From assembly GCA_963776275.1 (NCBI GenBank), contig CAVZMI010000028.1:1-64000 (forward strand): 64,000 bases of DNA, read 5' to 3'. This document shows, piece after piece, positions 1-64,000 of the stretch (position 1 is the stretch's first letter; the number at the start of each line of letters is the position of its first letter). Made by a program: the position numbers and the translations under genes. Below the pieces are notes generated by a model, which had not been told where the DNA came from, ran no database searches, and worked only from the letters and a program-made list of their open reading frames with translations. This DNA comes from Ignavibacteriota bacterium. GTDB taxonomy: Bacteria > Bacteroidota > Ignavibacteria > UBA10030 > CAVZMI01.

Positions 1-260
1 TCCAATACGGACGGTTGGGGAGCAATTAAAAATACCTGAGTATTCTCTCCAATCTTCTGTTTGGCGAAAATAATAGCGCGCAATCCAGCGCTAGAAATGT
101 ATTCCAGTTCATTGACTATAAAGGCGATTTGTTTAAGAGGTTGCCCTACCAGTTTCTTCAGTTCTTTTGCTAAAACAGGGGCGTTGACGGCGTCGACCCG
201 CCCGGTCAGTTCGATCCGGATCACATTATTTTTGCTTGTAACAGTTATTTTGGACTCCAT
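1..260 (-). CDS. STAS-domain anti-sigma-factor antagonist (partial, runs off the window start; not in the ORF track)
   Basis: Manual translation from ATG 260: MESKITVTSKNNVIRIELTGRVDAVNAPVL...LEYISSAGLRAIIFAKQKIG. Has the STAS phosphoserine motif YISSAGLR and an AGGAG RBS upstream. Confidence 0.85.
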   Translation of the reverse strand, partial: MESKITVTSKNNVIRIELTGRVDAVNAPVLAKELKKLVGQPLKQIAFIVNELEYISSAGLRAIIFAKQKIGENTQVFLIAPQPSVL

Positions 261-283
261 AGTCACTCCTATTTTATGTCAGC

Positions 284-2394
284 TTATTTACCTACAATCA
301 CTACGACTGAACGCGGCCCGACCATGACATCCTTCTGGTTTTTTAGTATCTTCTCTGTGCCAGGTTCCCAAATATCTTCCGGCGGTTGCATATCGGTATT
401 GGTAAAAATTCGCCAGGTCTTGCCGGCGGGCAATCCCGGAAGCTCGAACTCGTGCATTTCCCAGTGCATGTTCATGGCAACGTAAATAAAATTGTCCTTG
501 GCTTGGCCCTGCTTGGCATACGCACCGCACAGCAAAAATGCCAGCAGCCGGCTGGAATCAGACCAGTCTGCCTGCCACGCCTTCACGCCATGCCAGGAAA
601 TATCCGGATATCCAATGCCCAGGTAATCTTCATTCCGGAAATGTAATCCGTTGCGCAGGATCGGATGGGCGTTCCGGAAGGCGATTATCTTCTTGAAAAA
701 ATTTAGGAGCTCGGTATTCTTTTCCACCAGCGTCCAATCGATCCATGAAATCTCATTGTCCTGGCAGTAAGCATTGTTGTTGCCGAATTGGGTATTGCCT
801 ATTTCATCACCCGAAAGAATCATCGGCACACCTTGGCTGAGAATAAGTATACTGATAGCATTCTTAATCTGTTTGCTGCGTAGTGAATTCACTACGGGAT
901 CGGTGCTGGCCCTTCCCAACCGCAGTGCCAGCTGTTATTGTCATTGCTGCCGTCGTTATTGTTCTCCCCGTTGGCCTCATTGTGTTTATGATTGTATGAG
1001 ACCAAATCCATCAGTGTGAAGCCGTCATGGCACGTTATGAAATTAACCGAGGCGGTAGTCCCGCGCCATCGGTAAAGTTCCGGCGAGCCTTGGACTCGCT
1101 GACTGACGGCGCCAACTAATCCGCTCTCGCCTTTCAAGAATTTTCTCACATCGTCACGATATTTGCCATTCCACTCCATCCAACGTCCCCAAGCGGGGAA
1201 GGAACCGACCTGGTACAAGCCGCCGGCATCCCAGGCCTCGGCGATCAATTTGCACTTACCCAGTATCGGATCAAAAGCAAGTGTTTCGAGTAAAGGAGGA
1301 TTATGCATCGGCGAGCCGTCCTGAGCTCGTCCCAGAATGGAGGCAAGATCGAACCTGAATCCATCCACGTGGTATTCTGCAGCCCAGTAACGCAGACAAT
1401 CAAGAATCATGTTGCGGACAATAGGATTGTTGCAATTCAGTGTGTTTCCGCACCCGCTGAAATTATAATAATAGCCTTCCGGTGTAAGCATGTAATACGT
1501 TCTATTGTCTATACCGCGGTAGGAAATATACGGCCCTCGCTCATTTCCTTCCGCCGTGTGGTTGAACACCACATCCAGGATGACTTCGATGCCGTTCTTG
1601 TGCAAGTCCTTGATCAGCGCTTTCAGTTCATCTACCTGCATGCCGAATTTTCCGGTAGCCGCGTAACCGGCTTTGGGAGCAAAGAAACCTACATTACTGT
1701 AACCCCAATAATTCATTAGTCGTTCACCATTCATGGAGGAAAGGCGGGAATTCTCGAATTCATCGAACTCGTGCACAGGCATTAGTTCCACGCAGTTGAT
1801 GCCAAGTTCTTTGAGATAGGCAATCTTTTGCCGGATGGCGGCAAATGTCCCGGGGTATTTCACTCCGGAAGATGGATGCCTGGTAAAACTGCGAACATGC
1901 ATTTCATAGATGATTAAATCCTCGGTTCGTATTTCTAAAGGACGATCATTTTCCCAGTCGAAATCATCCAGGACTATACGGGCGCGGTGCTGATAAACAC
2001 TATTCCAGTCAGGGTCTTGTCCCCAGACATCTCTTCCACTGATCACCTTGGCATAAGGATCCATCAATATCTTACTGCGGTCAAACCAGTGTCCTTCATC
2101 GGGATTAAACGGCCCGTCCATCCGGAAACCATATTCGATCTCTTCCACCTCCAGGTCGAAGACTATCATGGAGAAGACATTACCTATTCTGAACTCATCC
2201 GGAAAAGGGATGGTGGCGTAGGGCTCGGATTCGCGTTTCTTAAAAAGCACCAGTTCACAGGAAACCGCGTGTCGTGAGAAAACGGAAAAGTTGACCCCTC
2301 CGGGCACGAGGCTTGCACCGAAAGGCAACGGCTTGCCGTGCCTCAATCCGAATTCCTTGAATTTATGAGTAGGAAAGTTATCTACTCTGAGCAT
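284..2394 (-). CDS. glgX: Glycogen debranching enzyme GlgX (GH13 isoamylase), split by one frameshift near 910
   Basis: Motifs NYWGY, DVVFNHTAEG, DGFRFDLAS, IAEAWD, NFITCHDGFTL, then SQGVPMILSGDE...GNNNAYCQDNEISW in ORF 284..919. Adding one C at GGGCC joins WEGP to STDPVVNSLR. Probably a sequencing error. Confidence 0.92.
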
Positions 2395-2396
2395 GA

Positions 2397-2735
2397 TTAA
2401 ACAGTCCCGAAAAATTTCACGGCTTCATTCACCGTAGGATAACTGACGAACATATTGTCGAAACCTGTCATTTTCATAACGTCATTCGTTTCCTGGGTTA
2501 ACGCCGCATAAGCGCCGGTTCCGCCGACCTTGTTCAGTTGTTTGGCAATGACCAATAGCAGCCTTAATCCAGCGCTGGAAATATAGTTGCATTTTCCCAT
2601 ATCAAAGACGAGGCGGCATCCGGCTGTCAATAGAGGCATTATTTTTTCCTGGGCAACAGGAGTAGTATTTCCATCCAAGTTGCCGCTGACCTCTATGATC
2701 GTGATATTTTGGTCTATTCTGGTATTGATCTCCAT
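2397..2735 (-). CDS. STAS-domain anti-sigma-factor antagonist
   Basis: 112 aa with GNLD...YISSAGLRLLL; AGAGGA RBS. Confidence 0.9.
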   Translation of the reverse strand: MEINTRIDQNITIIEVSGNLDGNTTPVAQEKIMPLLTAGCRLVFDMGKCNYISSAGLRLLLVIAKQLNKVGGTGAYAALTQETNDVMKMTGFDNMFVSYPTVNEAVKFFGTV

Positions 2736-2749
2736 TTTATCCTCCTCTG

Positions 2750-4558
2750 TTACACTGTTGGTACCAGTCGGACTTTTATCTTCGGTCTATAGGTGAGGTT
2801 CGGCAATTCCACCGTCAAATTGTCGGCATTGAATTTTGTCCAGGAATTGCTGTCGATCCAGACTTCGGAGATGCGCACACTGCCCGGCGGCAGGATATCG
2901 GGCTGGACTCTGAGCAGGTCATTTCCAAATCCGTTGGTCAACGGCTTGAAATACAGATCAAGCGGCTGTTTGGTATTCAGAAAGTTGGTGTACACCTGCG
3001 CCAGGTAACAAAGCTCAATGGAGTGGTAGCCGCTCATGGAGTGGCTGCCCTTCAGCCGTTCATTACCCATCAGGTAAGGCAAACCGTTATTCAGCACATT
3101 GAAATAAACGGAACCATCGTCATGGTCAAGGAAGAAAGTGTTATAGAATGAAGAGGACTCACGGGCCAATCTTAAATATTCCTGTTCTTTCAGGACTCCG
3201 TACAATATTTGGTAGGCCAGGATTCCCTGTTCCTGCTGCCACCAGGCCTTGCGGTCATGCCAGGAGAAACGATATGCTTCTTCACCTTGTTTCAGTGTGC
3301 GCTCCATTACATCGTACCAGCCGCCTCGCTGCCTGTCCATGCCGACCGTAGGCATCACGGCACCTATCTTCTTGGCTAGGTCGACATACCGCGCATCCGG
3401 CTTCAGACTATTTATCCTCATCAGATTCCAGGCGATCTTGAGGTTATGGCCGACAACGCCCTGGTTTTGTTGCCAACGCCAGCTCAAGTCGTGGCTCCAA
3501 TCCTCGAAGAAACGTTCATTGACGAACGGGCTGTTCTCGTAATCGGGGAAATGTTTGACGATACAGTCGGCAGTATAAACAAGGAAATCCTTATACTTCT
3601 GATCGCCTGTTGCGAGGAAGAGATTGATAAGATAGGCCGGTGCATGGTCGCCTACCGAGTTCCAGTTCTTGCGTGCTTTGTTGATGCCAAGACTTTCACT
3701 GCGGGGATCCAGCGTGATAGGATCGATATGAGAGAAGTAACCTTCCCCTTTCTTATCCAGGAAGAAACGGTCGAACAGGTCGATCGTCATTTTGATATCC
3801 TTCATGATGGAAGGATCGCCGTTTATTCTATAAGTCTGTGTGGGTCCGGCCAATGCATAAATCTGCTCGTACATAGGGATGGCATCCCAGTCGTCCCCGA
3901 ATTCTGAGGCGAAGATCTTGTGTTCCTTATCGCCCCTGATGTCTATGCCGTGATACCAGTAGATGATATTTTCGTCGTAATCATAGAAACGCATGTGTTC
4001 CCGGAGGTACAGAACACCCTTTTCAGCTGCTTCAAGGAAGCGGTCTTCACCGGTCAGAAGGAATGCAGAGGCAAAACCATAAACTAAACGGGAGATAGTA
4101 TCTGTTTCCTGGCGGAAATCGCCTTTGCGTTCTCCGCTCAGGCTCAAGAAAGTCCGGTAATTACGGTAATCGATCTCTTTGCCCAGGAACTGGGCTTTGA
4201 TAAAGAAATCGGCAATGCTTGCTGCCTGCTTGACCCACCAATTCGGTTCTTCAAACCTGCATCTGCCAACCTTGCTGTCAGGGAAATCCAGGGTCTTGGC
4301 TTCGAAAACATGGCCCTCTTTTTCCGGATAGTAAATGCCGTAGGCGAACAGGTATTGACCGGGAACCAGCAGGTCGGGTATCTGGGCCGTGCAATCAAAA
4401 TATGGTTCGTCGAGGTTACGCAGTATGCGGGCAAACGTGTTGGAGGTCAGCTTGACAGAGAATTCCCGTCCGTCAGTTGTCCTTAGACCAAATACTTTCT
4501 TTTCCTTTTCGAACTTGGTTATGTACCCAGCGATTGTATCCGAGAACTCAAACTGCAT
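2750..4558 (-). CDS. AGE-family (N-acylglucosamine 2-epimerase-like) alpha6/alpha6-barrel protein with an extra N-terminal domain
   Basis: NWNSVGDH, VVGHNLKIAWNL, GGWYD, KAWWQQEQ and GYHSIELCY match AGE-family His-containing motifs. Confidence 0.8.
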   Translation of the reverse strand: MQFEFSDTIAGYITKFEKEKKVFGLRTTDGREFSVKLTSNTFARILRNLDEPYFDCTAQIPDLLVPGQYLFAYGIYYPEKEGHVFEAKTLDFPDSKVGRCRFEEPNWWVKQAASIADFFIKAQFLGKEIDYRNYRTFLSLSGERKGDFRQETDTISRLVYGFASAFLLTGEDRFLEAAEKGVLYLREHMRFYDYDENIIYWYHGIDIRGDKEHKIFASEFGDDWDAIPMYEQIYALAGPTQTYRINGDPSIMKDIKMTIDLFDRFFLDKKGEGYFSHIDPITLDPRSESLGINKARKNWNSVGDHAPAYLINLFLATGDQKYKDFLVYTADCIVKHFPDYENSPFVNERFFEDWSHDLSWRWQQNQGVVGHNLKIAWNLMRINSLKPDARYVDLAKKIGAVMPTVGMDRQRGGWYDVMERTLKQGEEAYRFSWHDRKAWWQQEQGILAYQILYGVLKEQEYLRLARESSSFYNTFFLDHDDGSVYFNVLNNGLPYLMGNERLKGSHSMSGYHSIELCYLAQVYTNFLNTKQPLDLYFKPLTNGFGNDLLRVQPDILPPGSVRISEVWIDSNSWTKFNADNLTVELPNLTYRPKIKVRLVPTV

Positions 4559-4747
4559 GCTTGTGCTCCTCTTATATTAATGAAATTGAACCGTCACACA
4601 GTAAGCTTGGCGATAACTTTATTATACTCAAATGGGAACGAAACAGTATAGGATGAACATAAAATAGACAACTACAGGATGAATGTCAACCTCCGCAACT
4701 AAACAGAATTACTCAATTGGATTTGCTGAATATGGTGCTATAGTATT

Positions 4748-6383
4748 TTAGAATAGTCCCGTAATATTTCCCTGATCATCAACGTCGATGTTTTCGGCAG
4801 CCGGAATAATAGGGAGTCCCGGCATGCGCATTATTTCACCCGTGATCGGAATTACAAAACCTGCGCCTGCAGCGACTTCGATTTCTCTCACTGTTATCAA
4901 GAAATTTTCGGGCCTTCCAAGTAGTTTGGGATTATCGGAAAACGAATTTTGAGTTTTGGCCATGCACACGGGAAGTTTATCCAAACCGAGTTTCCGTATC
5001 TTTTCCAGATCATCTTTAGCTTTCGCCGAAAATTCGACTGCTTTTGCTCCGTAGATATTTTTTGCGATGGTCTCTACTTTCTTTGGAATATCCCAATTCC
5101 AGTCGTATGTTGGTTTATATTTATTTTTACAATTTTGTGCAATGTCGCAAACTATCTCTGCAAGCTCCATGGAACCCTCGCCACCTTTGCCCCAAACATC
5201 TGCAATAGATGCAGGAACCCCGAGCTCTTTACACCTGTCTTTTAATATTTCAATTTCATCATTTGTGTCTGTTGTGAATTTATTTATGGCAACTGCAGGG
5301 TGAATACCAAATGCAAGAATGTTTTCAATATGCTTCTCCAGGTTTCCTAAACCTTTTTTCAACGCTACTTTATTTGGCTGATTAACGGACTTCAAATCGG
5401 CGCCGCCATGATATTTCAATGCTCTTAGTGTCGCGACAAGAACAACTGCTTTCGGCGATAATCCTGAATAGCCGCATTTGATGTCGAAAAACTTCTCTGC
5501 TCCCAAATCAAATGCAAATCCGGCCTCTGTCACGACATAGTCCGAAAGAGACAGCCCCATTTTTGTCGCGACGACGCTGTTCGTCCCCTGAGCGATATTT
5601 GCAAAAGGGCCGCCGTGAATAATTGCGGGATTCCCCTCGATCGTCTGAACGAGGTTGGGCATGATCGTGTCTCTTAACAGTGCGGTCATTGCGCCGCTTG
5701 CTTTTAAATCGCGGGCATAAATCGGATTCCGGTCATATGTAAATCCGACAAAAATATTTCCCAGCTTCTTTTTCAAATCGGTAAGGTTCTCTGCAAGGCA
5801 GAGTATGGCCATAACCTCGGAAGCCGCCGTAATATCAAATCCTGTTTCGCGGGGCACTCCGGAGAGAGTTCCTCCAAGCCCGACGATAATCTTCCTCAAA
5901 GAACGGTCGTTCATATCCATGACTCTTTTCCAATGAACTGTGCGAGGATCGATTCCCAGATTATTCTTTTTATTCTGAATATTATTATCGATTAATGCAG
6001 CGAGCAGATTGTGCGCTTTTTCAACTGCTGAAAAATCTCCCGTGAAATGAAGATTAATATCTTCCATCGGGACCACCTGGGCATGCCCGCTGCCCGTTGC
6101 GCCTCCTTTTATCCCGAACACGGGGCCAAGAGAAGGTTCTCTCAAGACGACGGTAGTCTGTTTCCCGATTCTGTTCATACCTTGAGTCAAGCCGATTGAT
6201 ATAGTTGTTTTTCCTTCACCTGCAGGTGTAGGAGAGATGGCGGATACTAGAATCAAATTACTTTTATTGTATTTGTCGACGTCAATATATTTCAATGGCG
6301 ACTTTGGCTTTGTAATTGCCGTAGAGAATGAGATCGTTTTCGGAGATATGCAGTTGTGAGGCTATTTCTTTGATATTCTTCAT
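4748..6383 (-). CDS. fhs: Formate--tetrahydrofolate ligase; the true start is 6383, with a frameshift near 6299
   Basis: PTPAGEGKTT, LREPSLGP, IKGGATG, HGGPFANIA, TEAGF. The N-terminus MKNIKEIASQLHISENDLILYGNYKAKV lies in another frame upstream of ORF 4748..6295. Confidence 0.93.
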
Positions 6384-6587
6384 TTGATAAAATTCCCGTG
6401 TGAAAGTCGTTGGTTTCTAGTATTTTGGCGAGAAACAGATGCCTGTACTACTATTGCAGCAAAAGTATTATTTGTACGTCTTCAGACCACATCAGATCAT
6501 TCAGGCTAAAAATTAATAGAGATTTTTCCTGTGATAATCAAATTATTTTAATTGATCCACTCCGTTTATCCCTTAAATCCATGGAAA

Positions 6588-6680
6588 TAGACTCCACAAA
6601 TTTATATTAATTTTAGGAGGAAAGGAAGCTTATTATTCATCAAATTCATCTACATATCGCTTTAGACGGAGTGTTGGAGT
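6588..6680 (-). repeat. 93-bp duplicated promoter-like segment, copy 1 (copy 2 at 27686-27778)
   Basis: The first 50 bp are identical in both copies. The minus strand has TAAATTTG (TAnnTTTG-type -7 element) pointing toward fhs. Confidence 0.75.
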
Positions 6681-6744
6681 AATCATTGTTCTACTCCAAG
6701 TCCATTTCGAAGATTTTCAGAAGGGGGGTTATGAATGGTAGATA

Positions 6745-6950
6745 TAGGTAGCCGCAGGCTTCAGCCTGCGTAGAATAGCCTATACAACGCACCCATATAC
6801 TAAAGTACAGGAGTTCAGCCTACATGTCCGCCGAAGTTCGCCGGAGGCAAACGCAGGCGGAAAGGCCGAACTCCGAGGGTGCGCCTACCGCCGAAACCGT
6901 TTTTTTTATCGTGTGACAGTAGGCGTGGGCTTCACGTCCGCGTAGAATAG
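6745..6950. repeat. Cluster of GTAG-type REP-like palindromes
   Basis: gtagccgcaggcttcagcctgcg; cgcacc...agggtgcgcctac with a nested insert; gtaggcgtgggcttcacgtccgcg. Related copies at 13605-13694 and 51700-51765. Confidence 0.75.
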
Positions 6951-6972
6951 CCTTGACTTATTGATTCCTTTT

Positions 6973-7051
6973 ATCGCCCTGTTGTGAATTTCATCCCCCT
7001 CTTTCGTCCTTCCATCGGTTTATTCTGTTTTACTCCCGCAATCAATACTAT
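6973..7051 (+). promoter_or_regulatory. Putative activator-dependent promoter with ~21-bp periodic repeats
   Basis: ATCGCCCT (6973), ATCCCCCT (6993) and ccATCGGTTT (7014), then TACTAT at 7046. Similar layout at 19436-19499. Confidence 0.45.
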
Positions 7052-7100
7052 TTTATCCAACGTAGGTCACCAACGCATCTTCTTTAATAGGAGCATCACC

Positions 7101-7750
7101 ATGAAAAACAGAATAATATTTTCCATCATGCTCGGATGGTTTTTAATGAGCACAGCCATCGCACAAGGAACAATCCAGGCCTTGAAACTAAACTGAGCCA
7201 AAATCCGAACAACGTCAATACGCTTGTTCAACTTGGCAAGGTGTATCACGATCAGGGTGCGGATGGAAATAAGGAGGCTGTCGAAAAAGGGATGACCTAT
7301 CTTGATAAAGCCCTGGAGCTTGAACCGGCAAACGGAGTGGCGCTAGCGTACCGCGGAAGCCTCTGGACAATGCGAGCGCGGGATGCATGGTGGCCCTTTA
7401 CAAAGATGAGCCGCGTGGACAAAGGGATAGATGAGATGGATAAAGCAGTCGAGTTGGCGCCGACGAACGTAACGGTTCGGATGGTCAGAGGAATCAACAG
7501 CTTACAATTGCCTTCAATGTTCAAGAGGCTATCGATTGCGCTGAAAGACTTCGACTATTTATTGAACTGCCGTGAATTCTCATACTTCGATGTGAAGCTT
7601 CAATCGACAATCTGTCTTTGGGCCGGCATCGCGTATAAGCGTGATAATCAGACTGAGAAAGCGAAAGAGCTGCTTCAAAAGTCCGTTTCACTCACCCCGG
7701 AATCTTGGATGGCGGCAAAAGCAAGGGAAGAATTGAAAGAACTCATATAA
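7101..7750 (+). CDS. Secreted tetratricopeptide-repeat protein (frameshift near 7180)
   Basis: AGGAG RBS and signal peptide MKNRIIFSIMLGWFLMSTAIA-Q. Adding one C at GGCC joins it to the TPR helices (LGKVYH...LDKALELEP...LAYRG...MDKAVELAP). Confidence 0.8.
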
Positions 7751-7770
7751 CCGTTCAGGAGGTATACATT

Positions 7771-8454
7771 GTGAATGCTCTCATACAAACAGAAGCTATC
7801 GTGAAGCACTACGAACTCGGCAAAGTGATCGTTCCGGCACTCCACAACGTTACGATGAAAATGGATCGAGGCGAGTTCGCCACGATATGCGGTCCATCAG
7901 GGAGTGGAAAAACCACACTGCTGAACCTTCTCGGATTCATCGATTCTCCAACAAGCGGGGAAGTGTTTTTTGATGGCGCCAGAATCACGTATAACGGCCG
8001 TTCGAACCATCACAAACTTCGCCTCGAAAAACTCGGGTTCATTTTCCAGACATTTAATCTTATCCCGGTGTTAACGGCGTATGAGAATGTGGAATATCCT
8101 CTCCTCTTGACCGTAAAGAGTTCGGCAGAGCGAAGAACGCTGGTTGAACGCATTCTGCGGGAAGTCAGGCTCTGGGAACACCGCCATCATAAACCCAATG
8201 AGCTTTCCGGCGGCCAGCGGCAGCGAGTGGCAATCGCGCGTGCTCTGGTAAATCACCCGCAGCTCGTTCTTGCAGATGAACCAACTGCGAATATCGATTC
8301 TGCAACGGCCGCTGAGATCCTTGATCTGATGCGTACATTAAACGAAGAAGACGATGTGACATTCCTGTTTTCCACACACGATCCGGTTGTCGTGAAGTAT
8401 GCAAAGCGCGTGATACGGCTTCATGACGGCGAGATTATCGATGGACAAGCCTAA
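7771..8454 (+). CDS. ABC transporter ATP-binding protein (LolD/MacB-like)
   Basis: GPSGSGKTT, LSGGQRQR, LADEPT, STHD; GTG start after AGGAGG. Confidence 0.92.
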   Translation: MNALIQTEAIVKHYELGKVIVPALHNVTMKMDRGEFATICGPSGSGKTTLLNLLGFIDSPTSGEVFFDGARITYNGRSNHHKLRLEKLGFIFQTFNLIPVLTAYENVEYPLLLTVKSSAERRTLVERILREVRLWEHRHHKPNELSGGQRQRVAIARALVNHPQLVLADEPTANIDSATAAEILDLMRTLNEEDDVTFLFSTHDPVVVKYAKRVIRLHDGEIIDGQA

Positions 8455-8470
8455 CGAGGAGAAACAAAAA

Positions 8471-9698
8471 ATGTTCAAATTTATCAGACTTGCATTCAAA
8501 AATGTATTTCGTAACCGGCGAAGTGACCGTAATCACGGGGTTGGTTCTCGTGTTCGGTGCCGCAGCTCTCATTCTTGCCGGCGGATTCATTTCGTTTACC
8601 TTCAGGGGACTTCGTGAAAGCACCATCCGCGGTCAGCTTGGACATATTCAAATTTATCACAAGGACTTCTTTCAAGCAGAAGAGGAAAAACCGCTCCAGT
8701 ACGGACTGGATAATGTAGAGGATCTCAAGAAGATCATACTCACACAGAATCATGTTCGATTCACTATGGCACGGATAGAATTCTCAGGTCTCCTTTCGAA
8801 CGGCGACAAGTCGGCTGTATTTCTTGGCCGCGGTGTGGAGCCGGAGAAAGAGAACAAGCTTACCGGATTTGCCCTTAACGTCGATACCGGGAAATTCCTG
8901 GGAGAGAATCTGCAAAACGAAGCCGAGTCGGAAGTGATTGTGGCACGCGGACTAGCGAAAACTCTCAAAGCAAAAGTTGGGGACTATCTCACTCTCATGA
9001 CGACAACATCAAAAGGTGCGTTGAACGCAATGGATGTAAAGGTTGCGGGCATTTACTCGACAGGAATCCCGGAATACGACGAACGTGCGCTTATGGTGGA
9101 TCTTCATACTGCGCAACAGCTTCTCGTCACACAAAAGGTTTCGAAACTGGTCGTCGTTCTGGATGAAACCGAAAAGACACAGGAGGTCGCTTCGGTTCTC
9201 GCCAAACTCCTGCCAAATACGGTTTCAAGAAGGTGGGACGAACTTGCGACATTCTATAGAGCGGTTGTCCGTTTGTACGATTCCATTTTTGTATTCCTTG
9301 GGGTGATTATCTTTGTTATTGTCGTGTTGAGCAGTTCGAACACAATGATGATGTCCATATTCGAACGGACGAAAGAAATTGGAACCCAGCTTGCCGTCGG
9401 CACATCCCGTGTACGGCTGCTTGTGAACTTCCTCTATGAAGGATTACTCATCGGAATTCTCGGAGGCGGGCTTGGATTGATCATTGCGCTCGGGTTATCA
9501 CTTCTGATCAATTATTCCGGACTCACTATGCCGCCGCCTCCCGGATTCACGAATGGCTATCCGTTATTCGTCGACCTTGTACCCCAGATCTTTGCGGGAG
9601 TGTTCCTGCTTATTATGGCAACGACCGTCTTGTCGACAATCTTTCCTGCTCTCAAAGCATCCCGCATGAAGATAGTCGATGCTCTCGGACATATATGA
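8471..9698 (+). CDS. ABC transporter permease, LolC/E-FtsX family (frameshift near 8524)
   Basis: MFKFIRLAFKNVFRNRR N-terminus in ORF 8423..8617 continues into ORF 8490..9698; ERTKEIGT motif, several TM helices, C-terminal PALKASRMKIVDAL. Confidence 0.88.
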
Positions 9699-10492
9699 TT
9701 GTGAAAAGGATAAATCAGATGAGACATAAATTTATTAGTTTAGCATTGTGCGTGGTAATGCTCCTCGCAATTAAAATAGCTTCTGCTCAGATGGAACAAT
9801 CGATCGAACGCAGAAAAGATACACCGACGGCAGAAGAGATTCTGCACCAGTCCGATCTAAGCCGGAATGGATGGGAATCTTACACGGTCATCACAAGCAT
9901 CAAAAACTATGTGGATGAGGAATTAAAGGACGAAGGGAGTTTCGAGGTGTCCATGAAAGGAGCCGATAAGACGCTGGTGAAGTTCCTGAATGCCGATGTC
10001 AAGGGTCAATACCTTCTTATGCTCGACGATGCCATGTGGATTTACATGCCTAACACACGGAAACCGATCCGGATTACTCCTTTGCAACGGCTGATGGGTA
10101 ATGCTTCGAATGGCGACGTGGCCCGCACACGGTACGCGGATGATTATGCTGCAACGCTCAAACGTGAGCAGGTTATAGATGGAGTTTCCTGCTACATGCT
10201 TGAATTGATGGCGAAACGGGAAGGCGCGACTTATCAGAGAATCGAGTACTGGGTCGCAAAAGAAAATCTCCGGCCAAAGAAAGCGGAAATCTATTTAACC
10301 TCGGGGAAACATTACAAGACTATTATTTACGACAAGTACAGCCTTATTTCCGACAGAGTCCTTCTTTCGCAGATGACGATTCTCGATGCGCTTCGCGAAG
10401 GAAGAACAACGATTATGACATTTACCGGATATACACAACGCGACATTCCGGCAAAGTATTTCAACAAAGATTATCTGGAAAAACTTCGATGA
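9695..10492 (+). CDS. Outer-membrane lipoprotein-sorting (LolA-like) protein
   Basis: Signal peptide; LMLDDAMWIYMPNTRKPIRITPLQRLMGNASNGD is typical of this family. Confidence 0.8.
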   Translation: MIVKRINQMRHKFISLALCVVMLLAIKIASAQMEQSIERRKDTPTAEEILHQSDLSRNGWESYTVITSIKNYVDEELKDEGSFEVSMKGADKTLVKFLNADVKGQYLLMLDDAMWIYMPNTRKPIRITPLQRLMGNASNGDVARTRYADDYAATLKREQVIDGVSCYMLELMAKREGATYQRIEYWVAKENLRPKKAEIYLTSGKHYKTIIYDKYSLISDRVLLSQMTILDALREGRTTIMTFTGYTQRDIPAKYFNKDYLEKLR

Positions 10493-11772
10493 CCCGGTTA
10501 TTACACTTGATGATCGTATGGCATACGGTCCTTTTCGCTGTGCCTGCGATCCACGCTCAACCTCTGCAAACCGGTTTTTCGTTTGTGGATGAAGGAACGT
10601 ACAACAAGATCAATACAACGACTCCGCTGAACTACGATAATCGAATACTGCCGCAGCCAACGTTTGGGCAAATGGGAACTGCATCTCTCTCTCTTGGGTA
10701 TAGTGTGTTTTCTGGCTCGTTGGGGTTTACTGCCGTCACGAACAATTTAAGCAAGCCGGAATACGATTATAGAATCCGTGAACTTTCGGCGGATATTTCT
10801 GTTACCGATGAGATAAACCTTCTGATCGGGAAAAAAATCCTTAAGTGGGGAACAGGATATGCGTTCAATCCCACCGGTGTAGTCGAGCCGCAACGTTCTC
10901 CTTCCGATCCATCAGACAGGCTCAACCAGAACGACGGCAGAACGCTCCTATCCCTGACCGCGTATCACGAAAAAAGTTCGCTGACATTTGTCTATTTGAA
11001 CGACGCCCGGGTGGTAAACTCCACACTGTATTGGGGTACTAACGAGTACGCAATCCGGGCTAACACCTTCCTGAGCGGCTTTGACATTTCCCTCATCGGG
11101 CATTACAAACAATCCGACAGACTCGAATGTGGCGCAAATTTCTCTTATGTTGTTGGGGATCAGTTAGAGCTGCACGGTGAATGCCTCGTAAAAACGGGTT
11201 CATTATATCAGTACCATCGGATCATAACGACTGATAATGAGAAGCAGATTTTTATTTCTGATCCATACATGACACTTTATGATAATTCCAAACGGATTTT
11301 TTACAAGGCGTTGTTTGGCGGACAATATACATTCAATAACGGCGTGAATCTGGCGTTGGAATATTACCACAATGCCGAAGGATTGAGTTCGCAGGAATGG
11401 AATAGATGGATGAATTTTGTTAAATTTCAGGATGCGATCCAGAAAGGGACGGTCATCGTTCCACCGGAGCTGGTTGAGCCTTCATGTCTGAACCTGCTCT
11501 GGTCGCTCAAAACTCTTTCACCGCGCGGCACAATGAGGGATTATCTCTTCGCGCGTGGATTCTATTCAACAGAAAGCTGGAGCTTTGAAGCGATCTGTTT
11601 CATGAATGCGAACGACATGAGCACTGTCTTGGTCCCGAGTGTTACGCGGAGAGTTTCAGAGAATTGTTCTCTCTATGTGCGTTACACTGCATATCTGGGA
11701 AGAGACGGCTCGGAATTTGGCTCGCTATTTACAACAACTGCATTAAACCTTGGAATCGGAGTTCAACTATGA
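10489..11772 (+). CDS. Putative outer-membrane beta-barrel protein
   Basis: Signal peptide, GKKILKWGTGYAFNP motif, alternating beta-strands, C-terminal GIGVQL. Confidence 0.65.
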   Translation: MTRLLHLMIVWHTVLFAVPAIHAQPLQTGFSFVDEGTYNKINTTTPLNYDNRILPQPTFGQMGTASLSLGYSVFSGSLGFTAVTNNLSKPEYDYRIRELSADISVTDEINLLIGKKILKWGTGYAFNPTGVVEPQRSPSDPSDRLNQNDGRTLLSLTAYHEKSSLTFVYLNDARVVNSTLYWGTNEYAIRANTFLSGFDISLIGHYKQSDRLECGANFSYVVGDQLELHGECLVKTGSLYQYHRIITTDNEKQIFISDPYMTLYDNSKRIFYKALFGGQYTFNNGVNLALEYYHNAEGLSSQEWNRWMNFVKFQDAIQKGTVIVPPELVEPSCLNLLWSLKTLSPRGTMRDYLFARGFYSTESWSFEAICFMNANDMSTVLVPSVTRRVSENCSLYVRYTAYLGRDGSEFGSLFTTTALNLGIGVQL

Positions 11773-12791
11773 CCAAGAAAGATTTAACCCGGACAGCAGT
11801 GGTTTGTTTGGTCAGCACAGTAATTGTGGCAGCCGCGTTGACGTTCGTAGACCCATCTCATTGGGTCATATACGTATACGACACGTTTGTTTTTTCGTGT
11901 TGCATCGGTATTTCAATTTCAATCCTCATTCATATTTTTTTACATCGGCTTAAACTGCTTTCTCTGATTCCCAGAACCGGCGCTCTGTTCGTTCTCTTTT
12001 TAATAGGCGGATTGGTCGGTACCGAGATCGGAACCATAATATTGAGAATGAATCTTGATATGCAAGATCATTTCCGACTTCTTCTTTTTAATCTACTTCT
12101 TGCGACAATTTTCGGAGGTATTGCTTTCCTCTATTTAACACTCCGGGGTAAGGTACAGCGTATGGCTGAAAAGCTGAAGGAGAAGGAGATCCAGGAAGAG
12201 AAACTCATGCGTCTCAAAATGCAGGCAGAATTAGAAGCGCTGCAAGCCAAGGTCAATCCGCATTTCCTTTTCAACACTCTCAACTCTATTGCCAGTCTCA
12301 TCTCCGAAAATCCGGCGGCGGCAGAAGAGACGGTCGAGAAACTATCGGAACTATTTCGGTATACTTTACAGAGCACGGTAAACAGTACCGTTAAACTTTC
12401 CGAGGAATTGGAAATTGTTCGCTTGTATCTTCAGATTGAAAAAATCCGGTTCGGGAACAGGCTGGAATTCGAAATCACAAGTGATGACCGGCTAAACAAC
12501 ATCGACGTACCGGCGCTTCTTATTCAACCGTTGGTGGAGAACAGCATTAAGCACGGTATTGCATTAGAAGTGCAGGGAGGCACGATCCGTGTCGAAGCAA
12601 AGCAGATTGATGAAGAATGCCATATTATAGTGACTGATTCCGGAAAAGGTTTTACGGCTGAAGCCGGTGAAACAGGCTTCGGATTGAAAAGTATCAGGGA
12701 GCGTTTAAAACTGCTCTACGGGGATAAGGCGACCTTGAACGTGTTTCACGATGGAAACACGCACATACATATCTCAATCCCCATTTCTTAA
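11769..12791 (+). CDS. LytS/YehU-family sensor histidine kinase
   Basis: N-terminal TM helices; LQAKVNPHFLFNTLN, LIQPLVENSIKHG, DSGKG, GFGL. ATG at 11769 overlaps the upstream stop (ATGA). Confidence 0.92.
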   Translation: MTKKDLTRTAVVCLVSTVIVAAALTFVDPSHWVIYVYDTFVFSCCIGISISILIHIFLHRLKLLSLIPRTGALFVLFLIGGLVGTEIGTIILRMNLDMQDHFRLLLFNLLLATIFGGIAFLYLTLRGKVQRMAEKLKEKEIQEEKLMRLKMQAELEALQAKVNPHFLFNTLNSIASLISENPAAAEETVEKLSELFRYTLQSTVNSTVKLSEELEIVRLYLQIEKIRFGNRLEFEITSDDRLNNIDVPALLIQPLVENSIKHGIALEVQGGTIRVEAKQIDEECHIIVTDSGKGFTAEAGETGFGLKSIRERLKLLYGDKATLNVFHDGNTHIHISIPIS

Positions 12792-12799
12792 GGCCCGCC

Positions 12800-13546
12800 A
12801 TGCATATTCGCGCGATAATTGTGGACGATGAAGAACTTGCCAGGAAGCGCTTGAGGAAGCTGCTCCGGAAATATCAGCCGGAAATGGAAATTATTGCTGA
12901 AGCGCAAAATGGTGAAGAAGCTGTTGATAAAATATCCACTCTGCGGCCTGAGGTGATTTTTCTGGACGTTCAGATGCCGGGATACGATGGATTTGAAGTC
13001 GTTCGCCGGTTACGGACGAAGCCCTTTATCGTTTTTGTCACGGCCTACAATGAATATGCGCTGAAAGCATTTGAAGAGAACTCGGTCGATTATCTGTTGA
13101 AACCGATAGAACAAAAACGTCTCGACAAGGCAGTGGAAAAACTTCGACGGCTTTTCGACAGCTCAAAGCTTCAATTTAACGAGAACATTGAACGCATGTT
13201 GTCGCAGCTCGTATCGCCATCGCTGCAGCGTATGAAAGTAAAAATCGGAGAAAAGATACTTCTTCTCGATCTTTCAGATGTTGTATATTTTGAGGCGAAG
13301 GATAAATACACGTTCCTCCATACATCAGACCGGGAGTATATGATCGATGAAACAATTACCGATCTCGAGGTCAAGCTGGACAAGTCCGATTTCATCCGCA
13401 TTCATCGCGCCGTCATCGTCAATGTGAAGTTCATTCGTGAACTTGTCAAGTGGTTTGCCGGACGATACAAAGTGAAACTCAAAGACAAGAGAGAAACCGA
13501 GCTTATTGTCAGTCGTCGGTACGCAGATCAGATCCGCCATCTGTAG
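12800..13546 (+). CDS. LytTR-family response regulator
   Basis: VDDE, FLDVQMP, FVTAY, DYLLKP receiver domain; FIRIHRAVIVN LytTR domain. Confidence 0.93.
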   Translation: MHIRAIIVDDEELARKRLRKLLRKYQPEMEIIAEAQNGEEAVDKISTLRPEVIFLDVQMPGYDGFEVVRRLRTKPFIVFVTAYNEYALKAFEENSVDYLLKPIEQKRLDKAVEKLRRLFDSSKLQFNENIERMLSQLVSPSLQRMKVKIGEKILLLDLSDVVYFEAKDKYTFLHTSDREYMIDETITDLEVKLDKSDFIRIHRAVIVNVKFIRELVKWFAGRYKVKLKDKRETELIVSRRYADQIRHL

Positions 13547-13604
13547 GTCTTGATTAAAAAGCCTTCGTGTACAACTTTTAAATGGTTCCCCCTTTTTGAC
13601 CCCT

Positions 13605-13694
13605 AAACCATTTTTTTATCGTGTGACGGTAGCCGCGGACTTCCTGAGTTCCGCGCAGGGCGCGGGACGATGGTACTTTAGTGCACGTCCGCGT
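13605..13694. repeat. REP-like repeat matching 6895-6943, with a 41-bp insert in the hairpin loop
   Basis: aaacc(t)n-atcgtgtgac-gtagccgcggacttc[insert 13644-13684]acgtccgcgt. Confidence 0.75.
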
Positions 13695-13924
13695 TTAATA
13701 AAAATTTTTTGAATAGTGTCTCGCAGTCTTCTTTTATTTCAATTTCTTTTCCTTGCGATGGCGCAATTCTCGAAGGAGGAATAAGATTGTGTTTGTAATT
13801 TACCATCAAACGTATATATTGATTTATTATTCCGCCGATAGGCAATGACCTGAGAATTATATTTTAATTGGTACACAAAAGGTCTATTTATCTTTTAGCA
13901 ACTATTTCTGGAAAGGACGATACT

Positions 13925-15810
13925 ATGAGATTAAGCCACTCTTTTCAAAAGAGAGCGAAATGGTATAAACTGCTTCATGTTGCCGGCATCTCCATCTGTA
14001 TAATCTTCGGTTCTTTGTCTGCAACAGCACAACCCTCTGGTGGTCCCTATGGCCCAATTCGGCAAACATATGAATTACCGGGGGGATCAGGTAAAATTTT
14101 CTTTGTAGCACCCGATGGAAAAATTGAAAATTCAGGCGAATCGCTTGACCGGCCTACCACGATCGAGGCAGCGGTGGAGCGGGTAACGACCGGTGATGCT
14201 GTTGTGATGCGAGGAGGTACCTATCGTACCGGCAACCTGGTATTGAACCAGGGTATCACTCTGCAACCCTATGCCGACGAGCAACCGGTCTTGAAGGGAA
14301 CATTTGTTGCAACAGAATGGAAGGCCCTGGGAAACGGATTATGGAAAACCTCCTGGCTCCATCTATTTCCGGCCAAACCCGATCCCTGGTGGGACCGTGA
14401 CAAGTATGGGAAGGAAACGCCGCTGTATCGTTTCAACAACGACATGGTGTTCGTGGACGGTAAGTTTCTGCAAGCAGTCGGCCGGGAAGGAGATGTCGAT
14501 GAGAATTCATATTATATCGACTACGATGCGGGTCAGGTATATATCGGAACCGATCCGGCAAAACGATTGGTGGAAATCACGGCTTTTGATATTGCGCTGA
14601 AAAGAACAACCGGGGAATGCCACGGAAAAATTTCAGACCACAATGGACCGACCATCAGGGGAATTACGTTTACTCAATATGCCTACAGGGCCATCGATAT
14701 CGAAGGAACGGAACCGGTGGGTTTGTCCGGTGAGTCCGAGCATGGAAAAGAAGTTGTGGGTTCAACGTTAGAGAACTGTGCCATCACATTCTGTTCACGT
14801 GTAGCCGCGTATCTCAGAGGAGATCATTTAACGATCCGGCAGTGTAAGGTGAGCGATACAAGTACCGAAGGCGTCTATATTAAAGGTTCGTCCGACGTTC
14901 TATTGGAAAAAAATATTTTCAGTCGCAACAATATCGAAAGAATAACCGGATATTATCCAGCGGCGGTGAAGATTTTTGATCAATGCTACCGCGTTACCTG
15001 CCGTGACAACCTGATCATAGACCTGCCCTATTCAAACGGCATCTGGTACGACGTCGGCAATGTGGACGGCCGTTTTCTCAACAACTGGGTCGAAGGCGTG
15101 GGCAACATACACAGGGAGTTTCGCAATGACAGGCCGTGGCCAAGCGACAACGGATTCTTTTTCGAAATATCGAAAGGAGCGGTGTGCGCCGGAAATGTGT
15201 TCGTCAATTGCGATCAGGGGATTTATATCCTCAACAGTTCGGATGTTCATGTATACCAGAACACACTCGTCAATAGTACCGTATGTATTGCGCGGAATGA
15301 TAGGAGTCCGGCCACCGATGTAATGTTCGGCTGGCATTCCGGCACAGGCCCGACGTTGACAAACGGGACGGTCATGTTTTTGTGAATAACCTGCTCACCG
15401 GGGACAATAATTACCACAGGCCTCTTATATTTTTCTGGCAGCCGGCTGTTCTGTGTGAGAGATTCGATAAACCGATGTTAAAACAATTCGATAATAATGT
15501 GTATGTGCGGTACACGGACAAGGACTCCTGGCCGTTGATTATCTGGAGTCCTGCGCCGAACAACAATTGCCAGCTCGCGCTCGATTCGCCGGAGGGTCTG
15601 CAGAAACTCTATCCGGAATTTTCGGTTCGCAGCCGGTATTTCCCGGATGATGTACCTTTATTCAAGAGCCGGGAGTTGGGCAATTACCAGCTATTACAAT
15701 CATTTCCGGGAACGAAAGAGGCATCTTCACTGCCTGCTGAAATCAGCAAGCTTCTCGGACTCAACAAAAAGGAGGTCAAGTATATCGGAGCTTATCCTCC
15801 GGTTCCATGA
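13925..15810 (+). CDS. Secreted right-handed parallel beta-helix (pectate-lyase-like) protein, frameshift near 15350
   Basis: Signal peptide; FFVAPDG...PTTIEAA...[12 protein letters not shown]; repeated NN/GI beta-helix turns. Adding one C gives [19 protein letters not shown], which joins ORF 15382..15810. Confidence 0.8.
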
Positions 15811-15848
15811 ACTTTGTGTGTACATTTATTGAGGAGGATTGTGTAAAG

Positions 15849-16397
15849 ATGAATGAGAGAAATATTATCCCGAGCGAGGTCATCGAAAAAAGAATATTTC
15901 TGATCCGTGGACATAAGGTGATGTTGGACTTTCACATTGCGGAGCTCTACGGAGTAGAGACAAAAGCTCTCAAGAGGGCAGTGAAACGGAATAGAGACCG
16001 TTTCCCTATTGATTTTTGTTTTGAGTTGACCTCTGAAGAATTTCAGCACTTGAGGTACCAACTTGGCACCTCAAGATGGGGCGGTGCACGCTATTCTCCT
16101 TATGCATTTACTGAGCAAGGAGTAGCAATGCTTTCGAGTGTATTGCAAAGCAAACGTGCAATCCAGGTCAATATCGAAATAATGAGAGCATTCGTAAAAC
16201 TACGAGAGATATTGGCAAGCCATAAAGATCTTGCCCGAAAGCTTGAGGAACTTGAAAAGAAATACGATTCACAATTTCGAGTTGTTTTTGACGCTATACG
16301 GCAGCTCATGGAGCCGCCTGAAAAGCCAAGGCGAGAAATAGGATTCCATGTAAAAGAAACCGTTGCACGATACAAAGCGAGAAAGAACCTGAAATGA
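15849..16397 (+). CDS. ORF6N-domain DNA-binding protein
   Basis: [35 protein letters not shown] and [16 protein letters not shown]; start placed after GAGGAGG. Confidence 0.88.
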
Positions 16398-16419
16398 TGA
16401 TTCGATGTTGGCGGGATGA

Positions 16420-16720
16420 ATATAGGGATTGTTCGTAACTATATTCTGAGTCAGGAAGAACACCATTGGAGAAAGACATATACTGAAGAGTACTAGGAAT
16501 TTATGCAGCAATACCACGGTCAGTATGATGGGTTAAAACCCGCGGGAGAGAGGGGAGATTCAATTGCCACGAACTTCAGTTCGTGGATTGTAAAAAGAAA
16601 AATAGATGGGTTTTAACCATATATTAAAAAGCCGCATGCTAAATATATGGGGACTAAAGTCCATTTGAGATTGGATTTTATTTTTCACGACCTGAAGGTC
16701 GTGGTAATAACTAATAATAA
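16420..16720 (+). mobile_element. 3' remnant of the IS200-type TnpA element with terminal REP-like hairpins
   Basis: Closely matches 53910-54050 and 54110-54480 (IGIVRNYILSQEEHHWRKTY...); ttgccacgaacttcagttcgtgg and cacgacctgaaggtcgtgg hairpins. Confidence 0.8.
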
Positions 16721-16804
16721 TGTTTTAACCAAATAATTCCACCTACATTTCATTTCTTTTAGTAATAGATTAAGATTCGCTTAGGTTGCTAAAATAAAAT
16801 CCCA

Positions 16805-16980
16805 ACTTGTGTCGAGCTTGCAGCGAGCCCCTCGACCCCTCGGCAAGCTCGGGGTAAACACGCTCGGGGCAGGCTTGCTCGCCGTGAGCGGAGCCCTGAG
16901 CTTGTCGAAGGGTGTCGAACGGTCGAACCACTTGTGGTGAGCGAACCCTGAACGTAGTGAAGGGTGAGTCGAACCATCTA
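16805..16980. repeat. Nested short palindromes of the ctgagcttgtcgaag / ttcgac...ctcacc family
   Basis: The same motif family recurs at 46700-47060, 47240-47350 and 49900-49950. Confidence 0.65.
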
Positions 16981-17071
16981 TCGAGATATCGGCAAGTGCT
17001 GTTCGGGATTTTTCTATGATTGGCCCTACCGATGTTGTCACTCTGCGGGGATGACGATTAACATATACTTC

Positions 17072-19293
17072 TCATCTATCGATGAGTGATAGACAATGAA
17101 CTCCCGGCGGCGCTAACACAATAACATGCTTCTCGTTTTGTATAATCGGAAGGTCGACCACAGCACCGTCTAGTACTATGACAGCAGGTCGTCTACTCAA
17201 TGTAAGTGCGCATCGTGCGGGTGATTCGTACTTCACTTTGAGGCTATCTCCTTCTTGACGGCACTCCAGAAGCTCATCCGAAATTGAAACCAATCGGATC
17301 CCGGTTCCATAAATGCAAGTTGTGTCATTCATCTCACGAAAAACCAGCCTATGCTTCCCCCGTGGAATCAGAATACCTTCCTCACCGTAACACATCCATG
17401 GTTTCCCGTCCAAAAGAAACCGGCCCTTCATTTGCACGGAGGTGAGTGTCACGGTGTAGGGGGTGTTGATGAGCAATTCCGAACCCTCCTTATCGGATGT
17501 CAGCCCTGGCGGCCATGGCATATGGAAGAATCTCCCAGTCATGACTGAAGACGGTAGACTCAGAATAGAAGCATACTCGTGAACTCTGATCGGCCGCTGC
17601 TCCCCAAAGCTGGAAGATCTCGGAACCGGTTGGTTGTGATATCGAGTAGCCTTTCTCCTCAGGTGAATGCACAGGCACAACATTGATGTCGATGATGAAC
17701 GGATGATCTCCGAGAAACCGACGGTAAGTCTCTCCTAACCTGGAATAGCGCTCGGGTGGTTTGGTCCACTCCATGTAAGGGTCTTCAACCTGCAATGTCA
17801 TCTGTATACTCTTTTACCAGTTCAAGCGTGTTGTGCAAATCATAACCCAATAGTTGATCGAACTCGGGGTGAAGTGAATTATCCGCGATGGTAAGGATCA
17901 TTTCCCAATTGCGTCTCTGCCGCCTGTTGAGACTGTCCAGATCTTTTATGACTTGCCTCAATAAGCCATTGTTGACCTCAACCCGATACTGGTAAAAAGC
18001 GCTTAGCGCGGCGGTGTCTCTCAACCAATAATGCTGACTGGTTGTATCGAACAATTCAATTTGATCAAAGCCCTGAAGTTTCTTGAATTCGGCACGAGCA
18101 GTCGGACTGAAGCCTGTAAAGTATTCAGGCCGAGGAGGTCCTTCAAGAGCCTGCGAACCCATACCTGTAATCGAGAACTCAGCGATGTCAATACCATCCC
18201 AATCGTTCTCAAGCAGTAATCCGAGATCATTCATGGCAGCTTGCATGCAAAGCGGATTCTGAAAGTCCATCAAATAGAGAAAATCCAGATGCGCATCCTG
18301 GAGCAGGGCGTTCTTTTGACGCCACTCGGGATGGAGATCCCAAAACTTCCTTCCGACGTAAGGCCATTCGAGCCAGGCATAGACAAGAATTCCGTTCTGA
18401 TGCGCAGCCTTGATCAGCCGGGTGTAATCGTAGGGTGTTTGATTATAAAAATACCATACCGCTGCATGGATTGCACGGATGCCCCATTGCCGCCACTGCC
18501 GTGCAAGTGTTTCGATCGGAATGTTGTATCGATAACCCGGGTCAAAGTAAGCATCGGCTCCCTGTCGTCGAAAGGCAGGCTTTCGATGCAAGACGTTGAC
18601 AATGAGATAAGGGAAATTTGGAAAGCGCGCATATCCCTTTCCTGAAATAGGATCAAACGGAGGGGCAAAATAAATACATTGTCCTTTGCCAAAACGTTTT
18701 GTAATAGCCAACGGATAACCGTGGTTGCGATCCGAAATGAGGAGATCCCCATTCCGCCTGGAGAAATTTTTAATCCATGCAACGCGCGGTGTGTCCGCCC
18801 AGTGGGGCTTGAGTTCTGGTAGGAGATGATCCACTAAATCAGCCACAGGCACAGGCTCTCCTAATTGTAAGCCCATCGCGTGAGAGAGAGGACTCTCTCC
18901 ATCGGTGATCAGGGTGAGGCCGAGCTGCAGGCTCTTCATAATTGCCTTGATGCTTCTCCCGGATAAAGACCGGGCAGAAGTCCGCGGAATAATGAGCAAT
19001 GTGTTCGGATCAAAACGGTGCTTCATCAGATCACCGGGATCGCTGCGAACCACATCGAACCCGATGCTCTCGAGGGTGGTCAGGAAACTCTGCTGGTCGA
19101 TAGCATCTTCACCGGAGGCTTTCGAATTCCACAGGAGCACAGTTTCAAAAACGCCATCCGGAAGTTTTTGGGAGTGGGCTGCATGGTTAAAAGAGAAAAT
19201 CAAAAGGCAGAGGCAAACGATCCTCAATACCGATGTACATCGGAGGCATTTTTCTTTTTTTTCAGGAGATTTTTTTTTGGTTATCGTATCCAC
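17072..19293 (-). CDS. Secreted putative glycoside-hydrolase-like (TIM-barrel) protein, split by two frameshifts (~17803, ~17494)
   Basis: Three overlapping ORFs read as one protein: signal peptide; LIKAAHQNGILVYAWLEWP, DWDGIDIAE, TLQVEDP, DINVV. Family assignment is tentative. Confidence 0.55.
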
Positions 19294-19435
19294 ATTCTGC
19301 TCAATTTATATGAAAATAGATGGGAATTCAACAATAAAGTTGTGATTTTTCCGCTTCTGGTCTAAATGCAATACGTGATTTTTCCTTTTAAAAGTCCGCT
19401 CCTCCTCATTTCTTGCTTTCTTTTAATGGTCTTAT

Positions 19436-19499
19436 CCCATTGGTTTAGTAGTCTTAACCCATCGGTTCAGTCGAAAATCCATAACATTCTTCGTAGTAT
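19436..19499 (+). promoter_or_regulatory. Direct-repeat operator plus -10-like element upstream of the TonB-dependent receptor
   Basis: CCCATTGGTTTAGT (19436) and CCCATCGGTTCAGT (19458), 22-bp spacing; TAGTAT at 19494. Confidence 0.5.
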
Positions 19500-19544
19500 A
19501 TCACAGCATGTAATAAAATCTAAAATCAATTTAGAAGGGTTACA

Positions 19545-21842
19545 ATGAAACTGAATGTTTCTTTGATCTTCATGGTTTTATTCCTTTTACCATTGCGCAT
19601 CCAGGCACAGACAAACCAGCCGAAAGGAACAATCAAAGGGAAGGTTGTAGACGGCGAATCGAAGCTTGATTTGGCCGGAGCACAAATATTCATCAGGGAA
19701 AATAAGGCTACAACATCTACGGACGACAAAGGGCAGTTCGAGATAAAAGGTATTCCCGTCGGGAGTTATTCGATCACGTGCAGTTACATTGGTTATGAAA
19801 AGATTCTCAAGACGGATATCATTGTTCGAACAGAACGAATTACATTTGTGAATATCGAAATGCAGGTCGCATTGATCGAAGTATCCGGGGTCACCGTCGA
19901 CGCCGGCTACTTTGCCGAAATCCAAACACAACCGTTGAGTACCATCAATTTTTCATCTGAAGAAATTCGGCGTTCACCGGGTGCAGCCGGTGATGTCAGC
20001 AGGATCATTTTTGGTCTCCCGTCGCTAGCAAAACTGAATGATACAAAAAATTCTCTGATCGTTCGCGGGGGAAGTCCGGTGGAGAACGGATTCTATGTCG
20101 ACAATATCGAAATTCCCAACATAAATCATTTCCCTACACAGGGGTCGACGGAAGGGCCGATAGGGATTCTGAATGTAGATTTTATCGAAGACGTGAATTT
20201 TAACTGCGGCGGCTTTACGGCGGACTATGGCAGCAAATTGTCGTCGATTATGAATGTCAAATTCCGTGAAGGAAATCGCAACACGACAGACGTCCAGCTC
20301 GATATGAGCATGCAGGGATTTGGCGGAATGATGGAAGGACCTCTCATTAAAGGACAGGGTTCGTATTTAATATCAGTCCGGAGAAGTTACCTTGATTTAA
20401 TCCTCGATTTAATGAATGAAAAAGTCGGCATTCCTACCTACAGCGATGTGCAGGGAAAGATCACCTACGATCTTTCGGAACAGCATAAGCTATCATTCAT
20501 TGATGTGTTTTCCGATGACAAACAGGTTATGAACCAGAAAAATGCCATCGACAGCGACATCAATATCTATCCGATAGATCATTCGTATGCCAATACCGGC
20601 GGTGTAAACTGGCAATGGATATGGGGGAAGAACGGTTTTTCCAATACCTCGATTGCACACACATATTCCAGCACGGAAGTTAGTTGGCTTCAGGCGCGGG
20701 ACGCAAAGCTTTTACTCAAGAATTCATCCATCGAGCAGGAATGGAAAATCCGTAATGTCAGCCATTGGATACTTGATGCTGAGAATAAAATCAACTTTGG
20801 TTTCGATATAAAATATAACGTCATAGATTATTCCCAGGTTTATAGCGACTATCAGAATGCATTGGGAAATAAGACACCTGCAATGGTTGTGAATCAATCG
20901 ATTCGGTCACCGCAAGGCGGGATATTTGTGTCCTATTCCCTTCAATTAGCGAATAGGTTGACGATATCTCCCGGCGGGAGAATTGATTACTATAAATATA
21001 ATAACGATGTGAAAATATCTCCGCGGTTTTCACTCACATACCATTTCACGGACATTACATCTCTCACAGGCACATATGGAATCTATTATCAAAATATTCC
21101 CTGGATCATAGCCGCACAGAATTCAGATTTCCGCAACCTGAAAACACCGCGAGCTGATCATTACGTGCTTTCCTTCAATCATCTATTAACCGAAAGTACA
21201 AAGCTGACTGTGGAACTCTACGATAAAGAATATAGGTACTTTCCGATGGATCCGACGCAGCCAAACCTGTTCTTGTTCGATGAAGCTGTGGTGGAGGGAA
21301 TATTTCTGAATCACGCGAGCCTTGTGAGTGCCGGAGATGCACGAAGCAGAGGAGTGGAAGTAACGGTACAGAAAAAGATGGCGGAAAATATTTATGGATT
21401 GATTGCCGGTTCATACTATAGATCGAAGTATAAGGGGTTAAATGGAACATGGTACGAACGGGTGTACGATAATAAATTCAACTTTTCGATTGAAGGCGGA
21501 TATAAATTGGATGAGAAATGGGAGTTCAGCCTCCGGTGGCTCTATGCAGGCGGTGCGCCCTATACTCCGTTTGATGAGCAGACCTCGTTGGCTTCGCATA
21601 AGGGAGTCTTTGATGCTGCGAGAATCAACGCAGCACGTCTTCCCGATTTCCATTCATTGAATATTCGGGTTGACAAGAGATATTACTTCACATCGACAAC
21701 GCTTACGGTATATCTTAGCATATGGAATGCGTACAACCGAAGAAATATTTCTTCATATACATGGAATGAAATGAAAGATAAAATTATGGAAGAACAAATG
21801 TGGGGAATACTACCGGTGTTCGGCATCAAATATGAATTTTAA
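19545..21842 (+). CDS. TonB-dependent receptor
   Basis: Carboxypeptidase-regulatory-like N-terminal domain (GTIKGKVVD), plug VRGGSPVEN...PNINHF, barrel ending GIKYEF. Confidence 0.92.
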   Translation: MKLNVSLIFMVLFLLPLRIQAQTNQPKGTIKGKVVDGESKLDLAGAQIFIRENKATTSTDDKGQFEIKGIPVGSYSITCSYIGYEKILKTDIIVRTERITFVNIEMQVALIEVSGVTVDAGYFAEIQTQPLSTINFSSEEIRRSPGAAGDVSRIIFGLPSLAKLNDTKNSLIVRGGSPVENGFYVDNIEIPNINHFPTQGSTEGPIGILNVDFIEDVNFNCGGFTADYGSKLSSIMNVKFREGNRNTTDVQLDMSMQGFGGMMEGPLIKGQGSYLISVRRSYLDLILDLMNEKVGIPTYSDVQGKITYDLSEQHKLSFIDVFSDDKQVMNQKNAIDSDINIYPIDHSYANTGGVNWQWIWGKNGFSNTSIAHTYSSTEVSWLQARDAKLLLKNSSIEQEWKIRNVSHWILDAENKINFGFDIKYNVIDYSQVYSDYQNALGNKTPAMVVNQSIRSPQGGIFVSYSLQLANRLTISPGGRIDYYKYNNDVKISPRFSLTYHFTDITSLTGTYGIYYQNIPWIIAAQNSDFRNLKTPRADHYVLSFNHLLTESTKLTVELYDKEYRYFPMDPTQPNLFLFDEAVVEGIFLNHASLVSAGDARSRGVEVTVQKKMAENIYGLIAGSYYRSKYKGLNGTWYERVYDNKFNFSIEGGYKLDEKWEFSLRWLYAGGAPYTPFDEQTSLASHKGVFDAARINAARLPDFHSLNIRVDKRYYFTSTTLTVYLSIWNAYNRRNISSYTWNEMKDKIMEEQMWGILPVFGIKYEF

Positions 21843-21875
21843 TGTATTCTTAGAAATTCTAAAAAGGAGTAGACG

Positions 21876-23429
21876 ATGAAACGGACAATAATTTTTTTAT
21901 CACTCTTAACTATACTCCTGATGATAACATCGGGGTGCGGTGGTAGTGCATTCACTTATCCGGAACCTTCCACGGAAAAAGTCGATGGCGCATTTGTCTC
22001 CAAAGTGGGAACCGTAAAAATCGAATCCACCGAATACGCAGCAGATTTTGGAACTATTATAGTATCGGAAAATAGGAACAAAGCAACTTCGAGGTTTATC
22101 GATCTTCCGGTTGTACGAATTCACTCAAGTTCGAAAAATCCGTGCGAACCGATTTTTTGCCTTTCCGGCGGCCCCGGTCAAAAAAATATGGATTGGGATT
22201 GGAAATCCATGTGGTACTTGCTTCCCGACCATGACATAGTAATAGTCGGGTACAGGGGTGTGGACGGTTCAACGGTGCTCGACTGCCCGGAAGTGGCACA
22301 GGCATTCAAAGGCAACGGCGATCTGTTCGGTGAAGAATCCATGAAAACAATCGAACGTGCCTGGCGCGCAAGTGCAAAACGGCTCACCTCACAGGGAATT
22401 GATTTGGATGGCTACACAATGATTGAATGTATTGAAGATAATGAAGCGGCTCGCAAGGCACTTGGCTACGAGCGTATCAACCTCATAAGCGGAAGTTACG
22501 GTACCCGCATTGCCTATCTGTACGGTCTCAAGCATCCGGAAAGCATAAACAGATCTGTAATGATTAGTGTTAATCCTCCGGGACGTTTTGTGTGGGAACC
22601 TGAAATGATCGATAGGCAATTAAAGCGCTACTCCGAGCTTTGGTCGCAAGACTCCATTATGTCCTTAAAAAGCAAGGATCTTTATGCAGATATGCAGAGT
22701 GTTTTGACTAATATGCCTCGTAGGTGGCTCTCGTTTTCGATCGACCCGGGAAAAGTGAAAGTGGTGACATTTTTTCTTCTCTTTCAGCGTAAAACCGCAG
22801 CGATGGTCTTCGATGCCTATGTAGCAGCTAAACAGGGGGATCCGAGCGGACTTGCGCTGATGTCGCTTGCGTATAATTATGTTGTACCTTCCAGCAGCAT
22901 ATGGGGTGATGGCTCGAAAGCGGTCAGTGCGGATTTCGATTCCACGCGCAACTATTACCTCGATATGGAGCCGCCAAATTTTCCTTTGGGCTCGCCCGCG
23001 AGCAAGCTGCAATGGGGTCCTGTAACCATCGAGTCCTGGCCGATGCAGCAGATACCGGAGGAATTTCGGCAGTTGCGGCACTCTGATGTGGAAACGTTGC
23101 TCTTGAGCGGCAGCATTGATTTTTCGACACCGGCTGAATATGCAACGAAGGAATTGCTGCCCTACTTGAAAAATGGAAAGCAGGTTATTCTCTCCGAATG
23201 CGGCCATTTCGGCGATGTGGTGTATCTTAATCCGGAAAACACCAGGCGCATCATAAGCAGCTTCTATCGTACCGGTGTGCCGGACACGTCAATGAACGCT
23301 TATAACAAAATGGATTTTAATGTGAGCTGGGGTTTTCCTAAGCTAGCAAAAGTTGCTGCCGGAACTTTGGCTGTCTTAGGAACCGCTGCAGTCGTAGGGC
23401 TCGCATTTCTTATAAAAAAAGTGTGGTGA
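21876..23429 (+). CDS. Alpha/beta hydrolase (TAP-like peptidase/esterase) lipoprotein
   Basis: Lipobox-like TSGC, LSGGPG, YRGVD, nucleophile SGSYG, DFSTP, CGH, C-terminal TM helix. Confidence 0.85.
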   Translation: MKRTIIFLSLLTILLMITSGCGGSAFTYPEPSTEKVDGAFVSKVGTVKIESTEYAADFGTIIVSENRNKATSRFIDLPVVRIHSSSKNPCEPIFCLSGGPGQKNMDWDWKSMWYLLPDHDIVIVGYRGVDGSTVLDCPEVAQAFKGNGDLFGEESMKTIERAWRASAKRLTSQGIDLDGYTMIECIEDNEAARKALGYERINLISGSYGTRIAYLYGLKHPESINRSVMISVNPPGRFVWEPEMIDRQLKRYSELWSQDSIMSLKSKDLYADMQSVLTNMPRRWLSFSIDPGKVKVVTFFLLFQRKTAAMVFDAYVAAKQGDPSGLALMSLAYNYVVPSSSIWGDGSKAVSADFDSTRNYYLDMEPPNFPLGSPASKLQWGPVTIESWPMQQIPEEFRQLRHSDVETLLLSGSIDFSTPAEYATKELLPYLKNGKQVILSECGHFGDVVYLNPENTRRIISSFYRTGVPDTSMNAYNKMDFNVSWGFPKLAKVAAGTLAVLGTAAVVGLAFLIKKVW

Positions 23430-23481
23430 TTCTTGAACGGAGGACCAGCGTTACATTGGTGAGATGAAAATAGAATTCGAC

Positions 23482-24620
23482 CTACCGTGATGGAGAATTC
23501 AATCTTTCCTTGTATTCGGACGGGGTTATTCCTGTAGACTTTTTAAAGATGGAGTTGAACGTCCCTTTTGATTTGAATCCGGAATCGAAAGCTATGCTGA
23601 GCAGGTTATAACGCTCACTCTCCGGATCCGCCAGACGGTTCTTAAATTCCTCCACGCGATACTGATTGACAAAATCGTAATACGATTGGTGCAGCCTGGT
23701 GTTGATGACCTCGGAGAGATTGTGGCTCGACGTTTTCAACCGCTCGGCGAGCTTCTGCAGCGTAAAGTCCTGGTCGAGATAGGGTTTGTTCGATATCATC
23801 AGGGCGAGCAGCCTGCGCTTGATTTCTTCGGCGTTCTCATCGCTCAATCCGCTCTTCTTGTACTTGGCGGCACCCTCGCTTCGCGGGGAAATTGAAGACG
23901 GATCAAGGAATATCTCCGGCTGTCTCAAACCCATGTAACCTATCGAATAGATGAGTATGGAAAGGGGAATATTCAACAATGCGTCAATATGGGAGAGAGG
24001 CGGCATGACCAGTTCGGCGACAGTGATAAACGCAACGATTGACCAGATAATGATCATCCCGAGAATGAGGTACTTCAACCAGTTGAGATTGATAAGGTCG
24101 ATATTGGAATAGGAATCTTTGATGCTCCGGTTGTACTCTGCAACGGTCTTGATGGTAAGAATGGTATAGGTGATCCCCTGTATCGGAACGATAGCTTCAA
24201 AGATCGTAAAGATGGGGGGATGAATATTCAGGAACATGTTATTCACAAACGCGATCTTCTCTTCACCACTATAGAAGAAGATCGGAGCAGTAATACAATA
24301 GAAGGCAAGAATTGGGGTAAAGTGCAGAAGCTCGATTGCACGCAGCCGCTCTTCCTTTTTAGAGATGAGCTTTATGTATAGAAAAAAGAGGGCTCGTAGA
24401 GATACGGGAAGGGATACGAAAATCCCATTGCATGGGGAAAAAGCTTATACCATCCTTTGGAATAGTAGACCACGGTGGCAAGTTCGACCGACAGAGCAAG
24501 CATCGCCACAGCTAGAACCAGGTTGGCGGCGTGGTTTTGCTTTTTTGTAAACAGAAATGCGGAAAGCAGTACGCCTTGCAATGCGGCCAGGAGGTAGAAG
24601 GTTTCAAAGGCTTCGTTCAT
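23482..24620 (-). CDS. Membrane-anchored AraC-family regulator (frameshift near 24392)
   Basis: C-terminal KPYLDQDFTLQKLA...FVNQYRV...IAFDSGFKSKGTFNSIFKK. The N-terminal TM helices lie in ORF 24372..24620. Confidence 0.88.
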
Positions 24621-24689
24621 TATCTAGGCAATTTGAATCGCTATTAGTGGTCTCATCCTCATGTATAAGTTAATTATGAAAATCAAATA

Positions 24690-25120
24690 TTACAACTATG
24701 TTTCCCCTAAAAGCCATCGAAACAAGAAAAGCGATATCTAAATTAGGTTGGCGTGTATTCCGTGTGCAATAACATAAAATAAAACACCGCGGTGGAAGTG
24801 TACGGCATATTTGAAAAATATAACACCACTGGTATAAAAGACGATTTACGGTGCTGTGTCCCATTTTTTAGATGAATAATTGTAGGGTCACCGCCACAGA
24901 GTACCCAGAGAACATTAAACAATGCCATTTTTGAGGTCACAAAGTATAAATTCTTCTTCGTGTCCTCAATAAACTGCATTTTAATATGAACTTTGTGTCC
25001 TTTTGCGCCGGAGGCACGCCTACGGCAAAGCCTTCGGCGTCCGTAGGCGCATGCGCATTCCTGTCCGCCGGCTGTATGGCGGATGGCGCAGTGTTTCCCT
25101 CAACAGCCATTGAAAAAAGA
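24690..25120. repeat. Dispersed intergenic repeat family (cacagagtac...ctttgtgtcc inverted ends)
   Basis: Near-identical copies at 27830-28650 (about three in tandem), 32310-32403 (partial) and 51425-51672. Confidence 0.85.
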
Positions 25121-25169
25121 ACCTTAAACCTTAAACTGTACTGGTTCAGCGGAAAATGGAATTACAGCT

Positions 25170-26162
25170 TTATGAATTAAGGTGTAACGCATAACTTGAA
25201 ACGCAGCTGGTGGAGTGTTGTTGGATTCTATTGGCTCTAGCTTGATATAATTTTTCATCACGTTCTTTGAGACGACTATTGATTCTGTTGACCAAGAAAT
25301 CTTCTGGGGTCAGGTAATACAACGAGCTATGAAGACGATGAGTGTTGTAATATTCGACATAGGTGGCAACCTGTTGTCGAGCATCGTTCAGATCAATGAA
25401 GCTTGATGTTCGAAGACATTCTTCACTGAGCGATCGATGAAATCGCTCGATCTTGCCATTACTCTGAGGATAGCCGATTGATGTCCGTGCATGTTGTAGA
25501 CCTCGTAACCGTAAGAATTCACCAAACTCCTTTGCAATAAACTGGGTCCCATTGTCCGAAATAATCCGTGGAGAGACCCCGGGGAATTTTTCCAAAGCAC
25601 GTTGGAGAGTTAATTGTACATCAAATTCTTGCATCGATAGACGAAGCTCGTGATGGACAATATAACGAGAAAATCCGTCGATGATGCTCGTGAAGAATAA
25701 AAATGTTCCAAGAAAGTTTACATATTTGATATCGATATGCCAATGCTCATGGGGCCTTGTCGGTTGATCAAATCCTTTCTTTTTCGGGTTCTTTGGTGTT
25801 GTATTCCACATATTAAACAGATCTGTTGTTTTCAGCACACGATAGGTACTCGACGGACTGACGGCAACGACATTTTCATCGAGCATCATATAGGCCAAGC
25901 GGCGATATCCTTCTTCGGAATGAGAGCTGTAGTATCGAATAATTGCCTCTCGTTCCCAGGGTAAAAGCCAGTGTTCTTTGACTATGCTACCATTGTGATT
26001 ATTGGCTTTCCCACAACGATCGACCCAGTCATAATATTTGCTGGGTGATATGCCGATCCAGCTTAGAAGTCTCTGGATCGATATATTCGATCTTTGATGT
26101 ATGATCTGAACGTATTCGATGACACTATCACGTATGTCCATGTCGACCCAACAATCGTTCAA
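25170..26162 (-). CDS. IS3-family transposase OrfB (rve/DDE)
   Basis: WHIDIKY, IISDNGTQF, PQSNGKIERFH, YNTHRLHSSL. Confidence 0.95.
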   Translation of the reverse strand: MNDCWVDMDIRDSVIEYVQIIHQRSNISIQRLLSWIGISPSKYYDWVDRCGKANNHNGSIVKEHWLLPWEREAIIRYYSSHSEEGYRRLAYMMLDENVVAVSPSSTYRVLKTTDLFNMWNTTPKNPKKKGFDQPTRPHEHWHIDIKYVNFLGTFLFFTSIIDGFSRYIVHHELRLSMQEFDVQLTLQRALEKFPGVSPRIISDNGTQFIAKEFGEFLRLRGLQHARTSIGYPQSNGKIERFHRSLSEECLRTSSFIDLNDARQQVATYVEYYNTHRLHSSLYYLTPEDFLVNRINSRLKERDEKLYQARANRIQQHSTSCVSSYALHLNS

Positions 26163-26467
26163 TTGTCGCCAGTGAGACTTTTTTTTAACCGGATGTTGTC
26201 CTCGACAAGCTCAGCAATGAGCTTATCCTTCGCTTTGAGTTTTTCGGTGAGGCGATCAGCGGCTCGTGTCTCTGCTTTGGATTGTTTCTCATGTTTTCGA
26301 GCGAAGGTGTCAATCGCTCCTTCGAAAAGCTCTTTTTTCCACCGATAGAGAAGGTTGATGTGAACTCCATATTTTTCACCTAACTCGCTCAGTGGAACAT
26401 TGTTTTCCAAGTGTTCCCGGAGAATAATAACTTTTTGTTGGGCCGATATCTGTTTCCGTTGGTTCAT
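26159..26467 (-). CDS. IS3-family transposase OrfA (HTH)
   Basis: HTH (SELGEKYGVHINLLYRWKK) and coiled coil; A8G slippery site in the -1 overlap with orfB. Confidence 0.93.
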   Translation of the reverse strand: MNQRKQISAQQKVIILREHLENNVPLSELGEKYGVHINLLYRWKKELFEGAIDTFARKHEKQSKAETRAADRLTEKLKAKDKLIAELVEDNIRLKKSLTGDN

Positions 26468-26574
26468 AGGTTCTCCTTTGGCTTCTATCTTAATTTAATT
26501 GCCAAAAAATCCATTTCCAACTGAAGCAGAATAAAACCTTCAACCTTCAACCTTCAACATCTCAACTCTTGTAT

Positions 26575-27648
26575 TCAGAGCTTTATAAATTCAACCCTCC
26601 TGTTTTTTGCCTTATTAACGGCAGAATCATTAGCTGCTATCGGTGCCGATTCTCCTTTGCCGTCGGTATCGATTCTCCCGGCATCAATACCAAATTTATT
26701 TACAAGTTCATTTTTTACCGATGCACTTCTGCGTTTTGAAAGGTCGAGATTCGAGGCTTCATCACCATCCGAATCTGTATGGCCGACAATTTTTATCCGG
26801 ATAGTGGGATTATCCTTTAATATACCTGCGATTTCTTTGAGTGTAGAATAAGACTCGGGTTTTACTTTATCGGAATTGACATCGAACTGAATTCCGTATG
26901 AAATAATTTTGCCCTCTTTCAGCAATTTATTTCTCATGTCGGGCAAACCGGCGGCAATCCTGAAATTGCCGATGATCGGATTGGCATCATCGGTTGTTTC
27001 AATGCGGAAGATATTATGCTTATAACCGGACTGTAAACCACGCGGTACATCCAGGACTTTTGTCTCATTTGCATAGAGCCGCACCCGTTGTTTCTGGATC
27101 CAGAAAGCAATATGGTATTTCTCCACAGATTTGAAGGTATACGTAACAGATCCCTTGTCTCCCTGCCATTCGCGTGCTTCGGACCAGTTATTCCAAAACA
27201 CATTATCATAGTCAGGATGCAATTTCATGCCGGCCTGGCCGGGTTGCGCTCCATAGCCAGGACTGCTCAGTGTACCCGACAATAGAAAGAAATCAATGCC
27301 AACCATTGTTTCACTGTTAACGACATTCATTGGGACTATGTCGAACTCAACAGTAAAATTGTCTGTAAAGTCTTCGCTTGCGTCCGGGATATAATAGCCG
27401 GCTTTGGTGATTTGAAACCACCTGCCCGGGAACTTCGTTGAGGTCACGATTTCGCCGCTTCCGTTGGTTAACCATTGTGCCGGAAAATCGCCCACATTTT
27501 CTGCAGTGAAGTCATTATAAAAAATGATTTTTTCCCCGGGGATGAAGTCGTATTTGGAAACAATGTAATTGTTTTCCTGTGCATACGTCACACAAGTAAG
27601 AAATCCTATACATGTAAGTAACAGGGAAAAGAAAATATTTTTTTTCAT
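26575..27648 (-). CDS. OmpA-family protein
   Basis: Signal peptide; GIQFDVNSD, VGHTDSDG, NLDLSKRRS, KNRRVEF. Confidence 0.92.
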   Translation of the reverse strand: MKKNIFFSLLLTCIGFLTCVTYAQENNYIVSKYDFIPGEKIIFYNDFTAENVGDFPAQWLTNGSGEIVTSTKFPGRWFQITKAGYYIPDASEDFTDNFTVEFDIVPMNVVNSETMVGIDFFLLSGTLSSPGYGAQPGQAGMKLHPDYDNVFWNNWSEAREWQGDKGSVTYTFKSVEKYHIAFWIQKQRVRLYANETKVLDVPRGLQSGYKHNIFRIETTDDANPIIGNFRIAAGLPDMRNKLLKEGKIISYGIQFDVNSDKVKPESYSTLKEIAGILKDNPTIRIKIVGHTDSDGDEASNLDLSKRRSASVKNELVNKFGIDAGRIDTDGKGESAPIAANDSAVNKAKNRRVEFIKL

Positions 27649-27685
27649 AATGGTCTTCTTTCTGATGTTAGTAAGAGTATTAGGT

Positions 27686-27778
27686 TAGACTCCACAAATT
27701 TATATTAATTTTAGGAGGAAAGGAAGCTTATTATTTGTAATAATCCTCTGCATATTGCTTTAGACGGAGTTTTGGAGT
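27686..27778 (-). promoter_or_regulatory. 93-bp duplicated promoter-like segment, copy 2, 38 bp upstream of the OmpA gene
   Basis: Matches 6588-6680; TAAATTTG on the minus strand. Confidence 0.7.
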
Positions 27779-27829
27779 GAATATAGTTGATGCGAATAGA
27801 AATTCTTCTTTATGCAGGAAATGTATGGC

Positions 27830-28650
27830 GTTTTATAAAAAATATAACACCGCTGGGATGAAAGACGATTTACGGTGCTGCGACCCATTTTTTATATGAA
27901 TAATTGTAGGGTCACCGCCACAGAGTACTCAGAGAACATTAAATAATGCTATTTTTGAGGTCACAAAGTATAAATTCTTCTCTGTGATCTCACGAATAGC
28001 CATTTTTATAGTACTTTGTGTCCTTTGTGTTTACCTCAACAGCCTTTGATAAAAGAAAAGCGATATCTAAAGAATAACCACAGAGTACACAGAGAACATC
28101 GAATAATCCTATTTTCGAGGTCACAAAGTATAAATTCTTATTCGTGTCCTTAAAAACTGCCAACGTATTAGTACTTTGTGTCCTTTTGCGCCGGAGGCAC
28201 GCCTACGGCAAAGCCTTCGGCGTCCGTAGGCGCATGCGCCTTTGGCGCAGTGTTACCCCTAAAAGCCATTGAAAAAAGAAAAGCGATATCTAAATTAGAT
28301 TGGCGTGTATTCCATGTGCAATAACATAAAATAAAACACCGCGGTGGAAGTGTATGGCATCTTTGAAAAATATAACACCGCTGGGATAAAAGACGATTTA
28401 CGGTGCTGTGACCCAGTTTTTAGATGAATAATTGTAGGGTCACCGACACAGAGTACCCAGAGAACATTAAACAATGCCATTTTTGAGGTTACAAAGTATA
28501 AATTCTTCTTCGTGTCCTCAATTAACTGCATTTTCATATGAACTTTGTGCCCTTTTGCGCCGGAGGCACGCCTACGGCAAAGCCTTCGGCGTCCGTAGGC
28601 GCATGCGCCTTTGGCGCAGTGTTACCCCTAAAAGCCATTGAAAAAAGTAA
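27830..28650. repeat. About three tandem copies of the dispersed intergenic repeat, with different nested hairpin inserts
   Basis: Unit cacagagtac(a/t/c)cagagaacat...gaggtcacaaagtataaattc...ctttgtgtcc...agccattgaaaaaag. Confidence 0.85.
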
Positions 28651-28888
28651 AGTCGATCCATGCCACGCCCGGAAATTGCATGATGATACTAAAGTACTGT
28701 CGTCCCCCCTGAAGGTGGTCCTCCGGTGGATGAATCTACCATATTATTGATTCGTGAGACACACCATCATAAATCACTGAACTCAAATTCTCAGCCAAAG
28801 ATTATTATGACGCTCTTTTGACATTTCCATGACAACTCTCATGTGAGTGTTTAGCATAATGTAAACAGAACAATAAAGGAGGGTCGCT

Positions 28889-29515
28889 ATGAAACCGAAA
28901 AATTGTACAATCCCAATTCTTATTCAGTATATTTCCAATATTATGGTATTCTTCGCCTTGATTTTCTTGCTCAATCCCCGGGAACTTCTTGCGCAGGAAA
29001 GCAGTAGGAATGCCAATGTTAATCCGGGGGCTCATATTGTCATTCGAATGACCACCGGGGAAGAAGTCGAAGGTGTATTACTCTCGGTTCGACAAAACGC
29101 ACTGGTCGTTGCCGCATTGGAAGAGATTGAGGACAAAGATAGTTCGGAAATAATGAAGTATGTCCGTCTCTTGAGCACAAATGATATACAAAAGGTGATT
29201 GTTCAGGGGGAATCGAAAGTACTCAAGGGAATGGGTGGGGGGTTGCTTTGCGGTTTCATTGTGGGTGGAATGATCGGGCTTGCTGGCGGTGATGACAAAC
29301 CTGGTGGCTTATTTAGTATGACTGCAGGTCAGAAAGCCATGGCTGGCGGGATGGGACTTGGTGTAGTTGGAGCAGTAGTAGGCACGGTAGTCGGTGTGGC
29401 ATCATCGACGGCTGACAAAACTATAGATCCTCTTCCTGGCCGGGATTTCTCGGTATTGAAGGTTTTGGCTCGATATAAAGATGTTGAACCACTGTGGCTT
29501 CAATTAATGCAATAA
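28889..29515 (+). CDS. Hypothetical exported/membrane protein with glycine-zipper helices
   Basis: Signal-like N-terminus; GxxxG-rich hydrophobic segments; GGAGG RBS. Confidence 0.7.
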   Translation: MKPKNCTIPILIQYISNIMVFFALIFLLNPRELLAQESSRNANVNPGAHIVIRMTTGEEVEGVLLSVRQNALVVAALEEIEDKDSSEIMKYVRLLSTNDIQKVIVQGESKVLKGMGGGLLCGFIVGGMIGLAGGDDKPGGLFSMTAGQKAMAGGMGLGVVGAVVGTVVGVASSTADKTIDPLPGRDFSVLKVLARYKDVEPLWLQLMQ

Positions 29516-29534
29516 TCCGGAGAAAGGAATTCCT

Positions 29535-30608
29535 ATGAAAGACACTTTTAAGAGGTCGTTGTTTTTCGCTTTTTCTTTTGCTCTCCTCTCGGGCGGGCCC
29601 TTAGCTCAGGACAGCAGCAGGATTGTGATCTTGAGTCCGCGGGTCGGCCCAAAGATCGACAAGGCAAAATCCGATTACTTCAGGCTCTTTACAAAGATCG
29701 AAAATTTCGAGAGTGCAGAATTCCGACAGATAACAGACAGCACATACTGCGCACATATAATTTTGAAAGGTAAAGATGGTTCCGAAAGAGATAGCATTAT
29801 CAATTATGATAAAATGAGCGTGCTCATAATGGTGGAAAAGATCAACCATTTTGAAGAACTTGCGGGCGGGGCCTATATCATGGGAACCGATCCGCCAAAA
29901 TTGCGGTCTGTCTCTGACTCTCAATTGAATCCAACCGACAGATCGCGGGTGAGTCGCCAACCCGCTACTTGGAATTTTATTCCGAATCGGCTGCCTCTTG
30001 CACCCGATTCGATCGATGAGCGTCTCATCATAGACTATCCGAGGTCGGGTTTTGGGATTGGCGCCTCATCATATTCAACTGACTTCACCGGACTGCAATC
30101 TATCTGCAATGTGCTGGAAGATACATACAACAAAAAAGGTCGTTCAATAAAACATTACGAGACTTCTTTCGGTTCTTCAGCGCTCTTATGGCTAAATTTC
30201 AAAATCGAGATATCAAATGCATTCGCTCTTAGCCTGGAAGCTGGAACACAACTCAGCGGCGATGTGGATTTTAAGGCAGCTTCTTTCTCGTTGTTATACA
30301 CGATCCGTGATTTGCCCCTGAGTTATTTTTATCCCTACGTCGGTGTGGGTATCGGACATTATCGCATATCGACGGAACTACACTACGGAGAGAGCATCGG
30401 CAATGGTGTTCTGGAGGGCATATATGTCGATGCAGCCAATATTGGTTACAATTTTACTGCCGGTATTGAAACCGGCACAAATGTGATCTGGAATATTTAT
30501 GCAGGTTATCTGTACGTCCCAGTCATGAATCAAACATATACCGGAATAGATACAAAACTAGATATCAGCAGTGCCGTCCTCGGGGGCCGGGTGACGATCT
30601 TTTTTTAA
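29535..30608 (+). CDS. Hypothetical outer-membrane protein with a C-terminal beta-barrel
   Basis: Signal peptide; YPYVGVGIG strand; ends in aromatic FF. Confidence 0.7.
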   Translation: MKDTFKRSLFFAFSFALLSGGPLAQDSSRIVILSPRVGPKIDKAKSDYFRLFTKIENFESAEFRQITDSTYCAHIILKGKDGSERDSIINYDKMSVLIMVEKINHFEELAGGAYIMGTDPPKLRSVSDSQLNPTDRSRVSRQPATWNFIPNRLPLAPDSIDERLIIDYPRSGFGIGASSYSTDFTGLQSICNVLEDTYNKKGRSIKHYETSFGSSALLWLNFKIEISNAFALSLEAGTQLSGDVDFKAASFSLLYTIRDLPLSYFYPYVGVGIGHYRISTELHYGESIGNGVLEGIYVDAANIGYNFTAGIETGTNVIWNIYAGYLYVPVMNQTYTGIDTKLDISSAVLGGRVTIFF

Positions 30609-30645
30609 GAATAATATTATAGAAACTAATTATGGAGAAAGAACA

Positions 30646-32238
30646 ATGTCTAAATTCTCGATATGGAAAATCGCGGTAGTTTTTGCCGCTGTTCTCTTCA
30701 ACGATGGCTGTGCGGTCACCAAAAGAATCACTCTACGGTCTGAAATTAGTGATCCTCTTGAGACAGGTCCATTAATGATCCTGACGAAAGATAGCTCTCT
30801 TTATAAGCTGACGAACTACAAGTTGATAGATTCTACAATAGTGGGGGTTGGCAGTGTCAGTAAGCGAGGGACGACTCAGAAGTTCGACGGAAAATTAAAG
30901 CTGTCGGAAATCGGCTACATCGAGGCTCAAAGCTTAAATGGTTACAAAGGATTGCTGACGATTGCGTTTGCCGGATATTTTATAGGATTGACGTTAAGTA
31001 GTTTCACTGGTGATGAAGGACTCTCTCTCCAGACGAGGATCAGATATCCAGGGGGTTCCGGAAATTCGTGTCCTTTCATCTACAGCTGGGATGGAAAGAG
31101 ATATTATATGGAAGGTGAGGCATTTGGAGTTGGATTAGGGAAGGCGCTGGAGGTGACGACGTGTGTAGTTCTTAATTCTATAAAGGAAGATCAGGGGAAA
31201 TTGGCGGTTCGCCTTACAAATGAACGGCCGGAAACACATCATTTTAATGTTGTGAAGCTGGTTGGCGTTGAATGCGACACGAATGCGCAAGTATATTCCG
31301 ACGCCAATGGAATTCTCTGGCCTGTCTATGTACAAGCTTCCCCCATACGTGCAGAGGATAATTCAGGACGAATAATAATGGACGATATCTCATACCGGGA
31401 TGGCAACTATTGGGAGTCCAATTTTCCGGAAAATGGTATGTCATCGGATTTCCGGGATGCAATCGATCTTACCATTGTCAATTCGAATCATGCCAATGAG
31501 GGATCAATTATAATTCATGCCGTGAACACACGCCTCTCGGAAAGTGTCTTCGACAATATCTTATCGTTCCTCGGTGATGAGTCGCTCGCATTTGTCAATG
31601 CGACGGAGCATGACCCGGTAATGATCCGCATCCTGAAAGAATGTTTGGAGGAATCGTCACTGAAAGCGTATATCTTCAATGGTTCGACGTGGGAAAACAT
31701 CGGTGTCATCTATCCGGAAGCCAACAATGTCCAGTTCTCGAAGCTTATCCGGTTGAAGATTCCCCGGCAAATGTCGGACACGATACGGATCAGGTTGACG
31801 TGTCTGGCCGACGTATGGAAGATTGATGCCGTTGGCGTAGATTGGACTCCCGTTACTCCTCTTAAGCAAAACATAGTACCACTGCTGTCGGCCGTGGGGC
31901 CTCGAGGCGAAGATTTGCGGCATGTGCTTCGAGCATCCGATGATGAGTATGCAGTGCTCTTTCCACCTGATATGATCAACCTGAAATTCAGGGCATCAAA
32001 TCCGGTGGAAGGGAAGAAGACAGCGTATGCAATATATGTCGGAGGTTACCTCTATGAATGGCCATCGGGCAAAGGCAGCGACGCACTGAAAGCCTTGTCG
32101 CCAATGATCAGTAAGGAGATGAAAATACCGTATCTCAAGACATTGCTACAAAACAAGTCGATCTTTCTGCCGGTGATCTACTCCGAGTGGAGAAAAAAGC
32201 GGTTCGAACTATTAAGCACCGGTTGTACGGAATATTAG
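30646..32238 (+). CDS. Hypothetical lipoprotein with an SCPFIYSWDG motif
   Basis: Lipobox-like NDGC; SCPxxYxWDG...ETHHF module. Confidence 0.7.
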   Translation: MSKFSIWKIAVVFAAVLFNDGCAVTKRITLRSEISDPLETGPLMILTKDSSLYKLTNYKLIDSTIVGVGSVSKRGTTQKFDGKLKLSEIGYIEAQSLNGYKGLLTIAFAGYFIGLTLSSFTGDEGLSLQTRIRYPGGSGNSCPFIYSWDGKRYYMEGEAFGVGLGKALEVTTCVVLNSIKEDQGKLAVRLTNERPETHHFNVVKLVGVECDTNAQVYSDANGILWPVYVQASPIRAEDNSGRIIMDDISYRDGNYWESNFPENGMSSDFRDAIDLTIVNSNHANEGSIIIHAVNTRLSESVFDNILSFLGDESLAFVNATEHDPVMIRILKECLEESSLKAYIFNGSTWENIGVIYPEANNVQFSKLIRLKIPRQMSDTIRIRLTCLADVWKIDAVGVDWTPVTPLKQNIVPLLSAVGPRGEDLRHVLRASDDEYAVLFPPDMINLKFRASNPVEGKKTAYAIYVGGYLYEWPSGKGSDALKALSPMISKEMKIPYLKTLLQNKSIFLPVIYSEWRKKRFELLSTGCTEY

Positions 32239-32511
32239 AACACGAACCTTATCGGCAATATATAGGTTGAGCCGGCAGTCGCTGGGTGAGGGGGATACAG
32301 TTGAGGCGAAGAGAAATTCTTCTTTGTGTCCTCTACTATTGCCATTTCAATAGTACTTTGTGTCCTCTGTGTTTCCCTCAACAGCCATTGAAAAAAGAAA
32401 AGCCGATTAACACCCTCGCTCAGGAATTGCGTGATGAATGAGTGCGACTACCGCCGATTCCGTTTTTTCTATATATACCGTATATTGAGTTTAAACTAAG
32501 AGATAAAATAA

Positions 32512-32850
32512 ATGTACATCTCCAAATCAAAATATCTCTCCGGACTCCAGTGCCATAAACTTCTCTGGCACTATTATAATGCAAAAGACCTGATCCCTGA
32601 GGTCGATGCTGCAACTCAGGCTATTTTCGACCAAGGACATCTGGTGGGGGAATATGCAAAAAAGCTCTTCCCGGGCGGCGTTGAAGTCTGCAAGGGGATT
32701 TTTGATATCAAGGAAGTAATTCATAAATCAGTCCCTGCTTTAAAACTACGTAAACCTCTCTTTGAAGCAGCTTTTACATATAAAAATGCTTATGCGCGAA
32801 TGTTTCATCCGGAACAGGCAGTACAATTCACAGGCAATGAAAGAATCTGA
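32512..32850 (+). pseudogene. 5' fragment of a DUF2779-type (PD-(D/E)XK-like) protein, truncated at the island edge
   Basis: MYISKSKYLSGLQCHKLLW...FDQGHLVGEYAKKLFPGG...LFEAAF...YAR, after which similarity is lost. Family members are much longer (from memory). Confidence 0.7.
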
Positions 32851-32927
32851 CTGTGCAGGTGAAAATGAGCGTCTCCCGAAGGGGCGTCAGTAGGCACATT
32901 CAACTTATGGGAGAGCAAGAATTCACT

Positions 32928-33818
32928 TTACCATCGGTATCTTTTACCATCAGGCGTGAAATGATCAGGATCATGATGGGAGGAATCGGGTTCTGGTCTG
33001 CTCTGTCGGTTGTAATCTTGTCTAATCCATATTAAGCTTAAGGTAGTGTTGTATGCTTTTAGAGGGATAACTTCCTCGTAAAGAAAGCACTTACTTCCTA
33101 TAATGTAATCTTCTAGCCACGCAACACCAGCCACTGTCTCTGGTTCTGACGGTGTAGCGCCCTTGTTAAAGTAGTCGTTTGCGCAAGCAAACTCATGAAG
33201 CGGAGTTCCTTTTCCCTTTATTCGATATGGGAAGCTCGGATTAACTGCAAACCAGTTTACTTTCTCATCCTTTGAGGCTATTATTGCACAAGGTGTCTTA
33301 CCGAGTTCAACATATCTAATTGCGGTAGCAGTTAAACTTGTTTGGAATTCATCAGCGATTTTTCCGATTTCCTTCAAGCTTGGTGTCTTATTAGCACAAA
33401 AAGTTCTGAAAATGTCAGTTGGCATTAGCAATTCAACCGCAAAAGCATTCGCCTCTTGCTCCTCATCTGATTTCTTATACCATTCTAGGAAAGATAACTC
33501 GGTACAAATCTCAATAGGAGATTTCTTCCGGTGTAGACCAAAATGTCCAAGCTCGTGGGCTATGGCAAACCTCTTTTTTCCGAGTTCAGGTATTTGCTTG
33601 TTGACAGTAATGATCCCGGTTTCCCCTATGGAGACGATGCGTGCTGCTGAACTAATGTTAGGTCTTTCAATAATAATCACATTCAAATCCGCAGCTATGT
33701 CTTCTATGTTGATATCTAAAGGATGACGAATGTTCCACTTGGAAATGATAGATCGAGCATGCGCGATCGCTAGAGTATCATGCATCCGGCTTGTCATCAT
33801 GTATCTCCGATTGCTCAT
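32928..33818 (-). CDS. IrrE/ImmA-family zinc metallopeptidase
   Basis: RFAIAHELGHF (HExxH), EQEANAFAVELLMP, IADEFQTSLTATAIRY HTH, GAF-like tail. Confidence 0.92.
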   Translation of the reverse strand: MSNRRYMMTSRMHDTLAIAHARSIISKWNIRHPLDINIEDIAADLNVIIIERPNISSAARIVSIGETGIITVNKQIPELGKKRFAIAHELGHFGLHRKKSPIEICTELSFLEWYKKSDEEQEANAFAVELLMPTDIFRTFCANKTPSLKEIGKIADEFQTSLTATAIRYVELGKTPCAIIASKDEKVNWFAVNPSFPYRIKGKGTPLHEFACANDYFNKGATPSEPETVAGVAWLEDYIIGSKCFLYEEVIPLKAYNTTLSLIWIRQDYNRQSRPEPDSSHHDPDHFTPDGKRYRW

Positions 33819-34224
33819 CCTTCGTACCGAGCATTCTCAATGCCTCTACATCATTTAGAATATTTCGTAGATCATCTTCGCTGAGAGATTCTAACTTATG
33901 GAACGCAAGCTGGAGTTGTTCATCTCCAGCCGCAAGCTCTTTCAATTTCTTAAATAATGTCTCTTTTGTTTCATGACCAGTTTCCTTACTGAAGTTCACT
34001 AATGCTTCAATCATTCTTTTTCTTTTCTCACGAGCAAGGACGGTGCGTTGTTTCCGTTCAATATCTCCAATGAATTTTAATCCATCTTCGACGAGCTCAT
34101 CATAATTGTAGTCATTCTCACTTAGAATATCCTTCACCTGCTCTGGATTATTTTCAACATCGGAGTAAAGGAAATGCAACAGATGATTGATGATTATTCC
34201 GTATTTATTTTTTTCTTCTTGCAT
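33778..34224 (-). CDS. Hypothetical helical protein, candidate anti-sigma and protease substrate
   Basis: 148 aa, acidic and helical, between the sigma-like and IrrE genes; C-terminal QLAFHKLESLSEDDL. Confidence 0.7.
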   Translation of the reverse strand: MQEEKNKYGIIINHLLHFLYSDVENNPEQVKDILSENDYNYDELVEDGLKFIGDIERKQRTVLAREKRKRMIEALVNFSKETGHETKETLFKKLKELAAGDEQLQLAFHKLESLSEDDLRNILNDVEALRMLGTKDEQSEIHDDKPDA

Positions 34225-34236
34225 GTGATTTTTGTT

Positions 34237-34815
34237 TTAATTGTCTTTTCTATACTTTTCTGCCATCCTTCTTAGTCTCTTTTGTCCATTGTTGACATCC
34301 TCGACTTTAAGATTGAACAATTCGGCAATATCGGAGGGCTTATCAATACCCTCTTCAATACAAAGCAAGATGGTTTCGAGCATTTCATCGCCCTCCACAT
34401 CTTTGCGAAGATTCTCTATCAGATTCTTTGCACTTATTTCATCAAATGGAGTGAGTGTTTCTATTTGAAGATTTTCTAGTAGTTGGTCTTCATCATTATC
34501 ATTCTTTGCCTGAACATATACTCTTCGTAAGTGTTCCGAGGAGTATACAAGATGATTGATATTGCTATCCACGATGCTCTTCAAGTGTTTTAGGATGTCT
34601 GGTCGTCTCGATGGATCCCAATTTCTTCGACCCTCATATAGGGAAGCTATAGCGTCTTTTGCAATATCTTCAGGTTCAAGCCCACTGGGTGGTTTGTTAT
34701 CCGTTGACCGCCACTTAAGTTTCTTAATTTTCATAAGAGCATAGGTGACTAACGCTGGATAGATAGACTTCCAGTCCTGTGCTGCGAGCTTTTCAAAGAC
34801 ATCCGGACGAACCAA
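34237..34815 (-). CDS. ECF-sigma-factor-like protein
   Basis: Region-2-like EPEDIAKDAIASLYEGRRNWDP...LKSIVDSNINHL and region-4 HTH KPSDIAELFNLKVEDVNNGQKRLRR; TTG start. Confidence 0.75.
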   Translation of the reverse strand: MVRPDVFEKLAAQDWKSIYPALVTYALMKIKKLKWRSTDNKPPSGLEPEDIAKDAIASLYEGRRNWDPSRRPDILKHLKSIVDSNINHLVYSSEHLRRVYVQAKNDNDEDQLLENLQIETLTPFDEISAKNLIENLRKDVEGDEMLETILLCIEEGIDKPSDIAELFNLKVEDVNNGQKRLRRMAEKYRKDN

Positions 34816-34991
34816 GGTAAAGATGATCTATTAGTAATTGGTTCTATCGTCTATTGCCGACGAAAAGGTGCTTTTTGCCATCATGGCAAAAATTAAGTTT
34901 TCATCGGCATATATATGTTAGAGGCAGGATTAAATCCCTGCTCAAATTATTCAAATTTAACATTAATAACCCTAAAAAGAAAGGACTTACG

Positions 34992-35264
34992 ATGTTAGAG
35001 ACAAAGCAGCAAGAAAAACAGAAGGAAAAAGAACATCCCGTCTTTCAATACACAGTGGATGGGGAGGCACAGACTACCACAGAGCATATTCTAACACCCA
35101 TCGCAATAATGAAGAATGCTGGCGTGGATCCAAACACTCACTATCTTGTTCAAATGATAGGGAATACTAGAAAGTCATATCAGGATAATCCGAACGAAGA
35201 AATTCATATGCACAATCATATGGTCTTCTTCACGAATGCAATTGGACCGACACCTGTATCTTGA
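34992..35264 (+). CDS. Ubiquitin-like (multi-ubiquitin-type beta-grasp) protein, 90 aa
   Basis: FQYTVDGE...LTPIAIMKNAG...YLVQ...EEIHM...FFT fits a beta-grasp pattern; C-terminal tail GPTPVS; AAGGA RBS before ATG 34992. Confidence 0.8.
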   Translation: MLETKQQEKQKEKEHPVFQYTVDGEAQTTTEHILTPIAIMKNAGVDPNTHYLVQMIGNTRKSYQDNPNEEIHMHNHMVFFTNAIGPTPVS

Positions 35265-35276
35265 AGTGAGACAAAG

Positions 35277-35635
35277 ATGGCGCGGAAAGATTTCATTGAT
35301 CAGCTCCGAGCTCTCGGTTATGATCCGCAAGAGTTTGGAGACAACAAGGTTGCCTTTCTTTACACGATCCCTGTCGGCAAGTTTGGAGGAAAAGAAATTA
35401 TGCTTGGTTTCGTTGTCGGAGAGGATTTCAATTTGAATCCTCCGGGTGACCTCACATATCCCCGGAACTACTGACTCGTCAATCTGGTGGAACACATCCT
35501 TCCGGAGGAATCATTGAAAGTCCGTTTGGTGCTGGTTGGCAATATTGGAGCCGTCCATTCCATAATTGGAACAGCACCGATCGAACAGTCCGTGCGTACA
35601 TGGCTCACATCCGACACCTTTTCGATACTCAATGA
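35277..35635 (+). CDS. Prokaryotic E2-like protein (family-E type), frameshift at ~35448
   Basis: Adding one G gives 119 aa: ...FNLNPPGGPHISP...GWQYWSRPFHNWNSTDRTVRAYMAHIRHLFDTQ. Its stop overlaps the next ATG (ATGA). Confidence 0.8.
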
Positions 35636-37152
35636 CTTACAGTGTCGCCATACCTCAAAATGTACATGCTCAGGCATGTGCACACCTAATTCGAAATGAT
35701 GGGCAGGAAGATCTGTGCTTTGCCCTATGGTATCCCAGTCTGGGAAGCAATCGTAGATCTGCACTGATACAGAAACTAATCCTTCCACTTCACGGAGAAA
35801 GGTGTGTGCATGGCAATGCAAGTTTCTTGTCCGAATATTTTGAACGTGCCTTGCAGTTTGTAGTAAGTTCAAATGCTGGACTCGCTTTCATACATAGTCA
35901 CTTAAGCCCCGGCTGTCAGGGGATGAGCGGTGATGATATAAATGCTGAACAAGGTCACGCAGCTGCTGCATTCGGAATTACGGGACTACCGTTGGTGGGA
36001 CTCACAATAGGATGTGATGGTGCATGGAGTGCACGCTTCTGGGAAAGAATAGCCAACAGGAATTATCAGAAACGCTGGTGCTCTTCTGTGAGAATTGTTG
36101 GGCAACAATTGATAGTTACCTACAATGATTGTTTGATAGCTCCTCCGGCTATGCGTGAAGAACTTTCACGGACGATTTCCGCATGGGGTCAAAAAGCACA
36201 AGCACACCTCGCAAGGTTGCGTGTCGGAATTGTAGGTACGGGAAGCGTTGGAAGTATCATTGCCGAGGCGTTAGCAAGAATGGGATTATCACACATAAGC
36301 TTGATCGATTTCGATTCTGTCGAGAGAATAAACCTTGATCGGATTCTCCATGCAACAGTCGAAGACGCAGAATTGTGCAGAGCGAAGGTCCAAGTTCTTG
36401 CTGAAGCCATCAGAAGAAGTGCAACTGCTGATCCCTTTACGGTGGATGCATTAGAATATAGTATTATCGAAGAAGAAGGTTACAAAGCTGCACTCGACTG
36501 CAACGTCCTTTTTAGCTGCGTCGATAGACCATGGCCAAGATCAGTCCTTAATTTCATAGCGTATGCTCACCTCATACCCATTGTTGATGGGGGTTTGAAA
36601 ATTGAATCCAAGAAAGATGGTTCTGGTTTGAGACGAGCAGATTGGCGTGCGCACATCGCAACAATAGATCGACCTTGTCTAGAGTGTATAGGACAATACG
36701 ACGCGGGGTTGGTGTCCGCTGAAAGAGATGGTTACCTGGATGATCCAAGGTATATCGAAGAGTTCCCCGATGACCAGACAATCAAAAGAAACGAAAACGT
36801 CTTTGGATTCAGTTTGAGTGTGGCATCATTTGAAATCCTCCAGTTCCTCGCAATGATAATAGCTCCGCTGGGTCAATCAAATCCGGGCACACAGAACTAT
36901 CACTTTATTACTGCTACTCTCGACTCTGATTGGAATAAGAAATGCAATCCCAAATGTGCTTTCCTGCAATTGGTAGCACGTGGTGACCGAGCGGGTATAT
37001 CGATCACAGGCGAGCACAAGGTTGCGGAAATGAAACGAGAAGAGCGGAAGCAATTCAAGGAAATGCACAAAGCTTCGACAGATCAAGACGACGGGATTTG
37101 GAAGCGAATAAAGACAAAATGTATTCGTGCAGTACAGCGATGGCTGAGTTAA
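35632..37152 (+). CDS. JAB/MPN peptidase - ThiF/E1 adenylyltransferase fusion
   Basis: JAB: QEDLCF...FIHSH...MSGDD. E1: GIVGTGSVG, DFDSVERINLDR, SCVDRPWPR, PCLEC, CNPKC. Confidence 0.9.
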   Translation: MTYSVAIPQNVHAQACAHLIRNDGQEDLCFALWYPSLGSNRRSALIQKLILPLHGERCVHGNASFLSEYFERALQFVVSSNAGLAFIHSHLSPGCQGMSGDDINAEQGHAAAAFGITGLPLVGLTIGCDGAWSARFWERIANRNYQKRWCSSVRIVGQQLIVTYNDCLIAPPAMREELSRTISAWGQKAQAHLARLRVGIVGTGSVGSIIAEALARMGLSHISLIDFDSVERINLDRILHATVEDAELCRAKVQVLAEAIRRSATADPFTVDALEYSIIEEEGYKAALDCNVLFSCVDRPWPRSVLNFIAYAHLIPIVDGGLKIESKKDGSGLRRADWRAHIATIDRPCLECIGQYDAGLVSAERDGYLDDPRYIEEFPDDQTIKRNENVFGFSLSVASFEILQFLAMIIAPLGQSNPGTQNYHFITATLDSDWNKKCNPKCAFLQLVARGDRAGISITGEHKVAEMKREERKQFKEMHKASTDQDDGIWKRIKTKCIRAVQRWLS

Positions 37153-37538
37153 AGATGGTCAATCTCGATATGTTTGAGAGAACTTTTTAGGAAATCAACA
37201 ATCAAAGATCGGTGACAGTTGTGCACTTCCCTTTCTAAGCAAGTAAGGCATACACATGATTTGTGAAAGTCAAGATATTATCTGACATGGTTTAAATTAA
37301 CTCGATATCCTTAATAGTTGTATGTTCTCATATAAGCGATCAAGAGATTTTTCATGAGCAAGTGGAATCGTGTCGAGAAAAGTTTGCATCGGAGTTTTAT
37401 CAGAATAATACTTGCAGCTATGTAGACGTTGGGTGTTGTATTCATTCAGCAAATGATCGAGATCCACTTGGATCTTTTCTTACGAATGTGTCAAATAATA
37501 TTATAGCTATTGCAATTCAAGACAGGGACAACTTGTAA

Positions 37539-38237
37539 TCAGCAGGTCAAGATAGATTCATTCAATTCTCTACGGTATTGCTTCCATTGTGGCAGATATT
37601 GATTCATAAGAGAATAGAATCGTTCGTTATGATGACGTTCTAAAATATGAATCATTTCGTGAACAACGATATATTCTATGCAATGAAGTGGTTTTTTGGC
37701 CAATTCAAGATTAAGCCAGATTCTTCTCGCCTTGTTATTACAACTTCCCCACTTTCGTTTCATTTTTTTGATACCATATTCTGCAACTTCAACATTCATA
37801 TTTTTCGACCACTTGGAGATGTATCCAGGAACAATTTCTTTTAATCTATTTCTATACCAAGTTTCAATAATATCCCTTTTATTTTGAAGATTTGTTGTAT
37901 CTCTTACATACAATTCTATAATACTGTGTTTTAATACTACTTTGGGGACACTGGGGAGTTCAATAACTTTGAGCAAATAACGTTTACCTAGAAAATAATG
38001 GCTTTCTCTATCTTTGTATTCTCTTAGTGTTAATCGTTCCTGCCCTATAAATTTACGCTTGTGTTTTTTTATCCAAATTATTTTCGATATTGCGAATAAT
38101 CGGACAGCATCATCATTGATACGAAATGGTGCAGCAATACGAACTCTTCCTGTTGGTGGATAAACAGCGAGATGTATGTTCTTAATATCTTTGCGAACTA
38201 CATCAATGGGAATATTGCCAATAGTGATACGTTCCAT
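37539..38237 (-). CDS. YgjP/M48-like metallohydrolase linked to type I R-M
   Basis: KMKRKWGSC, IWLNLEL, YIVVHEMIH...HNERF; directly downstream of hsdR. Confidence 0.9.
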   Translation of the reverse strand: MERITIGNIPIDVVRKDIKNIHLAVYPPTGRVRIAAPFRINDDAVRLFAISKIIWIKKHKRKFIGQERLTLREYKDRESHYFLGKRYLLKVIELPSVPKVVLKHSIIELYVRDTTNLQNKRDIIETWYRNRLKEIVPGYISKWSKNMNVEVAEYGIKKMKRKWGSCNNKARRIWLNLELAKKPLHCIEYIVVHEMIHILERHHNERFYSLMNQYLPQWKQYRRELNESILTC

Positions 38238-41200
38238 TAGTATTCTCTTTGGTTCTTTACCAAATCAAATATCCTGTGAATTTCGCTTTCTTCCGAAATA
38301 CCATATTTATTCAAAACTTCCTCAATAGCTAATCTCACTTCTTTCAATTTTATTTTATGATCACGCCAAGCATCTTTTTTTGTTGTAATGATTTTCTCAT
38401 CTAATTCATTTGCCAAAGCCTCATTCTTTCCAAGGTTATCATATAGATTACGTTTGGCTGATGTGTTAAGTGATGAAGGATATGCAATTGTAGTATTTGG
38501 TTTTTTTACTTTCAGTGTTAAATCAATTATTTTCTGAAGATATTTTTCGTATTCTAAAGTGGCTTCTTTTCTCAATTCTATTAGTTCATCTAAAAGTACA
38601 CTCATTTTCTCGTAATACATCGGATTTGTCGGACTTTCTTCAATTATTACTTTCCGCAAGTTGTTTTCAATGGTTTCAGCCATTGCATCTTTATCACTTT
38701 GAATATTTTTAGGTAAACTATTGACAGCGTCTTTCCCTTTTTCAACCAATAGGTCTACCAAACTCAGATCATCAAAGTTTGCTAAGATTCGACTTTCTTC
38801 TGCACCAATGTAACTATCGATCAGATGACGCATAGCAGGTTCATATTGTTTTAAGTCAATATAATCACCACTTGCTAATTGAATTTCTTTTCGAAGGTTT
38901 TCAAAATGTTTAATCTCGTTTTTAATTTGCTCGGTTTCTTTATCTGAATATCCAGCTTCTTTCATTTCATCTGCTATGTTTGCATAAGCCCTAATGAGTG
39001 CAATGGTGAGTTTATATAAGGCAACCCGTCTTGGTTCGGTGTCCTTCAGTTCATCCGGATTTTCGGTATTTTTCCCACAAAAGTAACGAATGTATGCTAA
39101 ACTGTTCTTTGGTGGCTCCACTGGTTCGCATAAAGCCTTGATAGCTTCGAGCGCTTCATTTAATCTTTCTACACCTTTCTTTAGGCGATCTTTCAGCAAC
39201 CCTTCTACGTCAGATTTTTCATATGCATCAAAAGCACCCGAAGTGTAATCATTGAATGCATTTTTTAAACTATCGAATAAATCCATGTAGTCAATGATAT
39301 AACCGTAGTCTTTATCATCATCATCCAAACGGTTTACTCGACAGACAGCCTGAAAAAGGCCATGATCACGCATTTTTTTATCGATGTAGAGATAAGTAGC
39401 CGAGGGTGCATCAAATCCCACAAGGAGTTTGTTTACAACTACCAACAATTTCATTTGAGCTGGTTCATCTACGAATTTTTTCTTAACCTCTTTTTCAAAT
39501 TGTTCAACTTTATTAATGGCTGTCTCAGGATCTTCATTGAAATATTCTGCCAGCATTTTACGATAAATTTCAAACCGCTGTAATTTTTCGGTGTATCCTT
39601 CGCCCGTTTCTTCGCCTTTGATATCAGCATACGAAGGTACAAATGATGTAACGATAGCACAATTATTTAACCCTGCATTTTGAAACAATTCATAATAACG
39701 GCATGCATTATAAATACTATCAGAGACCAACATGGCGTTGCCTCTGCCGTTTTGTAAGCGTTCTTTTTTCTCCATATCCATCATAATATCAATCACGATT
39801 TTTTCTAAACGTGATTTAGAGCTAAACACTTTTTTGAGCGTACCCCATTTCTGTTTCAGTTCAGTTTTTGCAAGCTCGGTGAGTCCCCGGGTTTTAAGTT
39901 CAAACCATTCATCTATCTTTTCAGGAGAAGTGATATTTTGTTCAATATCCCTAGCCTCGTAGCGTAAATCCAATACAATTTTGTCGGTCACAGCCTCATC
40001 AAATTTGTAGGTATGGATGTATTTGCCAAAAACTTCCCAACTGGTTTGTTTATCAACTTTTAATAGCGGTGTTCCTGTAAAACCTATGAAAATGGCATTA
40101 GGCAAAAACCCTTTCATGGCTTCGTGTAATTTGCCCGACTGCGTGCGATGGCATTCATCTACAAATACATAGAATTCTCCCTTGGCCTTGAAATCAGATG
40201 GGATGCCGCTTTTCAATTCCTGCAAATAAGCATCTACATCGCCTTCTTCTTTTCCGCCAAACTTATGAACCAAAGAACACATTAGCCAAGGTGAATTATC
40301 ATTGAGTTTATTTAATAAATCCTTTCCGCTTTTGGTCCGATAGATTATTTCAGAAACTCCGTTGTAAACTTTCTCAATCTGTTCATCCAGTTCTTCACGA
40401 TCAGTAATGATGAGTACTCTGCCATTAGGATTGTATTCTCTTATCCATTTGGTAAGCCAAACCATTGTCAAACTCTTTCCACTCCCCTGTGTATGCCAAA
40501 TGATGCCACCTTCTCTATGTCTTAAAAACTCTTGTGCGGCTTTTACGCCAAAATATTGATTATGACGGCAAAGTTTTTTGATACCCCGGTCATATACAAT
40601 AAAGTCATGCAATAACTCAATAAAACGCTCCTTGTTGAGCAATTCTATAATATTTTTATCTAGCGGATACTTATACTTAGCTGCCTTATCGCGGATGGGT
40701 TTGGTAAGCTGCAACAAATATGCGTCGTTCTTATTAGCATCTTCGCTTACCTCTTTCCATTTTAAATAATACTTTTCTTTATTCGTATTCGGATCAATTG
40801 CTCCATAACGAATTCCTTCAGTATCGTTTCCTGCCATTACGAACTGAATAGTAGAGAAAAAGTGCTTGATGAAAATATGTTTTTGGTTGTCTAAATTCTG
40901 CCTTATTCCTTCCGATATAGAGACGGTACTTCGCTTAAGTTCTAACATGGCTATTGCAATGCCGTTAACGTAAAGCACAATGTCAGGACGTTTCTTATGA
41001 ATGCCTTTTATTGTTACTTCTTCAGCAATGGCAAAATCATTTTCATTGGGATTCTTCCAATCAATAAGCCAAACGGTTTCTTTATTCTGACCGATTTCTG
41101 GCTGCACATTTACACCATAGCGAAGCATGGAATACACTTCTTTGTTCACATCATATAATGATCTGTTCTGATCATAGACAACCTTATTGAATTCATATAA

Positions 41201-41767
41201 TGCTTTATCAATCAGATTTTCACTGTAACCTTTTCTGCTAAGCCAGGCGCTTAAATATTCTTCTTCAACATTGCTATTATTTTCTCTTTCTTCCCAATTA
41301 CCTAAATAGCGGTACTTTAGTTCGTTTTGGAATAAGGAAACCACTCGGTTCTGCGTAATCCTTTCCAATTTCCCAACATTCGATTTTGCGGATCCCTCCT
41401 GTAAGCGTTTTAATACACTTTTCTTTATCTCGGAAGCCATCATAGTATCGGGTGGTACTACAATCAAACCTTCGGCAGGAAGCATATCGTCACTGATAAT
41501 ACCTGTGTAAATATTTGCAATAACTGTATTCTTGTTTTCAAATACTCCAATGTAGTAATTTGATTCACTTACTTCGAATAAGGACCTTAAATCCATTTTG
41601 CCAACCAAGAAAATACTGGTTTCTTCTGCGTTTACTTTCTTGCCTATATAATGCTGTTTTTCATCGTCCAACAACACGAAGAGGAAATTGCTCTGACGTT
41701 CATCCTCACATAGGATGAGCGTAGGAATTTCGTAATAGTAGAGCTGTTTAATGACGTTTAATTTCAT
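38237..41767 (-). CDS. hsdR: Type I restriction endonuclease subunit R with an extra ~125-aa N-terminal domain
   Basis: RPDIVLYVNG...ELK nuclease motif, HTQGSGKS, DECHR, FTGTP, QAVCRVNR. Confidence 0.95.
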   Translation of the reverse strand: MKLNVIKQLYYYEIPTLILCEDERQSNFLFVLLDDEKQHYIGKKVNAEETSIFLVGKMDLRSLFEVSESNYYIGVFENKNTVIANIYTGIISDDMLPAEGLIVVPPDTMMASEIKKSVLKRLQEGSAKSNVGKLERITQNRVVSLFQNELKYRYLGNWEERENNSNVEEEYLSAWLSRKGYSENLIDKALYEFNKVVYDQNRSLYDVNKEVYSMLRYGVNVQPEIGQNKETVWLIDWKNPNENDFAIAEEVTIKGIHKKRPDIVLYVNGIAIAMLELKRSTVSISEGIRQNLDNQKHIFIKHFFSTIQFVMAGNDTEGIRYGAIDPNTNKEKYYLKWKEVSEDANKNDAYLLQLTKPIRDKAAKYKYPLDKNIIELLNKERFIELLHDFIVYDRGIKKLCRHNQYFGVKAAQEFLRHREGGIIWHTQGSGKSLTMVWLTKWIREYNPNGRVLIITDREELDEQIEKVYNGVSEIIYRTKSGKDLLNKLNDNSPWLMCSLVHKFGGKEEGDVDAYLQELKSGIPSDFKAKGEFYVFVDECHRTQSGKLHEAMKGFLPNAIFIGFTGTPLLKVDKQTSWEVFGKYIHTYKFDEAVTDKIVLDLRYEARDIEQNITSPEKIDEWFELKTRGLTELAKTELKQKWGTLKKVFSSKSRLEKIVIDIMMDMEKKERLQNGRGNAMLVSDSIYNACRYYELFQNAGLNNCAIVTSFVPSYADIKGEETGEGYTEKLQRFEIYRKMLAEYFNEDPETAINKVEQFEKEVKKKFVDEPAQMKLLVVVNKLLVGFDAPSATYLYIDKKMRDHGLFQAVCRVNRLDDDDKDYGYIIDYMDLFDSLKNAFNDYTSGAFDAYEKSDVEGLLKDRLKKGVERLNEALEAIKALCEPVEPPKNSLAYIRYFCGKNTENPDELKDTEPRRVALYKLTIALIRAYANIADEMKEAGYSDKETEQIKNEIKHFENLRKEIQLASGDYIDLKQYEPAMRHLIDSYIGAEESRILANFDDLSLVDLLVEKGKDAVNSLPKNIQSDKDAMAETIENNLRKVIIEESPTNPMYYEKMSVLLDELIELRKEATLEYEKYLQKIIDLTLKVKKPNTTIAYPSSLNTSAKRNLYDNLGKNEALANELDEKIITTKKDAWRDHKIKLKEVRLAIEEVLNKYGISEESEIHRIFDLVKNQREY

Positions 41768-42171
41768 GCGACCACCGATCTAACAGGCACACATTCCGGA
41801 ATAAAAGCCCGTGAACGCCACCAAGAATAATGACTTACTGCGCCTGTTTGTTTAAGAACACCATCTTTAAATTGAAGAATTAAATGACCTATTAAACGTT
41901 TTTTCTTCTTATGCGCAGGAGTCTTAAAATAGCCGTTTATTAACCCCTGCAAATTGTCTGACAAAGATATTGCATGTGCTTCACATTCGTCATGAAATAT
42001 TTCTGCGGGATATTTTGCTCTGTACGAAATAAAACATTCTGATGTAGCGGGATTATGTTTTACTACGCGGTAGTATTCTTTTGTACCATCGGGAGGAACA
42101 GCATCCTCAGGTGGACAAATCATTCCTGCTATCGCCAAATCTTCAAAATATTCTATGCTGGAGTTTGCCAT
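41764..42171 (-). CDS. Hypothetical 135-aa protein, ADP-ribosyltransferase/RES-like toxin candidate
   Basis: CPPEDA...YYR...FIS...AISL...G...HYSWW; ATGA overlap with hsdR. Confidence 0.6.
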   Translation of the reverse strand: MANSSIEYFEDLAIAGMICPPEDAVPPDGTKEYYRVVKHNPATSECFISYRAKYPAEIFHDECEAHAISLSDNLQGLINGYFKTPAHKKKKRLIGHLILQFKDGVLKQTGAVSHYSWWRSRAFIPECVPVRSVVA

Positions 42172-42172
42172 A

Positions 42173-43426
42173 TTATACTAATCGTATTTTCCCTGTCAAT
42201 AGATTTTGCATCATACCCTGCTTGAGCATTTTGTACTTCTCTAGTTTCTTTTCCAATGCCTCTATTTCGACATCCATATCTGATAATATTTGGGCAATAT
42301 GGGTTTGTTCTTGAATTAAAGGCGGCAAACTTAGTGATAACTTTTTATATTCGTTGCCATTAATACCTGGTTGTCCTGTTCTTGTTGAATTCGCTCTAAT
42401 CCAATCCCAGTACTGAGCAGTTTGAGTGTAGTACTTAAAAATGACAGGATTAAGGATTTCAGGATTAGTTTTAATGCGAATTAGAAAACCAGCAAAAACC
42501 AATTTGCCGTCATTAGGATCATACAAGTATGTTTTTCCGACACTTGCGCCAGTTCTCGCAAAAACTAAGTCACCTATTTCGAGATAATATTTTGATGAAT
42601 AAACATTGTCAATTGAAACAATATTTTGCTTAGAATATTTTCCGTCTTCCGTTATGTCGGTTATTCGCAAATAGATAGGTAATGATTCATTGTACGGGAC
42701 TGCTGCTGCATTAATCCCATAGTCAGGATTTCGGATTAGACAATCTCCCAACTTCTTTACTTTCCATACATCTTTCGGTTTTAGCAATTCCTGTAATGCA
42801 CCCCGCTTGATATCTCGCTTTTTGGCAATGAGTTTTTCTAATCCGGTGATGAGTGTCTCGACATCAGTTAAAGTGGTAGCAATAGCATTTTGTTCTTCAA
42901 AGGAGGGATATGGAATTGGACCATTTAAGATATCCCTAGTACTTATATTGGCCTGCACCCCAAGTGATGCAGAAGCTATTGAATACCTTCTCCAAGTTCT
43001 ACTATTAGAAAATGCTTTCAAAAAAACAGGGTGAATTTTCTCATTATGTATCCTAAGAAGACCAACTCGTTGATTTAGCAGTAAGGTTTTATCAGATTTC
43101 ACAATCGCCATTCGACCGATCAGATTCTTTGACGGTGTAACATCGGTCATTGCAATTATTAAATCGCCATTTTTAATTTGAAAATTCTTTAACTTTTCTA
43201 AATCATTAAATGACCAATAATTAACTTTTGTTGCATCAAATTGGAAGGAACCATCTAAACCAATTTGAGCCATTGTGACAATGGGAATTCCAATATCTTT
43301 GTATCTTTTTGATGAGAAAGCATAGCCGTTCTGAAAATTTGAAATTACATCAATAATCCTTCTTACATTCCAATCACTTGGAATAATTCCGACATCCGTT
43401 TTCTGGAATCCTTTTTCAATTTCCAT
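42173..43426 (-). CDS. hsdS: Type I R-M specificity subunit
   Basis: IPSDW, two target-recognition domains, EEQNAIA / EQTHIA helices, KQGMMQNLLTGKIRL. Confidence 0.95.
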   Translation of the reverse strand: MEIEKGFQKTDVGIIPSDWNVRRIIDVISNFQNGYAFSSKRYKDIGIPIVTMAQIGLDGSFQFDATKVNYWSFNDLEKLKNFQIKNGDLIIAMTDVTPSKNLIGRMAIVKSDKTLLLNQRVGLLRIHNEKIHPVFLKAFSNSRTWRRYSIASASLGVQANISTRDILNGPIPYPSFEEQNAIATTLTDVETLITGLEKLIAKKRDIKRGALQELLKPKDVWKVKKLGDCLIRNPDYGINAAAVPYNESLPIYLRITDITEDGKYSKQNIVSIDNVYSSKYYLEIGDLVFARTGASVGKTYLYDPNDGKLVFAGFLIRIKTNPEILNPVIFKYYTQTAQYWDWIRANSTRTGQPGINGNEYKKLSLSLPPLIQEQTHIAQILSDMDVEIEALEKKLEKYKMLKQGMMQNLLTGKIRLV

Positions 43427-43431
43427 CGGTT

Positions 43432-45879
43432 CTACCAGACAAAATTCATTTGTTTTAAGTGATTCTCTACTGTGGTGGTCAGTTCATCTACTTCACCGCT
43501 CAGTTTTGGTAGAGGTGTTTCGTAACGTTCAGCCAGTTCCTTAATACGCTGAGTTAGCCGGTGACTTATGTTATCCATTTCAGTGCGGATGCGCTGTTCC
43601 ATACTGTGCATCCATTTTTTATCTACCACAATGGTTTTTATCTCTTCAATACTCAGTACCGGGTATTTAGCAATTACTTTCTTCTCCAAATTCGACATGG
43701 CTGCCTTTATTTTAGTTTGTATTACGGATTCATCATCCATCAACTTTTTATAAGTATGCAGCATATCATATTCTTCCGCATTATCAGCATCCTTATTCCC
43801 TAACTCTTTTATAGTATCCTGTAAGTTTTTTTTGCTAATCTTCTGCTTGTCGTCTATGGCACTAAATAGTAAACCGTCTTCCCCTACATGTTCCTCCCGC
43901 AATTCAGACATTTTAATGTTAAGAGTCTCAGCTTCTGCTTCTAATGCGTCAATGCCTTTTTGCTCTTCAGTAAAATACTCTGGAATAATTAAGGTAGGCG
44001 GTATCAATCTTCCTTCAAGCCCTTCAATACCAGCTATATCTTTGCCTTCACCCTTTTCTTCTTTTTTGACTTTTCTTTTCAATCGTTTTACATCATTACC
44101 TGCCTTCCATCCATCGGCTGCCAGTTCATACATATCGTCCTGCATGGTTTCTGCCCAATAATCCATCAGGTGTTGGTACATTGAATATTTGTCGGTCAAT
44201 TGTTTGTTTGTATAATATTTCAATAAGTTTTCAGAAATAACTTGTATTTCCTTTTTTGGATGTAACCCTTTGTCCAACGCCTTGGTGTAGGATGTAGTTT
44301 CGACTTTCCATTTGGCAAACACAGCATCCATCTGTCTGCTGAAAGCGATAAACTCCGGATGCTGAAAAATAGTTTTTTTTATTTCATCCTTTGCAATTCG
44401 TAAGACAGAATAATTGGATCGTTGACTTGCCTCAAATAAGATGTTCCTCAACGATGGATACACTTTCCAATAATTGCCCAAATCATCAATATCACGAGTG
44501 GGGATATCACCCAGCAAATGAGCTTCAATATCCTGTAAGTCTTCCGCTTCCTGGCTATCAATGTATCTCGGAATGTTCAGGTTATAATCGTTTTTAGAAT
44601 CTGCAATCTCCGATATAGAAATGATTTGGGAATATTTTTCAATTTCGATTCGGTTATTGAAAGTGTCAACAATCTTATGAATGTCCTGCTCACGAAGTCG
44701 GTTTTTATTACCATCTTTGATAAAACCTTTACTCGCATCAATCATGAAAATATCTTTGCGGTTTCCGGCATCTTCTTTATCAATAACGATTAAACTAGCT
44801 GCGATGCCGGTTCCATAAAACAAGTTGGGGGGCAAACCGATAATACCTTTGATATAACCTCTTAAAATGATTTTTTTACGTATGTCGGCTTCGGCATTAC
44901 CGCGGAACAACACGCCTAAGGGCAAAACGATGCAAGCCTTGCCTTTTGATTTTATGGATTTGATTAAATGAAGAAGAAAGGCATAATCACCATTCCTTTT
45001 AGGTGGAATGTTATCATATCCTTCAAAGCGTTTGTAAATATCATTGTCGGGGTCCCAACCATTCCTCCATGACTTGTAACTGAAAGGTGGATTTGCCACA
45101 GCATAATCAAATTGTTCTAACTCTCCTGTTGTATCATTAGTAAATTCGGGCTTGGCTAATGTATTACCTTGCCTGATATCCGAGGTAGGGTTTCCATGTA
45201 GCCACATATTCATCACTGCCAAAGCTCGGGTGGCATTGTCATTTTCCTGTCCGTATATAGTAATACTGTAAGGTGCTTCGTTTGCTGCTTTCAACAGCAA
45301 CGAACCCGACCCGCACGTAGGATCATAAATTGTTTCCGATTGTCTTTTAGATTTTTCAATGCTAATCACCTTGGCCATGACGCGAGAAACCTCGGCAGGT
45401 GTATAGAATTGACCTTTACTTTTGCCGCTCTCAGTCGCAAAGTTTCGCATTAGATATTCATAGGCATCACCAAGAAGATCATCTCCCTCTGCGCGGTTAC
45501 TACTGAAATCCAATTCAGGCTTTTCAAATATTTCTATAAGGTTACTGAGTTTATCAACCTTGTCTTTCCCCTTCCCAAGTTTTTCATCATCGTTAAAATC
45601 TGCAACAGTTATTACACCAGTCAGTCCGTTAGCTTTTGCAAGTTCTCCAATAATCTTATTGATCTTATCTCCAATATCTGACTGTCCTTTAAGATTAACC
45701 ATATCTTTGAAACTGCCGCCTTCGGGAATTTCAACCAATGCTCCGCCCTTGTCGGATACGTATTTCATAAACAATAAAACCAATACATAATCTTTGTATT
45801 GGCTTGCATCCATGCTACCACGTAATTCATCACAACTTGCCCATAATGAGCTATAGAGTTCAGATTTCTTGATTGCCAT
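43432..45879 (-). CDS. hsdM: Type I R-M methyltransferase subunit (N6-adenine)
   Basis: GQFYTP, YDPTCGSG, ANPPF, GVLFRG, NLFYGT. Confidence 0.96.
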   Translation of the reverse strand: MAIKKSELYSSLWASCDELRGSMDASQYKDYVLVLLFMKYVSDKGGALVEIPEGGSFKDMVNLKGQSDIGDKINKIIGELAKANGLTGVITVADFNDDEKLGKGKDKVDKLSNLIEIFEKPELDFSSNRAEGDDLLGDAYEYLMRNFATESGKSKGQFYTPAEVSRVMAKVISIEKSKRQSETIYDPTCGSGSLLLKAANEAPYSITIYGQENDNATRALAVMNMWLHGNPTSDIRQGNTLAKPEFTNDTTGELEQFDYAVANPPFSYKSWRNGWDPDNDIYKRFEGYDNIPPKRNGDYAFLLHLIKSIKSKGKACIVLPLGVLFRGNAEADIRKKIILRGYIKGIIGLPPNLFYGTGIAASLIVIDKEDAGNRKDIFMIDASKGFIKDGNKNRLREQDIHKIVDTFNNRIEIEKYSQIISISEIADSKNDYNLNIPRYIDSQEAEDLQDIEAHLLGDIPTRDIDDLGNYWKVYPSLRNILFEASQRSNYSVLRIAKDEIKKTIFQHPEFIAFSRQMDAVFAKWKVETTSYTKALDKGLHPKKEIQVISENLLKYYTNKQLTDKYSMYQHLMDYWAETMQDDMYELAADGWKAGNDVKRLKRKVKKEEKGEGKDIAGIEGLEGRLIPPTLIIPEYFTEEQKGIDALEAEAETLNIKMSELREEHVGEDGLLFSAIDDKQKISKKNLQDTIKELGNKDADNAEEYDMLHTYKKLMDDESVIQTKIKAAMSNLEKKVIAKYPVLSIEEIKTIVVDKKWMHSMEQRIRTEMDNISHRLTQRIKELAERYETPLPKLSGEVDELTTTVENHLKQMNFVW

Positions 45880-46559
45880 AAGTATTTATTGAATTAATTT
45901 GAAATGACTTAGTTAACAATATTTTTCCCACATTTGTGAAATCAACCACCAATGGGAAATGTACCGTTTTTTTGCCATCCTTTTTGCGTGACTTCTTCGG
46001 TGCATGTAATAGGCTCACGAAGGCATTTGGTGATACCACCTGTCCGCCGTTTTTTTGGGCGGATTAATGGCTCACTGAGCCAATTCCTGCCTGACGGCAG
46101 GCAGGCGTTTCCAACGGGCATCCCGGCCTTTGCCAAGTGAAGCGATCTTCTTTTTTCGCTTTAAATCCTGTATTGAAAAGGGTTTTTCAAATTACGCCTC
46201 CTGCGTAACGCATAATGCGTAATTATTCTTGAATTATCAATTCGCGCCCATCTTCTTATATATTTATTGGGCCATGGAACCTTTGGGAAGTCAAAACGTA
46301 ACTAACTCAAAGTTAAGTCAGTAGAAAGAGAGAAACAAGGGGCAAGAGATGGAATTTTAGCAAAAATCCCCAGTGCACTACCAAACGCCGAGAATTAAGG
46401 ATGCTAACGCGTTGTCGAGGAGACAACGCACGACTATGATAAGAATAATTAGGATCAGCAAGTGATACTTACCGGGTACTCAGATTTCTCGAACAATTAC
46501 CCGAGATTCCACCGATAATGGCAAGTATGGTGGGGCGATTGCAGAAAAACGCGGTATTT

Positions 46560-47350
46560 ATGCTTTGAGGACGAAATAATCCGTTCCGCTATAGCGGAAC
46601 GAGACCTCGCCTGAAGGCGGGAATTTCGACCTACATTTGTCTCGCAGTATAGCCAGAACAATGTAGGTCGAATTTTCGGTTCGACCTTAAAGAGGACGAA
46701 ATATGGTTCGACAAGTTTACCCCGAGCTTGCCGAGGGGCTCACCACAAGTAATTTCGTCCTACATTTGTCATCCAGTAAAACAGTAACGATGTAGGTCGG
46801 GTTGTGGTTCGGCAAGCTTGTCCCGAGTATATCGAGGGGCCTGCCCCGAGCCTGCTTGCCGTGAGCCTTCGGCCCGAGACCTCGGCGAGCTCGGTCGAGC
46901 CGCTCAGGCCGAGGGCTTGTCGAACGGTCGAGGGGCTCACCACAGGCTAACCCGACCATCATTGATGGACGGGATAGTCCGTTCCGCTATCCTGTCCTGA
47001 GCCCTGGGTCGAGCTTGTCTGCCGTGAGTTCACCGAACGGTCGAGACCTTGTCGAGGGAAGCGGAACGAGACCTCGCCTAAAGGCGGGCATCCCGTCCTA
47101 CATTTGTCACTATGGAGTACTAACATTGTAGGTCGGGTAGTTTACCCGACCATCACCGGTGGACGGGAAGGCCAGCTTTGAGGACGAAATAAAATTTCGT
47201 CCTACATTTGATAACGATGATGTAGAGACATTGTAGGTCGGTTGTGGTTCGATAGGCCCGCCACGAAATTGTCAAGGGGTCGATGGATAGCAGCACGAGT
47301 CGAGGGGGCTTGTCCCGAGCGATCCGCCGGAGGCGGAGAGTCGAGGGATT
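46560..47350. repeat. REP mosaic (gaggacgaaat/cctacatttg/gtaggtcggg), left copy
   Basis: The core at 46691-47210 is directly repeated at 49890-50230 and carries extra nested inserts. Confidence 0.85.
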
Positions 47351-47483
47351 GATTCTGGTCGCCTATTTTCATTCTTTTCTCTAGAAGAAATATACCGAAT
47401 TCTACCTCTTTTTAACCCTATTTTAGTATACTAGTGTCTCGATTGGCACTCGACACAAGGCTCTGGAACGGCACAGCAATACA

Positions 47484-47513
47484 TTTGCTTTATAAAAGAT
47501 TGTGGTATATATT
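47484..47513 (+). promoter_or_regulatory. Putative sigma70 promoter of the AbiE operon
   Basis: TTGCTT followed by TATAT(A)TT at about 17-bp spacing, upstream of ATG 47557. Confidence 0.5.
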
Positions 47514-47556
47514 GATTGTACCACAAAGTTGAGATTGTCAAAAAGGTGATTAATTC

Positions 47557-48339
47557 ATGAACAAATACGCTGAAAAGAAAATCGAAAAACTAAAAACTGC
47601 CTTATCCCACAAGGATCATTTTTCAGTTGATGATGTCTGTGATGTGCTTGGATTAAGGAGGTCGACGGTGTTGTGGGTTCTAAGCAATCTATCAAGATCC
47701 GGACATATAGTCAGGCTTGGAAGAGGGATATATACATTCGATGAAAAAAGTCTCTCTTTCAGGGTTCCACATCTGAGTTATGAAATCTCAAAAGTGTTTG
47801 ACAAATTGAGAAATGAGGGTGTCTCGTTTATTTTAACGGGGATGGACATTCTGTTTCCATTTGTCCAACATCAGCCTGCGAGAGTGATGCATTTGATTTA
47901 TACAGCGACCGGTGCCGGAGTGTGGGCGCAATCGTTGCTGAAAGAATCCGATTTTATTCCCATATTGGAACCGACCCGGCAAGAAATTGAAAAAATACTT
48001 GAGATTGTTCCGGATCCTAAAGAACTAATCATCTTAAGAGAAAAATCAACTCAACTTGCTTCGAACAATTCATTAGCGACTCTTGAGAGGGCATTTGTTG
48101 ATCTATATGTCGAAGCCACACGGAATTTGATTCCATTCCCGGTACAAGAAGTAGCTTACATTTTTCTAAACATGAAAACTTCACTCTCCCTTAACATTTC
48201 ACAGATGCTGAGATATGCGCACGAGCGATCGATCAGAGATGAAATTCAGGAAATAGTTGATTCCAAGAAACGAGGCGAGTTATTTGAATCAGATAAACCT
48301 TCACAGAACTTTATACGAATTTTGGAGGCGATAGGTTAA
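47557..48339 (+). CDS. AbiEi-like type IV antitoxin (N-terminal wHTH)
   Basis: FSVDDV...LSNLSRSGHIVRLGRGIY wHTH; ATLERAFVDLY. Confidence 0.8.
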   Translation: MNKYAEKKIEKLKTALSHKDHFSVDDVCDVLGLRRSTVLWVLSNLSRSGHIVRLGRGIYTFDEKSLSFRVPHLSYEISKVFDKLRNEGVSFILTGMDILFPFVQHQPARVMHLIYTATGAGVWAQSLLKESDFIPILEPTRQEIEKILEIVPDPKELIILREKSTQLASNNSLATLERAFVDLYVEATRNLIPFPVQEVAYIFLNMKTSLSLNISQMLRYAHERSIRDEIQEIVDSKKRGELFESDKPSQNFIRILEAIG

Positions 48340-49544
48340 TGGTCAAATACGAAGCACTTATTCATGATCGTAAATACTTTGAGATTGAACATATCACCGA
48401 GCGCCAATCACAATACAATTTCACTCAGGCTGTGAAAGTTGAGACATTCCTATGGGATTTCGAGCTATATGGGCAATTACAACACCATCTTGGAAAGAAT
48501 ATTGTCCTGAAAGGTGGAACAGCCGCACAATTGTTCTTTCCTCCACAACAACAGAGAACGAGTGTGGATATTGATGTTGTTTATCTTGGCGATGAAGAAC
48601 TATTGTTGAATTCTTTCAAGTCAATTCACCAGGCCTTCGGTGGCGACGATCTTTATTTCAAGTTCAAGAAACACACTCCCTTAAAACCAAAGACAATACT
48701 TTCCATGGTTACGTACTTTTTTTCTGTACCTTCGGTTAGTATCGGGAAGACACCATTAAACATTAAAATAGATTTTCATTTGATGGAGCGGTTCGATCTC
48801 GAAACGATTGAAATCGAAATGGGAAGGGCCTTTGTCATTCCACTTGCGTTTAAACCCTTGTGTTTCTCTGCAGGGAGTCTGCTCGGTGACAAGTTGCTCA
48901 CACTTGCGCAAGGCAGTGTGGGGATCCCAATAGAAAGAGAAGACGATATTGTTAAACAGCTTTACGACATTGATTTGCTAAGTAGAATTGTAGATGTGAA
49001 AGACACTGATGTTATCAGGCATGCAATTAATGTCCTTTTTGAAAGGGAATTAAAAGCGAGAAATGAACAGGTTCAGTTTGAGATTGCGCTTCAACAAATA
49101 GTGGCACTATTGGAAAAATATTCTCATTTGGATTCACCTGGAAGCGAACGCACGGCGCGCGACGCAGTACATAATTTTAGGAGCAATTACGAGCCGAGAC
49201 CTTTCAGGAATTGGATCAATTGGGGGATTATTACGAAACGTCTGCAATTCTTAATAAAAGCATTTATAGAAAATCCTGAGGGTGCAATAGGGGTTTTAAA
49301 AGAAGCAGATCAAATCGAAAAACTACTCGTACTCGAAGGGAATGAACGAAGAGGGGTTATTCGTAAAGAATTGTCATCAGTATTCGTAGACATATTGAAT
49401 TCGGCGGGACAGAGTGATATTGCAAAAAGATTGAGGAATTCGAGTCCGGAGAGACTATTCTGGGAAGTGCTCAAGCCTTCTAATTTGAAGGAAACAAAGA
49501 ATCGAATTCTGGCAAACGTGCCTCCTGGACAAACAACAAAATAG
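48339..49544 (+). CDS. AbiEii-like nucleotidyltransferase toxin
   Basis: LKGGTA, RTSVDID, GDKLLTL, KQLYDI; TAATG coupling to the antitoxin gene. Confidence 0.85.
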   Translation: MVKYEALIHDRKYFEIEHITERQSQYNFTQAVKVETFLWDFELYGQLQHHLGKNIVLKGGTAAQLFFPPQQQRTSVDIDVVYLGDEELLLNSFKSIHQAFGGDDLYFKFKKHTPLKPKTILSMVTYFFSVPSVSIGKTPLNIKIDFHLMERFDLETIEIEMGRAFVIPLAFKPLCFSAGSLLGDKLLTLAQGSVGIPIEREDDIVKQLYDIDLLSRIVDVKDTDVIRHAINVLFERELKARNEQVQFEIALQQIVALLEKYSHLDSPGSERTARDAVHNFRSNYEPRPFRNWINWGIITKRLQFLIKAFIENPEGAIGVLKEADQIEKLLVLEGNERRGVIRKELSSVFVDILNSAGQSDIAKRLRNSSPERLFWEVLKPSNLKETKNRILANVPPGQTTK

Positions 49545-49889
49545 AATCCTGTTTTCACAACATTTCTGCACTTCACATATAGGTGCAGAAAAATAGAAGC
49601 AAGGGGAAAATGTACTTTTTATTATAATTATGCTAAAACATTACCCAGAAACTCAAATACAGTATAAAAAGGTGTATTACTTTATCGTTTTATAGCCTGT
49701 GATCTTCATACTTGACAAGCACCGTTGTAATGGTTTCGATATAACTAAATTAGCAGTATCTGGCAACTGAGAAGGTTTAAAAAGCGAAAAAAACAAAAAA
49801 ATTATTCCTTTTTGGGGTTCTAAATTTCTGCAATTTATATAAAGGTGCATAAAGAGAATCAAGGGGAAATAAGTAATTATCTACTCTTC

Positions 49890-50230
49890 GAGGACGAAAT
49901 GTGGTTCGACCCCTCGACTCGCTACGCTCGCTCGGGGCAGGCAAGCTCACCACAAGTAATTTCGACCTACATTTGTCATCCAGTAAAACAGTAACGATGT
50001 AGGTCGGGTTATGGTTCAGTTGGACTCACCACAGGCCAACCCGACCATCATTGGTGGACGGGACAGTCCGTTCCGCTATAGCGGAACGAGACCTCGCCTA
50101 AAGGCGGGCGTCCCGCCCTACATTTGTCACTATGGACTACTAACATTGTAGGTCGGGTAGTTTACCCGACCATCACCGGTGGACGGGAAGGCCAGCTTTG
50201 AGGACGAAATGAAATTTCGTCCTACATTTG
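49890..50230. repeat. REP mosaic, right copy
   Basis: Direct repeat of 46691-47210. Confidence 0.85.
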
Positions 50231-50312
50231 AATTCTCTATTGCTCGTTTTCCATGTTGTACGCTTCTAAATAATTCATTGCTTGTGCAAGATGGACGTCT
50301 TCGAGCCAAAAA

Positions 50313-51306
50313 TTATAACATCGTCTTCCTTAATTCCTCGTTTGATTTAATGGACAGATATTTAGGAGCTATGTCAAACACCGTCTGCGCGCCAACCACT
50401 CCTTCTTTTCTCAGCCTGTAGGCGGCTCTGGCGTATGCAGCCAGAACATTTCCCGTGAATTCAGGATTGCTTTCAAGCTTCAATGAGAACTCCATCAGAT
50501 GCTTGCTGCCGGAACCGGATTCCCCGATTGTGAGAACAAAACCGCCGTGAGGCATCTTCGAATGCTTGGCTCTCAATTCCTCCTGAGAAATAAATTTTAC
50601 AGTTGTGTCGTAGTCGGCAAAATAGTTCGGCATATTCTTAATCTCGGATTCGACTCTGCGCCTTTCCTCATCGGTATCATTCTCTAAAACAATATAGCAC
50701 AGCCGTGTGTGCTTCTCTCTTGCGGAAAGAACATAATTAAGCCCGGCCCTTACGGTGTTAATAGCGTTATCAATAGGAAGTGTGTATTGCCTTCCGTCCT
50801 TGACGCCTTTTACCTGCCTGATAGCATCAGAATGTCCCTGGCTGACGCCCGGACCCCAGAATGTATATGCCGTACCATCTGGCAAACAGGAATTCTGGAT
50901 AACCCTCAACATAGAAAATAATCCGGGATCCCATCCAGTAGAGATAATGGCAATATTATTGCCACGACGTGCAGCGTTATTAATGGCATCAAAATACTCG
51001 GGAATTTTTGCATGTGTGTCGTAACTGTCCACAATGTTGAAGTATTGAGCAAAATGCGGACACTTGCTCTGAAAGGTCGGTGGCGGAACCGCCGCATAAG
51101 ACAACCACATCTAAGGAACCGACAAGATCTTTTGCCTTATTAACATGAAAAACTTTTGTCGATGGAGAATGAGGAATTATTGTATCTGGATTTCTTCTGG
51201 TAAGAATTGCATCCATACTCATGTCGGAATTTTGCGCGACAGCCAGCTCGACTCCTTTGCCTACATTACCATAACCGACAATTCCGACCTTAATTTTTTG
51301 ATCCAT
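50313..51306 (-). CDS. ddh: meso-Diaminopimelate D-dehydrogenase (frameshift near 51060)
   Basis: GIVGYGNVG, LCGGSATDL, VDSYDTH, GWDPGLFS, FWGPGVSQGHSDAIR, NPEFT. Confidence 0.92.
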
Positions 51307-51424
51307 TAACTAGCTCCCAACCTTTCTAATGTCGTTTCAATATTGATTTTGAATTGTCAAATGTGGCTATCTTGATCAGTTATTGCCTTTTCTAATAGTA
51401 GATAAATCCTTGATGACAAAATCG

Positions 51425-51765
51425 ATATAACACCGCTGAGGTGAAAGACGATTTATGGTGCTGTGACCCATTTTTTAGATGAATAATTGTAGGGTCACTG
51501 CCACAGAGTACTCAGAGAACATTAAGGAAAGCCATTTTTGAGGTCACAGAGTAGAAATTCTTCTTTGTGTCCTCAAAAACTACTATTGTATTAGTACTTT
51601 GTGTCCTTTTGCGCCGGAGGCGCATGCGCCTTTGGCGCAGTGTTTACCCTCAACAGCCATTGAAAAAAGAAAAGCGGAATTGCTTATTAATTCCTTTCAA
51701 CGCACCCTAAATACTAAAGTACTCTCGGCTCGCCTGAAGACGAGCCTCCCGAGGGTGCGGCTACC
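51425..51765. repeat. Dispersed intergenic repeat copy plus a GTAG-type REP, between lysA and ddh
   Basis: Matches the 24800-25110 and 27840-28050 units; cgcaccct[insert]agggtgcggctac. Confidence 0.8.
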
Positions 51766-51856
51766 ACTTTCGATATATCGTCCCGTCTTCGTTTTGTGGT
51801 GAACTCTGATATGTTCTTTCAGAAGCACGGGGCTTTTCAAAAAGAAAGTGACACCA

Positions 51857-53212
51857 CTACCTTTCTAATTTTGTCTCAATATTGAATCTGTGCAGTATCT
51901 GATTTAAATCTTCAAAACCTCTGGAACACTGTATAAGTCTGCCCTTGTGCTCTAACATAACATTAGCCCTGCCTCTCATACAATAAGGAGAGGACATCAC
52001 ATCGCCATAGGCGCCTGTATCGAGAATACCTAGAACATCCCCCTCACTAATTGTAGGAATTTTCCTGGGATGATTCTGAGTAAAGGTATCGCCGGTTTCG
52101 CATACATTGCCGTCAATGGAATAAACTATTAGAGGTCCGTTTGGATTCGAGACGTTGATTATCTCATGATATGCATGGTAGAGTTTCGGCCGTATCAATG
52201 TTCCCATGCTTGCATCGGTATATGCATGGAGAATGCCGCTCTTCTCTTCGACGGTATTCACCTTTGTTAAAAGAATCGTTGAATCGCCGACAAGACTTCT
52301 GCCGGGCTCGATGATTAATTTATTTATCCTGACGCCCTTCTTTTCTATCTCTTCACCGATTATTCTGGCATACGTATTGAAAGGAAAAGACTTTTGAGAT
52401 TTTCTGTACCTGATGCCGGGGCCTCCGCCAACATCGAGATTCAGGTTTTTAAAACCATGCTCCTGTAATTCATTCATGACATCGAGAGTATTTTGCAGGG
52501 CGATACTGAAGCTATCAACGTCGTTCCCAAGCCAGCCGGAGCCGATATGGATGTGCAGGGTGTCGGGATTAAAACCATACTCGCGGGCACTCAAAAATGT
52601 ATTGATAATCTTATCCTGCTCGATGCCGAACTTTATAGGAACACCGCCCTCATTTTTTAAACCGGCGGTAATGACATCCGGATTATGGCCGGCACCGACA
52701 TTAGGATTCAACCTGATCGAAAGATGCAATCCATGAATATTCCATTCATCTCTGTGCTCTCCGAGTTTTTTAAGCTGAGAATTGGAATCGATGTTGATTT
52801 TATAATTACCGGACTTGACAAGCTTTTCAAGATCATCTTTTGAAACGGAGGTGCCTGTAAACATGATTTTTTGCCGGGGGATCCCACGCTGCTCCGCAAG
52901 GACGGCTTCATTAGGAGAGACAACATCCGCACCTAAATCAAGTAGTGCAATAAGATCGAGAATCTGAGGACAATAGTTTGCCTTGACGGCATAATTGATA
53001 TCGACAACACCATTATAGTATTTTGCAAATGCATCCCTGATGAGTCTGGCCTTATCTTCAATCCTTTTTCCATTCGTAAAATATAATGGTGTAGGATTGG
53101 ACTTTGCCAGCTCATCTAAATCGTAATCGTTAAACGAGCGAGACCAGACCTTGTCGTTTCTGACATCAAAACCCTTGAAAAACCACCAGAATTGCTTGTC
53201 GGCCATAAACAT
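51857..53212 (-). CDS. lysA: Diaminopimelate decarboxylase
   Basis: YAVKAN (PLP lysine), HIHIGS, DVGGG, IEPGR, GNVCETGD, GAYG; adjacent to ddh. Confidence 0.9.
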   Translation of the reverse strand: MFMADKQFWWFFKGFDVRNDKVWSRSFNDYDLDELAKSNPTPLYFTNGKRIEDKARLIRDAFAKYYNGVVDINYAVKANYCPQILDLIALLDLGADVVSPNEAVLAEQRGIPRQKIMFTGTSVSKDDLEKLVKSGNYKINIDSNSQLKKLGEHRDEWNIHGLHLSIRLNPNVGAGHNPDVITAGLKNEGGVPIKFGIEQDKIINTFLSAREYGFNPDTLHIHIGSGWLGNDVDSFSIALQNTLDVMNELQEHGFKNLNLDVGGGPGIRYRKSQKSFPFNTYARIIGEEIEKKGVRINKLIIEPGRSLVGDSTILLTKVNTVEEKSGILHAYTDASMGTLIRPKLYHAYHEIINVSNPNGPLIVYSIDGNVCETGDTFTQNHPRKIPTISEGDVLGILDTGAYGDVMSSPYCMRGRANVMLEHKGRLIQCSRGFEDLNQILHRFNIETKLER

Positions 53213-53294
53213 CCCTTAAAACAATAATATAGTAAATCACGACGATAGAGACAATCGAGGAAGATGTAACCTCATTTCGTTCTCTTTATTGGGG

Positions 53295-54480
53295 TGTGAT
53301 TAATTAATTGGAGCGAACTAATTGGTAATATTATTGAAACGGAACGAGCGATTATTGCCATGAACTTTCCTGCCTGCCCGCCGGCCTGTCCGCCGAAGTC
53401 AGCTGTATGCTGACGAAGGCGGAAGTGGAACGAAGGCGTGGTCCGCCGAAATCCGCCAACCTGTCCGCCATAGCCGAAGGCGTAGGCGGAAGGCGGATGG
53501 AGGCGGAAGTTCGTATTGCCACGAACTTCAGTTCGTGGTTTCTTTCAAATCGCTAAACCACGAGGGTTTTAACCTCATAATTTTGGACCAATTATGCCCT
53601 TTGTAAGAGTCTGGATTCATCTCGTCTGGACAACAAAAAATCGTCAGCCAAATCTGGAAAAGAAATTCCGGGATAGGCTACTTGACCATATCCGTCAAAA
53701 CGCGAAGGTAAAGGGGATCTATCTAGATTCCATAAATGGCTTTATTGATCACATCCATGCTCTCCTTTCCATTCGTTCGGAACTTTCCATCTCCAAAGTC
53801 GCCCAATTATTAAAAGGTGAATCATCACACTGGGCAAATGAACTGAAACTCGCTCCAAACGAAATTGAATGGTAGGAAGAATATTTTGCGGTGTCGGTCA
53901 GCGAGTCGGATATAGGGATTGTGCGTAACTATATTCTGCATCAGGAAGAACACCATCGGAAAAAGACATATTCTGAAGAGTACCAGGAATTTATGCAGCA
54001 ATACCACGGTGAGTGTGGTGGGTTAAAACCCGCGGGAGAGGGTGAAGATTCAATTGCCACGACCTGAAGGTCATGGCAACAGCTAATATTAGCAGCATGA
54101 TGCAGCAATACCACAGTGAGTGTGATGGATTGAAACCTGCGGGAGAGGTGGGGAGATTAAATTGCCACGAACTTTAGTTCGTGGTTTGTAAAAAGAAAAA
54201 TAGATGGGTTTTAACCCTATATTAAAAAGCCGTATGCTAAATATATGGGGACTAAAGTCCATTTGAGTTTGGATTTTATTTTCCACGACCTGACCCCACT
54301 GGATCCCACGAACAACGTGGGGCCGTAAAAAGCACGGAAGCGTGGGGCGTAAATCCCACAGGCCCCACAAAAAACGTGGGACCGTAAATCTCACTGGAGA
54401 ACGTGAGACGGAAAAAAACGGAACACGGAAACGTGGGACGGAAAAAACCCGAAGCACGAGGTCGTGGCAATAGCTAATAA
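53295..54480 (+). mobile_element. IS200-type (HUH TnpA) element region flanked by multiple ccacgaac...gttcgtgg hairpins
   Basis: Hairpins at 53356-53510 (with nested insert), 53516, 54055, 54161 and 54283. The left flank matches 57932-58070. Confidence 0.75.
53594..54068 (+). pseudogene. tnpA: IS200/IS605-family Y1 HUH transposase TnpA with an in-frame TAG stop
   Basis: WIHLVWTTKNR, DHIH (HUH), KGESS, then W*EEYFAVSVS...VRNYILHQEEHH. The stop at 53873 replaces the usual WQ. Confidence 0.85.
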
Positions 54481-54512
54481 TAACAGCATGTCGTGACAAT
54501 AACAAAACGCGC

Positions 54513-54552
54513 AAAAATGAAAATGCCCGGAGAATGTCCGGGCGTTTTCATT
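54513..54552 (-). terminator. Intrinsic terminator downstream of ORF 54572..54994
   Basis: aatgaaaatgcccgga-gaatg-tccgggcgttttcatt stem with a T-run on the minus strand. Confidence 0.7.
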
Positions 54553-54571
54553 CTAGGATACATCCCTCGTT

Positions 54572-54994
54572 TTATGATGAATTCCTACCGCTTACGGCAA
54601 AACTCCCTTTATTGGCTTTTGTTTGAACCCATTTCAATATGTAAAGAAAAGGTCTTGGTGTGTTAGCTTTAAAATTAGCAGTCAGGGTTTGAGTGTATGA
54701 TTTTTTTCCAGGAGATTGATTCGATTGTCCTTGAGTGCCTACACTTCCTCCCGGTAATATTTTTATTAAAAATATGAAAGTACCACTTGCCGGATGCGGA
54801 CCACCTTGTGAAAAATCGAAGGTGAATTCGCCGGCAGCATTTGTGATGCATTGAGCAATTAGTACATTACCTGCTTGTAATTTTACTGTTATAGGCACAT
54901 TTGCTACGCTCAGTTGTGCCTGGCTTATGGTATAGCAGAATAACAAAACAATAATCGAAAGTATTAACAATTTGAATTTGTTTGAAGTAGACAT
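54572..54994 (-). CDS. Small secreted hypothetical protein
   Basis: Signal peptide ending SQA-Q; AAGGAG RBS; TNAAGEFTF beta-sandwich-like motif. Confidence 0.7.
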   Translation of the reverse strand: MSTSNKFKLLILSIIVLLFCYTISQAQLSVANVPITVKLQAGNVLIAQCITNAAGEFTFDFSQGGPHPASGTFIFLIKILPGGSVGTQGQSNQSPGKKSYTQTLTANFKANTPRPFLYILKWVQTKANKGSFAVSGRNSS

Positions 54995-55376
54995 AATATC
55001 ACTCCTTTTCCCAATGTAAATAAAACAAAGATAGATAATCGTACATCGCGGTTAAACGAAATGCTTGACATTATATCTAAATGTTACGAAAGCAGGGAGT
55101 AAATAGCAACTATCATCGGGAGGATCGATTCATGCACAAAAGTAACGAAATCAAGAAAGTGATAATCCTATATAATTACGTAAGTTGGAGCGTGTCGGGA
55201 ATTGCAAATGCATCGGATTTTTCCCTTATGAAATCGCCTTTGTTTCCCGTCGAAATTCTTGTGCTTGCTTTTCATCTATATCTCGTTTATTTTTAAAAAC
55301 AGCAGGGAATTTACTCAAAGAACAACGAAAAGATGATCAGGATTGGACCGGAAGGAAAAGCGAAACAGGGAAAAAT

Positions 55377-57789
55377 ATGGAAAAGGAAATCGGCGAAAAT
55401 GGAAAAGGCCGGCAATTTTTTTCTGAACGACTGACCCATGTTTTGGATGCCATTAATGAACTCTCTAAGATCGGATCATTCGACGAATTGTGCCGCCGGT
55501 CGGTCGAACTGGCCATCGAGCGACTAGGCTTCGATCGTGTTGGTTTGTGCTTCCTCTCTGAAGATCGGCAAACAGTACTGGGCGCCTACGGCACGGATGA
55601 AAACGGTCACCTGCGTGATGAGAAACACCTCAGAAGACCCGTCAAAACTACTCCCACCGTCAAGAAATTATTGGAAGAACCGGAGCCAGTCCTGTTTTTC
55701 GACAAAGAAATTTTGTATAACGATAAATTAGACCAGGTCGGCATCGGCAACCATGCGGTCGCCAGATTGTGGAATGGAGAGAAAATTATCGGCATTTATG
55801 CCGTGGATAATCTTATTCATCGAAATCCCATCACAAGCGAGGATCTGGAAATATTAGTCCTTTATGGCACGGCGATGGGACATCTATTCACGCTCAAACA
55901 GACAGAGGAAGCTCTCAGGGAAAGTGAAAGCCGTTTCAGAACATTATTCGAGCAGGCTGCAGTGGGCGTGGCGCAGATTGAGACTGTCACAGGAAAATTT
56001 TTGAAAGTTAACCGGCGATTCTGCACAATCATAAGTTATTCGGCGGAAGAGCTGCAAAATCTCACGCTGTCGGAACTCACCCATCCCCAGGATCGTGAAA
56101 CCGAACAAAAAAACTTGCAGCTTTTGACTAAAGGAAAAATTCGAGACTATTCGATGTACAAACGCCTTCAGCATAAACGTGGTCACTTCGTATGGGTCAA
56201 CCAGACAATTTCGTCCATGCAGTCCACCGCAGACGACGGAATACAATGTCGTTGTAGTTCAGGACATTACAAAGCGAAAACGTGCGGAAGAGGCGTTACT
56301 CGAAAGCAGCACGTTCAACCAGCTTTTAATGGAGACAATACCGTTTGGTATGGACATTGTCGATGAGAATGGAAAGATACTCTTCATAAACAAAACTCTG
56401 AAGGCTCTGATAAATAAAGACGTTCTCGGACAGCAGTGCTGGTCTTTTTATAAAGACGACAACAAACAATGTGTCAACTGCCCTCTCCTGTATGGAATCG
56501 AATTCGGGAAACCGAAAATTCTCGAGGTCAAGGGGGTACTGGGAGGAAAAATCTTTCAGATAAGTCATGTCGGGATGATGTACAAAGGGAAAAAGGCAAT
56601 GCTGGAAGTATTTCAGGATATAACGGAACAGAAAAAACTGCAGAACGATTTATTCCAGGCACAGAAACTGCAGAGTATAGGCACACTTGCCGGCGGTATC
56701 GCACACGATTTCAACAATATCCTTTGTATTATTCTCGCCTATGTAACGTCAATGCGTCGGTTAAAATTGAGTACGGGAAATGATATTGAAAGTCTTAATG
56801 CAATCAGTCAGGCAGTACAACGTGGAGCAGCATTGGTACGTCAGGTACTCACATTTGCCCGCAAAACCGATGCCGTGCTTGAAGTGATCGATATCAACAG
56901 CCTGGTGCTCGAACTTCTATCGATGTTGAGACGTACCTTCCCCAAAATTATCACTTTTTCGGAACAGTTGGGGGGAAATCTTCCCTTCATCGTTGCTGAC
57001 CATTCGCAAATACATCAGGCATTACTCAATCTTTGTGTGAATGCCCGGGATGCAATGCCGTACGGCGGTATAATTATCGTAAAAACGGAATCGCTTACAA
57101 AGGAGTATGTAGCCGAAAAATTTCCTTCTGCAGGCTACAGCAATTATATTTGCATCAGTGTAACCGATACCGGAGAGGGAATGGACGAAACGACGCGCCA
57201 GAAAGTGTTCGACCCGTTCTTCACGACAAAAGAGAAAGGGAAGGGGACAGGACTCGGATTGTCTGTCGTGTACGGCATCATGCAGGCGCATGATGGTTTT
57301 ATCGATATGGAAAGTACACCCGGCCAGGGCACTGCTTTCCGGCTCTTTTTCCCTGTCCCGGTCGCAATAGACGAATCCCGCGAATTACTGAAACCGGATG
57401 AGAGATACGAGACTGGAGGAAAAGAGACCATTCTACTTGTTGAAGATGAAGAATCCCTTTTAGAAACGGTACGCCTCATGCTCCGATCTTACGGCTATAC
57501 AATCTTGACGGCAAAGGATGGCAGGGCAGCGGTTGATACGTACGTACATCATCAAACCCAAATAAATCTAGTTATAACGGACATGGGATTGCCGGGAATA
57601 ACGGGGGAGGATGAATTCAGAGAATTGAAAATGATAAATCCGGATGTAAAAGTAATTCTCGTCAGCGGTTATATTGATCCGGATTATAAGTCCGAACTTC
57701 TCAAGCAGGGCATTTACGATTTTATTCAAAAGCCGTACAGGTTGGAGAGTATTCTTAAAAAGATTCGAAATGCGCTGGATACAAATTAG
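55377..57789 (+). CDS. Hybrid histidine kinase GAF-PAS-PAS-HisKA-HATPase-REC (frameshift near 56225)
   Basis: ESESRFRTLFEQ, LTHPQD, AGGIAHDFNNIL, NLCVNARDAM, DTGEGM, FDPFFTTK, GTGLGL, LLVEDE, TDMGLP. Confidence 0.9.
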
Positions 57790-57846
57790 AAGTTAATAAC
57801 CGTCGAAGAAGAATCGTGTAGGCAGGTTATGCCATTTCAGGAAGAT

Positions 57847-57871
57847 GCTCCCGGATAAGGGAGCTTTTTTT
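57847..57871 (+). terminator. Intrinsic terminator after the hybrid kinase
   Basis: GCTCCC-ggataa-GGGAGC followed by T7. Confidence 0.75.
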
Positions 57872-57931
57872 ATGCCAATGATGGGCATCTTTCATTCCGA
57901 ATGAAGAAACAATCGGAAACGGTCTGGCTAT

Positions 57932-58165
57932 TGTGATTAATTGATAAGAGCGAACCAATCGGTAGAATTATAAAACGGTTCGAGCAATTATTGCCACGAA
58001 CTTTAGTTCGTGGGTTCCATCAAATCACTAAACCACGAGGGTTTTAACCTCATACCCTTGGACTAATTATGCCCTTTGTAAGAGTCTGGGTCTATCTCAC
58101 CTGGACAATAAAAAATCATCAGTGTAATGGGTTAAAACCCGCGGGAGAGGGGGGAGATTCAATTA
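57932..58165 (+). mobile_element. Internally deleted, non-autonomous derivative of the IS200-type element
   Basis: Left flank, hairpin and tnpA start (MPFVRVWVYLTWTIKN) are joined directly to the 3' end gggttaaaacccgcgggagagg. Confidence 0.8.
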
Positions 58166-58232
58166 CTTGCTTTCGAAATGTATATTGAATATTTTATTGA
58201 AAACTCCCCATCATCCATCTTCTTTGAGGTGA

Positions 58233-59315
58233 ATGGCCATGAAGAAACTCCGGACAGTTGTATTCCTGCTTTTCTGCCTCATCATCATTCATCAGGGTTA
58301 TGCGCTTCCGCGATTTACCTCGAGCGCATTTCTGAAATGCCAGAATTGCCATATCGATCCTAACGGCGGCGGAATGCGCAATTATTATGGCGTCATGATG
58401 TACGGCCGACAGACTCTGCCTGTCCACAGTTGGACGGATGACTCGACCATGCTGAATTTCACGCCCCGGCTGAACGACTTTATAAGTATCGGGATGGATA
58501 TGCGAACCTTGTTTATGTATCAACAGCAGCGTGACTATACCTCTATGTATCAGATGCAGGGAGACATTTATCTCAACGCACGCATTTCAAATAAAATCCT
58601 TATTTCGGTCACAAAATCGATCTTTCATGATTTTGAGATATTCGGCATTGCTCAGATTCTTCCATTGAATGGTTATGTGAAAGTAGGAAGGTTCACTCCG
58701 GCTTATGGAACAAGAATCGACGATCATACCGCTTTTATCAGATCAAAAACCGTGTTCCCACTGTACCGCAGACCCGATACCGGTTTCGAGGTAGGAATAT
58801 CGCCGACATCGCTCACATGGAATGCGGGTGTGTACAATGGCGAAGACGGCAGCGATCCTTCCAATGGCCGGATCAGACTATTTACCACGAGAGGCGAAGC
58901 TCTTTTTCGGATTGAGAATATCAACATTTCCCTCGGCGGATCTGTCTGGTCTAATAAAGGTTTGAACGGTACCCTGACAATGTACGGCGGGTTTGCCGGG
59001 CTCTATTATAAAGATGTCGCCATCAACGCCGAAATCGATATGAAGAAGGATAAAGCCGGACCGGGAACGCAAGAACTCATCACCTATCTGGAAATAAATT
59101 GCCTTCTCCTGAATGGTTTCTATTTAAAATTCATGTATGATTTCTACGATCCGGACATCGATTATAAAACTGGAAGCGAATCGAGGTATAGTTTAGGTAT
59201 AGAATTTTTCCCGCTGCCCGGTGTGGAAATGCGTCCGGTATTTCGAATATTGAAGAATACACCCGGAGATGCACATGATAAGGAGTTCGATTTTCTTGTC
59301 CATCTCTTCCTGTAA
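58233..59315 (+). CDS. Outer-membrane beta-barrel with an N-terminal CxxCH heme motif
   Basis: Signal peptide, ALPRF...CQNCH.DPNGGG.RNYYG, KVGRFTPAYG, barrel strands ending VHLFL. Confidence 0.75.
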   Translation: MAMKKLRTVVFLLFCLIIIHQGYALPRFTSSAFLKCQNCHIDPNGGGMRNYYGVMMYGRQTLPVHSWTDDSTMLNFTPRLNDFISIGMDMRTLFMYQQQRDYTSMYQMQGDIYLNARISNKILISVTKSIFHDFEIFGIAQILPLNGYVKVGRFTPAYGTRIDDHTAFIRSKTVFPLYRRPDTGFEVGISPTSLTWNAGVYNGEDGSDPSNGRIRLFTTRGEALFRIENINISLGGSVWSNKGLNGTLTMYGGFAGLYYKDVAINAEIDMKKDKAGPGTQELITYLEINCLLLNGFYLKFMYDFYDPDIDYKTGSESRYSLGIEFFPLPGVEMRPVFRILKNTPGDAHDKEFDFLVHLFL

Positions 59316-59329
59316 ATAGCGGAGAACTT

Positions 59330-59995
59330 ATGATTTCTCGATGGAACTTTTTCCCGATCGTTATAAGTGGTGCCCTGATCATCATCCTCTATACCTGCAA
59401 AGATATGGGGTCAGAACCCACAGCTAATGGCCCTCAGTTCTCCGCCGATAGTATAAGTCTTCACATTGCAAAAGGATCTTCGCGGCAAGTGACACTGTCC
59501 GGTGGAAAACAGCCATACTCGATAAAATTACAGCCGAATACTGCGGTTGCAACGGCATCATTATCTTCCACACTTCTCACAATTTCAGCCGTGGATACCG
59601 GAAATACTTTTCTCGTGTTGAATGATAGTAGTACTCCGGCACCCGATACTGTGAAAATTTCAATTGGTGTGTTTGCAGCTACGCCTCTTTCTACCGTTCA
59701 TTTCTCGACGCAGGTACAGCCGATTTTTAATAGCTATTGCACAAGTTGTCACGGAAGCTACGGAGGGTTATCGCTTGCGCCAGGCTCAAGCTATACTAAT
59801 CTTGTGAATGTGCAGGCGCAATCAAGCTGCACTTCATTGAAACGGGTTTTACCCAACGATGCAAACAATAGTGTTCTTTATCGAAGGGTAGCCGGATCAA
59901 ACTGTGGCAGCCGGATGCCGCAAGGAGGCAGCCTCAGTGCGGGGGATATTTCGCTTATTCAGACTTGGATTAACGAAGGAGCAATCAATAATTGA
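59330..59995 (+). CDS. c-type cytochrome lipoprotein
   Basis: Lipobox LYTC; Ig-like middle region; VQPIF...CTSCH...SVLYRRV...RMP...WINEGA. Confidence 0.85.
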   Translation: MISRWNFFPIVISGALIIILYTCKDMGSEPTANGPQFSADSISLHIAKGSSRQVTLSGGKQPYSIKLQPNTAVATASLSSTLLTISAVDTGNTFLVLNDSSTPAPDTVKISIGVFAATPLSTVHFSTQVQPIFNSYCTSCHGSYGGLSLAPGSSYTNLVNVQAQSSCTSLKRVLPNDANNSVLYRRVAGSNCGSRMPQGGSLSAGDISLIQTWINEGAINN

Positions 59996-60009
59996 GTGTC
60001 AATGGCTCT

Positions 60010-60066
60010 AAAAGTTGAAGGTTTAAGGTTGAAGGTTTCAGGTTGGGAGGTTTAAAGTTTAAGGTT
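60010..60066. repeat. Degenerate heptamer tandem repeat (AAGGTTG/AAGGTTT-like)
   Basis: Inverted counterpart at 61602-61640; the same heptamer lies at 25120-25136 and 26534-26568. Confidence 0.75.
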
Positions 60067-60172
60067 CATGAGATGATTCTGGATAATGGCGACTGTACAG
60101 AGAGAGTATTCTGCTTCAGTTGGAAATGGATTTTTTGGCAATTAAATTAAGATAGAAGCCAAAGGAGAACCT

Positions 60173-60481
60173 ATGAACCAACGGAAACAGATATCGGCCC
60201 AACAAAAAGTTATTATTCTCCGGGAACACTTGGAAAACAATGTTCCACTGAGCGAGTTAGGTGAAAAATATGGAGTTCACATCAACCTTCTCTATCGGTG
60301 GAAAAAAGAGCTTTTCGAAGGAGCGATTGACACCTTCGCTCGAAAACATGAGAAACAATCCAAAGCAGAGACACGAGCCGCTGATCGCCTCACCGAAAAA
60401 CTCAAAGCGAAGGATAAGCTCATTGCTGAGCTTGTCGAGGACAACATCCGGTTAAAAAAAAGTCTCACTGGCGACAATTGA
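60173..60481 (+). CDS. IS3 OrfA
   Basis: Identical to 26159..26467. The A8G run at 60454-60462 gives a -1 shift into KSHWRQLNDCW (OrfB frame). Confidence 0.93.
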   Translation: MNQRKQISAQQKVIILREHLENNVPLSELGEKYGVHINLLYRWKKELFEGAIDTFARKHEKQSKAETRAADRLTEKLKAKDKLIAELVEDNIRLKKSLTGDN

Positions 60482-61470
60482 ACGATTGTTGGGTCGACAT
60501 GGACATACGTGATAGTGTCATCGAATACGTTCAGATCATACATCAAAGATCGAATATATCGATCCAGAGACTTCTAAGCTGGATCGGCATATCACCCAGC
60601 AAATATTATGACTGGGTCGATCGTTGTGGGAAAGCCAATAATCACAATGGTAGCATAGTCAAAGAACACTGGCTTTTACCCTGGGAACGAGAGGCAATTA
60701 TTCGATACTACAGCTCTCATTCCGAAGAAGGATATCGCCGCTTGGCCTATATGATGCTCGATGAAAATGTCGTTGCCGTCAGTCCGTCGAGTACCTATCG
60801 TGTGCTGAAAACAACAGATCTGTTTAATATGTGGAATACAACACCAAAGAACCCGAAAAAGAAAGGATTTGATCAACCGACAAGGCCCCATGAGCATTGG
60901 CATATCGATATCAAATATGTAAACTTTCTTGGAACATTTTTATTCTTCACGAGCATCATCGACGGATTTTCTCGTTATATTGTCCATCACGAGCTTCGTC
61001 TATCGATGCAAGAATTTGATGTACAATTAACTCTCCAACGTGCTTTGGAAAAATTCCCCGGGGTCTCTCCACGGATTATTTCGGACAATGGGACCCAGTT
61101 TATTGCAAAGGAGTTTGGTGAATTCTTACGGTTACGAGGTCTACAACATGCACGGACATCAATCGGCTATCCTCAGAGTAATGGCAAGATCGAGCGATTT
61201 CATCGATCGCTCAGTGAAGAATGTCTTCGAACATCAAGCTTCATTGATCTGAACGATGCTCGACAACAGGTTGCCACCTATGTCGAATATTACAACACTC
61301 ATCGTCTTCATAGCTCGTTGTATTACCTGACCCCAGAAGATTTCTTGGTCAACAGAATCAATAGTCGTCTCAAAGAACGTGATGAAAAATTATATCAAGC
61401 TAGAGCCAATAGAATCCAACAACACTCCACCAGCTGCGTTTCAAGTTATGCGTTACACCTTAATTCATAA
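60478..61470 (+). CDS. IS3 OrfB (DDE integrase core)
   Basis: Identical to 25170..26162. Confidence 0.95.
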   Translation: MNDCWVDMDIRDSVIEYVQIIHQRSNISIQRLLSWIGISPSKYYDWVDRCGKANNHNGSIVKEHWLLPWEREAIIRYYSSHSEEGYRRLAYMMLDENVVAVSPSSTYRVLKTTDLFNMWNTTPKNPKKKGFDQPTRPHEHWHIDIKYVNFLGTFLFFTSIIDGFSRYIVHHELRLSMQEFDVQLTLQRALEKFPGVSPRIISDNGTQFIAKEFGEFLRLRGLQHARTSIGYPQSNGKIERFHRSLSEECLRTSSFIDLNDARQQVATYVEYYNTHRLHSSLYYLTPEDFLVNRINSRLKERDEKLYQARANRIQQHSTSCVSSYALHLNS

Positions 61471-61777
61471 AGCTGTAATTCCATTTTCCGCTGAACCAGT
61501 ACAAGAGAGGTCAGGTCTCAACTGTCACTGCAACTATCGAAAGAAATAGCTGCATTAATTTCGTACCTTAAACGGTCTCCCATTAAAGGCCACAAATATA
61601 ACAACTTTAAACTTGAAACTTTAAACCTGAAACTTTAAACATCTATCCTCATCTGTTTTTTCTGTAACCAACCGGGATAACGGATTGACATATTTAAGGG
61701 GGTATTGTGGTGTGAGAAGATATTCTAATCCGTAAACCAGACACTATTTTGCTAACTATTTCTACAAGGAGCGCTCT

Positions 61778-63145
61778 ATGATTGTCTTGATCAGTGATGT
61801 ACATCTTACAGATGAATCAACTGCAAGAAATGTTCATAGAAGTGCATTTGAAATTCTTGAAGATGAAATCATCAGTAACGTGGAAAGTAAGAAGGATATC
61901 AATGAAATAAAGGTCGTTCTTCTTGGCGATATTTTTGATCTGGTGAGAACCGACTATTGGCTCCGGAAGAACATAGCCCCAGCGGATAGGCCCTGGAATG
62001 GCATCATTAATCCCTTAACCGGGATGAATGGAAATAAAGAAAAGGTAGAAGATCAGTTTAATAAAATTCTGGAAGGGATATTCGATACTGATGCCTGTAA
62101 ATCCTTCTTCGCTATGCTTAATAATGTCGCAAAGAGGGCGAAGAAATATAATGTCAGAGATACCAGTGTCACGTATGTTGTGGGCAACCATGACAGGGCT
62201 TTCAATAATTTTGAGAGCCTCAAGAATAAAGTAAAAGAAAAACTGGGAAACGTCGTGAAAATAAAATTTGTTTCCGTTCTCCATGATCCTGAATATTCTG
62301 TGCTGGCACGACACGGATGTGAGTGGGATAATGACTGCTATTCCTGGAAGTTTTCCAACAATGTCTTCAAGACAAGATATAATCAGTTTGATGAACCGGT
62401 ATACAGGATCATGTCGCTCGGGGAAGTTATTACAGCCGAGCTGATGGCAGGCATTGTCTACCACGTGAGTCAGGCATTGGCGAACAATCCAAGTGAACAA
62501 GATAAGCAATTCATTGAGACGATAAAAGAAGTGAACAATCTGAGGCCCATCGTTGAAGTCTTCAAGTATCTTGATTGGCTCACAAAGAATGGCATGAACA
62601 AATATGACGACATATTACGTCAGGCTCTACGGAAAGCGCTCGAAGCGACATACACATCGAGTCTGGCGATATTATGGAAAAGGTACGACAACACCATCCC
62701 CGGTTTACTGAAAAGAACGAATATCCTTGTGAAAAAAGACTTTGGTTTCGTGAAAATAGTTGTTTTATTGCTCCATGCAATCTATAAAGTGTGGGAACGA
62801 ATAAAAAGCATATTCGTCGGCAGAGAAGACGACCTTGTTTCGGGTGCTCGTGAGGAGTGGAAGAATAATAGCTTTGAAAATATTCAGTATATATTTTATG
62901 GACATACGCATGAGGCGCGGCAGGATTATATCGAGGGAAAGCAGGATGGAACGGTAAAACTGTATGTCAATACCGGAACATATCTTCCTTTGATACAGGA
63001 ATGCAGCGAAGACAATGGTTATAGTACCGCTTATCAAATGACAATGGCATTCGTCTATAAAGGATCGGAAGACCATGATGGAAAAAAAGGTGATGCAGCA
63101 AGCCTCGATGTATGGAATGGAATAAAGAGAAAGAATTACGTGTAA
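61778..63145 (+). CDS. Calcineurin-like metallophosphoesterase
   Basis: ISDVH, LGDIFD, VGNHD, RHG, GHTH, YVNTG. Confidence 0.88.
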   Translation: MIVLISDVHLTDESTARNVHRSAFEILEDEIISNVESKKDINEIKVVLLGDIFDLVRTDYWLRKNIAPADRPWNGIINPLTGMNGNKEKVEDQFNKILEGIFDTDACKSFFAMLNNVAKRAKKYNVRDTSVTYVVGNHDRAFNNFESLKNKVKEKLGNVVKIKFVSVLHDPEYSVLARHGCEWDNDCYSWKFSNNVFKTRYNQFDEPVYRIMSLGEVITAELMAGIVYHVSQALANNPSEQDKQFIETIKEVNNLRPIVEVFKYLDWLTKNGMNKYDDILRQALRKALEATYTSSLAILWKRYDNTIPGLLKRTNILVKKDFGFVKIVVLLLHAIYKVWERIKSIFVGREDDLVSGAREEWKNNSFENIQYIFYGHTHEARQDYIEGKQDGTVKLYVNTGTYLPLIQECSEDNGYSTAYQMTMAFVYKGSEDHDGKKGDAASLDVWNGIKRKNYV

Positions 63146-63235
63146 AACGATGATCGTTGTTGGTACTCTCCACCGCAGCCCAATACAATCGCCGGAAATC
63201 CGGTACCATAGTACTGTTCAGGGAAGGTCGCATTC

Positions 63236-63745
63236 GTGAAGAAAATGGGAATAAGGAGGAGTGATATGAAATGGCTATTCTTGCTGCTCTGTGTGATATT
63301 TATCGGCGGGAAATGCACTGCTCAAATGCCCAGTGTATTCTGGCATACTGAAGTAAGCAGCGGTTTGATTATAGGACGGAATATCAAACCCTCGCCATTT
63401 ATTCCTATGCTAAGGTTTGGTTCGCTTATATCGTTGGACAGGACAAACGAACACATATATCTCGGAGTGCATATAGGAAGCTACTGGGGAAATCCGGGAG
63501 TCGGATTTCTCGGTGATGTTTCCGTTCAATGGTATGTGACAACCGTTGGTCAACATTACGCGAGCCTTTTTATATATCCGGAGACCGGGTATTCAATAGT
63601 AGTCAGTCCGGACAACGGCGGATCCTTTTTTGGTGGGGGAGGTATATCGTTGAGTACAAGTTTTCTTGTGCTCACCGTACGCGGCATGTATTTATTCAGA
63701 CAGGAATGCGGTATGGGTCAATTGGGCGCTGGAATCCGATTCTAA
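63236..63745 (+). CDS. Hypothetical exported small beta-barrel-like protein
   Basis: Signal peptide MKWLFLLLCVIF after AGGAGG (a later start is probable); Gly/aromatic strands; ends GIRF. Confidence 0.6.
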   Translation: MKKMGIRRSDMKWLFLLLCVIFIGGKCTAQMPSVFWHTEVSSGLIIGRNIKPSPFIPMLRFGSLISLDRTNEHIYLGVHIGSYWGNPGVGFLGDVSVQWYVTTVGQHYASLFIYPETGYSIVVSPDNGGSFFGGGGISLSTSFLVLTVRGMYLFRQECGMGQLGAGIRF

Positions 63746-63777
63746 ATCTCTTTCAGAAAAATGAAAGGATACAGGCA

Positions 63778-64000
63778 ATGAAAGCATTAGTTATATCCGG
63801 AGGAGGAGTAAAAGGGGCGTTTGCTGTCGGTGTACTCAAAGGTCTTATGGACCAATATCTAGCCCAGAATTCCAGCGCGACAGCAAACGATTTTTTTAAA
63901 CAGTATCGAATTATCAGCGGTACTTCAACAGGGGCTTTGATTACACCGTTAGCAGCCATGGGAAGAATGGAGGATCTAATCAAACTCTATACAGATGGTT
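63778..64000 (+). CDS. Patatin-like phospholipase (partial, runs off the window end; not in the ORF track)
   Basis: Manual translation MKALVISGGGVKGAFAVGVL...IISGTSTGALI shows the GGGxKG and GxSxG motifs. Confidence 0.88.
   Translation, partial: MKALVISGGGVKGAFAVGVLKGLMDQYLAQNSSATANDFFKQYRIISGTSTGALITPLAAMGRMEDLIKLYTDG

What the first reader, a model, noticed from the sequence alone, without database searches (positions are those of the whole stretch)
32928..37152. Candidate new system: a protease-gated sigma-factor switch driving a bacterial ubiquitination operon
Seen: a compact minus-strand trio (ECF-sigma-like 34237-34815, 148-aa helical protein, IrrE/ImmA HExxH protease; the last two overlap) sits back-to-back, 176 bp away, with a Ubl-E2-JAB/E1 operon. 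Known: IrrE/ImmA/CapP proteases normally cleave an XRE/HTH repressor (DdrO, ImmR, CapH) after DNA damage to derepress defence or mobile-element genes. No HTH repressor is visible here. Inference: the 148-aa protein is an anti-sigma cleaved near its C-terminal QLAF-HKL site (resembling the Phe-basic CapH cleavage site), which frees a dedicated sigma factor to transcribe the conjugation operon. That would be positive rather than derepression control of an antiphage ubiquitin-like pathway. I do not know of this logic being characterised.
Basis: partly seen in the sequence, partly recalled or inferred. Interest (0 to 1): 0.9.

Follow-up and report, generated by a model that had tools for sequence, protein, structure and literature searches.

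The report
Protease-gated sigma switch beside defence operons
A three-gene regulator (small sigma factor, likely anti-sigma protein, DNA-damage-type protease) sits beside a partly decayed bacterial ubiquitin-like operon and recurs next to many antiviral operons, so it is probably a portable on-switch for immune genes.

Summary
On the minus strand lie a CapP/IrrE-type protease (32928-33818), a 148-aa all-helical protein (33778-34224) and a 192-aa two-domain sigma-like protein (34237-34815). They are 176 bp from a plus-strand Ubl / E2 / JAB-E1 (BubCD-like) operon.

In silico evidence favours the anti-sigma reading:
- The trio is strictly syntenic in 48 of 48 loci fetched with the middle protein.
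- The middle protein has no detectable HTH. It keeps a CapH-like C-terminal [FY]-[RH]-[KN]-L-[ED] motif at the known CapH cut site.
- A complex model places its N-terminal 67 residues between sigma domains 2 and 4 (score 0.77, best control 0.39).
- The intergenic region holds a conserved two-fold bipartite promoter-like motif that travels with the trio rather than with the cargo.

Three things temper the claim:
- Lau et al. 2022 already noted sigma genes beside capH/capP in 24 CBASS systems.
- Protease / anti-sigma / sigma logic is characterised in CalpL-T-S and for RseA.
- Here the E2 gene is frame-broken and BubE was not found in this genome.

No cleavage, binding or transcription was measured. 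Verdict: a real, widespread, uncharacterised variant of CapH+CapP.

The parts
32928..33818 (-). CapP-type (IrrE/ImmA, M78) zinc metallopeptidase, 296 aa, HELGH motif; the proposed signal-activated protease
   Evidence: PADLOC capP 1.1e-57 over profile positions 8-241/242. Pfam Peptidase_M78 1e-15. Always the gene directly downstream of the middle protein: 48/48 loci.
33778..34224 (-). 148-aa helical protein; proposed anti-sigma with a CapH-like C-terminal cleavage/oligomerisation module
   Evidence: No Pfam family. PADLOC capH E 2.8e-5. Family of 625 cluster representatives at E<=1e-3. Model pLDDT 83.6 with six helices. No fold match. In the complex model residues 6-67 contact sigma.
33883..33903 (-). 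Codons for F108-H-K-L-E-S-L114; predicted CapP cut between F108 and H109
   Evidence: Across 150 family members: F/Y at position 108 in 143, R/H at 109 in 118, K/N at 110 in 141, L at 111 in 129, E/D at 112 in 125. The motif aligns to LYRNIGNLTAED of a classical HTH CapH. E. coli CapH is cut at F82|R83, giving RGYKNL.
34237..34815 (-). 192-aa sigma70-family (ECF-like, sigma2 + sigma4) protein
   Evidence: Family profile hits 3mzy sigma-H at 2.1e-7. VIA Z 10.7 and 9.1 for sigma4, 7.4 for sigma2. All top Foldseek rows are sigma factors, but with E>=0.017. Below Pfam and NCBIfam cut-offs.
34855..34909 (.). Two-fold symmetric element: arms 34855-34881(+) and 34883-34909(-), each TGCCGA-N14-TTGCCAT; proposed pair of divergent sigma-dependent promoters (rival: operator)
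   Evidence: 27-nt arms, 81% complementary. Homologous bipartite half-sites ATGCY-N16-TTGCCAT occur in 46/48 related loci, with 84 hits inside and 0 outside. These are the only paired exact copies in the genome.
34992..35264 (+). Ubl (BubA-like), 90 aa from the ATG
   Evidence: phmmer 2.9e-7 to the L037 Ubl, which carries Pfam Multi_ubiq at 3.9e-13. The window protein itself has no Pfam hit.
35277..35447 (+). E2-like gene, N-terminal piece (the frame runs on to a stop at 35472-35474)
   Evidence: Translation. tblastn of the intact 119-aa L037 E2 aligns residues 1-57 here.
35450..35635 (+). E2-like gene, C-terminal piece in another frame (PHISPE...WQYWSRPF...); its stop overlaps the BubCD start (ATGA)
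   Evidence: tblastn of the L037 E2, residues 58-119, E 6e-12. Sequence read.
35632..37152 (+). [quoted passage not shown]
   Evidence: PDB 9ea4 Citrobacter BubCD 1.3e-25, query residues 7-331. Pfam ThiF 5.7e-25. An HSH...S..D JAMM-like motif can be read.
37297..37479 (-). About 60-aa remnant resembling the C-terminus of a transposase, where BubE would be expected
   Evidence: Stop-to-stop ORF list. The resemblance is my reading and was not tested against a family library.

Best explanation
The trio is a sigma-based variant of the CapH+CapP DNA-damage-responsive regulator.

Proposed mechanism:
1. The 192-aa protein is a small two-domain (sigma2 + sigma4) alternative sigma factor.
2. The 148-aa protein holds it inactive. 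Its N-terminal roughly 67 residues wedge between sigma2 and sigma4.
3. The C-terminal two helices of the 148-aa protein are a CapH-like module carrying the CapP cut site (F108|H109).
4. When CapP is activated (by analogy with CapP and IrrE, by single-stranded DNA from DNA damage or infection), it cuts there.
5. The sigma-binding fragment is left with a new hydrophobic C-terminus (...QLQLAF). It is then lost, probably degraded by housekeeping proteases as happens for CalpT and RseA.
6. The freed sigma directs RNA polymerase to two divergent bipartite promoters in the 176-bp spacer. One feeds back on the trio. The other reads the Ubl/E2/BubCD operon.

What is shown here: gene identities, synteny, motif conservation, a predicted interface and the cis-element.

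What is inferred: cleavage, the activating signal, the degron step, which element is -35 and which is -10, and positive control itself.

In this genome the cargo is probably crippled (E2 frame break, no BubE found), while the regulator genes are intact.
For: 1. Synteny.
- Sigma-like, then a protein of about 130 aa, then CapP, in the same order and strand, in 48/48 loci fetched with the middle-protein subfamily.
- The same layout in 7 of the 12 places hit by the sigma query in other genomes of a 401-genome phylum sample. An eighth has the sigma beside a 544-aa M78 protein.
- Of the 30 best CapP loci in that sample, 15 (including this window) have both partners. 6 more have a Pfam Sigma70_r2/r4 protein upstream. 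7 have the same layout unresolved. 1 has a classical XRE-HTH CapH. 1 is cut by a contig end.

2. Sigma identity. hhalign to a Pfam-supported sigma from another CapP locus gives E 9.7e-5 over 171 columns, but probability only 58%.

3. The middle protein has no HTH.
- No family hit.
- Predicted helices at 2-24, 27-36, 41-82, 87-98, 102-113 and 116-143.
- hhalign against a classical CapH aligns only the C-terminal motif.

4. Cut site. [FY]-[RH]-[KN]-L-[ED] is the most conserved stretch of the family. It lies in the first helix of a terminal helix pair. In CapH the F82|R83 cut lies in the first helix of a V-shaped two-helix domain.

5. Complex model.
- ipSAE 0.77 against a best control of 0.39. 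That mark was reached by 58 of 80 solved complexes and by 2 of 110 mismatched pairs. Runs agree in at least 85% of contacts, and partner pLDDT is at least 68.
- Partner residues 6-67 touch sigma residues 1-61, 75 and 79 (sigma2, including helix 48-60).
- They also touch sigma residues 124-185 (sigma4, including residues 175-185 of the last helix, which I take to be the recognition helix).

6. Cis-element.
- ATGCY-N16-T[TA][GTA]CC[AG][TC] occurs in 46/48 loci, and on both strands in 30/48.
- There are 84 hits within 260 nt upstream of the sigma gene and 0 in 827,275 other bases.
- Motif variants follow the trio, not the cargo class.
- The Bacteroidota housekeeping -7 motif TAnnTTTG (recalled consensus) occurs 0 times in 41 trio spacers (5,226 nt). 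It occurs 101 times in 332 other spacers (43,613 nt).

7. Cargo. The divergent operons are CBASS, Pycsar, Bil-like or Bub-like in most loci.
Against: - Nothing was measured: no cleavage, no binding, no transcription.
- The sigma-like protein fails the curated Pfam and NCBIfam cut-offs. Foldseek E-values are 0.017 or worse.
- The middle protein's C-terminus finds no CapH chain in the PDB by sequence. hhalign to a classical CapH has probability 3.5%. The PADLOC capH model may itself contain such sequences.
- The predicted cut (residue 108) lies outside the predicted sigma interface (residues 6-67). Cleavage alone would therefore not free sigma, and the degron step is borrowed from CalpT/RseA.
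- The complex score could owe something to solved sigma/anti-sigma complexes, and my own alignments were used.
- The cis-motif was defined on the same regions in which it was counted, and many loci are close kin.
- A two-fold symmetric element is also what an operator looks like.
- The 48/48 count comes from one subfamily, chosen by the pattern I[KR]DQNL[LI][ED][IL].
- The window has one TAnnTTTG in its spacer.
Confidence: 0.6

Rival explanations
1. Split-repressor model. The sigma-like protein serves only as a DNA-binding subunit through its sigma4 HTH. The 148-aa protein supplies CapH-like oligomerisation. Together they sit on the symmetric element as a repressor. CapP cleavage breaks the oligomer and derepresses a promoter read by the housekeeping sigma, which is the same derepression logic as CapH/DdrO.
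For: - The spacer element is two-fold symmetric, as operators are.
- The CapH C-terminal domain is an oligomerisation domain, and cleavage there is how CapH is inactivated.
- All characterised relatives (CapH, DdrO, ImmR) are repressors.
- The cut lies outside the sigma interface. That fits loss of oligomerisation more simply than loss of binding.
Against: - Each half-site has two different elements 16 nt apart (ATGCY and TTGCCAT). That is the geometry of -35/-10 recognition by two different domains, not of repeated identical HTH sites.
- The complex model buries the last helix of sigma4 (residues 175-185) and helix 48-60 of sigma2. The complex would then not bind DNA through sigma4.
- A full sigma2 domain is retained throughout the family.
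- No housekeeping TAnnTTTG motif occurs in 41 trio spacers.
Confidence: 0.15
2. The sigma and the 148-aa protein are an ordinary sigma/anti-sigma pair, but the 148-aa protein is not CapP's substrate. CapP acts on another target (the sigma itself, a cargo protein, or an unlinked HTH repressor). Alternatively, the 148-aa protein is an adaptor that brings sigma to CapP.
For: - No direct similarity to solved CapH chains.
- In the 2026 CapP preprint the CapH HTH domain is predicted to contact the CapP GAF domain. The 148-aa protein lacks that domain.
- In some loci the sigma lies directly beside CapP, or a CapP domain is fused into a 544-aa protein.
Against: - The best-conserved stretch of the family is exactly a CapH-type [FY]-[RH] site followed by an amphipathic helix.
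- That stretch aligns with the post-HTH region of a classical CapH from the same phylum.
- The middle gene always abuts or overlaps capP.
Confidence: 0.1
3. Relic reading for this genome. The locus is a decaying defence island in which the switch no longer controls a working pathway. This can be true together with the best explanation for the family as a whole.
For: - E2 frame break at 35447-35450.
- No DUF6527/BubE found in the genome.
- Transposase-like remnant at 37297-37479.
- A truncated-looking 112-aa ORF at 32512-32850.
Against: - The three regulator genes, the Ubl gene and BubCD are open and full length.
- The frame break could be an assembly error. No sequencing run could be listed to check it.
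- The Arenibacter homologue (L037) also shows no ORF after its E1 gene in the 890 nt held. Lack of BubE may therefore be normal for this subtype.
Confidence: 0.3

Closest known systems
CapH + CapP (Lau et al. 2022, bioRxiv 10.1101/2022.04.27.489752; passages read)
   Same: - The same protease family, with a full-length capP match.
- The same position, upstream of and divergent from CBASS, Pycsar, Bil or Bub operons.
- The substrate-like protein ends in a two-helix module with an aromatic|basic site, like CapH F82|R83.
- The paper itself notes 24 CBASS systems with an added sigma70-family sigma.
   Different: - The middle protein has no detectable HTH and is predicted to bind a sigma factor instead of DNA.
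- Control would be positive (release of a sigma) rather than derepression.
- The paper gives no mechanism for the sigma-containing form. Its Table S1 could not be seen because supplements are closed.
CalpL-CalpT-CalpS of type III CRISPR (bioRxiv 10.1101/2024.05.08.593097; abstract and passages read)
   Same: - A three-part protease / anti-sigma / ECF-like sigma in antiviral defence.
- The cut lies outside the sigma interface and exposes a C-terminal degron (PETLQLAA).
- After the predicted cut, the fragment here would end in ...EQLQLAF.
   Different: - The protease is a SAVED-Lon enzyme activated by cA4, not an M78/GAF enzyme.
- No sequence relation of CalpT or CalpS to these proteins was tested.
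- There the sigma's targets are not an adjacent immune operon.
Craspase (TPR-CHAT)-Csx30-CASP-sigma of type III-E CRISPR (as described in the introduction of 10.1101/2024.05.08.593097)
   Same: A protease cuts a partner protein to release a sigma factor during antiviral signalling.
   Different: A caspase-like protease is activated by target RNA on a Cas effector. The protein families are unrelated.
IrrE(PprI)/DdrO of Deinococcus and ImmA/ImmR of mobile elements (as summarised)
   Same: An M78 protease, activated after DNA damage, cuts the C-terminal dimerisation region of its partner.
   Different: The partner is an XRE-HTH repressor and no sigma factor is involved.
RseA/sigmaE-type regulated proteolysis of anti-sigma factors (mentioned; otherwise recalled)
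   Same: The anti-sigma sits between sigma2 and sigma4. Cleavage exposes a degron (VAA) and ClpXP finishes the job.
   Different: RseA is membrane-bound and is cut by DegS and RseP in response to envelope stress. Here all parts look cytoplasmic.
Type I Bub operon (6E.1; PMC11601596, passages read)
   Same: - A BubCD-like JAB-E1 fusion (9ea4, 1.3e-25).
- A Ubl related to a Multi_ubiq protein.
- An E2 with no cysteine in either piece.
- CapH+CapP-type regulators are common beside Bub operons (168 of 544).
   Different: - Ubl and E2 are separate genes, not a BubAB fusion.
- The E2 is frame-broken.
- DUF6527/BubE was not found.

Membership tests
CapH+CapP regulator | CapP: M78 zinc metallopeptidase (HExxH) with a C-terminal GAF-like domain | tested here: met
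   PADLOC capP 1.1e-57 covering 8-241 of 242 profile positions. Pfam M78 1e-15. HELGH read. The GAF fold itself was not modelled.
CapH+CapP regulator | CapH: N-terminal XRE-type helix-turn-helix DNA-binding domain | tested here: inconclusive
   No HTH family hit. The model has a 42-residue helix where an HTH would lie. hhalign to a classical CapH aligns only the C-terminal motif. Fold searches list no HTH protein convincingly, which by itself excludes nothing. All pointers are towards absence.
CapH+CapP regulator | CapH: C-terminal two-helix oligomerisation domain with the CapP cut (Phe|Arg) in its first helix | tested here: met
   Met at the motif level only. F/Y108 in 143/150 and R/H109 in 118/150. 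Helices 102-113 and 116-143. Aligns to LYRNIGNLTAED of an HTH CapH. Oligomerisation was not tested.
CapH+CapP regulator | Encoded upstream of and divergent from the operon it controls | tested here: met
   176-bp divergent spacer here. A divergent upstream gene in most of the 48 loci.
CapH+CapP regulator | ssDNA-stimulated cleavage of the partner by CapP | not testable with these tools
   Needs biochemistry.
Sigma70 family, ECF-like group | Sigma2 and sigma4 domains joined by a short linker, without sigma1.1 or sigma3 | tested here: met
   Family profile to 3mzy at 2.1e-7. VIA: sigma4 Z 10.7 and 9.1, sigma2 Z 7.4. 192 aa with a low-confidence linker at 106-127. Caveat: below Pfam and NCBIfam cut-offs.
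Sigma70 family, ECF-like group | Binds RNA polymerase core and directs initiation at a cognate -35/-10 promoter | not testable with these tools
   Only a candidate bipartite motif was found.
Sigma70 family, ECF-like group | Co-transcribed cognate anti-sigma that binds between sigma2 and sigma4 | tested here: inconclusive
   The adjacent gene is 12 nt downstream. The complex model passes, 0.77 against 0.39. This is a model, not a measurement.
Type I Bub (6E.1) operon | BubCD: JAB/JAMM peptidase fused to E1 | tested here: met
   9ea4 Citrobacter BubCD 1.3e-25, query residues 7-331. ThiF 5.7e-25.
Type I Bub (6E.1) operon | Ubl-E2 fusion (BubAB), with an E2 that uses serine rather than cysteine | tested here: not met
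   Ubl and E2 are separate ORFs, and the E2 is split by a frame change. Neither E2 piece has a cysteine (print-out). The catalytic serine was not assigned.
Type I Bub (6E.1) operon | BubE (DUF6527) serine protease in the operon | tested here: not met
   PF20137 has no match in the window's genome, which is 96.4% complete. The control genome rings. No ORF lies after the E1 gene.
CalpL-CalpT-CalpS | SAVED-Lon protease activated by cA4 | tested here: not met
   The protease here is M78/capP. The locus works like this system at most, and is not a member.

The most novel reading that the evidence does not exclude
In Bacteroidota, CapP-type ssDNA-sensing proteases work mainly through dedicated sigma/anti-sigma pairs rather than through repressors. 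Sigma, anti-sigma, protease and their own pair of divergent promoters form a self-contained, portable positive-control cassette. Such a cassette can be placed in front of any immune operon (CBASS, Pycsar, Bil, Bub, DUF3892 and unknown genes). It would make expression of that operon independent of the host's housekeeping promoter code and dependent on DNA damage. The CapH cut-site module would be a transferable 'protease handle' that evolution has fused either to an HTH or to an anti-sigma domain.
Probability: 0.5. Interest if true: 0.7.

Novelty: new variant of a known kind. Interest (0 to 1): 0.6.

Why it matters
If true, it would matter for four reasons:
- It adds a fourth way in which DNA damage is wired to immune-operon expression, after CapW/BrxR, CapH+CapP and CapK+CapS. 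It would be the first of these to use positive control by a private sigma factor.
- It explains what the 'sigma70-family sigma factor' noted in 24 CBASS systems in 2022 is for.
- It shows that the CapP cut-site module is portable between an HTH and an anti-sigma domain.
- It gives a compact unit (three genes plus a 55-bp element) that could be tested directly as an orthogonal, damage-inducible expression switch in Bacteroidota, where promoters differ from those of E. coli.

For annotation, the roughly 130-aa family (625 cluster representatives at E<=1e-3) currently has no Pfam model.

Tried and rejected
- Word-index protein searches with the single sigma-like and 148-aa proteins each found only one relative. 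I switched to genome and profile searches.
I built a narrower 14-row subfamily alignment, A5, and that scan worked. The 48 loci are therefore a biased subfamily sample.
- PDB sequence searches with the middle-protein family and with its last 54 residues found no CapH or anti-sigma chain. The best row was a lysozyme with CW_7-type repeats (2.8e-4), matching the N-terminal 'L..aG.D' turn. I regard this as a short-motif likeness.
- Fold searches of the 148-aa model gave nothing above Z 6.1 (Foldseek pdb; VIA wide). The only matches were long-helix likenesses.
CapP with the 148-aa protein was not modelled because the cap is one job.
- A search for further copies of TGCCGA-N14-TTGCCAT in the window's genome gave 3 exact hits. 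Two are the palindrome itself and the third has a G+C-rich spacer. With one mismatch there were 15 hits against 4 for the reversed control. No regulon emerged.
- An Rfam scan of 32500-37600 at E<=1 gave no match.
- No tRNA gene was found in the window.
- The sigma70-type promoter scan of the spacer gave 0 sites. The one terminator-like hit is the centre of the palindrome.
- Sequencing runs: none was listed and no RNA holder was listed. The E2 frame break and expression could therefore not be checked, and read laying was not used.
- I could not decide which half-site element is -35 and which is -10. Both orientations give canonical spacing. Extra upstream copies in Arenibacter-type loci lean slightly towards inner = -35.
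- Literature searches for a characterised sigma-containing CapP system found only the one sentence in Lau 2022:
  - CapP + CapH + 'sigma factor'
  - anti-sigma + IrrE + anti-phage
  - CapP + anti-sigma
  - CapH + CapP + CBASS
  - ECF + sigma + DUF955
- The 2026 CapP preprint has no occurrence of 'sigma'.
- Supplementary tables (Lau Table S1, Bub Table S1) are closed and may list these very loci.

Full report
**What is there**

The window carries three tightly packed ORFs on the minus strand. The 296-aa ORF at 32928-33818 is a full-length CapP-type M78 metallopeptidase. It matches PADLOC capP at 1.1e-57 over profile positions 8-241 of 242, and Pfam Peptidase_M78 at 1e-15. It carries HELGH. It overlaps by 41 nt the 148-aa ORF at 33778-34224. 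That protein has no Pfam family and only a weak PADLOC capH match (E 2.8e-5).

Twelve bases upstream lies the 192-aa ORF at 34237-34815. On its own it is sigma-like only below curated thresholds: NCBIfam sigma70-ECF E 0.0033, and Pfam Sigma70_r2 E 0.12.

Across a 176-bp spacer the plus strand encodes four things:
- a 90-aa Ubl at 34992-35264;
- an E2-like gene in two frames;
- a JAB-E1 fusion at 35632-37152, whose best solved relative is Citrobacter BubCD (9ea4, 1.3e-25);
- then a short transposase-like remnant instead of a BubE gene.

A type I restriction-modification cluster follows at 38237-45879. So this is a defence island.

**The cargo operon is Bub-like but looks damaged**

An intact 119-aa E2 from Arenibacter (L037) aligns with residues 1-57 in one frame of the window and with residues 58-119 in another. 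The break lies between 35447 and 35450. The L037 Ubl carries Pfam Multi_ubiq. PF20137 (DUF6527, BubE) has no match in the window's genome, which is 96.4% complete. The Bub paper says all Bub operons have bubE (passages). No sequencing run could be listed to check the frame break.

**The sigma-like protein is a sigma-family protein**

A 10-sequence alignment of trio-linked homologues (A2) hits Fusobacterium sigma-H (3mzy) at 2.1e-7, and SigH and SigW more weakly. The AlphaFold model (pLDDT 76) has two helical domains and a disordered linker. All top Foldseek rows are sigma factors, although with E>=0.017.

VIA-align gives these matches:
- Z 10.7, rmsd 1.7 A over 70 residues, to region 4 of 3mzy;
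- Z 9.1 to sigmaE region 4 on -35 DNA;
- Z 7.4 to region 2 of a NepR-bound RpoE.

In other CapP loci of the same phylum, the upstream gene reaches Pfam Sigma70_r2/r4 cut-offs (L098, L099, L102). One of these aligns to the family profile over 171 columns, with E 9.7e-5 and probability 58%.

**The middle protein is a large, unnamed family**

A full HMMER scan with a 9-sequence profile found 625 cluster representatives at E<=1e-3 and 135 at E<=1e-10. Of the 150 listed, 149 are 100-170 aa long. The model built from 112 sequences has pLDDT 83.6 and six helices. It has no convincing fold match.

The family's best-conserved stretch is [FY]-[RH]-[KN]-L-[ED]-x-L. Out of 150 members, position 108 is F or Y in 143, position 109 is R or H in 118, and position 111 is L in 129. 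It lies in the first helix of a terminal helix pair.

E. coli CapH is cut by CapP between F82 and R83, in the first helix of a V-shaped two-helix oligomerisation domain. R83 is required, and the product begins RGYKNL. A classical XRE-HTH CapH from the same phylum (L078) reads ...HDQLYRNIGNLTAEDREF... after its HTH. hhalign aligns exactly this piece with the family's qFrkLekL.eed, although with low probability.

I read the 148-aa protein as a CapH cut-site module fused to a different N-terminal domain.

**That N-terminal domain is predicted to grip the sigma**

The complex job scored 0.77, against a best control of 0.39. That mark was reached by 58 of 80 solved complexes and by 2 of 110 mismatched pairs. 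Runs agree in at least 85% of contacts, and partner pLDDT is at least 68.

Residues 6-67 of the partner touch sigma residues 1-61, 75 and 79. These include helix 48-60, the region 2.1/2.2 equivalent. They also touch residues 124-185, including 175-185 in the last helix of sigma4. Insertion between sigma2 and sigma4 is the mode of RseA, RsiW and MucA, which is my recalled comparison. The same entries appear among the fold matches.

The model may profit from solved sigma/anti-sigma complexes, and it shows no affinity. The conserved L34 lies in the interface. The cut-site region (residues 100-148) does not.

**Synteny**

- The sigma query hit 12 of 401 sampled genomes of the phylum. Among the 12 places in other genomes, 7 have the three genes in the same order. 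One has the sigma beside a 544-aa M78 protein. Four have no CapP nearby.
- A genome-contig scan with one middle-protein subfamily returned 48 loci, all titled as Bacteroidota taxa. All 48 have a sigma-family ORF directly upstream and a CapP ORF directly downstream. Two of the CapP ORFs are cut by contig ends.
- In a less biased sample, 138 of 401 genomes have an M78/capP match at E<=1e-10. The 30 best loci from that sample break down as follows:

| Upstream partner | Loci |
|---|---|
| Sigma and middle-family partners both present (includes this window) | 15 |
| Pfam Sigma70_r2/r4 protein upstream | 6 |
| Same layout (212-242-aa protein, then about 115-aa protein) not resolved by my searches | 7 |
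| Classical XRE-HTH CapH | 1 |
| Cut by a contig end | 1 |

Among the best CapP loci of this phylum, a sigma partner is therefore the rule and an HTH partner the exception.

**Cargo**

The operon divergent from the sigma gene in the 48 loci falls into these classes:

| Divergent operon | Loci |
|---|---|
| CBASS cyclase + Cap2-like E1/E2 + JAB + DUF6602 | 11 |
| Pycsar cyclase + PycTM, mostly with an E2 | 13 |
| Patatin CBASS | 5 |
| 2TM CBASS | 6 |
| Unknown 416-aa protein | 6 |
| Other or cut off | 7 |

A DUF3892 gene is often the first gene of the divergent operon (19 loci). In the phylum sample, G287 has a Bil-like Ubl/DUF7665/JAB/E1 operon. G095 has a patatin CBASS. G020 has a multiubiquitin-like first gene, which is my reading of the sequence.

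**A cis-element that belongs to the trio**

The window's spacer holds a 55-bp inverted repeat. Its arms are 34855-34881 and 34883-34909, 81% complementary. Each arm reads TGCCGA-N14-TTGCCAT.

The related loci have the same design: ATGCY-N16-TTGCCAT on both strands, with the TTGCCAT elements facing each other. The positions are fixed at 42-45 and 31-34 nt from the sigma start.

- A regular expression for it hits 46 of 48 loci, and both strands in 30.
- It gives 84 hits inside the 260 nt upstream of the sigma gene and none in 827,275 other bases.
- The motif was derived from these same regions and the loci are kin, so this shows specificity, not probability.
- The outer-element variant (AATGCT, ATGCTC, TATGCT; ATGCC in the window) goes with the trio lineage. 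The same cargo class occurs with different variants, and the same variant with different cargoes.
- More distant relatives (L018, L019) have the same architecture with other sequences. This is my reading.

Two different elements about 17 bp apart are what a sigma2/sigma4 pair reads. Two copies in opposite orientation are what a divergent, autoregulated pair of promoters would look like.

The Bacteroidota housekeeping -7 motif TAnnTTTG (recalled consensus) is absent from 41 trio spacers (5,226 nt). It occurs 101 times in 332 other spacers of the same loci (43,613 nt). The window's spacer has one copy.

I could not decide which element is -35.

**Mechanism proposed**

- Shown: gene identities, synteny, motifs, the predicted interface and the cis-element.
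- Inferred by analogy with CapP and IrrE: ssDNA activates CapP, which cuts the 148-aa protein at F108|H109.
- The cut lies outside the predicted sigma interface, so a second step is needed. In CalpL-CalpT-CalpS the cut exposes a C-degron (PETLQLAA) and cellular proteases remove the fragment. RseA is cited in the same paper as working the same way. The fragment here would end in ...EQLQLAF. This step is speculation.
- The freed sigma then drives both promoters.

**Rivals**

- A split repressor: sigma4 acts as the DNA binder and the CapH-like tail as the oligomeriser. This fits the symmetry of the element and the repressor habit of all characterised relatives. It fits poorly with the two different half-site elements, the retained sigma2 domain, the predicted burial of sigma4's last helix, and the missing housekeeping motif. 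I give it 0.15.
- CapP cutting something else: 0.10.
- Independently, there is about a 0.3 chance that the cargo is dead in this genome.

**Novelty**

[quoted passage not shown] CapH/CapP beside 6e/Bub operons is also in print. Protease / anti-sigma / sigma logic in antiviral defence is characterised for CalpL-T-S and described for Craspase-Csx30-CASP-sigma.

My searches found three things that are not in print:
- that the 'CapH' of the sigma-containing systems lacks an HTH and is an anti-sigma candidate;
- the trio-linked promoter-like element;
- the predominance of sigma partners for CapP in Bacteroidota.

I rate this a new variant of a known kind. Interest is 0.6, and confidence in the mechanism is 0.6.

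Noticed in passing
window 35447-35450: The E2-like gene of the Bub-like operon changes reading frame here. An intact 119-aa homologue (L037:17659-18018) spans both pieces. It could be a real inactivation or an assembly error.
   Followed up: partly
window 37153-37538: No BubE/DUF6527 gene follows the E1 gene, and none was found in the whole genome. A roughly 60-aa ORF at 37297-37479(-) looks like the C-terminal end of a transposase.
   Followed up: partly
window 37539-45879: A YgjP-like metallopeptidase (Pfam 1.7e-58) and a type I restriction-modification cluster lie directly beside the locus, so this is a defence island. The cluster comprises a 1176-aa HsdR-like ORF and ORFs of 135, 417 and 815 aa.
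   Followed up: no
L074-L077, L081-L083, L095, L096, L098, L099, L102, L103: A second layout occurs in the same phylum. A larger (212-360 aa) protein, which carries Pfam Sigma70_r2/r4 in six of the eight tested, is followed by a protein of about 115 aa with a WL.S.GF.FPR.E.EL.RFE.LY motif, and then by CapP. This may be a parallel sigma/anti-sigma/CapP family. Some of these loci sit beside multiubiquitin-like or DUF1508-like first genes.
   Followed up: partly
L023:149-322 region of L085; L026-L033; L074:3357-3530: A conserved 57-aa ORF (MAKNPPTGDNARKGAV...FKGVRKEK) is divergent from the trio in many loci. My 70-aa gene cut-off hid it. Its function is unknown.
   Followed up: no
L034, L040-L042, L044-L058, L060 (cluster c3): A roughly 104-aa DUF3892 protein (Pfam 6.1e-11) is the first gene of the divergent operon in 19 loci, ahead of CBASS genes.
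   Followed up: no
L026-L038 spacers: Extra single or tandem copies of the half-site (ATGCTCA-N16-TT[GT]CCAT) lie 120-180 nt upstream of the sigma gene, all in the same orientation. L037 and L038 carry a 57-nt tandem duplication of it.
   Followed up: partly
window about 34953-34960 (-): A single TAnnTTTG (TAAATTTG) in the spacer reads towards the trio. It may be a housekeeping-type promoter giving basal expression of the regulator.
   Followed up: no
P0066: A 938-aa protein carries six copies of the N-terminal 'L..aG.D' motif of the middle-protein family. The same motif weakly resembles the CW_7-type repeats of PDB 5i8l.
   Followed up: no
G000:C20:38844-39239 and G000:C36:2377-2808: There are two further partial M78/capP-profile matches elsewhere in the window's genome (E 1.1e-19 and 3.7e-15). 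Their neighbourhoods were not examined.
   Followed up: no
L061-L073 downstream of CapP: ParB_N/HTH_ParB, DUF932 and integrase genes lie next to several trios. This suggests carriage on integrative or conjugative elements.
   Followed up: no
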